Shown here one piece after another: positions 1 to 64,000 of a DNA stretch of 64,000 nt. The stretch lies in contig JBJOMY010000003.1 of NCBI GenBank assembly GCA_046052125.1, positions 160,001 through 224,000 on the forward strand, given 5' to 3'. Origin of the DNA: Cyanobacteriota bacterium (GTDB lineage Bacteria; Cyanobacteriota; Cyanobacteriia; PCC-6307; Cyanobiaceae). Under the pieces are notes generated by a model. It ran no database searches. It was given only the letters and a program-made list of their open reading frames with translations, and had not been told where the DNA came from. How positions within the stretch are numbered: the first letter of the stretch is position 1; every line of letters starts with the position of its first letter. A program made the position numbers and the translations under genes.

Positions 1-699
1 GGAGAACGCTTCCATGGTGTTGTTGCGCATCGCCTGCAGGGTTTCAGGCGTTGGCACGGTTAGCAGTTCCACCTCCGTGTTGGGATTCACCCCACCTGCT
101 GCGAGCCACCAGCGCAACCACATGTCCTGGTTGGCGCGGGGGAAGGTGTAAGCGGCGCGGAACTTCCGGCCTTCCTTCTCCTGGAATTGCTTGAAGAATC
201 CAGCTTCCGGCTTGAGATTGGCCGAGAGGTTGGCCTGTTTCACGCTGTCGGCAGCAGCGATGCCGTTGCCCTGGCTCATCAGCATCGCCAGCACCACCAT
301 CGGCACTTTCTTGCCGTTGGTGATGGCCCCTTCGCTGATCATCTGGGGCATGGGCATCTGCCACTGGCCGCCATCGATGCCCCCTCCACCCGATCCGAGC
401 ACCACGTTGTCGCGTGCTGCAGTCCAGCTGGCTTGTTTGGAGAGGGTCACCTCAAGGCCATGCTTGGCGAAGAAGCCCTTGTGCACCCCAATCACCAGAG
501 GTGCCGCCTCGAGAATCGGGAGGAAGCCAAGGCTGATCTGAGAGGTCTCCAGCTGGCTTTTGGCGGCTTGATTGAGGCTGAAGGTCTGCGTGTTCTCCAG
601 AGCCTTACGGCTCGGCGGCATGCCAAAGCAGCCACTCAACAGCGCAGAGGTGATCAGGGTTCCGCCCAGCAGGCTGAGGTATCGGCGGGTGCGTGGCAT
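1..699 (-). CDS. cmpA: Bicarbonate ABC transporter (BCT1) substrate-binding lipoprotein, 5' part (runs off the window)
   Basis: Manual translation from ATG 699: MPRTRRYLSLLGGTLITSALLSGC (lipobox)...LGFLPILEAAPLVIG...KQASWTAARDNVVLGSGGGGIDGGQWQMPMP...YTFPRANQDMWLRWWLAAGG. GGQWQMPMP is CmpA-like, not NrtA-like (GAHILTPMP). Not in the ORF track. Confidence 0.88.
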   Translation of the reverse strand, partial: MPRTRRYLSLLGGTLITSALLSGCFGMPPSRKALENTQTFSLNQAAKSQLETSQISLGFLPILEAAPLVIGVHKGFFAKHGLEVTLSKQASWTAARDNVVLGSGGGGIDGGQWQMPMPQMISEGAITNGKKVPMVVLAMLMSQGNGIAAADSVKQANLSANLKPEAGFFKQFQEKEGRKFRAAYTFPRANQDMWLRWWLAAGGVNPNTEVELLTVPTPETLQAMRNNTMEAFS

Positions 700-1002
700 C
701 GGTCAAATTTCGAAATGGAAGGAGTGCAGGCGCAACAAACCGATGAGGAGCATTTGCTCCTCTGAGCGCATCAAGCTGTGTGAAAAGATCAACAATGATG
801 AACGGCCAAGCCAGGGCGAAGATCAGGGATCTTTTGGCCATTGATGGCTGGTCTTAGTCGGTGAAAACGGCTTTGCGAATGTCACCGAAGAGTAGAAGCT
901 GGATCCATTGTGTTGGGTTGACCCAACACCCAGCGATTCCAATCGTTTCAATCAGTTCGGCTGATTGGCCGAGCTCTTGATACGACTGAAGCTCTGCCAA
1001 TC

Positions 1003-1039
1003 AAAAGCCCCCAGCACCGACCAAGTGGTGCTGGGGGCT
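1003..1039 (-). terminator. Rho-independent terminator of the sigma factor gene
   Basis: AAAA-GCCCCCAGCACC...GGTGCTGGGGGCT hairpin; U-tract on the minus strand just past the stop at 1066. Confidence 0.8.
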
Positions 1040-1065
1040 GTAGGCGCCTTTGGCCGGGTGGTGTT

Positions 1066-2034
1066 TTAAGCCTCCAAGTAGTCGATCACTCGCTCAGAAA
1101 GTTCCTTCACGTTGCTGATTGCACGCCGTTCAATCCCCCGTGCGGTGTCGCGGGTCACACCCATGTTGCGTGCCACGGCGCTCAAAGGCATCGGACTTTC
1201 TGCGTTGATCCCGTAGCGGAGCCTGAGCAGCTCGGCTTGATCTGCCGGCAGATGCTTGAGCAGATCCTGGATGTCGTGCCGCATGTGGGTGCGGGTAAGG
1301 CCTTCAGCCGGTTCTTCGCCGCCGCAGGCGATGCGATCTAAAAGGCTCGTGTCGTCTTCGCTTGGGGCGCTGTCCAGGCTCAGCGGTTGCTGTGCGCGGA
1401 ACAGGGTTTCGCGGATATCCAGCTCTTTTAAGCCGGTGTGCTCTGCCAATTCGTCGAGCCGGGGGGCGCGGCCGAGTTCGTGCCACAGCGTGTGCTGGGC
1501 GCGGCGCAACTTGCTGAGGGTTTCGCCCACGTGAACGGGTAGGCGCACAGTGCGGCTTTTGGCTGAAATCGCACGGGTGATGCCTTCGCGGATCCACCAG
1601 TAGGCATAGGTGGAGAACTTGTAACCCCGTGTGGGGTCGAATTTCTCCACAGCCTTGATCAGGCCAAGGTTGCCCTCCTGGATCACGTCTTCCAGTTCGA
1701 GCTGCAGACTGCCGTACTTCCGTGCGATGGTCACCACCAAGCGCAGATTGGCAGCCACCATCCTGTTCTTGGCTCGAGCCCCCAGTCGCAGCCGGCGCTT
1801 GAGGGTGAGTGGGGTCAGCCCGGCTTCGGCTGCCCAGGTTTCTTGGCTCGGCGGATGCCCACCGGCCCGGAGGGTCAGTTCTTCCCCTATCTCGAGAAGC
1901 TGCTGGGCCGTTTGCACAGCACGGCCCAGGGTGATCTCTTCTTCATGGGTCAGCAACGGGATCCGGCCAATGGCGCGGAGGTGTTGCGTGAGAGCGTCGC
2001 AGCTGCTGCGGGTGAGCTTCTGTGGCGCAGGCAT
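1066..2034 (-). CDS. RpoD-family (group 2) RNA polymerase sigma factor
   Basis: LLTHEEEITL, ANLRLVVTIARKY, DVIQEGNLGLIKAVEKFDPTRGYKFSTYAYWWIR; region 4 HTH; no region 1.1. Confidence 0.93.
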   Translation of the reverse strand: MPAPQKLTRSSCDALTQHLRAIGRIPLLTHEEEITLGRAVQTAQQLLEIGEELTLRAGGHPPSQETWAAEAGLTPLTLKRRLRLGARAKNRMVAANLRLVVTIARKYGSLQLELEDVIQEGNLGLIKAVEKFDPTRGYKFSTYAYWWIREGITRAISAKSRTVRLPVHVGETLSKLRRAQHTLWHELGRAPRLDELAEHTGLKELDIRETLFRAQQPLSLDSAPSEDDTSLLDRIACGGEEPAEGLTRTHMRHDIQDLLKHLPADQAELLRLRYGINAESPMPLSAVARNMGVTRDTARGIERRAISNVKELSERVIDYLEA

Positions 2035-2128
2035 CGGGGAGATGTCTGAAAGTGTCGCGGAACGGTAGTGACTGGGAAAGGCGGTTGGGTGTGGAATTGC
2101 GCCCGAGAAGAACTGCAGATTGCAGCGA

Positions 2129-2581
2129 TTAGCTCAGCTGATCGTCCACGCTCGGGGTGCGGCGGGCCAGCCGAACCAGCCAATAAGCAGCGCCAAGGCC
2201 TAAAACAATGATTCCAAATCCCGCCATCAGAGCGGGCTTGCTCTCAGTGCCGGGCGGAAGCACGATCACTTTTCGTGCCACGGCAGTAAGCGCTGTCAGC
2301 AACACCAGCTCGATTTGGATCGCCTGATCTTTGAGATAAGCAGTCACGTTCTGCAAAACCTCCAGCGCAATAAAGATCAATAGCAGGCGATCAAGAAGTT
2401 TGATCATGCTGCCGTCAAACCAATCGGTCTGCAGCTGGATGATTTTCCAGCCGCTTTGAATCAATAGCTCGATCGAGGCTACACCTACAACAATGGCTAG
2501 TAAAACGGCTAGGAGTTTGGCTAGTTGGCGTTCGTAGCTGTGGATCGCATCAAGAAAATTCTTGTCGCTGAGGAGTTTCAT
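2129..2581 (-). CDS. Phosphate-starvation-inducible PsiE family membrane protein
   Basis: Four TM segments; LLIFIALEVLQNVTAYL and LTAVARKVIV motifs. Confidence 0.8.
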   Translation of the reverse strand: MKLLSDKNFLDAIHSYERQLAKLLAVLLAIVVGVASIELLIQSGWKIIQLQTDWFDGSMIKLLDRLLLIFIALEVLQNVTAYLKDQAIQIELVLLTALTAVARKVIVLPPGTESKPALMAGFGIIVLGLGAAYWLVRLARRTPSVDDQLS

Positions 2582-3003
2582 TGACGCTTCCAGTGATTCG
2601 GCCCGCCATTTGAGCTGACTTTAGAAGCTGCTTTTGGCCTTTTGGTTGAAAGCCAGGAAAACTCCGAGGGATTGGAGCGCAAAGGAAGACCAAGATGGGA
2701 CTTGGGGCGGGCGGTTGGGTGAGACTTCTGACTTAGCTATCTAAGTTCTGAGCGGGTTATTGCTGACATTCTTTAGCTCGCTCGGCGTGGATCCAAGGTC
2801 AATGCACAGGCAATAAGCGCATCCAGGGTCAGGCCTTTCCCTGACGCGAGAGCTCATCCGGCTTCGCTCTTGCCTGGATCCAGAGTTTTTGTGTCTTGGG
2901 TGGTTGCGCCTCTACCGCTGGTCCGAGCTGTCCTCGGGTCTTGCTGCCCCAACCTTCAAGCTTTTCTCCCATCATTCGTCTGCGGACTGGATCCTCCTAT
3001 CGA

Positions 3004-3177
3004 ATGTCTCTGGTGTTCCTGCTGGCTTTCGTCTGGCTGAGCATGCGCACTGTGCTTTTGCTGACCCAGGTCAACCGCCACACACCGGAGTCTCAGCTGG
3101 GCCGAGCCTTCCAGGAAGAGTTGCGCAATCGTGGGCTGACACCTTGTTCTGCTGATGCTGATCGACTGATTCCTTAG
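3004..3177 (+). CDS. Possible small membrane-anchored hypothetical protein (57 aa)
   Basis: MSLVFLLAFVWLSMRTVLLL... hydrophobic N-terminus; no family recognised. Confidence 0.3.
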   Translation: MSLVFLLAFVWLSMRTVLLLTQVNRHTPESQLGRAFQEELRNRGLTPCSADADRLIP

Positions 3178-3324
3178 TGTTGTGTTTGGCGAAGCGAATC
3201 ATGGTCGGCAATCCAGAACTGGCGCGATGAATCATCCATGGCCCAGATTTTCGGTGCTGTTGTTCCTTGGTCCATTAGTCTCGAAAGTGTGTAGAACTCA
3301 ATAGGGGTAATACATTTATTGGCA

Positions 3325-3471
3325 ATGCCTCTTGACCTACTCGTCTTGGTGAGCAATCTCGTGGCGGCTGATGAATCCACGGCCCTGTTGGTGGTGACCG
3401 TCATCACCTTGTACTCCCTCAGTCTGCTGCGATGGTTGGATCCCCAGTGGTCTCAACTTGTTGCTCCTTAG
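3325..3471 (+). CDS. Possible small hydrophobic protein (48 aa)
   Basis: MPLDLLVLVSNLVAADESTALLVVTVITLYSLSLLRWLDPQWSQLVAP*, ending 16 nt before the DUF6671-like gene; below the ORF-track cutoff. Confidence 0.35.
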   Translation: MPLDLLVLVSNLVAADESTALLVVTVITLYSLSLLRWLDPQWSQLVAP

Positions 3472-3487
3472 GAGTTGAATCTCTGAC

Positions 3488-4342
3488 GTGCTTTCGCAGG
3501 GCCCCTACTCCGGTGCGCTGATCGCGCTCACCACCCGCCACGGCAAGGAGCGGGCCCTCAGCCGCGTGTTCGCTGCCGGTTTGGGGGCCCGCCTTCAGCT
3601 CTGCGATCACGACACCGATCAGCTCGGCACCTTCAGCGGGGAGATCCCGCGCCTGGCGGATGCTGCCGCCACCTGCCGCGCCAAAGCGTTGCTGGGGATG
3701 GAGGCCACCGACCTCTCGCTAGGCCTGGCCAGCGAGTCGAGCTTTGGGCCCCATCCCGCCATGCCGATGCTTCCCGTCGGCCAGGAGCTTTTGCTCTTTC
3801 TGGATCAGGAGCGTGATCTCTGCCTGATTGAGCAACGGCTGGAGTGGCGTACCAACTACAGCCATCTCCTGCTGGAGCCCGGGGTTTTGCCCGATGCCTG
3901 GCTGCGGCAAGTGCGCTTTCCTTCCCACGCGGTGATCGCCCGGCCTTTGCTGCCGAAAGCGGGGTGCTTGTTCAAGGGGTTGAGCAGCCACGAAGCGCTC
4001 GCTGAGGCGATGGTGTGCTGCCGTTTGGCTGACCCCGATGGGCGCGTGTGGCTTGAAACCGATATGCGGGCGCATTGCAATCCCACCCGCATGCGCTCCA
4101 TCCGCCGGCTCGGCGTAGCGTTAGTGCGCCGCTTGCAAACTCCTTGCCCGGAATGCGGCAGCCCCGGTTGGGGGGTGATCGATACGCAAGCCGGATTGCC
4201 CTGCAGCGAGTGCGGCACGCCCACCGAGCTCACCCTTTCCGAGATCTGGGGTTGCGAAACCTGTGGCGTGCGTCGAAGCCAGCCGCGCCGGGATGGTCGG
4301 CTCAGCGCTGAAGCAGGCCAGTGCCCTTGGTGTAATCCCTAA
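3488..4342 (+). CDS. DUF6671-like protein with C-terminal CxxC motifs
   Basis: TRHGKERAL, DTDQLGTFSGEIPR, SESSFGPHP, ETDMRAHCNPTRM; CPEC/CSEC/CETC/CPWCNP. Confidence 0.75.
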   Translation: MLSQGPYSGALIALTTRHGKERALSRVFAAGLGARLQLCDHDTDQLGTFSGEIPRLADAAATCRAKALLGMEATDLSLGLASESSFGPHPAMPMLPVGQELLLFLDQERDLCLIEQRLEWRTNYSHLLLEPGVLPDAWLRQVRFPSHAVIARPLLPKAGCLFKGLSSHEALAEAMVCCRLADPDGRVWLETDMRAHCNPTRMRSIRRLGVALVRRLQTPCPECGSPGWGVIDTQAGLPCSECGTPTELTLSEIWGCETCGVRRSQPRRDGRLSAEAGQCPWCNP

Positions 4343-4400
4343 CCCCTTCGCCAATTGCACTGTGGCCAAGGTCAGAATGGCGCTTCATGTGCAGGCCTGA

Positions 4401-5486
4401 ATGCCCTACGCCTTGAGTGCTGTTGAAATCGTTGCCGGCATTTTGTTGCTGTTCGGCGGCGGTGAATTATTCGTTGCTGGATCTGTAGCGCTCTCACTGC
4501 TATTCGGCATTCCGCAGATCGTGATTGGTCTCACGGTTGTGTCGATGGGCACCAGTGCCCCGGAATTGTTCGTGAGTTTGCTCTCCACGATTCAAGGGGG
4601 CTCTGCTGGCGATGCCATTGCGGTGAGCAACATCGTGGGCTCTAACATCTTCAATGTGTTAGTGGTGCTCGGTGCCAGTGCAGCCGTGATGCCGCTGCGC
4701 GTGAAGAGTCGTTTGGTGCGGCGCGATGTGCCCCTGCTGCTTGGGGTGTCGATGGCCACCTGGGGTATGGCCTCCGGCGGACGCATCACCTGGGTGGCTG
4801 GCCTGGCCCTGATCACTGGCACGGTGATCAACTTGCTCTGGGAAATCCGCAGCGCCAAGGAAGAGCCTTCCGAAGCCTCGGACAATATGGATACAGAAGG
4901 AGCAGCTCCTGCGCCTGTTGCGGCTGCGAAGTTGGCCGCGGGGCTGGGCCTGCTCGTGCTCGGTTCTCAGGTGCTGGTGAAAGGTGCCATTGCTGCGGCC
5001 CAGGGGCTGGGCGTGAGTGAAACCGTGATTGGTCTCACCATCGTGGCGGCGGGAACCTCCATGCCCGAGCTGGTGACCTCTCTGGTGGCCGCCTACCGCG
5101 GCAAGGCCGATCTGGCCATCGGCAACGTGGTGGGGAGCAACCTGCTCAACCAATTAGTGATTCTTGGTTTGTGCGGCTTGGTTTCCGGTGAGCGGGGATT
5201 GGGCGTTGATCCGGTGATGCTCGCCCGCGATTTCCCGATCATGGTGGCCACCACCCTGGCCTGTCTGCCGATCTTCTGGACCGGTGGCGTGATCACGCGC
5301 CTAGAGGGCTGGATCTTGATCGCTCTGTATGGCGTCTACGTCATCGAGCAGATTCTCACCAGCACCGCTTCCTCGGTGAGTGATGAGTTCCGACTGCTCG
5401 TTTTAGTTGGCGTGATCCCTGCGGTTCTGGTGTTCCTGGTGTGGACGGCGCTCCGCTGGAAGAGCAAGCGCCATCAGCTGGTCTGA
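4401..5486 (+). CDS. Calcium/sodium antiporter (CaCA, YrbG-like)
   Basis: Two alpha repeats: GTSAPE...GSNIFN and GTSMPE...GSNLLN. Confidence 0.92.
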   Translation: MPYALSAVEIVAGILLLFGGGELFVAGSVALSLLFGIPQIVIGLTVVSMGTSAPELFVSLLSTIQGGSAGDAIAVSNIVGSNIFNVLVVLGASAAVMPLRVKSRLVRRDVPLLLGVSMATWGMASGGRITWVAGLALITGTVINLLWEIRSAKEEPSEASDNMDTEGAAPAPVAAAKLAAGLGLLVLGSQVLVKGAIAAAQGLGVSETVIGLTIVAAGTSMPELVTSLVAAYRGKADLAIGNVVGSNLLNQLVILGLCGLVSGERGLGVDPVMLARDFPIMVATTLACLPIFWTGGVITRLEGWILIALYGVYVIEQILTSTASSVSDEFRLLVLVGVIPAVLVFLVWTALRWKSKRHQLV

Positions 5487-5494
5487 TCCCGGGA

Positions 5495-5713
5495 TCAGCT
5501 GGCCAGTACGGCAGGGAGCTTGGCCACAGTCAGCCCTGCCGTGCCGGCATCACGGCACAGTGCATCACAGCTTTCGGCTTTGAGCCTCACGGCGCCTGCG
5601 CAGATGAGATCCCAGGTGCTGGTTTCGAAGTGCGTTTGCAGCCAGAGCATGCCGATCACGGAGCGGGGCAGCAGCTGGTAGCTATCGCCCTTGGGGGTGA
5701 GGCTCAGATCCAT
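5495..5713 (-). CDS. Small hypothetical protein, probably conserved in cyanobacteria
   Basis: MDLSLTPKGDSYQLLPRSVIGMLWLQTHF...; fills the gap between two genes. Confidence 0.65.
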   Translation of the reverse strand: MDLSLTPKGDSYQLLPRSVIGMLWLQTHFETSTWDLICAGAVRLKAESCDALCRDAGTAGLTVAKLPAVLAS

Positions 5714-5735
5714 TTGGCAGCTAAGCATCGCGCAA

Positions 5736-5766
5736 CAAAAAACCTCCCCCCATTGCAGGGGGAGGT
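5736..5766 (-). terminator. Rho-independent terminator downstream of the DUF4278 gene
   Basis: A-tract followed by CCTCCCCC...GGGGGAGG hairpin. Confidence 0.75.
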
Positions 5767-5813
5767 CGATTGGCCTGTTGTTGCGACAGGCACCGAAATC
5801 GGTTTTGAGGCGA

Positions 5814-6029
5814 TCAGCCCTGGTTCACCTGCTGGGCAGCCTCGGCCTGGCGGTGGTGGTAGGTGTGGCCGCGGTACTGCAGCTCCACCTCGGTGTCGAC
5901 GTCAGCCGCTTCATGGCGCAGGGGTGCGTCGTAGTGCTGGCCGCGATAGGCGTGGTCTACCGGCTGGGGGCTCGGCTGTTCGTGGGTGGCGTTGTCGTAG
6001 CTAACGCCGCGGTACTGGAGTTTGGTCAT
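5814..6029 (-). CDS. DUF4278 domain small protein
   Basis: Three YRG repeats (LQYRGVSY, AYRGQHY, LQYRGHTY); lies downstream of the glutamine riboswitch. Confidence 0.85.
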   Translation of the reverse strand: MTKLQYRGVSYDNATHEQPSPQPVDHAYRGQHYDAPLRHEAADVDTEVELQYRGHTYHHRQAEAAQQVNQG

Positions 6030-6094
6030 TGGATTGGGCCTCGAAGGGTGGCTTGAAGATCTGCTGGGCAGATGGTCCGCTTCGTGGGAAGGAG

Positions 6095-6158
6095 CGTTGC
6101 TTCGCCGTGCGGTGGGCTACTTCCGGTGAACCAGGGCCCTGGGGCGGCTCACCCAACG
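6095..6158 (-). ncRNA. Glutamine riboswitch (glnA RNA motif, class I)
   Basis: Minus strand CGTTG-GGTGAGCC...GGTTCACC-GGAAGTA-GCC...GGC-GAAGCAACG: P1 CGUUG/CAACG, P2, P3 and the conserved GGAAGUA/GAAG elements; in the 5' UTR of DUF4278. Confidence 0.88.
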
Positions 6159-6324
6159 TTTTGTCCTTCTAGAAGTGTTTTACCGAGGCTTTGCTGTTCA
6201 TGGTGAACGCTTGGCCGGTTTCTTCGTATTCCTATGTGCTTGAAATGCGTAGCGAGTCGAACTGATCTTGCTGAAAACCATTGGTGCACGGGTCTTATAG
6301 CTCCAAAAAATCCTTTTGGGTTTT

Positions 6325-6338
6325 GTTGTTTTTGATAC
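6325..6338. promoter_or_regulatory. Putative NtcA binding site upstream of amt1
   Basis: GTT-GTTTTTGA-TAC (GTN10AC). A second imperfect site, GTA-N8-AAC, lies at 6249-6262. Confidence 0.6.
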
Positions 6339-6423
6339 GGCTCTTGGTGCCGTTGTCTCGAATCATTGCCTCCAAGGCGGCCCTGGCTAGCCCTCGGCCC
6401 CGATGTTCAGCCCTTCCGCATTC

Positions 6424-7869
6424 ATGACTGTTACCTCGCCCTCTTCTCGGCGCCGGCCGAGGAGTTTGCAGGAAGCGAGTCTGTTGGAGGCGCCCGAGCT
6501 GCTGCTGCGCAAGCTGCGAGGGTTCTCGTCCAACCGCACGCTCACCTGGCTGGCCTGTGTTCCCATCGCCTTGATGGGTCTGGGTCTGTTCAACCTGGCC
6601 GCCCATGCCGCCGAGCTTCCTGAGCTCACTCCGGCATTCCTGGCCAACAACATGTTCCTGTTGATCTGCGCCGCTCTAGTGATCTTCATGAACGCCGGCT
6701 TCGCCATGGTGGAAGCCGGTATGTGCCGCCAGAAGAACGCTGTCAACATCCTGGCCAAGAACCTGATCGTCTTCGCCCTGGCGGTGACGGCCTACTGGTT
6801 CATCGGCTACAAGATCATGTATAACGCCAGCTGGGTGATTCCCGGTTGGTTCAAGTTCGGCGGCCTGTTCTTTGACCCCACCGTGACCCCTGAGATGGTC
6901 ACCGAGGGCAAGCTGGTCCCCAGCGTTGACTTCCTCTTCCAGGCAGCTTTCGCCGGCACCGCCGCCACGATCGTGTCCGGCCTCGTGGCTGAGCGCATCA
7001 AGTTTGGCGAGTTCGTGATCTTCTCGCTGGTGCTGGTGGGGATCCTCTATCCCATCTCCGGCTCCTGGCAGTGGAACGTTGGTGAGGGCTGGCTCAACAA
7101 GCTCGGCTTCATCGATTTCGCCGGCTCCACCGTGGTGCACTCCTTCGGTGCCTGGGCTGGTTTGATCGGCGCCATGCTGCTCGGCCCCCGCATCGGCAAG
7201 TTTGTGGATGGCAAAACCCAGGCCATCCCGGGTCACAACCTGGCGATCGCCACCCTGGGCTGCCTGATCCTCTGGCTCGGCTGGTACGGCTTCAACCCCG
7301 GTTCCTGGCTGTCCATGGCCCCTGAGGTGCCTTACATCGCCGTCACCACCACCCTCGGCGCAGCCGGCGGCGGCATCGCTGCCACCCTGCTCAGCCAGTT
7401 CACTGGTGGTAAGCCCGACCTCACCATGACCATCAACGGCATCCTCGCCGGTCTGGTGGGTGTGACCGCCGGTTGCGATGGCTTCTCGATGCCTGCTGCC
7501 TGGGTGGTGGGTTTCATCGCCGGCATCCTCGTGGTGTTCTCCGTGGGTTGGCTCGACTCCCTCAAGATCGACGACCCCGTTGGCGCCTTCTCTGTGCACG
7601 GCACCTGCGGCATCTGGGCCACCCTGGCGGTGGGCCTGTTCAACGCCGATAAGGGTCTGCTCACCGGCCACGGCTTCAACCAGCTCGGCATTCAGATCGT
7701 TGGTGTGCTGGCCTTCGCGATCTTCGCGATCGTGAGCAGCTTCATCGTCTGGTCGATCATCGGCGCCATCTTTGGCGGCATCCGTGTCACCGAGAAGGAA
7801 GAGGTGGAAGGTCTCGACATCGGCGAGCACGGCATGGAGGCCTATCCCGATTTCGCTTCGGCGAAGTGA
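6424..7869 (+). CDS. amt1: Ammonium transporter (Amt1 type)
   Basis: [55 protein letters not shown]; typical picocyanobacterial N-terminal extension; start could be 6403. Confidence 0.95.
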
Positions 7870-7894
7870 TCCTTCACTTCTGCTGACGCTTCAG

Positions 7895-7917
7895 GCCCGC
7901 CGAAAGGCGGGCTTTTT
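7895..7917 (+). terminator. Rho-independent terminator after amt1
   Basis: GCCCGCC-GAAA-GGCGGGC-TTTTT. Confidence 0.9.
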
Positions 7918-7943
7918 GCTGTTCTCTGGCAACCTAAGGGCAC

Positions 7944-8291
7944 TTGCACACGCCGGTTGTGGCCTGCCCCAATTGCGGCGCGCGCCTGGTGTCTGTCTCT
8001 ACGCAGCCGCCGATCCGGCTGATCTGCGCGCAGTGCGGCCGCCCGTTGCCGGTGAAGCCTCCGCTGCCCCTCTATCTGTGGCTGAAGCTCAACGCCCGCC
8101 GCTGGATTGTGCTGCTGGTTGTGTTGGTGCTCCCTTTGGTGATGCTCAGCCTCACCCCTCAAGAGAGGCCCGCTGCCGATCGGCTGGAGCGGCCCCGTCT
8201 GGGGCGTGTCATGACTGGGCGCGGGCTCCAGGGAAGTCAGAGAAGAACAACCCGGTCAACCGGCTTGGGTGAGCGTCCTTCTCATCGCTGA
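7944..8291 (+). CDS. Small zinc-ribbon membrane protein
   Basis: CPNCG...CAQCGRPL then one TM helix; likely GTG start at 7959. Confidence 0.55.
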   Translation: MHTPVVACPNCGARLVSVSTQPPIRLICAQCGRPLPVKPPLPLYLWLKLNARRWIVLLVVLVLPLVMLSLTPQERPAADRLERPRLGRVMTGRGLQGSQRRTTRSTGLGERPSHR

Positions 8292-8368
8292 ATCAGCCAA
8301 AGCGTTCATTTCGGACAGTCAGGCGCGCGCTCCGCAATCAGCGTGGTGGTCCCCAGTGCATCGAGCCT

Positions 8369-8626
8369 GTGTCCTGCGGTTATTGCGGCGAACGGCTAAT
8401 CAGTAAAACCTCGGAAGGCCTCACCTGCTGCGGTTGCGGCAGGCCCCTCGAGCAAACCCGCCCTCAGAAGCCTCAAACCCTTTCGGGTAAGTCGCTGATG
8501 GTGTTCAGCCTCTGGGTGATGGCAGCCCTGCCGTTCGTGGGTGCCATCGCGGCAACGGATCAACTCCGCTCCGGCGTGCTTGCTCCTGAGATGGCCGAAT
8601 CTCAGGAGCATCACTCGGCTGAATGA
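8369..8626 (+). CDS. Small zinc-ribbon membrane protein (similar architecture to the upstream gene)
   Basis: CGYCG...CCGCGRPL then one TM helix. Confidence 0.55.
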   Translation: MSCGYCGERLISKTSEGLTCCGCGRPLEQTRPQKPQTLSGKSLMVFSLWVMAALPFVGAIAATDQLRSGVLAPEMAESQEHHSAE

Positions 8627-8628
8627 GC

Positions 8629-11394
8629 TCAGGCGTGGGTGCTGGCCTGGCGGCGCCACTGCCGCCAGATCTTCTCCAGCTCCAGATAGAGGAAGAACAG
8701 CAGGCTGAAGCCCACGCACACCCCCAGATCGGAAGCCGCCAGCGGTGTGGTGCCGAAGAACGCTGAGAGCGCCGGCACGTAGAGCAGCAGCAATTGCAGG
8801 CCAGTGGTGAGCACCACGGCCCAGAGCAGCCACGGGTTGGAGAAGGGCGCCACCTGCATGAGGGGCAGATCGCTGCGGGCCGAAAGCGCGTGGCCCATCT
8901 GCGCCAGGCAGAGGGTGGTGAACACCATCGTTTTCCAGTGATCGCCGCTGTGACCGGAGGCGTAGAGCATCAGGCCGATCACGATCACCGCGAACACGAT
9001 GCCGATGCGGATGATGTAGCGCCCGATGCCCCGGGCGAAGATCGATTCACCGGGTTCTGCCGGTGCTTTTTCCATTAGGCCTTGTTCACCGGGTTCGAGG
9101 GCGAGGGCCAGGGCCGGCACGCCATCGGTCACCAGGTTCATCCAGAGGATCTGCAGGGGCGAGAGCGGCACGCCCACCAGCCCCAGCAGCGGCGCCGAGG
9201 CGATGGTGATGAGCTCGCCCACGTTGCTGCCCAGGATGTATTTCACGAAGCGGCGGATGTTGGCGTACACCAATCGCCCCTCCTCCACGGCATTCACGAT
9301 CGTGGCGAAGTTGTCATCGAGCAGCACCATGTCGGCTGCTTCCTTGCTCACCTCCGTTCCGGTGATGCCCATGGCCACACCGATGTGAGCCTGCTTGAGG
9401 GCTGGCGCGTCATTCACGCCGTCGCCCGTCATCGCCACCACCTGGCCGTTGGCCTGCAGCGCCTTCACGATCCGCAGCTTCTGCTCGGGCGCCACCCGCG
9501 CGTACACGCTGCAGCGCGCCACCGCCTCCCGCAGGGCGGGCTCTTCCATCGCTTCCAGCTCGCGGCCCAGGATCACTTCACCGTTGGCGTCGGTGAGGCC
9601 GATGGCGGTGCCGATCGCCCGGGCGGTGAGCGGGTGGTCGCCGGTGATCATCACAGGGCGGATGCCGGCCTGGCGGCAGGTGGCAACTGCCGTGGCCACC
9701 TCCGGCCGTGCCGGATCCAGCTGCGCCATCAGGCCCAACAGCACCTGCCCTTCGAGCTCGTCTTCTGGGCTGTGGTGATGCGGCGCGCAGGCGAAGGCCA
9801 GCACGCGCAGACCGGAGGCGGCCAGTTCGCGGGCTTGATTCAGCCACCACTGTTTATGGTCTTCCGTGAGCGCCACCACGCCGGAGCCATCGATCCAGCG
9901 ATCGCACAGGCCGATGATCACTTCAGGGGCGCCCTTGCTGATCAGCAACCGCGACGATCCACTGGCACTGCTGCCGAGGGGGCCCTGCAGCTCGGCGCGG
10001 GGATCCTCGATCCATACCGCCATCAGCTGGCGCTCGGAGCTGAAGGGGATTTCGGCGGCCCGAGGGTAATGGCTGCGCAGCTCGAAATCATCGATACCCG
10101 CCTTCAGGGCCACCACCGAGAGGGCGCCTTCGGTGGGATCGCCGAGAATGTCAAAGCTGCCATCAGCCAGCTGCTTGTGCTCGGCATCGCTGCAAAGCAC
10201 TCCGGCCTGCAGCAACAGCGTGCGGGCACCGGCGGCGGTGCCGGCGCTGGCGCCGGCGGGGACGTCCAGGGCGCTGGCGGTCATGCTGCCGCTGGGGTCG
10301 TAACCCTGACCGCTCACGCTCACCCGCTCGGTGCCCACCCGCAGTTCTTGCACCACTTGGCGGTTCTGGGTGAGGGTGCCGGTTTTATCGGAGCAGATCA
10401 CCGTCACCGAGCCCAGACCCTCCACCGCCGGCAGGCGCCGGATCAGCGCGGCGCGGCGCACCATGCGCTGGGTGCCGATGGCCAGGGTCACCGTGATCAC
10501 CGCCGGCAGCCCCTCCGGCACGATCGCCACCGCCATCGATAGCGACACCTCCAGCAGGTTCATCGGGTCTTGCCCGAGCAGCAGGCCAATGCCCACCACC
10601 ACCGCCACCAGGGCCAGGGCGCTGGACACCAGCACCTTCGCTAGTCCGTCGAGGCGCTCCTGCAGCGGGGTGCTTTCGCCACCAGCCGTGTTGATCAGCT
10701 CGGCGATTTGTCCGAGCTCGGTGGCCATGCCGGTGGCGCTCACCAGGGCCACTCCGCGGCCACGCACCACTTCGGTGCCCTGGAACAGGCAGTTCTGCCG
10801 CTCCAGCACTGGCGTGCCTTCCTCCAGCACAAGATCGGCCTTCTTGAACACCGCTTCGGCTTCACCGGTGAGCGCTGCTTCGCGCACGCCCAGATCGGCG
10901 GCCTCCAGCAGGCGGGCATCGGCGGGCACGCGATCGCCGGCCTCGAGCCGGATCAGATCGCCGGGCACCAGCTCTTCGCTGCCCACCCGTTGCCACTGGC
11001 CATCACGGCGCACTTGCACCATGGGTTGCGCCATATCGCGCAGGGCCAGCAGGGCTTGCTGGGCCTTGCTTTCCTGCAGGTAGCCCAGCAGGCCGTTGAG
11101 CACCACGATCACCAAGATCGCGATCGCATCTTTGGGGAATTCCTTTTGATGCAGCGATACCGCCGCAGAAACCGCCGCCACCGCCAGCAACATGATCAGC
11201 ATCACGTTGCTGAACTGATCCCAGAGGATCTCCCAGGTGCTGCGGCCCTCGGAGAGCTCGAGCTTGTTGGGGCCCGATTCGGCAAGTCGCCGGGCTGTTT
11301 CGGCCGTGCTCAGACCCTCGGGGCTGGCATTCAGCTGCTCCAGGCAGGCCTCGGGGGCCAGGGCGTGGCAGCTCAGGGCGTCTGAGCGGTTCAA
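8629..11394 (-). CDS. Cation-transporting P-type ATPase (P2A/Ca2+-ATPase-like)
   Basis: LTGEA, IVPEGLP, CSDKTGTLT, KGAPE, MTGDGVNDAPAL, SNVGE, LWMNLVTDG. Confidence 0.93.
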   Translation of the reverse strand: MNRSDALSCHALAPEACLEQLNASPEGLSTAETARRLAESGPNKLELSEGRSTWEILWDQFSNVMLIMLLAVAAVSAAVSLHQKEFPKDAIAILVIVVLNGLLGYLQESKAQQALLALRDMAQPMVQVRRDGQWQRVGSEELVPGDLIRLEAGDRVPADARLLEAADLGVREAALTGEAEAVFKKADLVLEEGTPVLERQNCLFQGTEVVRGRGVALVSATGMATELGQIAELINTAGGESTPLQERLDGLAKVLVSSALALVAVVVGIGLLLGQDPMNLLEVSLSMAVAIVPEGLPAVITVTLAIGTQRMVRRAALIRRLPAVEGLGSVTVICSDKTGTLTQNRQVVQELRVGTERVSVSGQGYDPSGSMTASALDVPAGASAGTAAGARTLLLQAGVLCSDAEHKQLADGSFDILGDPTEGALSVVALKAGIDDFELRSHYPRAAEIPFSSERQLMAVWIEDPRAELQGPLGSSASGSSRLLISKGAPEVIIGLCDRWIDGSGVVALTEDHKQWWLNQARELAASGLRVLAFACAPHHHSPEDELEGQVLLGLMAQLDPARPEVATAVATCRQAGIRPVMITGDHPLTARAIGTAIGLTDANGEVILGRELEAMEEPALREAVARCSVYARVAPEQKLRIVKALQANGQVVAMTGDGVNDAPALKQAHIGVAMGITGTEVSKEAADMVLLDDNFATIVNAVEEGRLVYANIRRFVKYILGSNVGELITIASAPLLGLVGVPLSPLQILWMNLVTDGVPALALALEPGEQGLMEKAPAEPGESIFARGIGRYIIRIGIVFAVIVIGLMLYASGHSGDHWKTMVFTTLCLAQMGHALSARSDLPLMQVAPFSNPWLLWAVVLTTGLQLLLLYVPALSAFFGTTPLAASDLGVCVGFSLLFFLYLELEKIWRQWRRQASTHA

Positions 11395-11450
11395 GTCAGT
11401 CCGGATGTAGCTGTCAAAAGATAGAAGTGGGGTGTTGGACTTTGGGAATG

Positions 11451-11464
11451 GTTACAGCCGATAC
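11451..11464. promoter_or_regulatory. Putative NtcA binding site upstream of amtB-glnK
   Basis: GTT-ACAGCCGA-TAC(A), about 60 nt upstream of the ATG at 11526. Confidence 0.65.
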
Positions 11465-11525
11465 ACAGGCGGTGCAGTGATCCGCGGATGTTGGGCTGGA
11501 TTCCCAAGGAGGATCTCTCTCTCCC

Positions 11526-12980
11526 ATGACCCACGTCCCGAGAGCGGTTGGCGGTGGTCCCACACCCATCGCAGTTTTTGATCACTTCCGAACCCGGGCT
11601 CTGGCCAAGGTTCAGGAGCCTGAGCTGAAGCGCTACGCGGTGATGCTGCTGGCCTTCGGTGCCGGCCTGCTGCCCCTGATGGCCGGTGGCGCCAAGGCGG
11701 CGCTGGCCAAGGTGCCCACCGATGGCGCCGACACCCTGCTGATGCTGATGGGTTCAGCGCTGGTGCTGCTGATGACCCCCGGCCTGGCGTTCTTCTACGG
11801 CGGCTTCACCCGCGCCAAGAACGTGCTCAACACGATGATGATGAGCTTCTTCCTGATGGGGCTCATCGGGGTGCTGTGGGTGGTGGTGGGCTACTCGCTG
11901 GCCTTCGACACCGGCTTCGGCAGCCCCTTCATCGGCGGCCTTGGCCAGATGTGGCTCAACGGCGTGGGCGGTGAGCTGGGCGATGCGCCCTTGGCCGATG
12001 GTTTTGCCATCTCGGCCTCCTCGTTTGCCCTCTTCCAGGGCATGTTCGCGATCATCACGCCGGCGTTGATCTCCGGCGCCCTGGTGGAGCGGATCAACTT
12101 CAAAGCCTGGTTCTGGTTCTCCCTGCTCTGGAGCCTGTTCATCTACTGCCCGATGGCCAAGATGGTCTGGGGTGGCGGCTACATCGGCCCCTTCGGTGAA
12201 ATCGGCGCCATCGACTTCGCTGGCGGCACCGTGGTGCACATCGCCGCCGGTGTGGGTGCTCTGGTGGCCACCGCGATCGTGGGTCCGCGCAGCGGCTTCC
12301 CCGACAGCAAGCGCCCTCCCCACAACGTGCCCTTCATCCTGTTGGGCGCTGGTCTGCTCTGGTTCGGTTGGTTTGGCTTCAACGGCGCCAGCTACTTCGC
12401 CGCCAAGGGTGCGGGTCTCTCCTTCCTCACCACCACCCTCTCGGCTTCGGCCGCGATGCTCACCTGGTGCCTGATCGAGTGGTTCCGTGATGGCAAGCCC
12501 ACCGCCGTGGGCGCTGCTACCGGCGCCGTGGCTGGTCTGGTGGGGATCACCCCCGCTGCCGGTTTCGTGTACATGCCTCAGGCGCTGATCATCGGCGTCG
12601 CCACGGCCGCTGCTTGCTACATCGCTGTGCAGGTGAAGTCGGCGATCAACTTCGATGATTCGCTGGATGCCTACGCCGTTCACGGTGTGGGCGGCACCAT
12701 TGGCGCGCTGCTCACCGGTTTGCTGGCGGTGCCGGCCCTGGTACCTGCGGATTACTTCCCCAAATCGGCCGAGATCCTTGCCAGCGGCGGTAACGGCGCC
12801 CTGTTTGTGGCGCACATCAAGGCTGTGCTCATCTCCTATGGCTTTGTGGGCATTGGCACCGCGATCATCCTCTGGATCGTTGGCGCCACCTGCGGTCTGC
12901 GGGTGTCTCCCCAGGAGGAAGAGCGCGGACTCGACTTCGTGGCCCATGGCGAAGAGGCCTACGACCCCATGACCTACTGA
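11526..12980 (+). CDS. amtB: Ammonium transporter (AmtB type)
   Basis: LMTPGLAFFYGG, FQGMFAIITPALISG, DFAGGTVVH, WFGWFGFNG, DDSLDAYAVHGVGG. Confidence 0.93.
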   Translation: MTHVPRAVGGGPTPIAVFDHFRTRALAKVQEPELKRYAVMLLAFGAGLLPLMAGGAKAALAKVPTDGADTLLMLMGSALVLLMTPGLAFFYGGFTRAKNVLNTMMMSFFLMGLIGVLWVVVGYSLAFDTGFGSPFIGGLGQMWLNGVGGELGDAPLADGFAISASSFALFQGMFAIITPALISGALVERINFKAWFWFSLLWSLFIYCPMAKMVWGGGYIGPFGEIGAIDFAGGTVVHIAAGVGALVATAIVGPRSGFPDSKRPPHNVPFILLGAGLLWFGWFGFNGASYFAAKGAGLSFLTTTLSASAAMLTWCLIEWFRDGKPTAVGAATGAVAGLVGITPAAGFVYMPQALIIGVATAAACYIAVQVKSAINFDDSLDAYAVHGVGGTIGALLTGLLAVPALVPADYFPKSAEILASGGNGALFVAHIKAVLISYGFVGIGTAIILWIVGATCGLRVSPQEEERGLDFVAHGEEAYDPMTY

Positions 12981-12993
12981 GGCCTCGAACCAG

Positions 12994-13332
12994 ATGAAAC
13001 AGATCAAAGCGGTCGTGCGTCCCAGCAAGGTGGACGCCGTGAAAAACGCCTTGGTGGCCATCGATGTGCAGGGCATGACCATCTGCGACGCTCGTGGCTT
13101 CGGCCGTCAGCGCGGCCAGGTGGAGCGCTACCGGGGCAACGAGTTCCGGGTGGACTTCATCCCTAAGGTGCAGATCACCGCGGTGGTTGACGATGACCGG
13201 GTGGAAGCGGTGATCACCGCCATCAGCGAAGCAGCCCGCACCGGCGAAATCGGTGACGGCAAGCTCTTCATCTCCTCGGTGGATGAAGTGGTGCGCATCC
13301 GCACTGGCGATCGCGGCAGCTCGGCTCTCTGA
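12994..13332 (+). CDS. glnK: PII-family nitrogen regulatory protein (GlnK-like paralog)
   Basis: 112 aa; GFGRQRG T-loop, TGEIGDGKLF B-loop, RIRTG C-loop; 13 nt after amtB. Confidence 0.9.
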   Translation: MKQIKAVVRPSKVDAVKNALVAIDVQGMTICDARGFGRQRGQVERYRGNEFRVDFIPKVQITAVVDDDRVEAVITAISEAARTGEIGDGKLFISSVDEVVRIRTGDRGSSAL

Positions 13333-13362
13333 GCTTCCTGGCCGCTGAGCTCACAGCGTTCG

Positions 13363-13385
13363 GCCCCCCGATTGGGGGGCTTTTT
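13363..13385 (+). terminator. Rho-independent terminator after glnK
   Basis: GCCCCCC-GATT-GGGGGGC-TTTTT. Confidence 0.85.
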
Positions 13386-13407
13386 GCTGCGCGGATGAAG
13401 CAGCCTT

Positions 13408-14172
13408 TCAGGCGATCTGGCTGAGGAACTGGCGGCTGCGCTCGTGCTGCGGGTGGGTGAAGAACTGCTCGGGCGGCGCCTCTTCCACCACCTGGCCATC
13501 GGCCATGAGCACCACCCGGCTGGCCACCTGGCGGGCGAAGCGCACCTCGTGGGTCACCACCACCATCGTCATGCCGTCGCGGGCCAGCTCCTGCATCACC
13601 GCCAGCACCTCCTGCACCATTTCCGGATCGAGGGCGCTGGTGGGCTCATCGAAGAGCATGATCCGCGGCTCCATGCAGAGCGAGCGGGCGATTGCCACCC
13701 GCTGCTGCTGGCCGCCCGAGAGTTGGCCGGGGTATTTGCGGGCCTGCTCGTGGATGCCCACCCGCTCCAGCAGCTCGAGCGCCTGCTGCTCCACCTCCCG
13801 CTTGGGCCGCTGCCGCACCAGCGTGGGCGCCAGGGTGAGGTTGTCCAGCACCGTGAGGTGGGGGAAGAGGTTGAACTGCTGAAACACCATGCCCACCTCC
13901 CGGCGGATCGCATCGATGTTGCGCACGTCGTTGGAGAGGGGCATGCCATCCACCGCGATCGAGCCCTTCTGGAAATCCTCCAGGGCGTTGAAGGTGCGGA
14001 TGAAGGTGCTTTTGCCGGAGCCCGAGGGGCCCATGATCACCACCACCTCGCCCTGGTGCACGGTGAGGTCCACCCCCCGCAGCGCCTGGAAGCCGTTGGG
14101 ATACCACTTCTCAACCCCGCGGGCTTCGATCATCACGGGGCTGTTGAGGTTGGCGGCAGCAGCGCTGGTCAT
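13408..14172 (-). CDS. Polar amino acid ABC transporter ATP-binding protein
   Basis: GPSGSGKST, LSGGQQQRVAIAR, LFDEPTSALDPE. Confidence 0.93.
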   Translation of the reverse strand: MTSAAAANLNSPVMIEARGVEKWYPNGFQALRGVDLTVHQGEVVVIMGPSGSGKSTFIRTFNALEDFQKGSIAVDGMPLSNDVRNIDAIRREVGMVFQQFNLFPHLTVLDNLTLAPTLVRQRPKREVEQQALELLERVGIHEQARKYPGQLSGGQQQRVAIARSLCMEPRIMLFDEPTSALDPEMVQEVLAVMQELARDGMTMVVVTHEVRFARQVASRVVLMADGQVVEEAPPEQFFTHPQHERSRQFLSQIA

Positions 14173-15395
14173 GCCTTCGATGTGGCGAGGGGATTGAGGC
14201 GGGTTTCGAGGGCGCGGCTGCCCAGACCCAAAGCGGCGCAGCAGCACCAGAACAACACGGCCAGCACCAGATACACCTCGGCGTTTTTGCCCAGGAATTC
14301 CGGATTGGCCATCACCGCGCGGGCCGTGCCCAGTAGATCGAGCAGGCCGATCAGCGAGAGCAGGGTGGTGTCCTGCAGCAGCGTGATGAATTGCCCCACC
14401 GTGGCCGGCAAGGCCACCCGCAGCGCCTGGGGCAGCACCACATGGATGAGGGCCTGGTGCATCGGCAGGCCCAGGGAGCGGGCCGCTTCCAGTTGCCCGG
14501 GCGGTAGGGCTACCAGGCCGGAGCGCACCGCCTCAGCCACATAGGCCGCGGCGAAGAAGGTGAGCACCCAGGCGGCCCGCCACACCCGATCGGGCGCCAG
14601 GCCGCCGGGCAGCAGGAAGCCCAGGATGTTTTGCCCCAAAAACAGCAGGGTGATCAGCGGCGCGCCCCGGATGAACTCGATGTAGAGCACCGATCCCCAG
14701 CGAAGCAGCGGCAGTTCGCTCCGGCGGCCCAGGGCCAGCAAAATCCCCAGCGGGAAGCAGAGCAGGATCGCGAAGCTGGCCTCCAGCAGGGTGAGCAGCA
14801 GCCCGCCCCACTCACCGGGCGGCACCCGCATCAGGCCAAGGCCGCCACTGATCAGCACCATGCCCACCAGATAGAGCACGGGCCAGATCAGGGGCACCAG
14901 CTTGAGCAGGGTGGCGGGGAGCGTGTGGCCCCAACGGCCGGAGGCCCAGCGCACCAGCAGCAGCACCCCCGTGATCGCCCACCAGCGGCATTGGATGGGC
15001 AGCTCGAGCTTCAGGGCCCAGCTGCCGATCACCGCCAGGGCGATCAGGATGCCGGCTGCCAGTTGGTCGTTACGGGGCCAGCTGCCCTTGCCGCGCAACA
15101 GGCCCCAGCTGAGGCCGCTGGCGGCGGCGATCAGCGCGGTGAGCAGCCACAGGCGCCATTGCTGCTCGATCGGGTAGCGCCCCACCGCAAACAGGGTGGT
15201 GTTGGTTTGAATCACGGCCCATTGGGCCTGAAACAGCACCCAGCGCACAAAGGCGGTGCCCACGGCGAGCAGAAAGCCCACCAGCAAGAGCGTGATCACA
15301 CCATCCAGGGGTGTGGCGAAGAGCTCGCTCTTCAGGGTTCGCCCAAGGCGGTGCAGCGGAGCGGTACGTGTTGGTGTGGCAGAGGGGGATGTCAT
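14169..15395 (-). CDS. natH: Amino acid ABC transporter permease (NatH/AapM-like)
   Basis: YIEFIRGAPLI, AYVAEAVRSG, QLEAARSLG, QDTTLL. Confidence 0.85.
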   Translation of the reverse strand: MTSPSATPTRTAPLHRLGRTLKSELFATPLDGVITLLLVGFLLAVGTAFVRWVLFQAQWAVIQTNTTLFAVGRYPIEQQWRLWLLTALIAAASGLSWGLLRGKGSWPRNDQLAAGILIALAVIGSWALKLELPIQCRWWAITGVLLLVRWASGRWGHTLPATLLKLVPLIWPVLYLVGMVLISGGLGLMRVPPGEWGGLLLTLLEASFAILLCFPLGILLALGRRSELPLLRWGSVLYIEFIRGAPLITLLFLGQNILGFLLPGGLAPDRVWRAAWVLTFFAAAYVAEAVRSGLVALPPGQLEAARSLGLPMHQALIHVVLPQALRVALPATVGQFITLLQDTTLLSLIGLLDLLGTARAVMANPEFLGKNAEVYLVLAVLFWCCCAALGLGSRALETRLNPLATSKA

Positions 15396-16354
15396 CAGCG
15401 CTCCTGGATCTGCACCCAGCTGTTCACCGTGTTCATCAGCGCTGAGATCAGCAGATCGATCACGAGGTAGGAGCCCAGCAGGATCAACACCACCTCCACG
15501 GCACGGCCCGTTTGGTTGAGGGTGGTTTCGGCCACGGAATAGAGATCGGTGTAGCCGCAGGCCACGGCCAGAGAGGAGTTTTTGGCCAGGGAGATGTATT
15601 GGCTGTTGAGGCCCGGCACGATCACCCGCAGTGCCTGGGGCAGCACGATCCGCTGCAGGGTTTGTAGCGGTGAGAGCCCGAGGGAGCGGGCTGCTTCCCA
15701 CTGGCCCGGCGGCACGGAGGCCACCCCACCGCGCACCACCTCAGCGATGAAGGCTGCGGTGTACACCACCAGGCCGGTGAGAAGGGCGCCGAACTCCACC
15801 GTGATGCGCAGGTTGCCCTGCCACACCCCGTTCACCAATTCCGGTGCGCCGAGAAACAACCCCGATTGAGCCAGCACCACTCCTGGGAGCTGGATCGCCC
15901 GCTCACCACCGGGCAGGGCCAGAAACACCACGAAATACCAAAACACCAGCTGCAGCAGCAGCGGGATGTTGCGGATCAGCTCCACATACACCCGCCCGAG
16001 CCGGCGCAGCAGGCCATTGCTGCTGAAGGCGGCCACTCCGATCAAGGTGCCCAGCACGGTGGCTCCCACCAGGCCGGCCACCACCACCCGGAGGGTGTTC
16101 ACCAGTCCGGCCAGCAGGGCGCGCCAGTAGGGCAGCTCGGCGTTGAAGGGCAGCAGCGTTTCCGAAACATCGAAACCAGCCGGGTTGCGCAGCCAGCTCC
16201 AGCTCAGTAACAGGCCGGCGTTGGTGAGGTTGCGCACCAGGTTGCCCACCAGGAACGCCACCACCACCAGCACCACCAGGCCGGTGATGCCTTGCACCAG
16301 CCAGGGAATCAGCCGCCGGTTCCGCCACCAGGGGGTGACCGCAGAAGAGGGCAT
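15395..16354 (-). CDS. natG: Amino acid ABC transporter permease (NatG/AapQ-like)
   Basis: YVELIRNIPLLLQL, AFIAEVVRGG, QWEAARSLG, KNSSLA. Confidence 0.85.
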   Translation of the reverse strand: MPSSAVTPWWRNRRLIPWLVQGITGLVVLVVVAFLVGNLVRNLTNAGLLLSWSWLRNPAGFDVSETLLPFNAELPYWRALLAGLVNTLRVVVAGLVGATVLGTLIGVAAFSSNGLLRRLGRVYVELIRNIPLLLQLVFWYFVVFLALPGGERAIQLPGVVLAQSGLFLGAPELVNGVWQGNLRITVEFGALLTGLVVYTAAFIAEVVRGGVASVPPGQWEAARSLGLSPLQTLQRIVLPQALRVIVPGLNSQYISLAKNSSLAVACGYTDLYSVAETTLNQTGRAVEVVLILLGSYLVIDLLISALMNTVNSWVQIQER

Positions 16355-17415
16355 CAACGGAATGGCGGCGAGTAGATCAGGCCGCCGTTGCTCCACTGCC
16401 GGTTGAGGCCGCGCTCGAGCTTGAGCTTGGAGCCCTGGCCCACGTTGCGCTCAAACAGTTCGCCGTAGTTGCCAACCGCTTTCACGGCCTGCACCACGAA
16501 ATCGGCCGGCAGGCCCAGTTGTTTGCCGAAGTCGCCCTCCACGCCCAGGAAGCGGCGTAGATCGGCCTGGTTGGGATTGGCCTTGGCCTCGGCCACCTTG
16601 GTGTCGATGTTGGCCTGGGTGATGCCGAGTTCCTCGGCCTGCATCAGGGCGTAGATGGTCCAGCGCACGGCATCAGCCCAGCCCGGATCGCCGTTCACGG
16701 TCACGGGAGTGAGCGGTTCCTTGCTCAGCACCTCCGGCAGCAGCACGTGGCCGGCGGGATCGGGGAAGCTGGTGCGCTTGGCGGCCAGCTGGGAGCGGTC
16801 GCTCGTTACGGCTACGCAGCGGCCCTGCAGGTAGGCGGCGTAGGTCTGATCGCCGGTTTGGAACTTCAGCGGGGTGTAGGTGGCCTTGATCTCGCGCATG
16901 CGATCGGCCAGGTTGAGCTCCGTGGTGGTGCCGCTCTCCACGCAGATCGGTTTGCCGGCCAGATCCTTGAGGCTGTTGATGCCGGCGGCCTTGGGGGCCA
17001 TCACGCCCTGGCCGTCATAAAAAACGGTGGGGGCAAAGCTCAGGCCGTTGCCACCGGAGGCATCGCGGCTGAGGGTGTAAGTGGTGTTGCGCGAGAGCAG
17101 ATCGATCTCGCCGCTCGCCAGGGCGGCGAAGCGTTCACTGGAATTGAGATCGCGGAAATCCACCTTCTGGGGATCGCCCAAGGTGGCGGCCGCCACGGCG
17201 CGGCATACATCCACATCCAAGCCGGTGTAGGTGCCGTCGGGGCTCACGAAGCTGAAGCCCGGCAGTTTGCCGTCTACCCCGCAGATCAGCTTGCCGCGGC
17301 TCTTCACGCCATTCAGCTTCTGGCTCTGGATACCACCGCCTTCGCTGGCGCAGCCCACCAGGGCCAGAGCGGCCACCAGTGGCGCACTCAGTGCGAGCTT
17401 GCGCAACCAGACCAT
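16354..17415 (-). CDS. natF: Amino acid ABC transporter substrate-binding lipoprotein (NatF/AapJ-like)
   Basis: Lipobox LVGC; GLDVDVCRAVAAA, DLLSRNTT, GNYGELFERN. Confidence 0.88.
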   Translation of the reverse strand: MVWLRKLALSAPLVAALALVGCASEGGGIQSQKLNGVKSRGKLICGVDGKLPGFSFVSPDGTYTGLDVDVCRAVAAATLGDPQKVDFRDLNSSERFAALASGEIDLLSRNTTYTLSRDASGGNGLSFAPTVFYDGQGVMAPKAAGINSLKDLAGKPICVESGTTTELNLADRMREIKATYTPLKFQTGDQTYAAYLQGRCVAVTSDRSQLAAKRTSFPDPAGHVLLPEVLSKEPLTPVTVNGDPGWADAVRWTIYALMQAEELGITQANIDTKVAEAKANPNQADLRRFLGVEGDFGKQLGLPADFVVQAVKAVGNYGELFERNVGQGSKLKLERGLNRQWSNGGLIYSPPFR

Positions 17416-17452
17416 TGGGACGGTTCAAAATTTCGCGCAGTTTGCCAGTAGA

Positions 17453-18637
17453 TCAGCCTGGCTGGTGGTTCCTGGTGGGCGCCTCCACATCGCTCGGAGC
17501 CAGCAGCAGGCGCCGTTCGAGCAGCAGCAGCCCCACCACGGTGGTCACGGTGACCATCAGCACCAGCGCCGAAAACTGCGGCGCATTGATCACACCGGCA
17601 TTGAGTGCGGTGGTGGCGAACACCAGACCCGGCAGGCCCCGGGGAATCAGCCCGAAGATCACCGCCCAGCGATCCACGCCGCTGCGTTGATCGCGCTCGC
17701 TAATGCCCAGGCCGCAGATCAGCTTGCTCACGATGGCCAGGGCCAGCAGGATCAGGCTCAGCCCCCAGGCCTGGGCATCGAGCAGCGTGCCCGCCTGAAT
17801 CCGCATGCCCACACTGATGAAATAGAGGGGCAGAAACACCTCCGAGATCAATATCAGCAGTTCGCCCACCTGGGGCGGCCGATCCGAGAGGCGATTGAGC
17901 AGCACGCCGCCCCAGAGCGCGCCGAGCAGTGAGGTGAGCCCACTCACTTCGCCCACCCAGGCGCTGCCCACCAGCAGCATTAACACCGCCAGAGGGCTGC
18001 TGGGCACTGCCCGCCCCTGGCGGCGCCACCAGCGGGCGATCCGACCGCTGAGCAGGGCGGCCGCGATCCCCAGCAGAGGCCCAAGCCAGCCACCGCTGCC
18101 GCCGCTGAGATTGCGCCCCCCCAGGGCCACCGCGAGGCTGAGCAGGGCGATCGCCGGCAGGTCGTCGAGCACCGAAACCCCCACCAGCAGTCGGCCCGTA
18201 GGGGTTTGAAGCGCCTGGCGTTGGGCCAGTAGCCGCAGAGTCACGCCCGTGCCGGTGGCCGCCACGCAGGCCAGGCACAGCACAGCCGTGGCCGGGGCCA
18301 TGCCCAGCCCCAGCACCAGCGGCCAGTAGCCCAGCAGCGGGCCAAGCACGCTCAGCCCCAGCAGGCGCAGGATCGTGCCGCGCCGTGAGCTCAGCAGATC
18401 ACCGCGCACCTCCAGACCCACCTGGAAGAACAGGGCCAACACCCCCAGTTCCGTAAGGCCGCTCAACGGAGCGATCGCTTGGTAGGGCAGCAGGGTGTTG
18501 CCCAGCCCAAAGCCGATCAACAGCTCCACCACGATCGCTGGCACCGCCAGCCCCGCCAGCTTGCCCGCCATCAACCGGGCTGCCCCCAGGCCGATCAGCA
18601 GGATCAGCAGCGTGGTGAGCAGGGAAGGGGATTGCAA
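17453..18637 (-). CDS. Cation:proton antiporter (CPA2 family)
   Basis: ELGVLALFFQVGLE, VSVLDDL, PLYFISVG, IPRG. Confidence 0.8.
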   Translation of the reverse strand: MQSPSLLTTLLILLIGLGAARLMAGKLAGLAVPAIVVELLIGFGLGNTLLPYQAIAPLSGLTELGVLALFFQVGLEVRGDLLSSRRGTILRLLGLSVLGPLLGYWPLVLGLGMAPATAVLCLACVAATGTGVTLRLLAQRQALQTPTGRLLVGVSVLDDLPAIALLSLAVALGGRNLSGGSGGWLGPLLGIAAALLSGRIARWWRRQGRAVPSSPLAVLMLLVGSAWVGEVSGLTSLLGALWGGVLLNRLSDRPPQVGELLILISEVFLPLYFISVGMRIQAGTLLDAQAWGLSLILLALAIVSKLICGLGISERDQRSGVDRWAVIFGLIPRGLPGLVFATTALNAGVINAPQFSALVLMVTVTTVVGLLLLERRLLLAPSDVEAPTRNHQPG

Positions 18638-18656
18638 GCCTGCGGCCTCCGGCCGA

Positions 18657-18935
18657 TCAGTTCGACGCTTCGCCCTCAGCCTCAGTGGCTTCGGCGCTCG
18701 GCTTCATGTTGGCTCCCAGCTCGGTGCAGGCCCGGATCGGATCCACATCCGGTGCCAGCCCCAGTGCTTTGCGCAGCGCATCCATCTGACTCACCGATTG
18801 CATATCGAGCGAAGCGGCGGCCTGCTCACAGGCGATTTTCTTGAGGGCCTGGGTATCGGGCGGGCGGCAGCCAGTGAGGCTGGCGGCGCCAACGATCAGC
18901 AGGCTTGTGGCCATCACGAAACGACGAGGGCTCAT
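18657..18935 (-). CDS. Hypothetical lipoprotein
   Basis: MSPRRFVMATSLLIVGAASLTGC lipobox. Confidence 0.55.
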   Translation of the reverse strand: MSPRRFVMATSLLIVGAASLTGCRPPDTQALKKIACEQAAASLDMQSVSQMDALRKALGLAPDVDPIRACTELGANMKPSAEATEAEGEASN

Positions 18936-19049
18936 CGCCTCGAGCGGCGGCAAAGCGTTGAACACGCTCCAATGCGCTGAGATCCATCAACGCTAGGGAG
19001 GCTGAAAGGAGGAGCGGTTTTAGGTTTCAAATCTGCAATCGCCCTGCTG

Positions 19050-20939
19050 ATGTCGCTCTGGAGTTTCGATCGGCTCAAAGCTCTGCTGGTGGGTGCTCCC
19101 CTGCCCACCAGCGCCCACGCCGAGGAACGGTTCAGCAATGCTGAGGCTCTGGCGATCCTCAGCTCCGATGCTCTCTCATCGGTGGCCTATGCCACCCAGG
19201 AGATCGTGCTGGTGCTGGGGATGGCCGGTGCCGCGGGGCTGGGCTTCACTCTGCCGATCACGGGGTTGATCGTGGCCCTGATGGTGATCGTGGCCATCAG
19301 CTACCGCCAAACGATCAAGGCCTATCCCCTGGGCGGCGGCTCCTACCGCGTGAGCCACGACAACCTGGGCGACCTCACGGGCCTGGTGGCGGGCGCAGCG
19401 CTTTCCATTGATTACGTGCTCACCGTGGCGGTGAGCACCGCCGCCGGGATAGCGGCGCTCACGTCGTATTTCCCCGGGCTCGATGCCTGGCGGGTGCCCC
19501 TCTGCCTGGTGGCGTTGGTGCTGCTGATGCTCGCCAATCTGCGCGGTGTGCGCTCCAGTGCCCAGCTGCTCAGCCTGCCCACCTATGTGTTCATGGTGGC
19601 GGTGTTTGCCCTGGTGATTGGCGGCCTGATCCGCCTGGCCCATGGCGATCTGGCGGTGTTGCAGGAGCAGCAGCAAAACCTGCTGATGGCCCGTGAGCAC
19701 GATCTGCCGCTGGAGGAGCTGGGTGCGGCGCTGACGCCGGTGCTGCTGATGCGGGCCTTCAGTTCCGGCTGCGCGGCCCTCACCGGGATCGAGGCGATCA
19801 GCGATTCGGTGCTCGCCTTTCGCCCCACCGAGTGGCGCAATGCCCGCCGGGTGCTCACGGTGATGGTGCTGATGCTGGCGCTGATGTTCGGTGGCATCAG
19901 CGTGCTCGCCCAGCAGCTGGGCACCGTGTACATCGAGCACGGCCCAACCCTGCTCTACCAACTGGGCTCAGCGGTGTTTGGCAATGGCCCGCTGCTGCTG
20001 ATCCTGCAGCTGGCCACCCTGCTGATCCTGTTGCTGGCGGCCAACACCGCCTATGCCGATTTCCCGCGCCTGGCCAATTTCCTGGCCCTCGATGGTTATC
20101 TGCCCCGCCAGCTCACCTCCCTGGGTGATCGATTGGTGTTCAGCAACGGCATCCTGGCGCTCTCCGGTTTCTCAGGCCTGTTGCTGGTGGTGTTCAACGG
20201 CAGCGTCAGCCGGCTGATTCCGCTCTATGCCGTGGGGGTGTTTCTGAGCTTCACCCTTTCTCAGGCTGGGATGGTGGTGCACTGGTGGAAGGAGCGCAGC
20301 AGCGGCTGGCTCTCCAAGGCGTTGATGAATGGCCTGGGGGCTTTGGTCACGGCGGTGGTCACCGCGGTGCTGCTCTTCAGCAAGTTCACCCATGGGGCGT
20401 GGCTGGTGGTGCTGGCCATCCCGCTGATGGTGGGTCTGTTTCTGGCGATCAAGGCCCACTACCGCAGCGTGTCGCGCCGGTTGCGGCTCGCCGCCGACAA
20501 GCGCCTCACCCTGCCGCCTGCTCCTGCCGATGGGGGGGCTCCGGTGGTGGTGCTTGTGGGCCAGCTGCACCGTGGCAGTTTTGAAGCCGTTCGCTACGCC
20601 CGCAGCATCGCCAAGGAATTGGTGGCGGTGCATGTGGATCTGGGACTGGATCGGGCCGATGCCTTTCGCGAGCAGTGGCAGCGGCAGCTGCCGGAGATTC
20701 CCCTGGTGGTGCTCGAGTCGCCCTATCGCTCCTTGATCGATCCGGTGCTGGAGTTTGTGCGCACCTTTGAGATCGAGCACCGCAAGGATCGCGATCGCTT
20801 CTGCACTGTGGTGTTGCCGGTGTTTGTGACCCGGCACCGCTGGGAAAACCTGTTGCACAACCAGAGCACCGTGGCCCTGCGCAGCGCCCTGAGGGCTCAG
20901 GGCACGCGGGTGGTCACGACTGTGGGCTTTTATCTCTGA
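19050..20939 (+). CDS. APC family permease, KimA/YdaO-like (probable K+ transporter)
   Basis: LSSDALSSVAYA, AYPLGGGSY, GCAALTGIEAISD, PLYAVGVF, cytoplasmic tail ending LLHNQ. Confidence 0.85.
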   Translation: MSLWSFDRLKALLVGAPLPTSAHAEERFSNAEALAILSSDALSSVAYATQEIVLVLGMAGAAGLGFTLPITGLIVALMVIVAISYRQTIKAYPLGGGSYRVSHDNLGDLTGLVAGAALSIDYVLTVAVSTAAGIAALTSYFPGLDAWRVPLCLVALVLLMLANLRGVRSSAQLLSLPTYVFMVAVFALVIGGLIRLAHGDLAVLQEQQQNLLMAREHDLPLEELGAALTPVLLMRAFSSGCAALTGIEAISDSVLAFRPTEWRNARRVLTVMVLMLALMFGGISVLAQQLGTVYIEHGPTLLYQLGSAVFGNGPLLLILQLATLLILLLAANTAYADFPRLANFLALDGYLPRQLTSLGDRLVFSNGILALSGFSGLLLVVFNGSVSRLIPLYAVGVFLSFTLSQAGMVVHWWKERSSGWLSKALMNGLGALVTAVVTAVLLFSKFTHGAWLVVLAIPLMVGLFLAIKAHYRSVSRRLRLAADKRLTLPPAPADGGAPVVVLVGQLHRGSFEAVRYARSIAKELVAVHVDLGLDRADAFREQWQRQLPEIPLVVLESPYRSLIDPVLEFVRTFEIEHRKDRDRFCTVVLPVFVTRHRWENLLHNQSTVALRSALRAQGTRVVTTVGFYL

Positions 20940-20974
20940 ACATGAGGCGAAACTGAGCCGCTCCCACCTCCCTG

Positions 20975-21676
20975 ATGCTGCCGTTTCACTGGCTCACTCA
21001 AACCCTCGCCTTTGGCCTGGGTATCTCCTTCAGCCCGCTCAACATCGCCCTGGTGGCGCTGCTTTTGCTCGGCACCCAACCGCTGCGGCGATGCGGCACC
21101 TTTCTCACCGGCTGGGTGCTGGCTAACGGTGGGGCGCTCAGTGCCGTGGTGCTGATCGGCGGGCGGCTGAGCTGGGCCATGCACCTGGGCAGCCGCGGCC
21201 AGGTGTTGATTGATCTGATCGGTGCCGGCGCGCTGGTGGGACTTGGCCTGTTTCAGCTCACCCCTGCGGTGGCGATGGGTGAGGAGAACTGGGCCATGCA
21301 GCTGATGACGCGCCTTCCTGAGATGGGCAGTTTGCCCCTGCTGGGCCTGGGGGCCGGCTGCGCCTTGGTGAGCCCGGAAAACCTGGTGTTTTATGTGAAG
21401 GAGGGCGGCATGCTGCTCACCAACCACACCAGCCTGCGAGGTGATCTGGAGGTGGGCGCGGTGTTTGTGGCCGTTACCGCCTCGCTGCTGCTGCTGCCGC
21501 CTCTGCTCTGGATCGTGAACGGCGAAGCCCTGCGCCAGCCGCTGGTGGCCATCAACGACTGGCTGGTGCACCGGGCCGAATGGCTGGTGGGCGTGTTCGC
21601 GTTGCTCCTGGGTGTGTATCTGGCTTGGCAGGGCCTCGAGGGCCTGCATCAGATGGCGGCGCTCTCGGCGGCTTGA
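20975..21676 (+). CDS. GAP/Sap-like family membrane protein
   Basis: GISFSP...LLLLG, SPENL, about six TM segments. Confidence 0.6.
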   Translation: MLPFHWLTQTLAFGLGISFSPLNIALVALLLLGTQPLRRCGTFLTGWVLANGGALSAVVLIGGRLSWAMHLGSRGQVLIDLIGAGALVGLGLFQLTPAVAMGEENWAMQLMTRLPEMGSLPLLGLGAGCALVSPENLVFYVKEGGMLLTNHTSLRGDLEVGAVFVAVTASLLLLPPLLWIVNGEALRQPLVAINDWLVHRAEWLVGVFALLLGVYLAWQGLEGLHQMAALSAA

Positions 21677-22716
21677 TCGCGGCGGCGCTTGTGGCGCAGG
21701 GAATCGCCCAACGCCAGCAGCAACAGCACCACACCGATCAGGCCGCTCAACCACTCGGGCACATGCCAGCCCCAGCGGCCGATCACAACACCAGAGAGCA
21801 TCAGCAGGCCCAGGGCGCCGATCGCGTAGTGGGCGCCGTGCTCCAGATAGATCAGGTGGTCGAGTGCTTTCTCACGGCTGAGCATCACCGTGAGTGAGCG
21901 GATGAACAGGGCTCCGAGCCCCAGGCCCGTGAGGATCAGCCCGAGATCGGTCGTGATCGCGAAGGCGCCGATCGTGCCATCGAGGCTGAAGGAGGCATCC
22001 AGGAGCTCCAGGTAGACCAGGCTGGCAAAACCGCTCTGGGCGGCCATGCGCCCCACGGCCGCCTCCTCGCCACCGAAGAAGTCGGCCAGGGAGGTGCTCA
22101 GGATCTGCAACACCAAACCGATTAATCCGGCGAAGAGCACATCGCTGCGCAGGCTGGCCGGCAGCGCGAACGACACCAGCATCAGGATGATCAGCGCCAG
22201 CGCCACCTCCAGGGAGGGCACCTTGCCGGCGCGGCTGAGCCGCCGCTCCAGCAGCTCCACCCAGTGCAGGGTTTTGGCTTCATCAAGGAAGTAGCGCAGG
22301 AACACCATCAGCAGAAACATGCCGCCGAAGGCAAGAATCCGCGGCTCGGCCAGCTCCAGCAGCTCGTGGTAGTGGTCGGGATGGTGCAGGGCCGCATCGA
22401 GGGCTTCCCCAAGCCCGATGCCTCCCGCCAGGCTCACCAGCAACAGCGGCCCGAGAAAGCGCACGCCGAACACCGGGATCACCAAGCCCCAGCTCAGAAA
22501 GAAGCGCTGCTGGCCAGGGGTGAGCTGCTCCAGCACCCGCGCATTCACCACGGCGTTATCAAACGAGAGGCTGATCTCCAGCGCCAGCAACACCAGCGTG
22601 ATCCAGGTGGCCTGAAGGCCTGCTGGGCTGAAGCCGCCATGGCTCACGGCCACGGCGATAAGGCCGATCAGGCAGCAGATCAGCGGGAAACGCACATAGC
22701 GCAGTAGGCGAGCCAT
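21649..22716 (-). CDS. DUF475 / TerC-like membrane protein
   Basis: LEISLSFDNAVVNA, YLELLDASFSLDG, YLEHGAHYAI. Confidence 0.88.
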   Translation of the reverse strand: MARLLRYVRFPLICCLIGLIAVAVSHGGFSPAGLQATWITLVLLALEISLSFDNAVVNARVLEQLTPGQQRFFLSWGLVIPVFGVRFLGPLLLVSLAGGIGLGEALDAALHHPDHYHELLELAEPRILAFGGMFLLMVFLRYFLDEAKTLHWVELLERRLSRAGKVPSLEVALALIILMLVSFALPASLRSDVLFAGLIGLVLQILSTSLADFFGGEEAAVGRMAAQSGFASLVYLELLDASFSLDGTIGAFAITTDLGLILTGLGLGALFIRSLTVMLSREKALDHLIYLEHGAHYAIGALGLLMLSGVVIGRWGWHVPEWLSGLIGVVLLLLALGDSLRHKRRRDQAAESAAI

Positions 22717-22924
22717 TGGGGCGGGCAGCTGCAGTGAGCTTGCTTGCTGGAGGGGGCTTGGCAAGAGTGAACGCAAGAGATTGTTGGGACCGCCGCCGAG
22801 CAAGGATCAAATCTCTACCTGGCAGCCGTGGAATCTTTTGAGGCTTGCAAGCTGCTTGTGGCCCTTTTGGCTGAAAAACCGATCTGCTTACCGGTGTATG
22901 TTGGCCGCAGTTGGGTTGCTCTCG

Positions 22925-24745
22925 ATGGACGCCTTTCTTGAAGCCGCTCTGCAGCCGGCTGGGGCCATCACCCTGGCGGTGTTCGCTGTGGCGATCCTGT
23001 TGTTCGTTACCGGCTGGCTGGCTCCTGAAGTCACGGCGTTGCTTGCCGCGGCCCTGTTGGTCACTTTCCGCGTGCTGAAGCCCGATGAGGCGGTGCAGGG
23101 CTTTGGGAGTCCCGCGCTCATTACCCTCATGGGCCTTTTCGCTGTGTCGGCGGGCCTGTTTCGTAGTGGTGGCCTGGATCGCTTAAGGGCGCTGATCGCC
23201 AGCGATTCGGTCCGCAGCCCCAAGCGCATGATTGCGCTGATGGTGGGCGTTGTGGCGCCGATTTCTGGCTTCATTCCTAATACCCCGATCGTGGCCACGT
23301 TGTTGCCAGTGGTGGAGGGTTGGTGCCATCGGCGCGGTATCTCACCCTCGAAGGTGTTGCTGCCTCTGTCTTTTGCCACTGTGCTCGGTGGCACGATCTC
23401 GCTCCTCGGCACATCCACCAACCTTCTGGCCAGCGATGTGAGTCGTCAGTTGGGCTTTGGTCCTCTGGAGCTGTTCAGCTTCACGGCCATTGGCGTGCCG
23501 GTGTGGTTGCTGGGTGGTCTCTACATGCTTTGGGCCTCCGACCGATTGCTCCCTGACCGTGGCCTCGATGACGGTGATTTGCTGAGCTCCCTCGCACGAG
23601 AGGGCTACCTCACCGATGTGCTGATTCCTGAGGGTTCCGAACTCATCGGTCAGTCCTTGCACCGCAGCCGTCTGCAGCGACGCTTTGATGTGGATGCGCT
23701 CGAGCTTCATCGGGCGGGCCAGACGATCAGCGCCCCGCTAGCGGATGTGACACTGCAGGCGGGTGATCGTCTGTTGTTGCGCTGCAACCGCGAGAACCTG
23801 TTGCGTCTTCAGCAAGAGCACACCGTGGCGTTGGCGGCGGTGGGTGATGAAAGCGACGACCTCCGCGAGCTGAGCGGAGGCCTCGATACGCCCATGCGTG
23901 TGGTGGAGGTGCTGTTGCCCAACGGCTCCACGATCACCGGAACCAGCGTGCGCGATCTGCGATTCCGCCAGCGCTACAACGCAACTCTGCTCGCGGTTCG
24001 CCGTGGCAATCAGGTGCTCCGTGAACTACTGGGCCGCGTGGTGCTTCAGCCCGGAGATGTGCTGCTGCTGCAAGCTCCGCTTGATGCCATTCGCGGTCTT
24101 CAGGCCAACAACGACCTGGTGCTGCTGGATGAGCTGGAGAAAGATATGCCCACCACGAGCCGCAAATGGGTGGCCGTGCTGGTTGCTTCGCTTGTGATCG
24201 TGCTGCCGCTGTTCAAGGTGCTCAACCTGATGGCTGCTGTACTTCTGGCGGTAGTGATCATGGTGGCCACCGGATGCTTGCGGCCAGGCGAATTGCAGCG
24301 TTCGATCCGCTGGGATGTGATCTTGCTGCTGGGCTCACTTTCCTGCTTCAGCGAGGCGATGCAGAAGACCGGTCTAGCCGAGGCACTGGCGACGGATCTT
24401 CTGCACGGCCTGCAAGGTTGGCCTCCCTACAGCGTGCTGCTGGTGGTGTTTGTGATCGCTCAGATCTTCACCGAGGCCCTCAGCAACGGCACCACCGTGG
24501 TGTTGCTGATGCCCATCGCCACAGCCATTGCCCAGGGGCTTGGTCTACCGCCGATGGCCTTCATCTTCGCCATCACCATCGCCGCCAGCCAGAGCTTCAT
24601 GACACCCATCGGCTACCAAACCAACCTGATGGTGTTTGGTCCGGGTCGGTATCGCTTCTTGGATATGACCCGCTACGGCGCGCCACTCACCATCGGTCTG
24701 GCGCTGATCGTGCCGTTCCTCATTTGCCGCTACTTCGGCTTGTGA
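22925..24745 (+). CDS. SLC13/CitMHS family permease with two TrkA-C domains
   Basis: SGFIPNTP, LGTSTNL, two RCK_C-like segments, TPIGYQTNLMV. Confidence 0.88.
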   Translation: MDAFLEAALQPAGAITLAVFAVAILLFVTGWLAPEVTALLAAALLVTFRVLKPDEAVQGFGSPALITLMGLFAVSAGLFRSGGLDRLRALIASDSVRSPKRMIALMVGVVAPISGFIPNTPIVATLLPVVEGWCHRRGISPSKVLLPLSFATVLGGTISLLGTSTNLLASDVSRQLGFGPLELFSFTAIGVPVWLLGGLYMLWASDRLLPDRGLDDGDLLSSLAREGYLTDVLIPEGSELIGQSLHRSRLQRRFDVDALELHRAGQTISAPLADVTLQAGDRLLLRCNRENLLRLQQEHTVALAAVGDESDDLRELSGGLDTPMRVVEVLLPNGSTITGTSVRDLRFRQRYNATLLAVRRGNQVLRELLGRVVLQPGDVLLLQAPLDAIRGLQANNDLVLLDELEKDMPTTSRKWVAVLVASLVIVLPLFKVLNLMAAVLLAVVIMVATGCLRPGELQRSIRWDVILLLGSLSCFSEAMQKTGLAEALATDLLHGLQGWPPYSVLLVVFVIAQIFTEALSNGTTVVLLMPIATAIAQGLGLPPMAFIFAITIAASQSFMTPIGYQTNLMVFGPGRYRFLDMTRYGAPLTIGLALIVPFLICRYFGL

Positions 24746-24805
24746 GCGCAACGCACCTGAAACGCCAGGCAGGATGAGCCCACGCTTCCACCTCTGATCA
24801 AGCCT

Positions 24806-25270
24806 GTGCTGCGTCGTCGCAAATCCCTGCTGCGGCTGTTCCGTCAGCGCCTGCTCTGGCTCTGGCACCACGAGGGCAGCCACGGCCAGCGGGCCCGGGG
24901 CCTGGCAGCGGGTGTGTTCACCGGTTGCTACCCCTTCTTTGGCCTGCAGATCGTGCTTGGGGTGGGCTTGGCCAGCCTGGTGCGGGGCAACCATCTGCTG
25001 GCCGCGGCCGGCACCTGGATCAGCAACCCCCTCACCTCCCTGCCCCTCTACTGGTTCAACTACCAAGTGGGCAGCTGGCTGCTGGGCCCAGGGCCCGGCT
25101 TCCCTTCAATGCAGCAGGTGCAGGAGCAGGGCCTATGGGCGTTGGGCCTCTCCTTCACCAGTCGCTTGATGCTGGGCTCCACGGTGGTGGGTGTGCTGAG
25201 CGCCTTGCTGATCGGCGGCCTCTATTGGTCGATGCTCAAGCGCCGCCAGCAGCAAAACACTCACAACTGA
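24806..25270 (+). CDS. DUF2062 membrane protein
   Basis: ARGLAAGVFTGCYPFFGLQ, WISNPLT. Confidence 0.8.
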   Translation: MLRRRKSLLRLFRQRLLWLWHHEGSHGQRARGLAAGVFTGCYPFFGLQIVLGVGLASLVRGNHLLAAAGTWISNPLTSLPLYWFNYQVGSWLLGPGPGFPSMQQVQEQGLWALGLSFTSRLMLGSTVVGVLSALLIGGLYWSMLKRRQQQNTHN

Positions 25271-26277
25271 GGCTGGCCCGCATCGGAGGGCACCCGTTTC
25301 CAGCCCGCCAGCACGCCGAGAATGTCGGCCGCGCTCACCAGACCCACGAACGCACCGAATTCATCCACCACCACCCGCACGGAGGTGCGATCCCCCCGGC
25401 GGAAGGAGGTGAGTAGGCGATCGGCACGGATCATCTCCGGCACATAGCTGGGGGCTTCGCACAGATCAGCCACCAGCCGATCGCCGCCGCCACGCAGCAG
25501 TTCGCTCAGGGCCTCCTCACGGCTCTGCACCCCGAGCACCTCATCCACCTCTGCACCGAGCACCACCCACCAAGCGTCCTCGGGTGCCTGCAGGATCTCC
25601 TCGCGCACGCTGTTCAGGCTCACGGCGCCCGACAGCGAAGGGGTCGCCACCCGAGACACCATCAGATCACGGGCGGTGAGGTCGTTGAGGGCGAACACCT
25701 TGCCGATCATCGCCGCCTCATCGGCTTCGATCTGGCCCTGCTGGGAGCCCAGCCTGGCCATCAGGTGAATCTCGCGCTCGTTGGTGGTGAGCTCCGCTTC
25801 CGCGGTGATCGCCGGCATCAGCTTCTCGAGCAGCAGCAGGATCGGCAGGCTGATGCGCTCCAGCACCAGCAGCACGCGGGCCGAAGCCAGAGAGATGCCC
25901 ATCGAGAAGCTGTTGCCGATCGCCTTCGGCAGGATTTCGGCGAACAGGATCACCAGCAGCGTGAACAGCACGTTGAAGGCGATCAGGCCCGCCGCTCCGC
26001 CGAAGCCCGTTTCAAACACCTGATCGGCGTGGCTACCCAGCACCATCGAGCCGGAGATGTTGAACAGGTTGTTGGCCACCACCAGCAAGGCCAGCGCCCG
26101 CCCCGGCCGGGCCTTGATCCGCTCCAGGGCGCGGGCCCCCGGCACCCGCTGCTGGCCGAGGGTGTGCACCTGAATCGGGTTCACCGTGAGGATCGCCGCC
26201 TCCACGCCGGTGGCAATCGCTGAACCCACCAAGATCACCGCCCCCAGGACGATGAGGGCAAGCAAGGGGTTCATCAA
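25261..26277 (-). CDS. CNNM/DUF21 plus CBS domain protein (CorC/hemolysin-like)
   Basis: GVEAAI, FAEILPKAIG, VVVDEFGAFVGLVS. Confidence 0.85.
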   Translation of the reverse strand: MMNPLLALIVLGAVILVGSAIATGVEAAILTVNPIQVHTLGQQRVPGARALERIKARPGRALALLVVANNLFNISGSMVLGSHADQVFETGFGGAAGLIAFNVLFTLLVILFAEILPKAIGNSFSMGISLASARVLLVLERISLPILLLLEKLMPAITAEAELTTNEREIHLMARLGSQQGQIEADEAAMIGKVFALNDLTARDLMVSRVATPSLSGAVSLNSVREEILQAPEDAWWVVLGAEVDEVLGVQSREEALSELLRGGGDRLVADLCEAPSYVPEMIRADRLLTSFRRGDRTSVRVVVDEFGAFVGLVSAADILGVLAGWKRVPSDAGQPQL

Positions 26278-26343
26278 ACGGGTTGACCAGTGTCCTGGCC
26301 CGGACCTTACCTACGGTGACCCAGCTGACCAGCCCCAGGCTCG

Positions 26344-27753
26344 ATGACCGTTGCTCGCCCGAGCCGACCGATAGAGGCCCTCAATCGCTGGCGTCAGCAG
26401 CTCACGGTGCCCCAGTTCACGGTGGTCACCGGCCTGATCGTGATTGTGGTGGGCACCTTTCTGCTCGCCTCACCGCTCTGCTCCACCGACGACGTTGGCC
26501 TCTGGCAGGCCCTGTTCACCGTGACCTCGGCGATCACCGTGACCGGTCTCTCGATCATCGTGGTGGACCGCGATCTCACCCTGCTCGGTCAGGTGGTGCT
26601 CGCTGGCTTGATCATCACCGGCGGCCTCGGCTTGATGGCGATCACCACCTTCCTGCAGGGGTTCGTGCAGGGACGCTCCGGGCTGCGGCATCGCCTCGAT
26701 AAGGGGCGTGCATTGGACGAATTCGGTGTGGGCGGCATCGGCCCCACCTTCAACAGCATCCTGCTCACCGCCTTCTGCGTGATGGGTGCAGGTGCGGTGA
26801 TTCTGTATGCGTTTGGTTTCACCGATATCAGTAATCCGCTGCAGCGGATGTGGGCATCCCTGTTTCATGTGATCAGCGCTTACAACAACGCCGGCTTTGG
26901 TCTGTGGGAACAGAATTTGGTGGGCTATCGCGATAACCCCGTGGTGAATGGGGTGATCGCTTCGATGATCGTGATCGGCGGCATCGGCTGGCGGGTGATC
27001 AATGATCTCTGGGCGAATCGCAAACGTCTGCGCCGCGTTGGCTGCCTCAATCTGCACACGCGCCTGGTGTTGCGCAGCACCCTGGTGCTGATTGTGCTCG
27101 GCTGCATTGGCTTGCTGGTGACCGAACACTTCGGCTATCAGGCCACGGCCATGGGCAATCTCAATCTCTGGCAGAAGATTCAGATCACCCTGTTTCAATC
27201 GATCACCACCCGCACGGCTGGCTTCAACACCATTCCGCTCTCAGCTGAAACGATCACCGATGCGGGGTTGTTGTTGATGATCCTGCTGATGTTCATCGGC
27301 GCTAGCCCAGGGGGGACCGGCGGCGGGATCAAAACCACCACCTTCGCCATCCTTGTGGGAGCCACCCGCTCCACCCTGCAGGGCCGCAACGATGTGCTGA
27401 TCCACCGCCGTCAGATCCCCGATGGCACAGTGCTCAGGGCCGTGGGTGTGACCCTCGCCTCGCTGTTGTTTGTGGTGCTGATGGCCCTGCTGCTGGGCAT
27501 CGGCCCAACGGCCGGGGGTGTGCCAGGCCACCAGAACTACAGCTTCATTGAAAAGCTGTACACCTGCGTATCGGCCTTCGGCACCGTGGGCCTGGATCTG
27601 GGCGTGACCGCCAACCTCAACCGCTGGGGGCAGCTGGTGCTCATGGTGGGGATGTTCGTGGGACGGATCGGGATCCTCTTGCTGCTTTCGGCCCTCTACG
27701 GCAACCGCCCCCAGCCGCGGGTGGGCTTCCCCCGCGAGGATCTCTACGTCTAG
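26344..27753 (+). CDS. ktrB: TrkH/KtrB potassium uptake membrane subunit
   Basis: Four pore motifs TVTG, NNAG, RTAG, GTVG; GASPGGTGGGIK. Confidence 0.9.
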   Translation: MTVARPSRPIEALNRWRQQLTVPQFTVVTGLIVIVVGTFLLASPLCSTDDVGLWQALFTVTSAITVTGLSIIVVDRDLTLLGQVVLAGLIITGGLGLMAITTFLQGFVQGRSGLRHRLDKGRALDEFGVGGIGPTFNSILLTAFCVMGAGAVILYAFGFTDISNPLQRMWASLFHVISAYNNAGFGLWEQNLVGYRDNPVVNGVIASMIVIGGIGWRVINDLWANRKRLRRVGCLNLHTRLVLRSTLVLIVLGCIGLLVTEHFGYQATAMGNLNLWQKIQITLFQSITTRTAGFNTIPLSAETITDAGLLLMILLMFIGASPGGTGGGIKTTTFAILVGATRSTLQGRNDVLIHRRQIPDGTVLRAVGVTLASLLFVVLMALLLGIGPTAGGVPGHQNYSFIEKLYTCVSAFGTVGLDLGVTANLNRWGQLVLMVGMFVGRIGILLLLSALYGNRPQPRVGFPREDLYV

Positions 27754-27774
27754 AAAGGTTTGGTCAGGCTTGAA

Positions 27775-28488
27775 ATGACAACCGTGAACCAGTGGTGGCA
27801 GTGGGGCGGCGGGCCTGAGGGGCAGCGCGGTGGGTTCGCGGTGATTGGTGTGGGCCGTTTTGGCTCCTCGGTGTGCGCTGAGCTGCTGCGGGCCGGCGCC
27901 GATGTGCTGGCGATCGATTCCAGCCAGCGCGCGATCGACGCCCTGCGCCAGCTCGATGCCTCGATCGAAGCGCGGGTGGTGGATTGCACCGATGAAGAAG
28001 CCCTGCGTGCTGCCGGTGTGCTCGAGATGGAAACCGTTGTGGTGGCCATGAGTGACCCGATCGAAGCCAGCATCACGGCCACCTTGATCTGCAAGGACGC
28101 GCCCGGTTCAAAGGTGCGTCAGGTGATTGCACGCGCCACCAGCGATCTGCACGTGAAGATGCTGCAGCGCGTGGGTGCTGATCGGGTGGTGTTCCCCTCA
28201 AAAATGATGGGAACGCGCCTCGGTGTGGAACTGGTGCGCCCCAACCTGCTCGAGCAGTTGCGTCTCGACGATCGCAGCTGCATTGAGGAGATCAAGGTGC
28301 CCCAATCCTTCGTGGGCCATTCGCTGCGCGATCTCAACCTGCGCAAACACTTCAATGTGAATGTGTTGGCCGCCGGTCCGGCGGGGCAGTTGCATGTGAA
28401 TCCACCGGCGTCCCATGTGCTCGCTCAGGGTGAATTGCTGGTGGTGATGGGTTCTGAGGAGTCGCTGCGCTCCTTGCCTGGCAGTTGA
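27775..28488 (+). CDS. ktrA: TrkA/KtrA potassium uptake RCK subunit
   Basis: VIGVGRFG Rossmann motif, GADRVVFP, RCK_C domain. Confidence 0.88.
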   Translation: MTTVNQWWQWGGGPEGQRGGFAVIGVGRFGSSVCAELLRAGADVLAIDSSQRAIDALRQLDASIEARVVDCTDEEALRAAGVLEMETVVVAMSDPIEASITATLICKDAPGSKVRQVIARATSDLHVKMLQRVGADRVVFPSKMMGTRLGVELVRPNLLEQLRLDDRSCIEEIKVPQSFVGHSLRDLNLRKHFNVNVLAAGPAGQLHVNPPASHVLAQGELLVVMGSEESLRSLPGS

Positions 28489-28543
28489 GTGTGGGCCGGC
28501 CTGTGGGCTTTCCCACACCGCCGGCTTTAAGGGTTGTGCATAA

Positions 28544-29881
<1,338 letters not shown>

Positions 29882-29914
29882 CGCCCACTCCGTTCGCCCG
29901 CTCGAGCTCACCCG

Positions 29915-31525
29915 ATGGAACTCACCCTCTGGACCTACGAAGGCCCCCCGCACGTGGGCGCCATGCGCGTTGCCGCCTCGATGGAGGGGGTGCACTACGT
30001 GCTGCATGCCCCCCAGGGCGACACCTACGCCGATCTGCTGTTCACGATGATCGAGCGGCGCGATAAGCGCCCGCCCGTGACCTACACCACCTTCCAGGCC
30101 CGTGATCTGGGCGGAGACACCGCGGAGTTGGTGAAGCGCTCGATCGCTGATGCGGTGCAGCGCTTCAGGCCCGAGGCGCTGCTGGTGGGCGAGAGCTGCA
30201 CCGCCGAGTTGATCCAGGACCAGCCCGGCGCCCTGGCGGCTGGCATGGAGCTGGGCGGCATCCCGATCGTGAATCTGGAGCTCCCCGCCTACTCGAAAAA
30301 AGAGAACTGGGGCGCCGCCGAAACCTTCTACCAACTGGTGCGCGGCCTGCTCAAGCCGCAGCTGCCGCCCCCCGGTAGCCCGAAGCCTGAGGCCAGCCGC
30401 TGGCGCGCCGAGGGACGCCGGCCGCGGCTCAACCTGCTCGGCCCCACCCTGCTGGGCTTCCGCTGCCGCGACGACGTGCGCGAGATCACGCAGTTACTGG
30501 CGAGCTATGGCATCGATGTGGCGGTGGTGGCGCCCCTGGGGGCCCGTCCCGCCGATCTGGAGCGCATCCCTACTGCGGACGCCAACGTGTGCCTTTACCC
30601 GGAGCTGGCGGGCACGCTCTGCAGCTGGCTGGAGCGCCAGTTCGGCATGGCCTGCGTGCGCACGGTGCCGATCGGCATCGGCGCCACGGTGGCCTTCCTG
30701 CGGGAGGTGCATGCCGTGCTCGAGCTCGAGTTGCCGGCGGAGCTGCAGCCCGGGCCCGATGGGATCTGTGAGGCGGAGCGCCGCTCGCGGTTGCCCTGGT
30801 ATTCGCGCTCGGTGGATTCCACCTATCTCACCGGTAAGCGGGTGTTCGTGTTTGGTGATGCCACCCACGCCATCGCCGCTGCCCGCATCGCCAGCCGGGA
30901 GCTGGGCTTCAAGGTGGTGGGCCTGGGGAGCTACAGCCGCGAAATGGCCCGCGATGTGCGTGCCGCCGCTGCGGAGCTGGGCCTGGAGGCCCTGATCAGC
31001 GACGACTACCTCGCCGTGGAGGCTGCCATCGCCGAGGCCGCGCCCGAGCTAGTGCTGGGCACCCAGATGGAGCGCCACAGCGCCAAGCGGCTCGGTATCC
31101 CCTGCGCCGTGATCAGCACGCCGTTGCATGTGCAGGATGTGCCGGCCCGATATGCCCCGCAGATGGGTTTTGAGGGGGCGAACGTGATCTTCGATTCCTG
31201 GGTGCACCCGCTGATGATGGGCTTGGAGGAGCACCTGATCGGCATGTTCCGCCACGACTTCGAATTCGTGGATGGCCACCGCAGCCACCTCGGGGATGGG
31301 GCTCCGGCGGCACCCCCGGCTGAGGCGTCCGCGGTGCCGGCGATGGCTGCGGCTGCTGGTGTTGGCCTGAGTTGGAGCCCTGAGGGTGAGGCGGAGCTGG
31401 CCAAGATCCCGTTTTTCGTGCGGGGCAAGGTGCGCAAAAACACCGAGACCTACGCCCGCGAGCGGGGGCTAGCGGTGATCGACAGCGAAGCGCTGTACGA
31501 GGCCAAGGCTCACTTCAGTCGCTGA
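29915..31525 (+). CDS. chlB: Dark-operative protochlorophyllide reductase subunit B
   Basis: [32 protein letters not shown]-terminal PCP_red domain. Confidence 0.96.
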
Positions 31526-31598
31526 GCATCACAGACGCCTACAACCTGTGGCGCTCCAGGTGGGGCACTCCACTCTTGGGTAGGACTCAAGCGCCGCC

Positions 31599-33455
31599 AT
31601 GTGCATCGGATGTGAGCTCAGCCAGCAGCTGAGCAGCTGCTTCAGCCAGGCGGTGCTGGCTCGCGCGGGCAGCACCACGAGCCGGCGACGGGTGCTGCAA
31701 GCCGGCGCCCTGATGGCCGCCTCCGCAGTGGCGCCGAGCCTGCTGAAAGCTGAAGCCAAGGCGGTGCCAGCTGATGGCAAGGCTGACTGGCTGTTTGAAG
31801 GCGGCACGATCCTCACGATGGAGGTCGACATACCCCGCGCCGAAGCGGTGGCGGTGCGCGGCAACACGATTGTGTACGTGGGTGATCGCCGCGGCGCCCA
31901 GCGCTGGCTGGGTGCCAACACGCAGCGGGTGGATCTCAAAGGGCGGATCTTGCTGCCGGGGCTGATTGATAGCCACGTGCATCCGCTCTTGGGTGGATTG
32001 CTGCGCAGTGGTCTCACCCTGAAGATCGAATCGAGGAAGCGTGAGCTGTTTGAAACGATCGAGGCTTATGTGAAAGCCAATCCCGCTACGGGTGTGTTCT
32101 TCGGCCAAGGATGGGATCCCACTGTGTTCACCGATGACGGTGGTCCGCATCGGCGCGATCTCGATGCGATCAATGCGGATCGGCCGATGTTTTTCTTCTC
32201 AGCCGACGGCCACTCTGGCTGGGCCAACAGCAAGGCGCTGGAACTGGCTGGCATTACCGCCGCAACACCTGATCCCCCCGTTGGGGGCTATACCCGCGAT
32301 GCCGACGGCACCCCGACGGGTTTGATCCGCGAGGTGCCGGCGATGTTGCCGGTGATCAATGCGCTGAATCTGTTGAAGCCTGAGATTTATGGCCCTTCGC
32401 TCAAGCGCCTGCTGGATCAGTTTGCGGCGATGGGCTTCACCAGTGTGTTTGATGCGGCGATGCCCTTCGGGCAGGAGGCGATCTATACGGCGGTGGAGCA
32501 GTTGGATCAGCGCGGTGAGTTGCCGGTGCGCCTACATGCCACACAAACTGTGAGTTTTGAAGGCGATGTGAAGGATGCGGTGACGCTTCTTAGCCGGTTT
32601 CATCAGCAATACGCCAGCACCCACTTCCGGGTCAACACCTTGAAGATCGTTGGGGATGGTGTGATTGAAAATCGCCAGGCTGCACTGCTTGAGCCGTATC
32701 TCGAGCCTGCTGGTAGCCGCGGCAGCCTGGCGATCTCTACATCATCGGCCGTGACGTTGCTCAAGCAATGCCATAAAGCCGGCTTTGATGTGCACTATCA
32801 CACCATCGGTGATGCGTCGCTGCGCCAGATCCTGGATGCCCTCACCACGGCGCGTCAGCAGGGCGTGGCTCCCAAGGTGACCCTGGCCCATGTGCAACTG
32901 GCTGATGATGCGGATCAGGCGCGATTGGCACGGCTCAAACCGTTGATTAGCAGCACCGGCATTTGGTGCATTCGCTTCCAGGCAACGGAGCAGGCCATTG
33001 GCAGCGATCGCTACAACAAGATGTTCCGTTTCGGACGCCTGCAGCGCGATCACGGCCTGAATGTGGCTCTCGGCAGCGATTGGCCCGCGACCTATGCCAG
33101 TGGCACGCTCGGGATCGAGCCGTTGCTGAATGTGCAGGCGGCGATTCTCCGCCAGCCCCCGCCGCCGCTGCTGGCGGCGATGAAGGATGCTCTCGGGCCT
33201 GGTGCCAGTGAGCCTCTGCCCCCGATGGAGGATGCCTTCACTCTGGATGGCGCCCTGGAGGCTTACACCCTCGCCGGTGCCCGCCAGCTGGGGATTGACG
33301 GCATTACCGGTTCGATCAAGGAGGGCAAGCGTGCCGATCTGTGCGTGTTTGATCAAGACATCACAGTGCTTCCCACGGATCGCCTTTACAGCGCCCGCTG
33401 TCTGCTCACGCTGATGGACGGCGTAGCCCGCCATGATGCACGAACCGCGGCTTAA
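31599..33455 (+). CDS. Tat-exported amidohydrolase (YtcJ-like, Amidohydro_3)
   Basis: SRRRVL Tat motif; PGLIDSHVH, LKIVGDG, HTIGD, GSDWP, GKRAD. Confidence 0.85.
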   Translation: MCIGCELSQQLSSCFSQAVLARAGSTTSRRRVLQAGALMAASAVAPSLLKAEAKAVPADGKADWLFEGGTILTMEVDIPRAEAVAVRGNTIVYVGDRRGAQRWLGANTQRVDLKGRILLPGLIDSHVHPLLGGLLRSGLTLKIESRKRELFETIEAYVKANPATGVFFGQGWDPTVFTDDGGPHRRDLDAINADRPMFFFSADGHSGWANSKALELAGITAATPDPPVGGYTRDADGTPTGLIREVPAMLPVINALNLLKPEIYGPSLKRLLDQFAAMGFTSVFDAAMPFGQEAIYTAVEQLDQRGELPVRLHATQTVSFEGDVKDAVTLLSRFHQQYASTHFRVNTLKIVGDGVIENRQAALLEPYLEPAGSRGSLAISTSSAVTLLKQCHKAGFDVHYHTIGDASLRQILDALTTARQQGVAPKVTLAHVQLADDADQARLARLKPLISSTGIWCIRFQATEQAIGSDRYNKMFRFGRLQRDHGLNVALGSDWPATYASGTLGIEPLLNVQAAILRQPPPPLLAAMKDALGPGASEPLPPMEDAFTLDGALEAYTLAGARQLGIDGITGSIKEGKRADLCVFDQDITVLPTDRLYSARCLLTLMDGVARHDARTAA

Positions 33456-33597
33456 ATGGTTGCAGGCTGGGTATTTATACCCACTGATTTGCCCCAGCTT
33501 GTGAATCGCTTGCGTGTGGGGATGCGCACAGCCTGGGCAGCGATGTTTCGCTTTGCACGAACAGCTGTTGCGATTCACCTATGCAGGGGTTGGATGA

Positions 33598-34503
<906 letters not shown>

Positions 34504-34527
34504 GCTCTTTGGCTGAGCGCCTCTGCC

Positions 34528-35217
34528 TCAGCCCCGGTTGCGCACCGGGTTGCTGAGGCAGCCCGCGCCGCTGATCTCCACCTCCACCACATCGCCATCG
34601 CGCAGGAAGCGGGGTGGCTTGCGGCCGGCGCCCACACCTGCCGGCGTGCCCGTGAGGATCACGCTCCCGGCCAGCAGGGTGGTGCCCTGGCTGAGCTCGC
34701 TGATCAAGCGCGCCACCGAGAAGATCATCGTGCTGGTGCTCGCCTGCTGCACCACGTCGCCATTGAGGCGGGTGGTGAGCAGCAGATCCTGCAGATCGGC
34801 GATGGCGCTGATCGGTGTGGGCTCCCCGAGGGGGCAGAAGGTATCGAAGCTCTTGCCGCGGCACCACTGGCCGCCGCTGCCATGCCATTGCCACCAGCGC
34901 TGGCTCACATCGTTGGCGCAGGCCACCGCCGCGATCACCTCGTGGGCCTCGGCTTCGGGCACATCGCGTGCATCGCAGCCCAGGATCACCGCTAGCTCGC
35001 CCTCGTAATCCACGCCGATCGGAGGGTCGCGGTCGTCGGTGTGCACCACAGGCGGCAGTTCGATCGCCTCGCCAGAGCCGATCACGCTGGCCGGGTTTTT
35101 CATGAACAGGACCGGCCGCTCCGGCAGCTTCAGGGCTCCCGGCTCGGCTAATTCAGCGGCGTGATCGGCGTAGTTCTTGCCGATGCAGAGGATCGAGGGC
35201 GGCCGGGCCGGCGCCAT
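34528..35217 (-). CDS. Fumarylacetoacetate hydrolase family protein
   Basis: CIGKNYADH, DYEGELAV, ANDVS, KSFDTFCPLG, LTGTPAGVG. Confidence 0.9.
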   Translation of the reverse strand: MAPARPPSILCIGKNYADHAAELAEPGALKLPERPVLFMKNPASVIGSGEAIELPPVVHTDDRDPPIGVDYEGELAVILGCDARDVPEAEAHEVIAAVACANDVSQRWWQWHGSGGQWCRGKSFDTFCPLGEPTPISAIADLQDLLLTTRLNGDVVQQASTSTMIFSVARLISELSQGTTLLAGSVILTGTPAGVGAGRKPPRFLRDGDVVEVEISGAGCLSNPVRNRG

Positions 35218-35218
35218 C

Positions 35219-36241
<1,023 letters not shown>

Positions 36242-36763
36242 CTATCGAGTGGCCTGCGGCTTCACGCTGCTGGTGTTGGGCTGCTCAACAGTTGGAAACG
36301 GGGAGGAGGCATCCGAGGCCGCCTGCGTGGTCGCCGATTTCCAGATCACACGCATGCGGTTGGGGGCGATCCACTGGTCCTGCTCCTGGATCAGCCGCTG
36401 CTCACCGCCGGTGGTGAACAGGTTGTCGAAGCGCTGCTGGGCCTTGTTGAGCTTGGCCTGCTGGATGTTGAGCACGGCCGTGATCTCGCCGTAGCGATCG
36501 AGCCGTTCGCGGTAGGCGCTTCCCAGGCGCACCAGGCTCACCACAGCCACCAGGGCCAATCCCACCTTCAGGGTGAGGCCAATGCCGCTGCAGATCAGTT
36601 CCTGGCCAGGCGTGGAGGCACGCAGGGCAGCTGTCGCTTTGGGCGCGTCGACGCTGCTTAGCTGCTGCGCCGTGGTCCGAGCTGGGCGCGGACTGGAGCT
36701 TCTTGAGCGTTCACCCCGTGGCGCGGATCGCCGCTGCGATGGCTGGGCGGTACGGGGGCTCAA
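36242..36763 (-). CDS. Conserved hypothetical protein (TM helix plus coiled coil)
   Basis: LKVGLALVAVVSL TM, QEQDQWIAPNR; between psaM and por; start uncertain. Confidence 0.65.
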   Translation of the reverse strand: MSPRTAQPSQRRSAPRGERSRSSSPRPARTTAQQLSSVDAPKATAALRASTPGQELICSGIGLTLKVGLALVAVVSLVRLGSAYRERLDRYGEITAVLNIQQAKLNKAQQRFDNLFTTGGEQRLIQEQDQWIAPNRMRVIWKSATTQAASDASSPFPTVEQPNTSSVKPQATR

Positions 36764-36776
36764 GGTGTTGAGGGGA

Positions 36777-36811
36777 GCGCTTGTGGCCCGCTTTTAGCAG
36801 GCCACAAGCGC
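36777..36811 (-). terminator. Stem-loop 3' of psaM
   Basis: GCGCTTGTGGCC...GGCCACAAGCGC, 12-bp perfect stem; no clear U-tract. Confidence 0.55.
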
Positions 36812-36823
36812 ACTGCCAAGAGA

Positions 36824-36925
36824 TCAGGCGCGGTAGAGGCTCGCGGCCAGACGGACGGCGAGCACGCCAGCGTGGGCAGCCACCACCAGGGCAATCAGCA
36901 CTTCGGCCTGGGTGAGGGACGTCAT
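36824..36925 (-). CDS. psaM: Photosystem I reaction centre subunit XII
   Basis: MTSLTQAEVLIALVVAAHAGVLAVRLAASLYRA* (manual translation; not in the ORF track). Confidence 0.92.
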   Translation of the reverse strand: MTSLTQAEVLIALVVAAHAGVLAVRLAASLYRA

Positions 36926-36975
36926 GGCCTGATTCAACGCAGAAATCCCACCCATTCTTCCCCAGTTCCGCGGCC

Positions 36976-37542
36976 TTGCCAGGCCGAAGCCCCTGCCCTG
37001 TCACAGCTCGATACCCCTTTTCTGCAGCCGCTGGCTACGGTCAACGCCGATTGCCGGCTGCTCCGTTGCCCTCTGCAGAACCCGTGTTGATTCAGCAGCA
37101 GCAGGTGCTCGCCCGCAGCCTTGAGCCGCTCGCTCCGTTGTTTTCGCTCGAGCCAGAGGCGTTGCTGCAGCAGAGCGGCCAACTGGAGCTGGCCTTCGAT
37201 TGGCCGCGCGACAACGACGATCCGCGCGAGCTCTCCGAGATTCCTGAGCTGCGTCTCTGGAGCCTGCGCGCCGATGCGCTCTGCCCCTGGCTGCCGTTGT
37301 TGCTGGAGCGCAGCAATGGTCAGCTCACCCGCCATGTGGCGATGCTGATCCCCCATAGCTTCAGCCGCAGCGAGGGGATCCGCTTCGCCCCCGACAGCCT
37401 GGAGCTGTGGATGACGCACCGGCTGTTTCTGTTGGATCACTGGTCGCGCGGACACGGCCTCAACTGCCGCGGCAACCTGGAGCAGATGGCGGCGGTGCTC
37501 GGTTTCGAGCTCGATGGCAGCTTCTGGCAGGGGCTCAGCTGA
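36976..37542 (+). CDS. CRR6 family NdhI maturation factor (DUF1817)
   Basis: DDPRELSEIPELRLW, PWLPLLL, AMLIPH; true start probably downstream. Confidence 0.8.
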   Translation: MPGRSPCPVTARYPFSAAAGYGQRRLPAAPLPSAEPVLIQQQQVLARSLEPLAPLFSLEPEALLQQSGQLELAFDWPRDNDDPRELSEIPELRLWSLRADALCPWLPLLLERSNGQLTRHVAMLIPHSFSRSEGIRFAPDSLELWMTHRLFLLDHWSRGHGLNCRGNLEQMAAVLGFELDGSFWQGLS

Positions 37543-38296
37543 GGGCCAGCTGCACAGCTCGCCTGCCCGCATCCAGCGCCAGCACCACACACAGCACTCG
37601 CAGCAGCCACACCAGCCGCGATTCGCTCACCGATTGCAGCCGAGACGCCGACCATTGCGCGGCCACAGCGGCCGTTGCCCCCAGCAGCAGGCCCATGCCC
37701 GGGTGGCCGCGCCCATCGCTCCAAAAGGTGAGTGACGCTGCTGCGGCAGAGGCACAGACCGCGATCGTGCTCAGCCGGATCGCCTGATACACCCGAATTC
37801 CCAGGCCCTGCACCATCAGCGGCACCATCACCAGGCCGCCGCCCACCCCCAACAGTCCGCTCGACCAGCCCGCCACCAGCCCCACGCCGGAGAGCCCCAG
37901 CAGCGGCAGTGGTGGGGCGTCAGCTTCGTTCTGGTCGCTGCGGCGGGGAGAGATCACGCCGGCCAGCACGCCGTACATGGCGGCCTGCAGGGTGAGCAGG
38001 TGCCATCCCTGTAGGACGTTGCCGGCATGGCTGAACACCAGTGACCCTGTGATCGCCCCGGCGGCGATGGCCAGCACCGCCTGCTTGGGCACCAGACCGC
38101 TGCGTAGGTGGGTCCAGCTGCCGGCCAGGGTGGTGGGCAGGATCGCCAGGGTGCTGGTGGCCAGGGCCTGATGGGGTGAGAGTCCCAGGGCCAGCAGCAG
38201 CGGCGAGAAGATCAGGCCGCCGCCGATGCCCAGCAGGCCGGAGAGCAGCCCCGCCAGGATGCCCAGGGGCAGCAGTGGCAGCAGGTCCCAAATCAT
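37535..38296 (-). CDS. Sulfite exporter TauE/SafE family protein
   Basis: Duplicated SGLLG(I/V)GGG motifs. Confidence 0.85.
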   Translation of the reverse strand: MIWDLLPLLPLGILAGLLSGLLGIGGGLIFSPLLLALGLSPHQALATSTLAILPTTLAGSWTHLRSGLVPKQAVLAIAAGAITGSLVFSHAGNVLQGWHLLTLQAAMYGVLAGVISPRRSDQNEADAPPLPLLGLSGVGLVAGWSSGLLGVGGGLVMVPLMVQGLGIRVYQAIRLSTIAVCASAAAASLTFWSDGRGHPGMGLLLGATAAVAAQWSASRLQSVSESRLVWLLRVLCVVLALDAGRRAVQLALS

Positions 38297-38338
38297 CGAG
38301 CGGCCACGGCCATCGTCTCCAGCATCCCTGACGCCCCT

Positions 38339-39073
38339 GTGAGCAGCTCACCCCCCTGGCGCTGGATTCCGCCGATCACGGCGCCGGCAGCCACCCAGAT
38401 GGCGATCGATCGCTGGATGGTGCAGCAGCAACTGGCGGGCGCCCCGCCGATCCTGCGCCTGTATCGCTGGAGTGCGCCGGCGCTGTCGTTGGGGCGGCAT
38501 CAGCAGCGCTGGCCAGACCATTGGCGCCGCTTGCAAGCAGAGGGTCGCCTCGATCTGGTGCGGCGCCCCAGCGGCGGGCGGGCGGTTCTGCATGCCGGCG
38601 AGCTCACCTATGCCCTGGCGATGCGGCCGGTCCAGCGGCAGCGCGAGGCCGTGTATCGCCATTGCTGCCTCTGGTTGCAACAGGCGTTTGCGGCCGCTGG
38701 CGAGCCGCTGGTGTTTGGCGAGGCCGCTGCCGCGGCGGCGGCGCAGCGCAGCAGCTGTTTTGCCACCGCCACGCCAGCCGATCTGATCGGCTTGGATGGC
38801 AGCAAGCGCATCGGCAGCGCTCAGCTCTGGCAGGGGCCAGCTCTGCTGCAGCACGGCAGTGTGCTGCTCGATCCACCGCTGGATCTGTGGCGGGAGCTGT
38901 TCGGGGCTGATCCCCCGGCCCTGCCGCCTTTGGCCTGGCAAGGGGATGAGCTGCATCAGCCGCTGCGGGCCGCTGCGCAGCACCACCTGTGCGGCGGGAC
39001 TTTGCTCGATCAGCCCCTCAGCGCAGCTGAGTGGGAGGCCGTGCGGGAGCTCGAGCCCCTCGGTGCCCTCTGA
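38339..39073 (+). CDS. Lipoate-protein ligase family protein
   Basis: RRPSGGRAVLH, KRIGSAQ, LQHGS. Confidence 0.85.
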   Translation: MSSSPPWRWIPPITAPAATQMAIDRWMVQQQLAGAPPILRLYRWSAPALSLGRHQQRWPDHWRRLQAEGRLDLVRRPSGGRAVLHAGELTYALAMRPVQRQREAVYRHCCLWLQQAFAAAGEPLVFGEAAAAAAAQRSSCFATATPADLIGLDGSKRIGSAQLWQGPALLQHGSVLLDPPLDLWRELFGADPPALPPLAWQGDELHQPLRAAAQHHLCGGTLLDQPLSAAEWEAVRELEPLGAL

Positions 39074-39079
39074 GCGCGC

Positions 39080-40306
39080 TCAGGCTTCGCCGCTGGATTC
39101 AATCGCCCGGGCCACCGGTGCCAGGCCCATGCCCAGCGGGTACACGCCTTGCTTGCGGGCCGCATCGAGGATCGCCTTGGGCAAATGCACCCCCAGCTTC
39201 TCCAGCACCCGCTCCGCCAGCTCGGGGCGCTCCAGCGTGCCGCTGGGCAGCCCGGCTGGACCGAGCACCAGCAGCCGTTGAGTGTCTGGTTGATCCAGGC
39301 GCAGCACCGCCTGCCACAGGGGGGCATCGGCGTTGATCTGCGGCAACTGATCGAGCGGTTGCAGGTGATCGCCTACCCGCTCCTCCTCCCAGCGCTGCAC
39401 GGGCAGCTGCTGCAGCGGCGCATCGGTGATGAAGCCCAGCCAGCGGCCCTGGCGGGTCACCAGCAGCCAGTCGGCCAGGCCTTCGCCATCGCTAAGGCGC
39501 AGGCGGCTGAGCTGTTTGAGGCTGGCGTCGGCCTCCAGCACCCGAAAGCGGCGCTGGGCTGCATCCTTCACCTTCAGCTGCCGCAGCACCGATTGCAGCG
39601 CCAGCAGCTGGGTTTGGTTGCGGGCGGCCCCCAGACCGAACCAGCCCAGCAGCATCAGCCACAGGCCCCCCACGCTGGCACCGCGCAGCAGCAGCACCAC
39701 GCCCAGGCCAATCGCCAGCAGCGAGAGAAAGCGGCCGGTGGCTGTGGCCACCTGGATGCCTTTGCGCTGGCTGCCGCTCCACTGCCACACCAGTGCTTTG
39801 AGGATCAGGCCACCATCGAGGGGCAGGCCCGGCAGCAGATTGAACAGGGCCAGGATCAAGTTGAGGCCGCCCAGCTCGTTCACCATCGCCCCGAGCAGTG
39901 GCGAGGCATGGGACACGCTGTGGCCGCTCGCCAGCAGCAGCGCCGCCAGCACCAGGCTCACCAGCGGTCCGGCGGCCGCCACCATCAGCGAGCCCATGGC
40001 GGTGGGGCACTCGCGCTCCACGCTCGCCACCCCACCCAGCAAAAACAGGGTGATGCTGCGCACCTGAACGCCCTGCTGGATCGCCACCAGCGAGTGCCCC
40101 AGCTCGTGCAGCAACACCGACACAAACAGCAGCAGCGCCGTGAGCAGGCCCAAGCCCCAGAGCTCAATGCCGGAGCCGCTGCTGCTGAGCTGTTGGCTGT
40201 ATTGCTGCTGGAAGGCCACGGTGGCCAGCCCCAGGATCACGAACCAGCTCGGATGGATCCGCAGGGGAATGCCGCGGATCTTCAGCAGCTGCCAGCCCTC
40301 GCCCAC
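39080..40306 (-). CDS. Site-2 protease (M50) with CBS-like domain
   Basis: HELGH, AGP, FNLLPGLPLDGG. Confidence 0.9.
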   Translation of the reverse strand: MGEGWQLLKIRGIPLRIHPSWFVILGLATVAFQQQYSQQLSSSGSGIELWGLGLLTALLLFVSVLLHELGHSLVAIQQGVQVRSITLFLLGGVASVERECPTAMGSLMVAAAGPLVSLVLAALLLASGHSVSHASPLLGAMVNELGGLNLILALFNLLPGLPLDGGLILKALVWQWSGSQRKGIQVATATGRFLSLLAIGLGVVLLLRGASVGGLWLMLLGWFGLGAARNQTQLLALQSVLRQLKVKDAAQRRFRVLEADASLKQLSRLRLSDGEGLADWLLVTRQGRWLGFITDAPLQQLPVQRWEEERVGDHLQPLDQLPQINADAPLWQAVLRLDQPDTQRLLVLGPAGLPSGTLERPELAERVLEKLGVHLPKAILDAARKQGVYPLGMGLAPVARAIESSGEA

Positions 40307-40362
40307 ACGGTGATTCCCAATGGCTCGATCCTAGAAAGGCTCTGCTGCTGCGGCCGTTTGGG

Positions 40363-41031
40363 ATGTTGCTGAAGGTCTGCGGGTTGCGCCAGCCGGATCA
40401 GGCGGCAGCGGTGGCGGCTCTGGGGGCCGATGCCATCGGTGTGATCGGCGTGCAGCAGTCGCCCCGCTGGCTTGAGCCTGCACAGCGGCCGGCCCTGTTC
40501 GAGGCGATCCATCGCGCTCGCCCGGATTGCCTGGGCGTGCTGGTGGTGGCCGACCCTGCCGATGCCGAGCTGGAGCAGCTCAAGCCAGCGGCCGGCCATC
40601 AGGTGCTGCAGCTCCACGGGGGCGAAACGCCAAAGCGCTGCCAGGCGCTGCGCGCTGCTCTTGGGCCCGATCTGATCCTTTGGAAGGCGCTGCGCATCCG
40701 CGCTCAGGCGGATCTGGAGCAGGCCGAGGCCTATGCCGCCGTGGTGGATGCGCTGCTGCTGGATGCCTGGGTTCCGGATCAGCTCGGCGGCACGGGCCAT
40801 CGCATCCCGATCGAGTGGCTGGAGGGGTTTCAGCCGCGGCTGCCCTGGTGGCTGGCGGGCGGGATCACCCCCGAGCGGCTTCCCCAGGCGCTGCAGGCCC
40901 TGGCCGCAACGCCACCGGTGGGTGTGGATGCCTCCAGTGGTGTGGAGCGTGCCCCCGGCGATAAGGATCTGGCTCGGGTGGAGCAGCTCGTGGCTGCCGT
41001 GGCCGCCTTCCGCCAGGATCGCTCCAGCTGA
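40363..41031 (+). CDS. trpF: Phosphoribosylanthranilate isomerase
   Basis: KVCGL, QLHGGE, LLDA, GGTG, LAGGI, VDASSGVE. Confidence 0.93.
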   Translation: MLLKVCGLRQPDQAAAVAALGADAIGVIGVQQSPRWLEPAQRPALFEAIHRARPDCLGVLVVADPADAELEQLKPAAGHQVLQLHGGETPKRCQALRAALGPDLILWKALRIRAQADLEQAEAYAAVVDALLLDAWVPDQLGGTGHRIPIEWLEGFQPRLPWWLAGGITPERLPQALQALAATPPVGVDASSGVERAPGDKDLARVEQLVAAVAAFRQDRSS

Positions 41032-41040
41032 TCGCCCTTG

Positions 41041-41544
41041 ATGTTTTCGATCTTCCGCGGCCTGCTGGCGGCGGCGGCCGTTTCGGCCGCGATCCCAGCC
41101 ACGCCACTGCTGGCCCAAGACCTGGTGGGCTGCCAGCTGGTGGGCGCCACCCTCCAGTGCGTGCCAGGGGTGGATGAGAGCCCCCAGCTGCAGATTCAGC
41201 AGCTGCAGCAGCAACTCTCCACCGACATTCAGCTGGAGGGGGTGGTGCAGCAGCGCATCGATGGCCTCCAGCAGCTGGTGCTCCAAGGCGAGGCCGGCGT
41301 GGGTGAAGCGCTCACGGCTGCGGCGATCGCCGATGCCCAGGCCGCTCTACCGACAGCCAACTACCACTGGTATCGGATCAAGCCCGGCCAGCGCAGCTGG
41401 GTGCTGATCGAAGGAGCCAATGGCACTACCTATGTGCCTGCGCCGGTGGACATCGGCCAGAACATCATGGTGGTGGCGGTGGTGAACCAAAACGGGCAAG
41501 TGAGGCGCGTGGCCTCACAACCCGTGGGTCCGGTTCAACCCTGA
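41041..41544 (+). CDS. Hypothetical secreted protein
   Basis: Signal peptide; Ig-like C-terminus (YHWYR...GANGTTY...DIG). Confidence 0.65.
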   Translation: MFSIFRGLLAAAAVSAAIPATPLLAQDLVGCQLVGATLQCVPGVDESPQLQIQQLQQQLSTDIQLEGVVQQRIDGLQQLVLQGEAGVGEALTAAAIADAQAALPTANYHWYRIKPGQRSWVLIEGANGTTYVPAPVDIGQNIMVVAVVNQNGQVRRVASQPVGPVQP

Positions 41545-41558
41545 GAAACGCGTGGAAC

Positions 41559-42281
41559 TCAGTGGAGCAGCAGGGATTCCTGTTGCTTCACCAGTTCGAA
41601 GAATTCAGCCTTGAGGCTTGGGTCGTGGCGGAAATCGCCGCGAACCACGGAATTCACCATGCTGGTTTGGGGCTCTTTCACACCGCGCCACTTCATGCAG
41701 TAGTGCTGAGCCTTCACCAGAATCGCCAGACCCTGGGGCTCACAGAGGCGCTCAATTTCATCGGCCAGGATCATCACGGCCTCTTCCTGGATGTGCGGCC
41801 GGGAGAACACCCAATCCGCCACGCGGGAGAACTTCGAGAGGCCGATCACGCGCTCACCGGGCTTGATACCGATCCAGCAATTACCAAGGATCGGCACCAG
41901 GTGGTGGGAGCAAGCTGAACGCACCGTGATGGGTCCCACGGTGTAGATCTCATCCAGCTGTTTAACGTTCGGGAAGCTGGCGATTTTGGGCTGGTGGTGA
42001 TAGCGGCCCTTGAACACCTCGTGCAGATACATGCGCGCGACGCGCTCTGCTGTTTCTTCGGTGTTGTGGTCGTTGTCGATATCGATCACGAGGCTGCGCA
42101 GCAGTTCGCGCACCTTGCCGGCCACCTCAATTTCCAGCTGCTCGAGCTCACCCTCTTGGAGATGCTCGGAAATGTTGTCGTTGGCGAGATAGGCCACGCC
42201 AGCCGCATCAAGACGATCGCGAATGCGCCGGCTCACGGGAGCCAGTTGGCCGGAAACGCTTGAAGGAAGGGTAGATGTCAT
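41559..42281 (-). CDS. folE: GTP cyclohydrolase I
   Basis: SACSHH, IGLSKF, IQEE, HYCMKWRGV. Confidence 0.93.
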   Translation of the reverse strand: MTSTLPSSVSGQLAPVSRRIRDRLDAAGVAYLANDNISEHLQEGELEQLEIEVAGKVRELLRSLVIDIDNDHNTEETAERVARMYLHEVFKGRYHHQPKIASFPNVKQLDEIYTVGPITVRSACSHHLVPILGNCWIGIKPGERVIGLSKFSRVADWVFSRPHIQEEAVMILADEIERLCEPQGLAILVKAQHYCMKWRGVKEPQTSMVNSVVRGDFRHDPSLKAEFFELVKQQESLLLH

Positions 42282-42300
42282 GGATAAGTCCCCGCGGCGA

Positions 42301-43032
42301 TCAAAGAACGCCTGCGGCGGGCATGAGGGTGGCATCCTCCACGATCTGGGAGGAGGGTTGCTGGGCCAGGGACAACAGAGCCTCGGCCACGCGTTCTGGG
42401 GAGAGCATGGCACGGCGATCAAACGAACTGTGGACGGTTTCGCTGTCCCAAAGAGGTGTATTGACCGCACCCAGGGTGAGCGTGGACACCCGGATGCCGT
42501 GCTGCCGCTCCTCCTCGGCTAAACAGCGGCTGAAGGAGGCCAGGGCTGCCTTGCTGGTGCAGTAAGCGCCCCAGTCGGGGAAGGCGTTGCGGGCGGCGTG
42601 GCTGCTCACATTGATGATCTGCCCGCCGCACTCCCGTAGGCCGGGCAGCACCGCCTGGCACACCTGAAACACGCTGGTGAGATTGAGCTGCATCAGCCAC
42701 TGCCAGCGCTCAATCGGCATCTCCGCCAGGCTGCCGGTGTAGGCAGCGCCGGCGTTGTTGATCACCACGGTGGGCTGCAATCCACGCCCCAGCAGCGCCT
42801 GAAGCCCAGCGGCGACGCCGGAGGGCTCCGCCAGATCGATGGCCGCGGTTTCCACGCGCCGGCCGCTGCTCCGCAGCTCGCCGGCTAGCTGCTCGAGGGT
42901 CTCGCTGGAGCGAGCCACCAGCAGCAGATCGAAACCGGCTGCGGCGAACGCGCGTGCGGTGGCCGCACCAATGCCCCGAGAGGCACCGGTGATCAGGGCG
43001 GTGGGCTGGCCGTTGGCTGGGTTGGCGCTCAA
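42301..43032 (-). CDS. SDR family oxidoreductase
   Basis: TGASRGIG, NNAG, YCTSK. Confidence 0.9.
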   Translation of the reverse strand: MSANPANGQPTALITGASRGIGAATARAFAAAGFDLLLVARSSETLEQLAGELRSSGRRVETAAIDLAEPSGVAAGLQALLGRGLQPTVVINNAGAAYTGSLAEMPIERWQWLMQLNLTSVFQVCQAVLPGLRECGGQIINVSSHAARNAFPDWGAYCTSKAALASFSRCLAEEERQHGIRVSTLTLGAVNTPLWDSETVHSSFDRRAMLSPERVAEALLSLAQQPSSQIVEDATLMPAAGVL

Positions 43033-43077
43033 GGGGGAAGGACCACCCGCCGGCCGTCCAGGAAACGAAAGGAAACC

Positions 43078-44067
43078 TTAAGAGCTCAGGCTGGCGTCCT
43101 GTTGGCCGGCCTCGAGGAAGCGGCCCATGCGCCGGAACTTGGCGTAGCGCTGATCGATCAGCTCGCTCTCGCTCAGGGCTTGGAGCTCACCCAGATGGCG
43201 CAGCAGCGCCGCCTTCAGGGATTCGGCTGCCTGGCGGGGTGCCCAGTGGTTGCCACCGGAGGGTTCGCTGATGATGTCGTCGATGATGCCGAGCTTCTGC
43301 AGATCCGGGGCGGTGATCTTCAGCGCTTCGGCTGCCACGGGGGCTTTGGCGGCATCGCGCCAGAGGATCGAGGCGCAAGCTTCAGGGCTGGCCACGGTGT
43401 AAACGCTGTGCTGGAACATCAGCAGGCGATCGGCCACGCCGATGCCCAGGGCACCGCCGGAGCCGCCTTCACCGATCACGGTGGCCACGATCGGCACCCG
43501 CAGCCGGAACATCTCGCGCAGGTTCACGGCGATCGCCTCACCCTGGCCCTGCTCCTCAGCGGTGAGGCCGGCGTAGGCGCCCGGGGTGTCGATGAACGAG
43601 AAGATCGGTAGCCGGAAGCGATCGGCGTGCTCCATCAGGCGCATTGCCTTGCGGTAGCCGCCGGGGGAGGCCATGCCGAAGTTGCGGGCCACGTTCTCCT
43701 TGGTGTCGCGCCCCTTCTGGTGGCCCAGCAGCACCACGCCCTGATCGCCGATGCGGCCCACGCCGCCCACCAGCGCCTGGTCATCGCTGCCGCGGCGGTC
43801 GCCGTGCATCTCGATGAACTCGTCGGTGAGCACCTGGATGTAGTCGAGGGTGCTCGGGCGCTGCGGATGCCGCGCCACCTGAATCTTCTGGGCCGGGCTG
43901 AGGTTGGAGAAGATCTCTTCGCGCCGCCGGGCCGCCAGGGTTTCCAGCTGCAGCAGCTGCTGGCTCACATCCACTTCGGAATCTTTGGCCAGTTGCCGGA
44001 TCTGCTCGATCTGCTCCTCCAGCTCCACCAGAGGTTTCTCGAAATCAAGCAAGGGGCGACGGGCCAT
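43078..44067 (-). CDS. accA: Acetyl-CoA carboxylase carboxyltransferase alpha subunit
   Basis: [30 protein letters not shown]. Confidence 0.97.
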
Positions 44068-44112
44068 GGCAGCAGGAGAGGGGCTGAGGCTGGGGCTGAT
44101 CTTCGGGGCTGA

Positions 44113-45177
44113 TCAGGCGGCGGCGAGCTCGAGGCCGCCCTGGGCGGCGCTGAGTTGGGCAGGGCTGAGACCGATGGCCTGGAAACCGTGGCGCAGCGAG
44201 GCTTCACCGATCAGTTCCATGTTGGCCAGCGAGATGTTGTTGCGCCCCCAGCTGAAGTTTGTGTGGATTCCCTCAAATTCCAGCAGCATTGCTTCGGCAA
44301 AGCAAGCGAAAAGCTGGCGCTTGGGGTTTTCCATCTCGGCCACTTCCATCATCTGCCAGCCGATGTCCTGCCAGAACTCCACGATCCCGCCCTTGAGCAC
44401 GTGCACCCCATCGCCGGCCACCTTGGCGTCGAGGTTCTTGGGGTAGCCGCCATCGATCATCAAGCAGGGCTTGCGCAGGCTGTCGTGGTCGATGCTCAGG
44501 GTCTGGGGAAGACTGGCCACCCACACCACCACATCGGCCTGGGGCAGAGCCTCTTCCAGGCTGAGGATCGTGCCGCCGCCCAGGGAGGTTTGCAGATCCT
44601 GGAGGCGCTGTTGCTGACGGGCCACCAGCAGCAGTTCGCCCACGCCGGTTTTCTGGTTCAGCCAGCGGCAGACGGCGCTGCCGATGTCGCCCGTGGCGCC
44701 CACCACGGCCACCTTGGCTCGGCTCAGATCGATGCCGAGCTGGGGGGCGTTGCGCTCCACCTGCTGGCAGATCACCCAGGCGGTGTGGGTGTTGCCGGTG
44801 GTGAACCGCTCCCACTCCAGGGTGGTGTTGCGGATCTGCTGGAACTTCGAGAGGTCGTAGTTCTCGAAAATGATCGAGGTGAAGCCCCCCAGGGCGGTCA
44901 CGTTGATGCCGTTTTTCTGCGCCATTTCCATGGCGTTCTGCACCTTGCGCGTTGCCGTTTTGAAGCGGCTCAGCATCTCCGGCACGAAGCAGGAGTCGAT
45001 GTAGGTTCCTTCGATCGTTTTACCGGTGCGGCTGGTCACCTTGAAGGTTTCCAGCAGCTGAGGCGGTGCGGAGCACCAGGCGATCATGTCGGCTTCAGCC
45101 ATCTCCTCGAGACCCAGCTCTCGGGCCTTCTCCTGGGCCTGGGCGAAGCTGCTGGAGTGACCGATCAGACCGAACAT
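44113..45177 (-). CDS. aar: Long-chain acyl-ACP reductase (alkane biosynthesis)
   Basis: [37 protein letters not shown]. Confidence 0.96.
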
Positions 45178-45256
45178 GCGTGGAGTTGCTCCTGGTGACA
45201 CACCGGCCGTGATGTCACCCGATTAAAGGGCAACGCCGGTTTGGGGCTGGAGTGGA

Positions 45257-45970
45257 TCAGCCCACCAGGGCGGCAGCAGCCATGCGCGCGATTTCGCGGG
45301 TGCTGAAGCCGATTTCGGTGAGGGCTTCCTGGTAGGCGATCAGGAAGTCTTCGATCAGGTCTTCCTTATCCATGTGCAGCACGGCGGCGTCGCCGGCCAC
45401 CTGATCGAGCATGCGACGGATCAGGGGCAGGTTGTCGCGGTTGGCCTGCTCCAGCTCCTCACGGCAGCTGTCGAGGTTGGCCTTGAGCCACTCCTGGCCG
45501 TAGTTGAGGTGGGTGTATTCGTCTTTCACCACGCCCTCGGTGATCTTGCGGGCGAAGGGATCGGCAACAGGGATATAGATGTGATATGCCGAGATGGCGA
45601 AGGCTTCGATCAGCAGGGCCTGGATCAGCAGGCAGGTGGGCACCTTGCCGGCGGCCAGGGCGGTGGTGAAGTTGTTGTGCAGAGGAGCGAAGAACTCCTT
45701 GGCGAAAGGCATATCGGCCTGCACGCCGAGGTTGTTGGCACAGGCGGTGAAGCCCTTCATGTGCTTCAGCTCCATCCGGGCCAGCTTGGTGAGCTCTTCG
45801 GCCTGGTCGGGAAGCAGGGTGCCGATGGCAATGTAGTTGTCGTGCGCTTCCTGTTCGCCTTCGATCACGATCGCGTTGATGCGGCTGTAGGCGTCCTTGT
45901 AGGCCTCGGTGGTGAAGTCGGGCAGGTTGGCGGCTGCTGCGCAGAGGTCCGGGGCTTCAAGGGTCGCCAT
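45257..45970 (-). CDS. ado: Aldehyde deformylating oxygenase
   Basis: [40 protein letters not shown]. Confidence 0.96.
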
Positions 45971-46071
45971 GGCTACCTGGTACACATCGCAATGGAATCG
46001 ACTGTAACCATCTGCAGCGGTTCTAGTTGGGGTTCTGAAAGCTTTTGAGCACCGACTGATGCAGCGCGCCC

Positions 46072-46875
46072 TCACCCCCTTGGCGGCCAGGTGCTGGTGA
46101 GCAGGTTCTCGAGCAGCAGCTGCCAGCCCTGCACCAGTCGCTGCTCGAGCAGCGCCCCCAGCTCGGCGTTGGCGCCGCGGCTGTCGCCCACCACGCCCGT
46201 GCTGGAGAGATCTGCGGTGAGCCAGGCGTTGGGCACGGCGCCTTCGAGGCTCCAACCCGGCGGTGGCGGCTCCGGCAGCGCACCATCCACCGGTCGCTCC
46301 TCCGCCACCAGCTCCGGCGCCAGCTGCAGCATCAGGCTGGTTTCCGCCAGGCCCGCGTGGAGCCCCTGGCTGCGTTCCGGTTCCGGCAACAGTTCGGCCA
46401 CTCCGCTGGGGCCACTCCAGAGGAAGCAGGGCAGCACGGCCATCGCTGGCCGGCTGGCCCGCAGCTGGCGAGCGGCCACCTGCAGGAGTGCGATCTGGCC
46501 GCCGTGGGCGTTGAACAGCACCAAGCGCTCGAACCCCGCGTCCGCCAGCTGGCTGCCGATGCAGGTGATCTGGCTGATCAGCAGCTCCGCCGGCAGGCTC
46601 AGCGTGCCTTTGAAGCTCTGGTGTTCCGGCGAGAAGCCCAGGCTCTGCAGCGGCAGCCGCCAGATGGGCCGTTCCGCCGGCAGCCCCGCCAGCACCTGAT
46701 CGAGCAGTCGCTCTGCAAAGAGGGCGTCGGTGCCGAGCGGCAGCTGCGGCCCGTGCTGTTCGAAGGCGCCGAAGGGCCACACCACGGTGCTGCCGCTTTG
46801 GGCCGCCGCCTGCTGCAGCTGCGGCCACGACAGCTCTTCCAAGCGACGCGTGCCGGATCCGCTGGTTGACGCCAT
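46072..46875 (-). CDS. Creatininase family protein
   Basis: [27 protein letters not shown]. Confidence 0.9.
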
Positions 46876-46935
46876 GGGCGGAGAAAGCAGAGAGGGGCCT
46901 GCCTACAGTGTGGAGCTGTGTGTTTGTGCTTGTTC

Positions 46936-48294
46936 ATGGCCGGTACCGGCAACCAGCAGCCCTCCCAGCCTTCGGCCAAGCAAGCCCAGTCGCCGCGCCC
47001 TGTTCCGCCGGCGTCCCCGCGTCCTCCGGCGGGAGCTGCGCCGGTGCGCAAGCCGCCTCAGGTGCTGCAGATCAATAAAAAGGAAGAGCAGCTGAAGCTC
47101 GAGCGTGAAGCCGCTGAAGCGCGCGCCGCCGCCGAAGCCGCCGCCCAGCGGGCCAACGAGCTCGAGAACGCCGTGCGCGCCTCCCGTGGTGAAGCGCCCG
47201 TGGCTCCCCAGCGCCCCGCTGCTCCCACCGCCCCTGCTCGTCCCGCCACGGGCGACGACGACCTGTTCGACATGAGCGGCTTTGAGGGCCTCTCGATGGC
47301 CGATCTGCTCGGACCAGATGACAAGGGCAAGCGCCGATCCGGCGGTTCGCGCATGGCGCCCCCTCAGCCCGAGCGCGCCGCTGCTGTGCCGGCCCGCACG
47401 GTGGACGACTTTGATTTCGACGCTGATGCCTTCCTCGCTGCTCTTGATGAGCAGGAGTTTGTGGGCACCACCGGCGAGGTGGCCATCGGCACGGTGGTGG
47501 GCCTCGAGAGCGATGGCGTGTATGTGGATATCGGTGGCAAGGCTCCGGGCTTCATGCCCAAGAAGGAGGCTGGCCTGGGGGTGATCACCAACCTCAAGGA
47601 GCGCTTCCCCCGCGGCACCCAGGTGGAAGTGCTCGTGACCCGCGAGCAGAACGCCGACGGCATGGTGACCGTGAGCGCCCGCGCCCTGGCCCTGCGCCAA
47701 AGCTGGGAGAAGGTGCGCCTGCTCGAGAAGGAGGGCAAGGTGCTGCAGGTGAAGGTGAACGGCTTCAACCGCGGCGGTGTGACCGCCGATGTGGAGGGCC
47801 TGCGCGGCTTCATCCCCCGCTCCCAGCTGCAGGAGGGTGAGAACCACGAAGCGTTGGTGGGCAAAACTCTCGGCGTCGCCTTCCTGGAGGTGAACCCCGA
47901 AACCCGCAAGTTGGTGCTCTCCGAGAAGAAAGCGGCCACCGCCGCCATCTTCCAGAACCTGGAGGTGGGTCAGCTGGTGGAAGGCCAGGTGGTGTCGATC
48001 AAGCCCTACGGCCTGTTCGTGGATCTCGGCGGCATCAGTGGCCTGCTGCACCAATCGGTGATCACCGGCGGCCAGATGCGCGACATGCGCGAGGTGTTCG
48101 GCCAGGGCGATCGCGTGAAGGCCCTGATCACCGAGCTCGATCCCGGCCGCGGCCGCATCGCTCTGAACACCGCCCTGCTGGAGGGTCAGCCCGGTGAGCT
48201 GCTGATCGATCGCGACAAGGTGATGGCCGAAGCCGCCGATCGGGCCAACCGTGCTCGTAGCGTGCTGCGCCAGCAGGAACAGAGCGCCGGATGA
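46936..48294 (+). CDS. 30S ribosomal protein S1 paralog (three S1 domains, Pro/Ala-rich N-terminus)
   Basis: YVDIGGKAPGF, LRGFIPRSQL, FVDLGGISGLLH. Confidence 0.88.
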   Translation: MAGTGNQQPSQPSAKQAQSPRPVPPASPRPPAGAAPVRKPPQVLQINKKEEQLKLEREAAEARAAAEAAAQRANELENAVRASRGEAPVAPQRPAAPTAPARPATGDDDLFDMSGFEGLSMADLLGPDDKGKRRSGGSRMAPPQPERAAAVPARTVDDFDFDADAFLAALDEQEFVGTTGEVAIGTVVGLESDGVYVDIGGKAPGFMPKKEAGLGVITNLKERFPRGTQVEVLVTREQNADGMVTVSARALALRQSWEKVRLLEKEGKVLQVKVNGFNRGGVTADVEGLRGFIPRSQLQEGENHEALVGKTLGVAFLEVNPETRKLVLSEKKAATAAIFQNLEVGQLVEGQVVSIKPYGLFVDLGGISGLLHQSVITGGQMRDMREVFGQGDRVKALITELDPGRGRIALNTALLEGQPGELLIDRDKVMAEAADRANRARSVLRQQEQSAG

Positions 48295-49220
48295 GTCAGG
48301 CCACCGAGGAAGCGCGTCCGAACACCGGGCGCGTGCCCTCTCCTTCCCCGGATCTCCTGCAGGCCGATTGGGAACTCGACTACTACTCCCGGCCGATCCT
48401 TGAGCCCGATGGCAAGAAGCGCTGGGAGTTGCTGATCTGCAGCACCCCGGTTCCCGGATCGGATCGTTCGGGCTTCCGCTTCCTGCTGCAGTGCCCGGCT
48501 TCCAGCGTGAATTCCCAGTGGCTACGACAGTCGCTGGAGCAAGCGATCGAACAGGCGGCGGCTGAAGGTTTTGCGGCGCCCCGCAAGCTGCGCTGCTGGC
48601 GGGCCTCGATGCGCACGATGGTGCAGCGCGCTGCCGAGGGGCTTGGCCTGGAGTTGATCCCCAGCCGCCGCTGCTACGCCCTGGTGGAGTGGCTGCAGGA
48701 GCGTCAGCTCACGGTGTATCCAGCCGAAGAGGGCTACATGGCCGGCCCGCTGGCCCCGGCTCCTCTGCCGATTCAGCCCGTGGCCGTGCCCCTGCCGGAG
48801 GCCGCCCGCGGCGATAGCTGGAGCTGGGCCTCGCTGCCGCTGGGTGCCTTGCGCGAAGCGGCCGAGTGGGACGTGAGCTTTGCCGGCCTGGTGCCGCTGG
48901 ATCAAGTCGGTTCGGATGAGGCGATGGTGAGCGGGTTGCGCTTGTTCAGCAGCACCCGCTCCCTGGCGATTGCCGGCTGGCTGGCTGGGCTTGAGCCGGT
49001 GCGCCTGGAGGTGAGTGGACAACAGCTGGTGCTGGAGGCCGGCCTGGAGGATCGTTGGCTCCTGGGCAACCTGGAGGCTGAAGAGGCCGAAGCCGCGGCC
49101 CAGGCGTTCCGAGCCGCCCGCGAGCAGGTGGCTGGTGTGCAGTTCCTGGCGGTGCAGAGCAGCGAAAACCAGAACGGTTTCGATGGCTTCTGGGTGCTGC
49201 GCGATCTCCCGGATGCCTAG
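48291..49220 (+). CDS. Tab2/Atab2 family RNA-binding protein
   Basis: WELDYYSRP...GKKRWELLIC, VNSQWL, FDGFWVL. Confidence 0.9.
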   Translation: MSQATEEARPNTGRVPSPSPDLLQADWELDYYSRPILEPDGKKRWELLICSTPVPGSDRSGFRFLLQCPASSVNSQWLRQSLEQAIEQAAAEGFAAPRKLRCWRASMRTMVQRAAEGLGLELIPSRRCYALVEWLQERQLTVYPAEEGYMAGPLAPAPLPIQPVAVPLPEAARGDSWSWASLPLGALREAAEWDVSFAGLVPLDQVGSDEAMVSGLRLFSSTRSLAIAGWLAGLEPVRLEVSGQQLVLEAGLEDRWLLGNLEAEEAEAAAQAFRAAREQVAGVQFLAVQSSENQNGFDGFWVLRDLPDA

Positions 49221-49231
49221 GCCGCTTCGCC

Positions 49232-50047
49232 ATGGCTGAAGCCGTTGATCCCCCGTTCGATCGGCAGGATGCCCAGTTCAACTTGCTGGAGGGGTGGACC
49301 TGGGTGGGCTGCTACGGCGGTTACTACCTCCAGGCCGATCTGCTCGAGCGGTTTGAGCACGGCTTCTTCACCCGCCAGTGGCAGGGGCGAGTTCCGGAGG
49401 TGCTGGCGGGCTATGTGAGTGGTGGCGTGAGCGTGCACCGCCCGAAGCAGGTGCACAGCGCCCTGGTGCTGCCAGCCAGTGCCGCCAGCGCTGAGCCTTG
49501 GCCGGAGGCCGATGGGTTGGTGAGTGATGCCGGCGGCCAGAGCCTGTGGGTGTGCGGCGCTGATTGCACGCCGGTGCTGATCGCCGATCCCGCGAGCGGC
49601 CGGGTGGCGGCTTGCCATGCGGGCTGGCGCGGCGTGGCGGGGGGGATCTTGCTGGAGGCGATCCAGCAATTGGAAGCCGCTGGCTGCCGACGGCAGGAGC
49701 TGCTGGTGGCCCTAGGCCCTGCCGTGAGCGGTGCCAACTACCAAGTGGAGCGCAGCGTGGCCGAGCAGCTGGCCGCTTCCCTGCCGGAGCAAGCCGATCA
49801 GGCCGCCGCTTGGCGTGAGCTGGAGGCCTGCGGGGCGCTGAGCCCCGATCCCGAACCCGGCCGCTGCCGCCTCGACATTCGCGCCGCCACCCGCCGGCAG
49901 CTGGAGCTCGCCGGGGTGCCGGCAGAGCAGATCACCGTGTGCCCGCTCTGCACCGTGAACGAAGAGCTGCTGTTCCATTCCTGGCGGCGCGATCAGGTGA
50001 AAGCCGTGCAGTGGAGCGGCATCGTTTCGCAACAGTTGCCGGAGTAG
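49232..50047 (+). CDS. pgeF: PgeF/YfiH (DUF152) family protein
   Basis: HGFFTR, QVH, ADC, HAGWRG, LGPA, SWRR. Confidence 0.88.
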   Translation: MAEAVDPPFDRQDAQFNLLEGWTWVGCYGGYYLQADLLERFEHGFFTRQWQGRVPEVLAGYVSGGVSVHRPKQVHSALVLPASAASAEPWPEADGLVSDAGGQSLWVCGADCTPVLIADPASGRVAACHAGWRGVAGGILLEAIQQLEAAGCRRQELLVALGPAVSGANYQVERSVAEQLAASLPEQADQAAAWRELEACGALSPDPEPGRCRLDIRAATRRQLELAGVPAEQITVCPLCTVNEELLFHSWRRDQVKAVQWSGIVSQQLPE

Positions 50048-50053
50048 GAACGC

Positions 50054-51790
50054 TCAAGCAAGCTCGATGCCCAGATCCAGGCTCAGCTGGCCTGGGCTCG
50101 GTTCCCGCCGGCGTGCGCTGCGGGCTCGGGGTTGTTGGTTGGCTTGTTTGGAAGCGCTGCCGCCGCGGTTGTTGTTGCTGCCGCTGAACCAGCTCATCAG
50201 GGCGCGCCAGCCCCCCGGATCGAGCCGCTCCAGATCCACGGCGCTGGGCTGCAGTTCGGCTGGTGAGCGGCTGGCCCACACATTCGCCCAGGCCACATCC
50301 GCCTGGGCGATGCGCTGGTAGCCGAAGGGGTGCAGATGGCTCGGCAAGCGCGCCATCACGGCTTTCACATCACCGATCTGGAGCCGTTGCTGCTCCAGCA
50401 ACTCCAACCGCCTCTTGCGAGCGCTTTCGTAATCGAGCACCGGTGCCGGGTAGTCGGCCATGGCCGGCGGTGCCCCCAGCTGGTCGTTGGTGAGGCCCCG
50501 CAGCTCCGGTAGCCAGCGCCGAATGAACAACCCCTGCGGATCGCAGCGATCCACCGCCACCTGGCCGGGGTGGTAGATCCGTGTCCAGGCCTTGGATCCG
50601 TGGTAAGTCACGCCGGCCTGCATCGCCCATTGGTAGTGATCGATCGGGCAGTCGCCATCGATCAGGTGGCGCATGTAGTGCAGCGCTCCGAAGCGCCAGT
50701 CGATGCCGCAGAGGTTGCTCAGAAAGCTGGCGTAGATCGCTCGGCTGCGGAAGTTGAGCTCCAGCCAGCCGCCTTCCGCCTGAAGGCAGCGGGCCGCCGC
50801 ATCCACGATCGGGAACCCGGTGCGCCCCGCGCTCCAGGCGGCATAGAGCTCCTCCTGTTCGTCGCTGAGGCTGGCGGCGTTGCCGTTGGGATCATCAAAG
50901 CTGTTCCACAGGGCGCTGAGTTCGAGCTGCGGCAGGTAGCGGAAGCGCTGATGGATGGCACAGCCCCAGCGCAGACGGCTGGCCAGCTGCAGCGCGCTGC
51001 GGCTGCGCGGTTCGCGGCCACGGCCTTGGCCGGCCTGGGGCAGGAGCCATGCCAGCCGTTGCAGGCACTGGCGCGGGCTGATCACCCCGAATTTCAAATA
51101 GGGGCTCAGTCCGGTGGTGACGCGGGCTGAGGGATAACTGAGCTCCCAGTAGTAGGTGCGTGAAGCGGCTCCTTCGCAGAACTGCTCGAGGCGTTCGAGG
51201 GCCGCGGCGCTGCCCCCTGGTGGGATCGGTTTGCTGTCGGCTTGAAGGCCGAGATCCTCCAGGCTGGGCACCGGCAGATCCGGCAGGGCGCTGGAGGCTG
51301 GCGGCACCACGACGCGATCGGGGGCCGGCAGGGCGGGGCTGGCCATGGTCTGATGCCACTGGCGGCTCCAGGCGCTGTAGGTCAGCAGCTCACCGGTGGC
51401 CCCGGCCGGTTCCACCCAGCGCAGGGGAACGCCGGCCGCGGCCAAGGCCTTGCTCACCCGGGCATCGCGCACCCGGCCCACTAGCCGCTCACTGTCGGTG
51501 TGGGCGATCACGCTATCGGCGCCGCTGGCGCGCACCAGCTTCAGTAACTCCTGGGCCGGTTCGCCGTAGCGAATCAGCAGGCGACCACCCCGCTGGCGGA
51601 GGTCGCGATCCAGCGCTTTGAGGCTCGCGAGCATGAAGGCCACCCGCGCCACGGCTGTTTCCGGGTGAAACAGCAGATCGCGATCCAACACAAACACCGG
51701 CAGCACAGCTCCACGCCGGCTGGCTTCGCTGAGGGCCGCGTGGTCGGCGAGGCGTAGATCGCGCCTGAACCAAACCACCGTGCACGCCAT
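50054..51790 (-). CDS. Cryptochrome/photolyase family protein with C-terminal extension
   Basis: WFRRDLRLADH, LSPYLKFG, GRTGFPIVDA, FIRRWLPEL. Confidence 0.88.
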   Translation of the reverse strand: MACTVVWFRRDLRLADHAALSEASRRGAVLPVFVLDRDLLFHPETAVARVAFMLASLKALDRDLRQRGGRLLIRYGEPAQELLKLVRASGADSVIAHTDSERLVGRVRDARVSKALAAAGVPLRWVEPAGATGELLTYSAWSRQWHQTMASPALPAPDRVVVPPASSALPDLPVPSLEDLGLQADSKPIPPGGSAAALERLEQFCEGAASRTYYWELSYPSARVTTGLSPYLKFGVISPRQCLQRLAWLLPQAGQGRGREPRSRSALQLASRLRWGCAIHQRFRYLPQLELSALWNSFDDPNGNAASLSDEQEELYAAWSAGRTGFPIVDAAARCLQAEGGWLELNFRSRAIYASFLSNLCGIDWRFGALHYMRHLIDGDCPIDHYQWAMQAGVTYHGSKAWTRIYHPGQVAVDRCDPQGLFIRRWLPELRGLTNDQLGAPPAMADYPAPVLDYESARKRRLELLEQQRLQIGDVKAVMARLPSHLHPFGYQRIAQADVAWANVWASRSPAELQPSAVDLERLDPGGWRALMSWFSGSNNNRGGSASKQANQQPRARSARRREPSPGQLSLDLGIELA

Positions 51791-51884
51791 GGTGCTGTTC
51801 TGCGTTGGTCAGATGGGCGTTCAGTCTCGTTGCTTCGCTTCCGTTACGGTGCGATAATGCGTTTGTTGCATAACTGACAAACAG

Positions 51885-52250
51885 ATGCTCACAGGAGCAG
51901 ACCTACTCACCAAGGTCAAAGAGCTTGGTGATGCCAGCAAGTCCGACATCGTTCGTGCTTGCGGCTATGTGTCCACGAAGAAGGACGGCTCTGAGCGTCT
52001 CAACTTCACCGCGTTCTACGAAGCTCTTCTCAACGCCAAAGGCGTGGAGTTTGGTGGTGCCACCGGCAAGGTGGGTAAAGGCGGCCGCAAACTCAGCTTC
52101 ACCACCAAGGTGCAGTTCAACGGCAACTTGATGGTGGGCAAGGCCTACACCGCTCTGCTCGACCTCAAACCCGGCGACGAGTTTGAAATCAAGCTGGGTC
52201 GCAAGCAGATTCGTTTGGCACCGCTGGGTGCTGCTGACGAAGAAGAGTGA
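51885..52250 (+). CDS. Cyanobacterial AbrB-like transcriptional regulator
   Basis: CGY, FYEALL, NGNLMVGKAY, PGDEFEIKLGRK. Confidence 0.9.
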   Translation: MLTGADLLTKVKELGDASKSDIVRACGYVSTKKDGSERLNFTAFYEALLNAKGVEFGGATGKVGKGGRKLSFTTKVQFNGNLMVGKAYTALLDLKPGDEFEIKLGRKQIRLAPLGAADEEE

Positions 52251-53871
52251 GCGCAACGGCTTCCGCGACGCGGATGCCATCAATCGCTGCCGAGAGGATG
52301 CCGCCCGCGAAGCCGGCTCCCTCTCCGGCCGGGTAGAGCCCGGGGGTATTCACACTCTCCAGCCGTTCATCCCGTGGTAGCCGCAGGGGTGAGGAGGTGC
52401 GTGTTTCCACGCCGGTGAGCATGGCGTCGTCCATGGCATAGCCCTGGATCTTGCTGTTGAACTGCGGCAGCGCTTCTTTCAGGGCTTCGATGGCGTAGTC
52501 CGGAAGGGCAGAACTGAGGTCGGTGAGGGTCACGCCCGGTGCATAGGAAGGGGTGACGCTGCCGGTGCTACTGCTGCTACGGCCCGCCAGAAAATCTCCA
52601 AGGCGTTGGCCTGGTGCGGCGAAGCTTTCGCCCCCCAGCTGATACGCGCGGCTCTCCCAATGGCGTTGAAAGGCCACCCCTGCCAGCGGATCGCCTGGGT
52701 AGGCGCCAAAGGGCTCCACATCGCTGGGTTCGATATTCACCACGATGCCGCTGTTGGCGTTGCGCTCATTGCGTGAGTGCTGGCTCATGCCGTTGGTCAC
52801 CACCCGCCCTGGTTCTGAGGTGGCCCCCACCACCAGCCCGCCCGGGCACATGCAGAAGCTGTAGACGCAGCGGCCATTGCTGGCGTGATGCACCAGCTTG
52901 TATTCGGCGGCCCCCAGCTGGGGATGGCCGGCGCAGCTGCCCCAGCGGGCGGCATCGATCAGCGGTTGCGGGTGCTCGATCCGGAACCCCACCGAGAAGG
53001 GTTTGCGCTCCATCGCCACCCCCTGCTCCTGGAGCATTGCGAAGCTGTCGCGGGCGCTGTGCCCCACCGCCATCACCACTTGCTGCGCGGCGATGAAGCT
53101 GCCATCGGCCAGGGTCACGCCCCGCACGCTGTGATCGCTGGGATTGAGCTCAAGGCGATCCACCCGGCTCTGGAAGCGGATCTCGCCCCCCAGCGCTCGG
53201 ATCTGGGCCCGCAGACCCCGCACCACCGTGGCCAGCTTGAAGGTGCCGATGTGAGGGCGATGCAACACCAGGATTTCGGCGTTGGCGCCGGCGGCCACCA
53301 GCTCCTCCAGCACCTTGCGGCCCAGGTGGCGCGGATCGCGCACCTGGCTGTAGAGCTTGCCGTCGGAGAAGGTGCCGGCTCCGCCTTCGCCGAACTGGGC
53401 GTTGGATTCGGGGTTGAACGGTTGCTTGCCCTGCCAGAAGCCGAAGGTGTCGGCGCTGCGCTCCTTCACGGCTTTGCCCCGCTCCAGCAGCAGTGGCCGT
53501 AGCCCCATCTGCGCCAGCAGCAGGGCGCAGAAATAGCCGCAGGGCCCGGCTCCCACCACCACGGGCCGCGGCAGTTGCGCGTTGGCGGGGGCCTGCGCCA
53601 CCAGTTGGTAGGTGGTGTCGGGGGCTGGTTGGAGATGGGGATCCTTGGCGAAGCGTTTCAGCAGCCGGCTCTCCAGGCCAGGCTCCACACCGAACTCCAG
53701 GCTGTAGGCCAGCTGGATGTTGCTTTTGCGCCGGGCATCCACGCTGCGCTTCACCACCCTGGGGGGCTCTTGCAGCTGCTCGGGCTGCAGCTTCAGGCGG
53801 CGGCAGAGGGCTTCGCTGAGGGCCTCGGGCTCGTGGTCGAGGGGCAGCTTCAGTTCATTGAGCCGCAGCAT
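52189..53871 (-). CDS. NAD(P)/FAD-dependent oxidoreductase
   Basis: VGAGPCG, FGEGGAGTFSDGKL, FCMCPGG, GEGAGFAGGI; overlaps the abrB 3' end. Confidence 0.88.
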   Translation of the reverse strand: MLRLNELKLPLDHEPEALSEALCRRLKLQPEQLQEPPRVVKRSVDARRKSNIQLAYSLEFGVEPGLESRLLKRFAKDPHLQPAPDTTYQLVAQAPANAQLPRPVVVGAGPCGYFCALLLAQMGLRPLLLERGKAVKERSADTFGFWQGKQPFNPESNAQFGEGGAGTFSDGKLYSQVRDPRHLGRKVLEELVAAGANAEILVLHRPHIGTFKLATVVRGLRAQIRALGGEIRFQSRVDRLELNPSDHSVRGVTLADGSFIAAQQVVMAVGHSARDSFAMLQEQGVAMERKPFSVGFRIEHPQPLIDAARWGSCAGHPQLGAAEYKLVHHASNGRCVYSFCMCPGGLVVGATSEPGRVVTNGMSQHSRNERNANSGIVVNIEPSDVEPFGAYPGDPLAGVAFQRHWESRAYQLGGESFAAPGQRLGDFLAGRSSSSTGSVTPSYAPGVTLTDLSSALPDYAIEALKEALPQFNSKIQGYAMDDAMLTGVETRTSSPLRLPRDERLESVNTPGLYPAGEGAGFAGGILSAAIDGIRVAEAVALTLLRQQHPAVPNESACDPA

Positions 53872-53953
53872 CCGCTGATCCCCTGGCCACTCCTGCATTC
53901 CAGCACCCGCGCTGCAGCGCTCCTTAGGGTCGGATCCCTTGCTTGGGCCAGCG

Positions 53954-54682
53954 ATGCACGCCACCTATTTCGGGGCCAATGGCTGGCTGCTCGAGTTCGG
54001 CAGCCTGCGGGTGCTGGTGGATCCCTGGCTCAGTGGTGCGCTGCGCTTTCCGCCGGGGGCCTGGTTTTTTGAGGGGCAGCTGCCCGAGAGCCAGCCGGTG
54101 CCGTCCGATCTGGATCTGCTGCTGCTCACCCAGGGGTTGGATGACCATGCCCACCCCGACACCTTGAAGCTGCTGCCGCCGGCGTTGCCGGTGGTGGGTT
54201 CGCCCACCGCCGCCGCCAAGGCCCGCCAGCTGGGCTTCCAAACGGTGACGGCTCTCGCACCTGGCGAACACGTTCAGCACGGCGAGCTATCGATCACCGC
54301 CACGGCGGGGGCGCCGGTGCCCCAGGTGGAGAACGGCTACCTGCTGCAGCATCCCGCCGGCTCCCTCTACCTCGAACCCCATGGCTACCTGCCGGCTGAT
54401 CTGCCCGCGCAGCCGCTGGATGCGGTGATCACGCCGGTGGTGGATCTGGGCTTGCCGGTGGCGGGGGCCTTCGTGCGGGGGCAAACCGTGTTGCCCCAGT
54501 TGCTGGAGCGCTTCAGCCCGCGCACGGTGCTGGCCAGCACCGCTGGAGGCGACGTGCAGTTCAGCGGCCTGCTCACGCGCCTGCTCTGGATGAAGGGCAG
54601 TTGCGCCGAAGCGGCTGAAGCGATGCCGGCGGGCAGTCGCTTGATCGATCCGCAAGTGGGTCTGCGCTACAGCCTGGGCTGA
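53954..54682 (+). CDS. MBL-fold metallo-hydrolase
   Basis: LVDPWL, TQGLDDHAH, ENGY, EPHG. Confidence 0.8.
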   Translation: MHATYFGANGWLLEFGSLRVLVDPWLSGALRFPPGAWFFEGQLPESQPVPSDLDLLLLTQGLDDHAHPDTLKLLPPALPVVGSPTAAAKARQLGFQTVTALAPGEHVQHGELSITATAGAPVPQVENGYLLQHPAGSLYLEPHGYLPADLPAQPLDAVITPVVDLGLPVAGAFVRGQTVLPQLLERFSPRTVLASTAGGDVQFSGLLTRLLWMKGSCAEAAEAMPAGSRLIDPQVGLRYSLG

Positions 54683-54759
54683 GGCTGCTGCCGCAGAGCT
54701 GCTGCATCGGCCAGGTTGGCCCTGAGTGCTCCATACGGTTGCCGGTAGTTCTATAGCCC

Positions 54760-55671
54760 GTGCGTTCCTCCGCCTCACCAACCCCACTGATCTCCGATCT
54801 CCACGCTGCGGTTGCCGATCTGCGCAGTACGTCGAGCGGCCCGGCCATCCGGCGCCTGCTGCTGTTGCTCAGCCTGTTGGCCCTTGGCGGTGTTGTGTTT
54901 TGGAGCGTGGAGTGGCTGCCCCTGAGGGTGGCTGCCGCCGTGCTGGTAGCCCTGGCGGAAACGCTGCTGTTGATCGCAACCCATGAGGCCTGCCATGGCA
55001 CCTTGCTGGGGCGACGGCGGCTGGAGCTGGTGCTGGCGGCATTGATCAGTTGGCCGATGGCCTGGCCGCTCTGCACCTACCGGCTGTTGCATGGCCTCCA
55101 TCACCGCTGGAACGGCTCTGATCTGCGTGATCCGGAACGTGTGCACCGCCAACAGGGCGGCCAGTGGCGCTGGCTGTTGCTGGCGGGTGGGGCGGGTTTG
55201 ATCCTGCGCACCGTGCAGGAAGCGCTGGTGTTGCAAGCCCAGCATCCCGGGCTGCGCCGGGCTCTGCTCGCCGATGCTCTCGGCGTTGTGGTGGTGCAGG
55301 GCCTGTTGCTCACGCTGGCGCTGCAGCACGGCCAACTCTTGGCCTACGCACTCTGCTGGCTGCTCGTAGAGCGCCTGGCGGGTGCGCTGCTGCAGCTGCG
55401 GGGTGCCATTGAGCACTGGCAGCTGTGGCGGCCTCAGAGCCATCCCTTGCTCACCCAGCTCTACAGCTCCCGCACGGTTGACGTTCCCGCCTGGGTTAAC
55501 GAGTTTCTGGGTGGCTTACCCCATCACAGCGTGCATCACGCTTTTCCGGCGCTCACTACGGCAGCGCTCCCTACGGCCACCGAACGCGTGGAGAGGGTGT
55601 TGCGGGCCCATGGCTACTCGCCGCTGCCGCGTTGCCAGGGTTACGGCCAGGCGCTCAAGCTGCTGGCCTGA
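54760..55671 (+). CDS. Membrane fatty-acid desaturase/hydroxylase superfamily protein
   Basis: His boxes HEACH, HGLHH, HSVHH; start uncertain. Confidence 0.8.
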   Translation: MRSSASPTPLISDLHAAVADLRSTSSGPAIRRLLLLLSLLALGGVVFWSVEWLPLRVAAAVLVALAETLLLIATHEACHGTLLGRRRLELVLAALISWPMAWPLCTYRLLHGLHHRWNGSDLRDPERVHRQQGGQWRWLLLAGGAGLILRTVQEALVLQAQHPGLRRALLADALGVVVVQGLLLTLALQHGQLLAYALCWLLVERLAGALLQLRGAIEHWQLWRPQSHPLLTQLYSSRTVDVPAWVNEFLGGLPHHSVHHAFPALTTAALPTATERVERVLRAHGYSPLPRCQGYGQALKLLA

Positions 55672-55847
55672 AGATCCGGGTGGACAGCTGCCGCCTGCTG
55701 GAGCTTCTCCAGTAGCGGTGCCATCCACGGTTTCCAGATCTCTGCGGCAGCGCCATGGCTGCACGGTTTGTACAGGCTGCGGGCCCGGATTGTGTTGAGG
55801 AACAGCAGCAGCTCCTGCTGCGTGAGTTCCACCGAAATAGAGCGCAT
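55641..55847 (-). CDS. Small hypothetical protein
   Basis: MRSISVELTQQELLLFLN...EIWKPWM; directly downstream of psbA on the same strand. Confidence 0.45.
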   Translation of the reverse strand: MRSISVELTQQELLLFLNTIRARSLYKPCSHGAAAEIWKPWMAPLLEKLQQAAAVHPDLQASSLSAWP

Positions 55848-55930
55848 GCCAGAGCCTCCCAAACGGGGATCAGCAACCTCTAGGGGAGGCTCTGGAGCGC
55901 GGCTGTGGCGTGCCGCGCTTCTGCAGCAGA

Positions 55931-56983
55931 TCAGCCGTTGGCCTGCGTCCGGCTGGCTAGATCCAGGGGGAACTGATGGGCATTGCGCTCGTGGATTGCC
56001 TCAATGCCGAGGTTGGCGCGGGTGAGCACATCGGCCCAGGTGGGAATCACGCGGCCCTGGTGATCGAGCACGGAGTGATTGAAGTTGAAGCCATTGAGAT
56101 TGAAGGCAAAGCTGCACACCGCCAGCGCTGAACACCAGATGCCCAGCACGGGCCAGGCCGCCAGCAACCAGTGGATGCTGCGGCTGTTGTCGCTGCTGGC
56201 ATAGGGCATGATCACGCGCCCCAGATAGGCATGCGCCGCCACCAGGTTGTAGGTGGGTTCGCGCTGGCCAAACAGGTAGCCACGGTTGATCGACTCGTCT
56301 TCGGTGGTTTCACGAATCACCGTGCTGGTCACCAGCGAGCCATGCAGCGCCGCCAGCAGTGCGCCCCCGAAGCTGCCGGCCACGGCCAGCATGTGCAGTG
56401 GGTGCATCAGCACGTTGTGCTCGGCCTGCAGCACCAGCATGAAATTGAAGGTGCCGCTGATGCCGAGGGGCATGCCATCGGAGAAGGAGCCCTGCCCCAG
56501 CGGATACACCAGCAGCACCGCCATGGCGGCGGCCCAGGGGGCTGAAAAGGCCACGGCGATCCAGGGGCGCATGCCCAACCGATAGGAGAGCTCCCATTGC
56601 CGGCCCATCCAGGCGGTGATGCCGATCAGGAAGTGGAACACCACCAGTTGATAAGGCCCGCCGTTGTAGAGCCACTCCTCAACACTGGCCGCTTCCCAGA
56701 TGGGATAAAAGTGCAGGCCGATCGCGTTAGAGCTCGGCACCACGGCAGCGCTGATCAGGTTGTTTCCCCCGAGCAGTGAACCGCTCACCGGCTCACGGAT
56801 GCCATCGAGATCCACCGGCGGTGCCGCTACGAACGCCATCAAGAACACGCAGCTGGCGGTGAGCAGGGTGGGGATCATCAGCACCCCGAACCAGCCGATG
56901 TAGAGGCGGTTGTTGGTATCGGTGATCCATGCGCTAAAGCGCCGCCAGGGATTCACCCAGGCAGCTAATCGTGTTGTTGTCAT
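55931..56983 (-). CDS. psbA: Divergent photosystem II D1 protein (D1'-like)
   Basis: [52 protein letters not shown]. Confidence 0.95.
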
Positions 56984-57253
56984 TGTTCTGTCAGTGATCA
57001 CACGCCATTGCCCTTGAGCTCTGAGTCGGCTTGAGGCGTGTGGTGAATGGTGGAGGCGAGACGCGGATGCCAGATATGGCTGTTGGTTGTCTCAGCGGGT
57101 GCGTGCTCGCCCGGATCAACCCTGATCGCTCATTCAGCTCGCTGAGCCCGTGGGATCAGCTCCGCGTTGGAAGCGCCACGGATCTGCGGCAGGTCATGCC
57201 TCGCTGCGGTGGCTGGCCCTGATTAAACCGGGAGCACCTTCCCCCCAGGCCCC

Positions 57254-57460
57254 ATGTTCCTGCGAACCCGCGCCGATGGCTCGATCGTGGAGGTGTTGAG
57301 CTTGCCGCAGCTGTTTGATCCCTTCGCCAGCAGCGTGCAGGGTCGGTTGCATGCCGGTGAGGAGCTGCAGGAGCAGGAGGCTTTGGTTAAAGCCGACTTG
57401 ATCTTTCCTTCCGGTGAGTCGTTGCCCCGCTGCTGGCTGGATCCGCACTACCAGCAGTGA
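57254..57460 (+). CDS. Small conserved hypothetical protein
   Basis: LFDPF...GRLHAGEE...LIFPSGESLPRCW; divergent from psbA. Confidence 0.7.
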   Translation: MFLRTRADGSIVEVLSLPQLFDPFASSVQGRLHAGEELQEQEALVKADLIFPSGESLPRCWLDPHYQQ

Positions 57461-58091
57461 TCAGGGCGAGCACTTCGCCATCGCTCACCGGCTCAAAGCG
57501 CTCATACCAAGCCCCCACCGCCCAGAGGTTGTCCACCTCCGCCAGTGCGATCAGTGCATCGAGCTCCGGTCGCAGTCGGGCTGCCACCTGGCGATCGATC
57601 ACCGGCACCGCCAGCACCAGCCGGCTGGGGTTGGCTTGCCGCAGCGATTGCAAGGCGGCCCGCACCGTGAGCCCCGTGGCCACGCCGTCATCCACCACCA
57701 ACAGGGCGCGATGGCGCAGTGACGCCAACTCCGGGTCGCCGTAGAGGCGCCGTCGTCGCTCGAGCTCGCGGCTCTGCTCGGCCACGATCCGCTCGCGCAG
57801 GGCAGCATTGAGCCCATGGGCGTTGGCCGTGGTGTCGTCCCAGATCAGCACTCCGCCCGGTGCGATCGCTCCCAGGGCCAGCTCTGGTGCCAGTGGGTGC
57901 GCCAGTTTGCGCACGGCCCAGCTCGCCAGCGGCAGCTCAAGGGCGCGCGCCACTTCGGCGGCTACCACAATGCCCCCGCGCGGTAGCCCCAGCACCAGCG
58001 CATCGGGGCTCTTCCGCCATGAGGTCAGTCGTTCGGCGAGGGCGCGGCCGGCTTGGTTGCGGTCACGCCACAGCGCGGTTCCTCGAGCCAT
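57387..58091 (-). CDS. Phosphoribosyltransferase family protein
   Basis: DR..AG..LA, LGLPRGG, VRKL, VVDDGVATG, VGAWY. Confidence 0.88.
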   Translation of the reverse strand: MARGTALWRDRNQAGRALAERLTSWRKSPDALVLGLPRGGIVVAAEVARALELPLASWAVRKLAHPLAPELALGAIAPGGVLIWDDTTANAHGLNAALRERIVAEQSRELERRRRLYGDPELASLRHRALLVVDDGVATGLTVRAALQSLRQANPSRLVLAVPVIDRQVAARLRPELDALIALAEVDNLWAVGAWYERFEPVSDGEVLALITAGSADPASSGATTHRKERSSRL

Positions 58092-60834
58092 GGCGATGGG
58101 TCCTCCAGAGGGTGCGGAGCTGATCGGCAAGCAGTGGTGCCGGAATGCACAGCAGCAACCACCACCACAACTGTGATGGGATCGGCGCCATCTGGAAGGT
58201 GCGGGCCAGGGGCGGCCAGCCCTGCAGCAGGGCGAAGGCCAGTAGCTCCGTGGCGATGCCGAGCAGCAGCAGGGCGTTGGGGCGTTGCTGGATTCGCCCG
58301 CGGCAGGCCAGGGCCGTGCCCACCTGGGCCGCAACGATTGAGCCCAGGGCCACGGCAGAGGCCTGCTGCTGAACAGCGATCACGGCCGCGGAGGCGTGGT
58401 GGTGCAGCAGATCTGCCGCCAGAGACCGGAGACCCACCAGGTTCACCCCCTCGCGCCACCAGGTGAGCCCGTAGCCGCTCATGGCGAGGACCCCCTCGAT
58501 CAGGCCAAAGAACAGATAGGCCTCCTGGAGCAGCGCGCGATCCAGCAGTGGTTGGTCGCGATGGCGCGGTGGCCGGTTCATCACCTCCGGCTGGGCTGGC
58601 TCGGCCCCCAGGCCCAGGGCCGGCAGCAGATCGGTGCCCAGATCGATCGCCAGGATCTGCAGCACGGTGAGGGCTGCCGGGATTCCCAGCAGCAGCATGG
58701 TGAGGAACGGCGCCACCTCCGCCACGTTCGAGGCGAGGATGTAGAGGATGAAGCGGCGGATGTTGTCGTACACGCCGCGGCCGTGCCGCACCGCCGAGAC
58801 GATCGTGGCGAAGTTGTCGTCCACCAGCACGATGTCGGCTGCTTCGCGGGCCACATCCGTGCCGCTTTTGCCCATGGCGATGCCTACATCAGCGGCCCTC
58901 AGCGCCGGGGCGTCGTTCACGCCATCGCCGGTCACGGCCACCACTTCGCCGAGTGCCCGGTAGGCGTGCACCAGCCGCAGCTTCTGCTCCGGTGCCATGC
59001 GGGCAAACACCAAGCGGGAGCGGTATTTCAGGAGCTGGCGCAGCTGAGCATCACTGAGCCGCTGCAGGTCGCTGCCGTTGATCACCCGCACGGGGTCGTG
59101 GTCGGCATGGGCCGGCGCCTCCAACAGTCCGATCTGCCGCGCGATCGCCTCAGCAGTGAGGCCGTAGTCGCCGGTCACCATCGTGACCTTGATGCCGGCG
59201 CGGTGGCAGGCAGCGATCGCTTTGCTCACGCCGGGCCGCGGCGGATCCACCAGGCCCACCAGGCCCAGCAACACCAGCTGCTGCTCCTCCAACTCCTGCC
59301 GCTGCCCGGGCCTGCAGGCGATCGCCAGCACCCGATACCCCTGGCGGGCCATCACATCGTTGGCCTCACTCACCAGCTGCCGCTCAGCCGGCCCCAGCGG
59401 CACCACCGTGCCGGCGCGCCACCAGTGGCTGCAGCGCTCCAGCAGCTCCAGCGGCGCACCCTTGCTGCCCACCATCCAGCTGCAGGGTTCTGGCCAGCGG
59501 TGATCGCCTTGCCAGTGCAGCAGCACGCTCATCAACCGCCGCTCGGAATCGAAGGGCAGCTCCTGCAGCCGGGGCAGTCGCTTGCGCTCCTGGTCCAGCT
59601 CCAGGCCGGCGCGCTGAGCGCCCTGGAGCAGCGCCGTTTCTGTGGGATCGCCAACCTCAAGGGAGGCGTTGCAGCACAGGGCAGCGATCAACAGCAGCAG
59701 CTGTTGATCGTCTCCCCAGATGCTCTGCAGCGTCATGGCGTTGGCCGTGAGCGTGCCGGTTTTGTCGGTGCAGATCACACTCACACAGCCGAGCGTTTCC
59801 ACCGCCGAAAGCCGCCGCACCAGAGCCCGCTCCCGGGCCATCCTCTTCACCGCCAGCGCCAGCGCCAGGGTGACGGTGGGGAGCAGACCCTCCGGCACAT
59901 TGGCCACGATGATGCCGATCGAGAACACCAGGCTCTCGAGCGGCTTCACGCCGACTAGCAGCACGCCGCCGAGGAAGGCCAGCGCTCCCATGCCAACGGC
60001 GATGCCGGTGATGGTGCGCACGATCCGCCCCACCTGCACCTCCAAGGTGCTGGCACCGCGTTCAACGCCGGCACTGAGATGCGCCACCTGGGCGAACTCC
60101 GTGTCGGATCCAGTGGCGTACACCAGCGCCTGCGCCCGGCCGGCCACCACGGTGGTGCCGGCTGGTAGCAAGTTGGCTGTGTCCGATGGATTGCCCCGCG
60201 GCGGCTGGCTGGTGGCCGTGCGTGCCACCGGCAACGCCTCCCCGGTGAGCACGGCGGCATTGAGCGACAGCTCCACCGCCTCGATCACCCGGCAGTCGGC
60301 CGGCACTTGATCGCCCGCCTCCAGCTCCAGTAAATCCCCCGGCACCAGGGTTTCCACCGGTAGGAGCTGCAGGGAGCCATCGCGCCAGACCCGCACCTGC
60401 CGAGGCAACACGTTGGTGAGGGCCGCGAGGGTGCGTTCGGCCTGAAAGTCCTGCCAGAAGCTGAATACTGCATTGATCAGCACCACGCTCCAGATCGCCC
60501 AGCCGAGTTCGGGTGTGCCGGCGAGAAAGGCCATCGTTCCCGCCACCCACAGCAGCAGAGCCATGAAGTGGGTGAGCTGATCGCTGAAGCGCAGAAGGAG
60601 GGGCCGTCGCCGCTGCGGCGGGAGCTGATTGGCTCCGAATCGCTCCAGCCGGATCGCGGCCTGGGCACTGCTCAAGCCTTGGGCGCTGCTTTCAAGGGCA
60701 CGAAGGGCTGTTGCTTGGTCGAGGCTGCAGATCGGCGGCGAAGCAGTGAGTGGCACAACACCGGTTCCTGGCTGTGGTTGCTGACTAGCGCCTTTGCGGA
60801 GGCCTGTCGCGTCTTCATCGTGAATGGGCTGCAA
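58063..60834 (-). CDS. Cation-transporting P-type ATPase (P2C, Na+/K+-ATPase-like)
   Basis: IGIIVANVPEGLLPTVT, CTDKTGTLT, KGAP, TGDGVNDAPAL, SNVAE, ILAIDLGTD; start uncertain. Confidence 0.9.
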   Translation of the reverse strand: MQPIHDEDATGLRKGASQQPQPGTGVVPLTASPPICSLDQATALRALESSAQGLSSAQAAIRLERFGANQLPPQRRRPLLLRFSDQLTHFMALLLWVAGTMAFLAGTPELGWAIWSVVLINAVFSFWQDFQAERTLAALTNVLPRQVRVWRDGSLQLLPVETLVPGDLLELEAGDQVPADCRVIEAVELSLNAAVLTGEALPVARTATSQPPRGNPSDTANLLPAGTTVVAGRAQALVYATGSDTEFAQVAHLSAGVERGASTLEVQVGRIVRTITGIAVGMGALAFLGGVLLVGVKPLESLVFSIGIIVANVPEGLLPTVTLALALAVKRMARERALVRRLSAVETLGCVSVICTDKTGTLTANAMTLQSIWGDDQQLLLLIAALCCNASLEVGDPTETALLQGAQRAGLELDQERKRLPRLQELPFDSERRLMSVLLHWQGDHRWPEPCSWMVGSKGAPLELLERCSHWWRAGTVVPLGPAERQLVSEANDVMARQGYRVLAIACRPGQRQELEEQQLVLLGLVGLVDPPRPGVSKAIAACHRAGIKVTMVTGDYGLTAEAIARQIGLLEAPAHADHDPVRVINGSDLQRLSDAQLRQLLKYRSRLVFARMAPEQKLRLVHAYRALGEVVAVTGDGVNDAPALRAADVGIAMGKSGTDVAREAADIVLVDDNFATIVSAVRHGRGVYDNIRRFILYILASNVAEVAPFLTMLLLGIPAALTVLQILAIDLGTDLLPALGLGAEPAQPEVMNRPPRHRDQPLLDRALLQEAYLFFGLIEGVLAMSGYGLTWWREGVNLVGLRSLAADLLHHHASAAVIAVQQQASAVALGSIVAAQVGTALACRGRIQQRPNALLLLGIATELLAFALLQGWPPLARTFQMAPIPSQLWWWLLLCIPAPLLADQLRTLWRTHRHGSRNRAVA

Positions 60835-60966
60835 TCAGAGCCGCAAGCGCTGTTGATCCTTGCGGGGTTCTAGAACGCAAGCGTTGGATCCCTAAGACAC
60901 GCACAGGGTTGGCTCAGTGCCTTGGCGTTGCTGCAACTGAAAAGAACGCACTGGGGCAACGGGCGC

Positions 60967-62064
60967 ATGCAGCGCTACGGCCTGGTTGCCGCCATGGTGT
61001 TGGTGGGTGGCGTATTGGTGCGCTTGGTGCACGGTGTTGTTGCTCCGGCGCAAGTGGATGACGCGCGCCTGGTCGTGCCATCCAGCCCCTTGGTGCCGGC
61101 TACGGAGCTTGTGGTAGCCCAGGAGCATGGCCGCCTGGGTCATCTCTATGTGCGTGAAGGGGCTGCAGTCGCTCCCGGACAGGCCCTGTTTTCGTTGAAG
61201 CGCGATCTCGAGATCGAACAGGATCTGGTGGATCGAGGGTTGGCGCGCGACATCACAGAAGTGAATGCTCAGATTCGCGAGTCGCGCCGGGCTCTTGATT
61301 CCTTGGCTGAGCGTTTGGTGCTCACTCGACCTGTGGCGAATCCGCAGTTTGAGCAGCAGATCGCCCTCGCTAGGCAGCGTTTGGATCGGCGCATCACGCT
61401 CTGGCTATCCGGTGGCCTGAGTCGCGATTTTGTGGATGAAGGTGAGGAGCGTCTGCTGCGTTTGAAGCGCGATGCCGCTCAGTGGCGGGAGGATCGCCAG
61501 AAGTTGGTGAGCTTGCAGCAGCTCATTCGGCAGCAGAACGCCCGCTTGGACGGGTTGTTGCAGCAGCAGACACAACTGCGCAGCAGCGATCTGCAACGGC
61601 GCGCCGAGGCGCGCGTGCATCCACCACTTCAATTCAACGAGCAGAGTCATCTCGCTTACGCCACTTATCGCGCTCCTGCTCGCGGCACGGTGCTGCGGCT
61701 GCTGAAGCAGCCCGGCGAGGCTGTGAAACCTCGCGAAGCGGTAGCGATTGTGCAGAAGGATCTGCCGCCTCCGGTGGTGGAGGCCAGGGTTCCGTGGTCG
61801 GGTCAGTGGTTCTTGATGCCTGATCAGGAAGCAAGAGTGGAGATCCCCTCGCTCCGCCAGCGCTACGACGCCCAAGCCGTTGCCGTTGATCATGGTGGAG
61901 ATGGTTGGCAGCGCGTGCGGCTGGCGTTGAAAGGGGTTCCAGCCACCGAGATGAGGCGTTTGCTGGCCTTGCCTGGAGAGCCGGTGCGCTTGACCATTCC
62001 CCAGGAGCATCTACTGGTGCGCTGGTTGCGTACACGGGAGCTGAAGGCCTGGGCCTCACCGTGA
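60967..62064 (+). CDS. HlyD/membrane-fusion-protein-like secretion protein
   Basis: N-terminal TM; split lipoyl-like halves (G.LGHLYVREG..V..GQ.L and APARGTV...GE.V) around a long coiled coil; TTG 60922 is an alternative start. Confidence 0.72.
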   Translation: MQRYGLVAAMVLVGGVLVRLVHGVVAPAQVDDARLVVPSSPLVPATELVVAQEHGRLGHLYVREGAAVAPGQALFSLKRDLEIEQDLVDRGLARDITEVNAQIRESRRALDSLAERLVLTRPVANPQFEQQIALARQRLDRRITLWLSGGLSRDFVDEGEERLLRLKRDAAQWREDRQKLVSLQQLIRQQNARLDGLLQQQTQLRSSDLQRRAEARVHPPLQFNEQSHLAYATYRAPARGTVLRLLKQPGEAVKPREAVAIVQKDLPPPVVEARVPWSGQWFLMPDQEARVEIPSLRQRYDAQAVAVDHGGDGWQRVRLALKGVPATEMRRLLALPGEPVRLTIPQEHLLVRWLRTRELKAWASP

Positions 62065-62726
62065 TGCTTGCCCTGGCGTTCGTGGTGATTCCCCATCTGC
62101 TCTGGGCCCAGCGGCTGGTTGCTGATCTGCGACCGGAACACAACAGCTATGGGCGCAATCCCTCTCTGGTGGTGTGGCGTGGTGTGGATGGAGCGCCGAT
62201 CAGCCGCAACCGCAGTGATTGCTCCAGCTTCATCACCGCGTTATGGAGCCGTGCCTACGGCTATGGCTCAGATCAGATGCGCCAGTGGCTTGGGGTTGCG
62301 GCACCGCGAGCACGCGACTATCACGACGCCATCGTGAAGGGCAATCGGTTTCAACGGATTGAGCGGATTGTCGATCTGCAGTCAGGTGATCTCCTGGCCA
62401 CGCGCTATCAGCGCAGCCGCTCTGATGCCACCGGGCACGTGATGTTGGCGGCGTCGCGGCCGACGGCTGTGGGTGTTTGTTCTGGGGTTTTGTGCGTGTT
62501 TCGGCTGCAGGTGATTGATTCATCCCGCAGCGGTCATGGACCACTCGATACCCGGCAAGGCAAGGCCGGCGTTGGCGAGGGTGTGATTCGGCTGCAGACC
62601 ACTCGAGATGGTCGTTTGCAGGGGTACCGCTGGAGTGAACGAGGCAGCTCCCGCTGGCGCTTGGCACCAGAGGAATCGCTGGTGGTGGGGCGGTTTATTG
62701 GGCCAGTGTCCAGAGCTGGTGGGTGA
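62064..62726 (+). CDS. Putative secreted NlpC/P60-like cysteine hydrolase
   Basis: SY..., SDCSSFI, LQSGDLL, TGHVML; start overlaps the upstream stop (GTGATG). Confidence 0.6.
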   Translation: MLALAFVVIPHLLWAQRLVADLRPEHNSYGRNPSLVVWRGVDGAPISRNRSDCSSFITALWSRAYGYGSDQMRQWLGVAAPRARDYHDAIVKGNRFQRIERIVDLQSGDLLATRYQRSRSDATGHVMLAASRPTAVGVCSGVLCVFRLQVIDSSRSGHGPLDTRQGKAGVGEGVIRLQTTRDGRLQGYRWSERGSSRWRLAPEESLVVGRFIGPVSRAGG

Positions 62727-63687
62727 TGAACAGTGCGCCCATGGCAGAGCTGATCATCACCAGCATCCAGGGGAGGACCTGTTTTCGCCCGTACAGCACC
62801 ACATCGTTGGCGTAGGAGAGGATCGCGATCACCACGAGGATGTGGTTGCCCTGAAAGGGCAATGCGTCCATCCCGAGCTGAATGAACAGCACCTCCACGC
62901 TCCACACAAAGGCAATGCTCAGGAGCAGCGCCACCACATAGCGATTGAGCCCCACGATCAGGCTGCGCGCACTGATGGCGTGAACCAGTTGCTCCACGCT
63001 CAGGCATCCCACCACAAACATGGCGGCACTGAGGGGTTCCAACAGCAGGGCGGCGGCCATTGGGGCAACCACGTAACCACCCGGGCGCTGGTGGGTGCGC
63101 TTGTAGATCGCCATGCCCACCAGGAGTGCGATGAGGAACTGAATCGACTTGGCATGCAGCTGAATGCTGCTCACATGCCTGTAGTACTGGTTGAGTTCGT
63201 TGAAGTCGATTCGAAAGAGAGCGCTGCCGATCACCACAATGGTGAGGGTGAAGAGCAGGGTGCCTGTGGTCACCACCAGCATTCCCTTGCTCACCGGCCG
63301 CCAGCTTTGGCGATGCAGGTTGAAGGCGATCACAGCTGGTAAGAGGCTGCCAGTGATGCCATCGAGGCTTCCCGCAATCACGCCGAGCTGAAGGGCAGCG
63401 AGGGCCAGGGGGGGGCTGATGAGTAAGGACAGCACGCCAAGGATGTACATCGGCCGCCGCCGTTGATGCTGGAGCCGCTCAAACCAACGCTGATAGATCC
63501 ACTGGATCAGGTAGGCCATTGCAATCACGGCCAGGCACCAGAGCGGTGAGACCAGAAATAGGTTGGTGAGGATCCCGGGAACAATGATTCCGCCGGGGGT
63601 GATGCCATTGCGCTGCTGCCAGAACAAGGCCAGCAGGCTCCCGATCGCCAGGCTGAAACGCTGAATCTCCGGTGTGATCAGCTCCAT
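62695..63687 (-). CDS. capC: Poly-gamma-glutamate synthesis PgsC/CapC-like protein, internally duplicated
   Basis: NGITPGGIIVPG...LLPAVIAFNLHRQ; second repeat HQRPGGYVVAP...IVGLNRY...SYAND. Confidence 0.75.
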   Translation of the reverse strand: MELITPEIQRFSLAIGSLLALFWQQRNGITPGGIIVPGILTNLFLVSPLWCLAVIAMAYLIQWIYQRWFERLQHQRRRPMYILGVLSLLISPPLALAALQLGVIAGSLDGITGSLLPAVIAFNLHRQSWRPVSKGMLVVTTGTLLFTLTIVVIGSALFRIDFNELNQYYRHVSSIQLHAKSIQFLIALLVGMAIYKRTHQRPGGYVVAPMAAALLLEPLSAAMFVVGCLSVEQLVHAISARSLIVGLNRYVVALLLSIAFVWSVEVLFIQLGMDALPFQGNHILVVIAILSYANDVVLYGRKQVLPWMLVMISSAMGALFITHQLWTLAQ

Positions 63688-64000
63688 GCCAGTTGTTGGT
63701 TGATGGCATCCATCAAGCGGCTGGCTTGGGGGGTATGGATGTTCACAGCGCCAATCAGCACGGCTGAGCTCTCTCGATCGATCACGCCGCTGATGGTGTT
63801 GAGCAGGGTTGCTCCGCTGGCGTCCCTGAATCGGCTTCCGTTACCGCAATGAATCAGCCGGCAGGGCTTGCGCGTTGCAATCTCGCTCACTTCTTTTTCG
63901 TAGTCACCAAAGGTGAACACGGTGCTGAAGTTCAGTTGCAGTGCGAGTTCGGTGAACAGATGAACGCGGCTTTGCCGGTCGTGGCGATTGTTGAGAATCA
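63678..64000 (-). CDS. capB: Poly-gamma-glutamate synthetase PgsB/CapB-like, C-terminal part (starts beyond the window)
   Basis: Manual translation ILNNRHDRQSR...VLIGAVNIH matches PgsB N-x-R-x-DR-x-x-R and G-x-x-NIH; overlaps the capC start. Confidence 0.7.
   Translation of the reverse strand, partial: ILNNRHDRQSRVHLFTELALQLNFSTVFTFGDYEKEVSEIATRKPCRLIHCGNGSRFRDASGATLLNTISGVIDRESSAVLIGAVNIHTPQASRLMDAINQQLAWS

What the first reader, a model, noticed from the sequence alone, without database searches (positions are those of the whole stretch)
60967..64000. Putative poly-gamma-glutamate (PGA) system in a picocyanobacterium
Seen: a CapB/PgsB-like C-terminus (NNRHDRQSR, GAVNIH) overlaps the start of a CapC/PgsC-like gene. 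Both converge on a coupled HlyD-like gene and a Cys-His hydrolase gene. Known: CapBC/PgsBC form the PGA synthetase core, best studied in Bacillus. Inference: this cyanobacterium may make and export a glutamate polymer (capsule, slime, N sink or defence). I know of no characterised PGA system in picocyanobacteria.
Basis: partly seen in the sequence, partly recalled or inferred. Interest (0 to 1): 0.82.

Follow-up and report, generated by a model that had tools for sequence, protein, structure and literature searches.

The report
Picocyanobacterial polyglutamate synthesis and export cassette
A freshwater picocyanobacterium carries a conserved five-gene block that looks like the Bacillus machinery for making the slime polymer poly-gamma-glutamate, rebuilt for a two-membrane cell with a doubled membrane subunit, a periplasmic adaptor and its own gamma-glutamyl-type hydrolase.

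Summary
The truncated ORF at the window end is a full 398-aa PgsB. It scores 319.5 bits against TIGR04012, whose equivalog cut-off is 222.7. Its stop overlaps the start of a 330-aa membrane protein made of two tandem CapC/PgsC domains. A divergently transcribed 685-aa PgsA/CapA-like lipoprotein lies just outside the window. Converging on these are a HlyD-family adaptor and a translationally coupled divergent NlpC/P60 cysteine hydrolase, the fold of the Bacillus PGA hydrolase PgdS.

All five genes stay together in 12 of 12 related loci that are long enough to show them. They are under purifying selection (dN/dS 0.12-0.28). They form a clean 6.5-kb presence/absence block between the same flanking genes in a congener.

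PgsB is patchy: 14 of 400 other genomes of the family, and no intact copy in 371 other cyanobacteria sampled. In a second, more distant lineage a HlyD-family gene again sits in the pgsB-pgsC2 operon, in different gene orders.

Best reading: a diderm-adapted PGA synthesis, export and trimming system. The product is untested. NCBI's pipeline already names relatives PgsC/CapC. This scan noted a related cyanobacterial cluster before. I found no paper on it.

The parts
60922..62064 (+). HlyD-family membrane-fusion (periplasmic adaptor)-like protein, 380 aa from the TTG at 60922 (365 aa from the ATG at 60967). It has one N-terminal hydrophobic helix at residues 22-40.
   Evidence: PF13437 HlyD_3 24.5 bits (cut-off 22.2). 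TIGR02971 DevB family 37.2 bits, below its cut-off of 129. Hydropathy. Present directly upstream of the hydrolase gene in 12 of 12 related loci. dN/dS 0.115 against G021.
62064..62726 (+). Divergent single-domain NlpC/P60-fold cysteine hydrolase, 220 aa. Its ATG shares one base with the HlyD stop codon. It is the candidate gamma-glutamyl (PGA) hydrolase or processing enzyme.
   Evidence: The protein itself has no Pfam or PDB sequence hit, but 13 of 35 aligned relatives hit PF00877. AlphaFold2 model pLDDT 92.9. By VIA-align, ranks 1-26 (all with Z of 8 or more, best 10.9, rmsd 3.4, 128 residues aligned) are nearly all entries titled NlpC/P60, CHAP, DL-endopeptidase, endolysin or autolysin. C53, H125 and the IDSSRSGHG..DTR block are invariant in 35 sequences.
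62695..63687 (-). PgsC2: 330-aa integral membrane protein made of two tandem CapC/PgsC domains, with at least 7 hydrophobic segments.
   Evidence: Each half passes PF14102 on its own (N half 53.4 bits, C half 38.4 bits, cut-off 27). The whole protein scores 39.8 bits against TIGR04011, below the cut-off of 96.45. Both halves keep a PGG motif. Only 59 clusters match in 1.84 billion representatives, most of them full-length matches in proteins of 317-375 aa.
63678..64000 (-). 3' end of pgsB. The whole gene is G000:C3:223678-224874 = L002:5678-6874, 398 aa, and runs 874 nt beyond the window. The divergent pgsA-like gene (L002:7053-9110, 685 aa) lies wholly outside the window.
   Evidence: PgsB: TIGR04012 319.5 bits against a cut-off of 222.7, plus PF08245 Mur_ligase_M. 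PgsA-like: PF09587 PGA_cap 150.2 bits at residues 102-371, CarboxypepD_reg at 25-85, and a conserved Cys after a hydrophobic leader (LTAC). Its C-terminal 255 residues model as a beta-sandwich resembling polymer-binding modules (pLDDT 77.8; Z 10-12.3).

Best explanation
The locus is a five-gene, horizontally mobile cassette for making, exporting and trimming poly-gamma-glutamate (PGA) in a two-membrane cell. PgsB, a Mur-ligase-type ATP-dependent amide ligase, polymerises glutamate at the inner membrane together with PgsC2. PgsC2 is a single polypeptide that carries two CapC domains. This step is inferred from family membership. A periplasmic lipoprotein, PgsA-like, takes over the nascent chain. 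It combines the CapA metallophosphatase-like domain with an Arg-rich polymer-binding-like beta-sandwich. This step is inferred. The HlyD-family adaptor, anchored in the inner membrane, links the synthase to the outer envelope, possibly to one of the genome's TolC-like channels, so that the polyanion crosses the periplasm and outer membrane. This step is inferred from conserved linkage only. The coupled NlpC/P60 hydrolase plays the role that PgdS plays in Bacillus: it cuts gamma-glutamyl bonds to release or size the polymer, or it opens or uses peptidoglycan for passage or anchoring. This step is inferred from fold, catalytic residues and linkage.
For: Gene identity:
- PgsB exceeds the equivalog cut-off.
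- There are two CapC domains.
- The PGA_cap domain keeps its GDxxxGRRF, NLE, NNH, HGGNEY and NHHxH motifs in 15 sequences.
- The hydrolase has an NlpC/P60 fold with invariant Cys and His.
- The adaptor passes HlyD_3.

Linkage:
- All five genes occur together in 12 of 12 related genome loci with enough sequence. These span 28-81% HlyD identity. Only the two closest loci share the window's flanking genes (none of the other six loci searched matched them), and in L026/L027 the HlyD-hydrolase pair has moved as a unit to the other side of pgsA.
- The cassette is a clean 6.5-kb indel between a P-type ATPase gene and a CMAS-type methyltransferase gene, relative to the complete same-genus genome G008.
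- dN/dS is 0.115-0.28 for all five genes against G021.
- In metagenome contigs PgsB lies next to the double CapC in 34 of 34 loci.
- In a second lineage (PgsC2 38-44% identical) a 573-595-aa HlyD-family protein (HlyD_3 25.5-34.4 bits, cut-off 22.2) sits on the same strand as pgsB-pgsC2 in three different orders.

Precedent from papers (passages read):
- PgsB and PgsC form the catalytic site, and PgsA removes and transports the chain; pgdS lies directly downstream of pgsBCA (PMC4928254).
- PgdS has been suggested to release chains from the synthase (PMC4497714).
- PgdS is an NlpC/P60 enzyme with a Cys-His-Gln triad (PMC5880399).

Other:
- Four TolC/OEP genes exist elsewhere in the genome.
- Weak hint of expression: contigs of four metatranscriptome runs hold pieces of 151-464 nt, at least 95% alike, from all five genes. 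The tool warns that DNA can be present in such libraries.
Against: - No product was measured.
- PgsC2 fails the strict PgsC equivalog cut-off (39.8 bits against 96.45), and its two halves are not detectably similar to each other by BLASTP (E 0.16).
- PgsA-like has no NCBIfam equivalog hit.
- The hydrolase itself hits no Pfam model.
- Its wider family occurs in many phyla with no pgs genes nearby: 43 of 52 genome loci had none by tblastn at E of 1e-3 or better, and 13 of the 14 loci whose neighbours were scanned against Pfam had unrelated neighbours. Its ancestral substrate is therefore probably not PGA.
- In this clade the hydrolase has only a very short hydrophobic N-terminus rather than the clear signal peptide of its relatives, so its export is uncertain.
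- The HlyD hits are marginal, and no ABC, RND or MFS pump or outer-membrane gene lies in the cassette.
- The most distant double-CapC loci (22-29% identity, 12 loci) showed no HlyD or NlpC with my profiles.
- No PgsE/CapE was evident, and the GGT gene is unlinked.
Confidence: 0.62

Rival explanations
1. The pgsB-pgsC2-pgsA core makes PGA, but the polymer stays attached as a capsule rather than being released. The NlpC/P60 enzyme acts as a transpeptidase or acyl-transferase that anchors chains to peptidoglycan, in the role that CapD has in B. anthracis. The HlyD-like protein is a coiled-coil scaffold or regulator of that enzyme, not an export adaptor.
For: The hydrolase and HlyD genes are translationally coupled here (one-base overlap), lie 50 nt or less apart in 12 of 12 loci, and move together. 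No pump or outer-membrane gene lies in the cassette. NlpC/P60 enzymes normally act on the gamma-D-Glu bond of peptidoglycan stem peptides, as the titles of the structural matches show. That coiled-coil proteins regulate NlpC/P60, CHAP or LytM hydrolases (FtsEX-RipC, PcsB, EnvC) is recalled; entries 8idc and 4cgk appear among the matches.
Against: In the second lineage the HlyD-family gene sits in the pgsB-pgsC2 operon without any detectable NlpC gene (8 loci). HlyD is therefore linked to the synthase itself and not only to the hydrolase.
Confidence: 0.17
2. The ligase makes a different gamma-glutamyl product, such as a short oligo-gamma-glutamate, a mixed amino-acid polyamide, or a glutamyl modification of an envelope component, rather than a high-molecular-weight PGA capsule or slime.
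For: PgsC2, PgsA-like and the accessory genes all depart from the characterised Bacillus system. PGA_cap-family proteins can have other roles: the family includes the peptide epimerase MslH (NF038314 weak hits; PMC8179263, search listing and start of abstract only). CapBCA-like loci in some Gram-negative bacteria have no demonstrated PGA (recalled, not checked here).
Against: PgsB passes a model built as an equivalog for PGA synthase by about 97 bits. The whole PgsB-C-A trio is present and co-conserved.
Confidence: 0.13
3. The cassette is a recently acquired passenger that is silent or decaying, and the HlyD and hydrolase genes are unrelated hitch-hikers.
For: Distribution is patchy (2 of 24 congeners; 14 of 400 family members). 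GC is lower (0.57-0.62) than in the left flank (0.66-0.69). One other cyanobacterium carries only a PgsB fragment with four stop codons (G708).
Against: All five ORFs are intact in 13 of 13 loci. dN/dS is 0.115-0.28. Catalytic motifs are invariant. Linkage is kept across at least 6 genera and across rearrangements. Pieces occur in four metatranscriptome runs (weak).
Confidence: 0.05

Closest known systems
Bacillus subtilis PgsBCA(E) poly-gamma-glutamate synthase with the downstream PgdS (YwtD) hydrolase
   Same: There is a PgsB ligase above the equivalog cut-off, overlapping and co-transcribed with a CapC-domain membrane protein. A PGA_cap (PgsA/CapA) protein is present. An NlpC/P60-fold Cys-His hydrolase is encoded beside the synthase genes (passages of PMC4928254 and PMC5880399).
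   Different: PgsC is a fused tandem of two CapC domains (330 aa against about 149 aa). PgsA is divergently transcribed, carries a lipoprotein-type leader, an N-terminal CarboxypepD_reg domain and a 255-residue polymer-binding-like C-terminal domain (685 aa). The hydrolase has one divergent NlpC/P60 domain instead of three and is not detectably PgdS-like in sequence. A HlyD-family adaptor is part of the unit. No PgsE is evident. The host is a diderm phototroph.
Bacillus anthracis CapBCADE capsule system
   Same: It shares the CapB/CapC/CapA-type core. A further enzyme acting on gamma-glutamyl bonds is encoded with the synthase.
   Different: That enzyme in B. anthracis is CapD, a GGT-family transpeptidase. 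In this genome the only GGT gene lies on another contig, and the linked enzyme has the NlpC/P60 fold. No CapE is evident.
PGA systems of Gram-negative bacteria: PGA production by Fusobacterium nucleatum (Candela 2009, seen only as a citation in PMC4928254 and PMC4497714), and the pgsB-pgsC-pgsW three-gene cassette (TIGR04332), a lead from earlier scan notes
   Same: These also place PgsB/PgsC-type genes in two-membrane bacteria, where the polymer must cross the periplasm and outer membrane.
   Different: No TIGR04332 match was found in this genome. The control genomes did not ring either, so this is inconclusive. The accessory genes here are a HlyD-family adaptor and an NlpC/P60 hydrolase.
Tripartite MFP-dependent exporters, e.g. 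DevBCA-HgdD/TolC of cyanobacteria and MacAB-TolC
   Same: The adaptor has a single-pass N-terminal anchor plus HlyD_3 and lipoyl-like elements. Its best NCBIfam hit is the DevB family. TolC-like genes are present in the genome.
   Different: All scores are below the NCBIfam cut-offs. No ABC, RND or MFS pump gene is adjacent. The only membrane partners encoded nearby are PgsC2, PgsB and the PgsA lipoprotein.
Cyanobacterial fused-PgsC cluster noted earlier in this scan (e1-3138719)
   Same: That note also describes a doubled PgsC, a PgsB and a long multi-domain CapA in a cyanobacterium, and its authors found no paper on it either.
   Different: It concerned a marine filamentous cyanobacterium and a four-gene block with a pentapeptide-repeat partner. 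This locus is in a picocyanobacterium and carries a HlyD adaptor plus an NlpC/P60 hydrolase. I did not see its sequence, and my sequence look-up found no overlap.

Membership tests
PgsB / CapB poly-gamma-glutamate synthase (TIGR04012) | Score above the curated equivalog cut-off over the full length | tested here: met
   319.5 bits against a cut-off of 222.7, residues 9-383 on model positions 6-373 of 380. 319.2 bits in the genome search.
PgsB / CapB poly-gamma-glutamate synthase (TIGR04012) | Mur-ligase ATP-binding P-loop (GxxGKS/T) and central Mur_ligase_M domain | tested here: met
   HVNGIRGKSTTTR at residues 37-49, of which 12 of 13 positions are invariant in 12 cyanobacterial PgsB sequences. 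PF08245 49.8 bits.
PgsB / CapB poly-gamma-glutamate synthase (TIGR04012) | ATP-dependent polymerisation of glutamate through gamma-amide bonds | not testable with these tools
   This needs an enzyme assay or product analysis.
PgsC / CapC (PF14102; TIGR04011) | CapC domain above Pfam's gathering score | tested here: met
   76.4 bits for the whole protein. 53.4 bits (residues 1-159) and 38.4 bits (residues 160-330) when each half is scanned alone; cut-off 27.
PgsC / CapC (PF14102; TIGR04011) | Score above the PgsC equivalog cut-off, and the single-domain size of about 150 aa | tested here: not met
   TIGR04011 39.8 bits against a cut-off of 96.45. The protein is 330 aa with two domains. Single 148-149-aa forms match it only at E of about 1e-4.
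PgsC / CapC (PF14102; TIGR04011) | Encoded next to and co-oriented with pgsB | tested here: met
   10-nt overlap with the pgsB stop in this genome. PgsB lies adjacent in 34 of 34 metagenome loci that carry a double CapC.
PgsA / CapA (PF09587 PGA_cap) | PGA_cap domain above the gathering score, with its metallophosphatase-like motifs | tested here: met
   150.2 bits against a cut-off of 27, residues 102-371. D107, N156, E158, N207, H209, H313-G-G-x-E-Y and H344-H345 are invariant in 15 sequences.
PgsA / CapA (PF09587 PGA_cap) | Same architecture as Bacillus PgsA (N-terminal membrane anchor plus the PGA_cap domain only) and the same operon position | tested here: not met
   The protein has a lipoprotein-type leader (LTAC), an extra CarboxypepD_reg domain and a 255-residue beta-sandwich, is 685 aa long and is divergently transcribed.
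PgdS-type gamma-PGA hydrolase (NlpC/P60, PF00877) | NlpC/P60 papain-like fold | tested here: met
   Model pLDDT 92.9. By VIA-align the best Z is 10.9 (rmsd 3.4, 128 residues aligned), and ranks 1-26 are nearly all entries titled NlpC/P60, CHAP, DL-endopeptidase, endolysin or autolysin. Foldseek alone gave only E of 0.035 or worse.
PgdS-type gamma-PGA hydrolase (NlpC/P60, PF00877) | Catalytic Cys-His-(Gln/Asn/His) triad | tested here: inconclusive
   C53 (in a DCS motif, as in the Asp-Cys-Ser of PgdS domain 2 described in PMC5880399) and H125 are invariant in 35 sequences. The third residue was not assigned. Candidates lie in the invariant block D152/S154/S156/H158.
PgdS-type gamma-PGA hydrolase (NlpC/P60, PF00877) | Sequence membership of PF00877, and three tandem NlpC/P60 domains as in PgdS | tested here: not met
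   This protein has no Pfam hit, although 13 of 35 relatives hit PF00877 (best E 8.5e-7). It has a single domain of 220 aa.
PgdS-type gamma-PGA hydrolase (NlpC/P60, PF00877) | Hydrolysis of gamma-glutamyl bonds of PGA | not testable with these tools
   This needs an enzyme assay on PGA and on muropeptides.
HlyD / membrane-fusion protein family | HlyD-family domain above the Pfam gathering score, and an N-terminal membrane anchor | tested here: met
   PF13437 24.5 bits against a cut-off of 22.2 (marginal). One hydrophobic helix at residues 22-40. Homologues in the second lineage score 25.5-34.4 bits.
HlyD / membrane-fusion protein family | Membership of a curated adaptor subfamily (DevB, RND_mfp, EmrA, type I HlyD) | tested here: not met
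   The best hit is TIGR02971 (DevB) at 37.2 bits against a cut-off of 129. All other subfamily models are also far below their cut-offs.
HlyD / membrane-fusion protein family | Encoded with an ABC, RND or MFS pump and working with a TolC-like channel | tested here: not met
   No pump gene lies in the cassette. Four OEP/TolC genes exist, but on other contigs or at distant sites.
Gram-negative pgsB-pgsC-pgsW cassette (TIGR04332) | Presence of the third gene (gamma_Glu_sys protein) | tested here: inconclusive
   No match in the own genome, but no control genome rang either. The NCBIfam scans of the cassette proteins scanned (all but the trimmed 220-aa hydrolase, which was scanned as the 273-aa ORF) gave no TIGR04332 hit.

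The most novel reading that the evidence does not exclude
The cassette encodes a new type of trans-envelope secretion machine. In it a polymer synthase (PgsB plus a fused PgsC pseudo-dimer) takes the place of the usual ABC, RND or MFS pump as the inner-membrane partner of a HlyD-family adaptor and a TolC-like channel. The polyamide would then be synthesised and threaded across both membranes in one step, with a lipoprotein PgsA as polymer guide and a dedicated NlpC/P60 enzyme cutting it free. Some freshwater picocyanobacteria would thereby gain a polyanionic glutamate coat, for example against grazers or phages, for metal binding or as a nitrogen store.
Probability: 0.3. Interest if true: 0.8.

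Novelty: new variant of a known kind. Interest (0 to 1): 0.62.

Why it matters
PGA is known mainly from Bacillus and a few other organisms. How a two-membrane cell would export such a long polyanion is not described in the papers I could search. This cassette offers a compact, co-inherited gene set with which to test that: a synthase, a fused membrane subunit, a lipoprotein with a polymer-binding-like domain, an adaptor and a hydrolase.

It would also add an unrecognised extracellular or cell-surface polymer to freshwater and estuarine picocyanobacteria. That could bear on aggregation, grazing and phage resistance, metal binding and nitrogen budgets. Because only a few percent of related genomes carry it, it is a natural presence/absence experiment. 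The fused double PgsC also gives a hint about the stoichiometry of the still structurally unsolved PgsBCA complex: the only PDB sequence match of PgsB was a FolC.

Tried and rejected
- Complex prediction of HlyD (residues 16-380) with the hydrolase gave score 0.00 in both runs, so no verdict either way.
- Foldseek of the hydrolase model against the PDB gave nothing at E of 0.001 or better. VIA-align was needed.
- Sequence searches of the hydrolase and of its 35-sequence profile against PDB chains found nothing.
- BLASTP between the two halves of PgsC2 found no significant similarity. The duplication rests on the two Pfam hits.
- I looked for mobile-element signatures around the 6.5-kb block. 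There were no convincing flanking direct or inverted repeats, no integrase or transposase among the ORFs and no sigma-70-like promoter match.
- I looked for PgsE/CapE. A 44-codon hydrophobic ORF in the pgsB-pgsA spacer (L002:6892-7026) is not conserved beyond a 17-residue stretch in the two closest relatives, so I rejected it.
- The second CapA-like gene 7.3 kb downstream (L002:16445-17554) was considered as part of the system. I rejected it because G008, which lacks the cassette, has a 70% identical orthologue.
- I asked whether the hydrolase family is generally pgs-linked. It is not: 43 of 52 genome loci had no pgs genes nearby.
- A metagenome scan with a 19-sequence double-CapC alignment was not possible because no stretch was conserved enough. 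It was rerun with 6 sequences.
- RNA contigs cannot show strand, transcript ends or expression level. Parts of the stretch without cover (for example L002:7294-7935) mean nothing.
- I did not build a PgsB tree with named outgroups, so the donor lineage is unknown.

Full report
**1. Observation**

- A minus-strand frame is open at the window end (63678..63998). It contains NNRHDRQSR and GAVNIH.
- Its stop overlaps by 10 nt the ATG (63687) of a 330-aa minus-strand hydrophobic protein (62695-63687).
- On the plus strand there is a 380-aa ORF (60922-62064, with an internal ATG at 60967).
- The TGA of that ORF shares its last base with the ATG (62064) of a 220-aa ORF ending at 62726 (DNA read).
- The two pairs converge and overlap by 32 nt.

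The window is G000:C3:160001-224000. I fetched C3:218001-236000 as L002, so window position = L002 position + 58000.

**2. What the genes are**

*PgsB.* The truncated ORF extends to a 398-aa protein (L002:5678-6874).
- It scores 319.5 bits on the equivalog model TIGR04012 (cut-off 222.7). It is far below the cut-offs for FolC, the Mur ligases and cyanophycin synthetase.
- It has Mur_ligase_M.
- It has the P-loop HVNGIRGKSTTTR, of which 12 of 13 positions are invariant in 12 cyanobacterial homologues.
- Its only PDB match by sequence was a FolC at E 2.7e-6.

*PgsC2.* The 330-aa membrane protein has CapC (PF14102) at 76.4 bits.
- Scanned as halves, both pass the cut-off of 27 (53.4 and 38.4 bits). 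Both keep a PGG motif.
- It fails the strict PgsC equivalog (39.8 bits against 96.45).
- The halves are too diverged for BLASTP.
- Hydropathy gives at least 7 hydrophobic segments.

*PgsA-like.* A 685-aa protein is transcribed divergently 178 nt upstream of pgsB (L002:7053-9110).
- It has a hydrophobic leader ending in LTAC, and a Cys at that place in most relatives.
- It has a CarboxypepD_reg domain (residues 25-85) and PGA_cap (150.2 bits, residues 102-371) with invariant metallophosphatase-like motifs.
- Its last 255 residues have no Pfam hit. They model (pLDDT 77.8) as a beta-sandwich.
- The best structural matches of that domain are a phage tailspike domain, a hyaluronan-binding module and carbohydrate-binding modules (Z 10-12.3, about 120-135 residues aligned).
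- The domain carries many invariant arginines.
- A shared fold is not a function, but an Arg-rich polymer-binding-like module fits a polyanion.

*HlyD-like.* The 380-aa protein just passes HlyD_3 (24.5 bits against 22.2). Its best NCBIfam hit is the DevB adaptor family, well below cut-off. It has one N-terminal hydrophobic helix.

*Cys-His protein.* The 220-aa protein has no Pfam, NCBIfam or PDB sequence hit.
- It has 111 homologues. One is named an NlpC-family hydrolase by JGI, and several carry PF00877.
- In a 35-sequence alignment, C53 (DCS), H125 (TGHVM) and an IDSSRSGHG..DTR block are invariant.
- 13 of the 35 hit PF00877.
- The AlphaFold2 model is confident (pLDDT 92.9).
- Foldseek gave only weak NlpC/P60 and CHAP rows.
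- VIA-align against 48,161 chains put NlpC/P60, CHAP, DL-endopeptidase and endolysin/autolysin entries in nearly all of ranks 1-26 (Z 8.1-10.9).
- It is therefore a divergent single-domain NlpC/P60-fold enzyme.

**3. Is it one system?**

*Related genome loci.* I fetched 18-kb regions around nine PgsB hits in relatives.
- Eight of the nine hold all five genes. The ninth (L023) is a 7.2-kb contig that ends inside pgsC2.
- Four more loci came from the hydrolase-based genome scan (L031-L033 and L054).
- This makes 12 of 12 loci with enough sequence that carry the whole set.
- HlyD identity to ours ranges from 28 to 81%.
- Only the two closest relatives share the window's flanking genes. None of the other six loci searched matched them.
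- In L026 and L027 the HlyD-hydrolase pair has moved, as a pair, to the far side of pgsA.
- HlyD lies 50 nt or less upstream of the hydrolase gene in 12 of 12 loci (starts chosen by alignment).

*Indel in a congener.* The complete same-genus genome G008 lacks PgsB. Its orthologous P-type ATPase (78%) and CMAS-type methyltransferase (84%) genes are 370 nt apart. By blastn the collinear blocks end at L002:2653 and restart at L002:9134. The cassette is thus a clean 6.5-kb indel. No repeats or mobility genes mark its ends. GC is 0.57-0.62 in the core against 0.66-0.69 to the left.

*Selection.* dN/dS against G021 is 0.115 (HlyD), 0.28 (hydrolase), 0.15 (PgsC2), 0.16 (PgsB) and 0.18 (PgsA).

**4. 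Wider context of the parts**

*PgsC2 in a large protein library.* It matches only 59 clusters among 1.84 billion representatives. Most are full-length matches in proteins of 317-375 aa. Ordinary 148-149-aa PgsC appears only at E of about 1e-4. Named members are cyanobacterial (Synechococcus MAGs, Halothece, Okeania, a Microcoleaceae MAG) and one Deinococcota MAG. NCBI labels all of them PgsC/CapC.

*Metagenome scan.* A scan with six double-CapC sequences returned 60 loci. I searched their stop-to-stop ORFs with profiles built from my own alignments.
- 34 loci carry a double CapC, and PgsB lies next to it in 34 of 34.
- 13 of the 34 have a HlyD-like ORF.
- 9 of the 34 have the hydrolase, all within the close group (47% identity or more).
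- In a second group (38-44% identity, 8 loci) a 573-595-aa protein that passes HlyD_3 (25.5-34.4 bits) lies on the same strand as pgsB-pgsC2. It occurs in three orders: pgsB-pgsC2-hlyD-pgsA' (L094), pgsB-pgsC2-orf347-hlyD (L096) and hlyD-pgsB-pgsC2-orf349 (L100).
- I take this as the strongest evidence that the adaptor works with the synthase.
- A third group (22-29% identity, 12 loci) has pgsC2-pgsB, sometimes with a 421-aa PGA_cap protein, and no HlyD or hydrolase detectable with my profiles.

*The hydrolase family in other phyla.* The family is widespread (52 genome loci; Planctomycetota, Acidobacteriota, Proteobacteria and others).
- Outside picocyanobacteria its neighbours are unrelated.
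- The exception is a Methylococcaceae MAG (L040). There it lies beside an 860-aa PgsA-like protein of the same architecture and a 1386-aa protein with a PgsB-like domain (182.5 bits, below cut-off).
- The hydrolase was therefore probably recruited to the PGA system rather than born in it.

**5. Distribution**

| Sample searched with TIGR04012 | Result |
|---|---|
| Other genomes of the genus | 2 of 24 above cut-off |
| Other genomes of the family | 14 of 400 above cut-off; with G000, 6 of 64 genera |
| Even draw of the phylum | 0 of 29 family members; among 371 genomes of other families, only one 81-bit fragment with four stops (G708) |

- These are samples, so the right wording is 'not found in those searched'.
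- The named Halothece, Okeania and Microcoleaceae proteins show that the system exists elsewhere in the phylum.
- The genus is Vulcanococcus, going by the record title of the contig that equals G021:C18.
- DNA of the locus is held by freshwater, estuarine and one marine metagenome run.

**6. Expression**

Contigs of four metatranscriptome runs hold 26 pieces in all (24 listed, 151-464 nt, at least 95% alike) that fall in all five genes and in the pgsB-pgsA spacer. The tool warns that RNA libraries can hold DNA and that contigs give no strand or level. I count this only as a weak hint.

**7. Mechanism**

*Shown by computation.* Family and fold assignments, conserved catalytic motifs, co-inheritance, purifying selection.

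*Inferred.*
- PgsB plus PgsC2 polymerise glutamate. In passages of PMC4928254, PgsB and PgsC form the catalytic site and PgsA removes and transports the chain.
- The lipoprotein PgsA-like handles the chain in the periplasm.
- The adaptor bridges to the outer envelope. Four TolC/OEP genes lie elsewhere in the genome.
- The NlpC/P60 enzyme cuts gamma-glutamyl bonds as PgdS does. In Bacillus, PgdS is encoded directly downstream of pgsBCA, is an NlpC/P60 enzyme with a Cys-His-Gln triad, and has been suggested to release chains (passages of PMC4928254, PMC5880399 and PMC4497714).

*Rivals.* The alternatives are capsule anchoring with HlyD as a hydrolase scaffold, a different gamma-glutamyl product, and a silent passenger. 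They are weighed in their own section.

*Open weaknesses.*
- There are no product data.
- The HlyD scores are marginal, and no pump gene is present.
- The hydrolase has an unusually short N-terminal leader in this clade.
- PgsE is not evident, and GGT is unlinked.
- No TIGR04332 (pgsW-type) match was found, though that search had no positive control.

**8. Novelty**

- Four literature searches aimed at PGA in cyanobacteria or picocyanobacteria found nothing relevant. The papers listed there were on Bacillus, soil viruses or unrelated 'Cap' terms. Three further searches served the background on PgsBCA distribution, PgsA/MslH and PgdS. The library lacks most subscription journals.
- NCBI's pipeline already names relatives PgsC/CapC.
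- Earlier notes of this scan describe a related cyanobacterial fused-PgsC cluster and other diderm PGA cassettes on other DNA. I used those notes as leads only.
- I therefore class this as a new variant of a known kind.
- The known part is the PgsBCA-type PGA synthase. The new part is a fused PgsC, a multi-domain lipoprotein PgsA, and a linked HlyD adaptor and NlpC/P60 hydrolase in picocyanobacteria.

Noticed in passing
L040:2863-10919 (Methylococcaceae MAG contig): The same hydrolase family lies beside an 860-aa CarboxypepD_reg+PGA_cap protein and a 1386-aa protein. Residues 737-1062 of the latter match PgsB (182.5 bits, below cut-off); the rest has no Pfam hit. This may be a giant fused PGA-synthase-like protein in a gammaproteobacterium.
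   Followed up: partly
L096:9031-10074 and L100:4444-5493: In the second double-CapC lineage an ORF of 347-349 aa with no Pfam hit directly follows pgsC2. It may be a further conserved component, or a very divergent PgsA.
   Followed up: no
L002:16445-17554 (G000:C3:234445-235554, outside the window): This is a second, leaderless PGA_cap protein (369 aa, 234 bits) with a weak hit to the peptide epimerase MslH model. It has a 70% identical orthologue in G008, which lacks the cassette, so it is independent of the pgs genes.
   Followed up: partly
L024, L028, L054 (pgsB-pgsA spacer): In one genus the divergent pgsB-pgsA spacer is 1.0-1.2 kb instead of about 180 nt, which leaves room for an extra gene or element. 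I did not examine it.
   Followed up: no
L030 and L034 (record titles): Two contigs that are picocyanobacterial by gene content and by GTDB placement (they equal G007:C1 and G131:C3) carry record titles naming Asaia bogorensis and Chitinophaga pinensis. These look like mislabelled MAG records.
   Followed up: no
L019 (G708:C142:8689-8988): A cyanobacterium of another family holds only a 100-residue PgsB-like fragment (81 bits) interrupted by 3 TAG and 1 TAA codons. It looks like a decayed remnant.
   Followed up: no
window 55931-57001 (-) and 58063-60834 (-): Upstream of the cassette lie a 356-aa ORF that reads like a photosystem II D1 (psbA) protein (recognised by eye, not tested) and a 923-aa P-type cation ATPase (E1-E2_ATPase, Cation_ATPase_C).
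   Followed up: partly
L047:9662-12929: In a Planctomycetaceae MAG the hydrolase homologue lies next to a Peptidase_M50-like protein and a HlyD_3 protein (40.3 bits). This is a second, pgs-free case of the hydrolase family lying near a HlyD-family gene.
   Followed up: no
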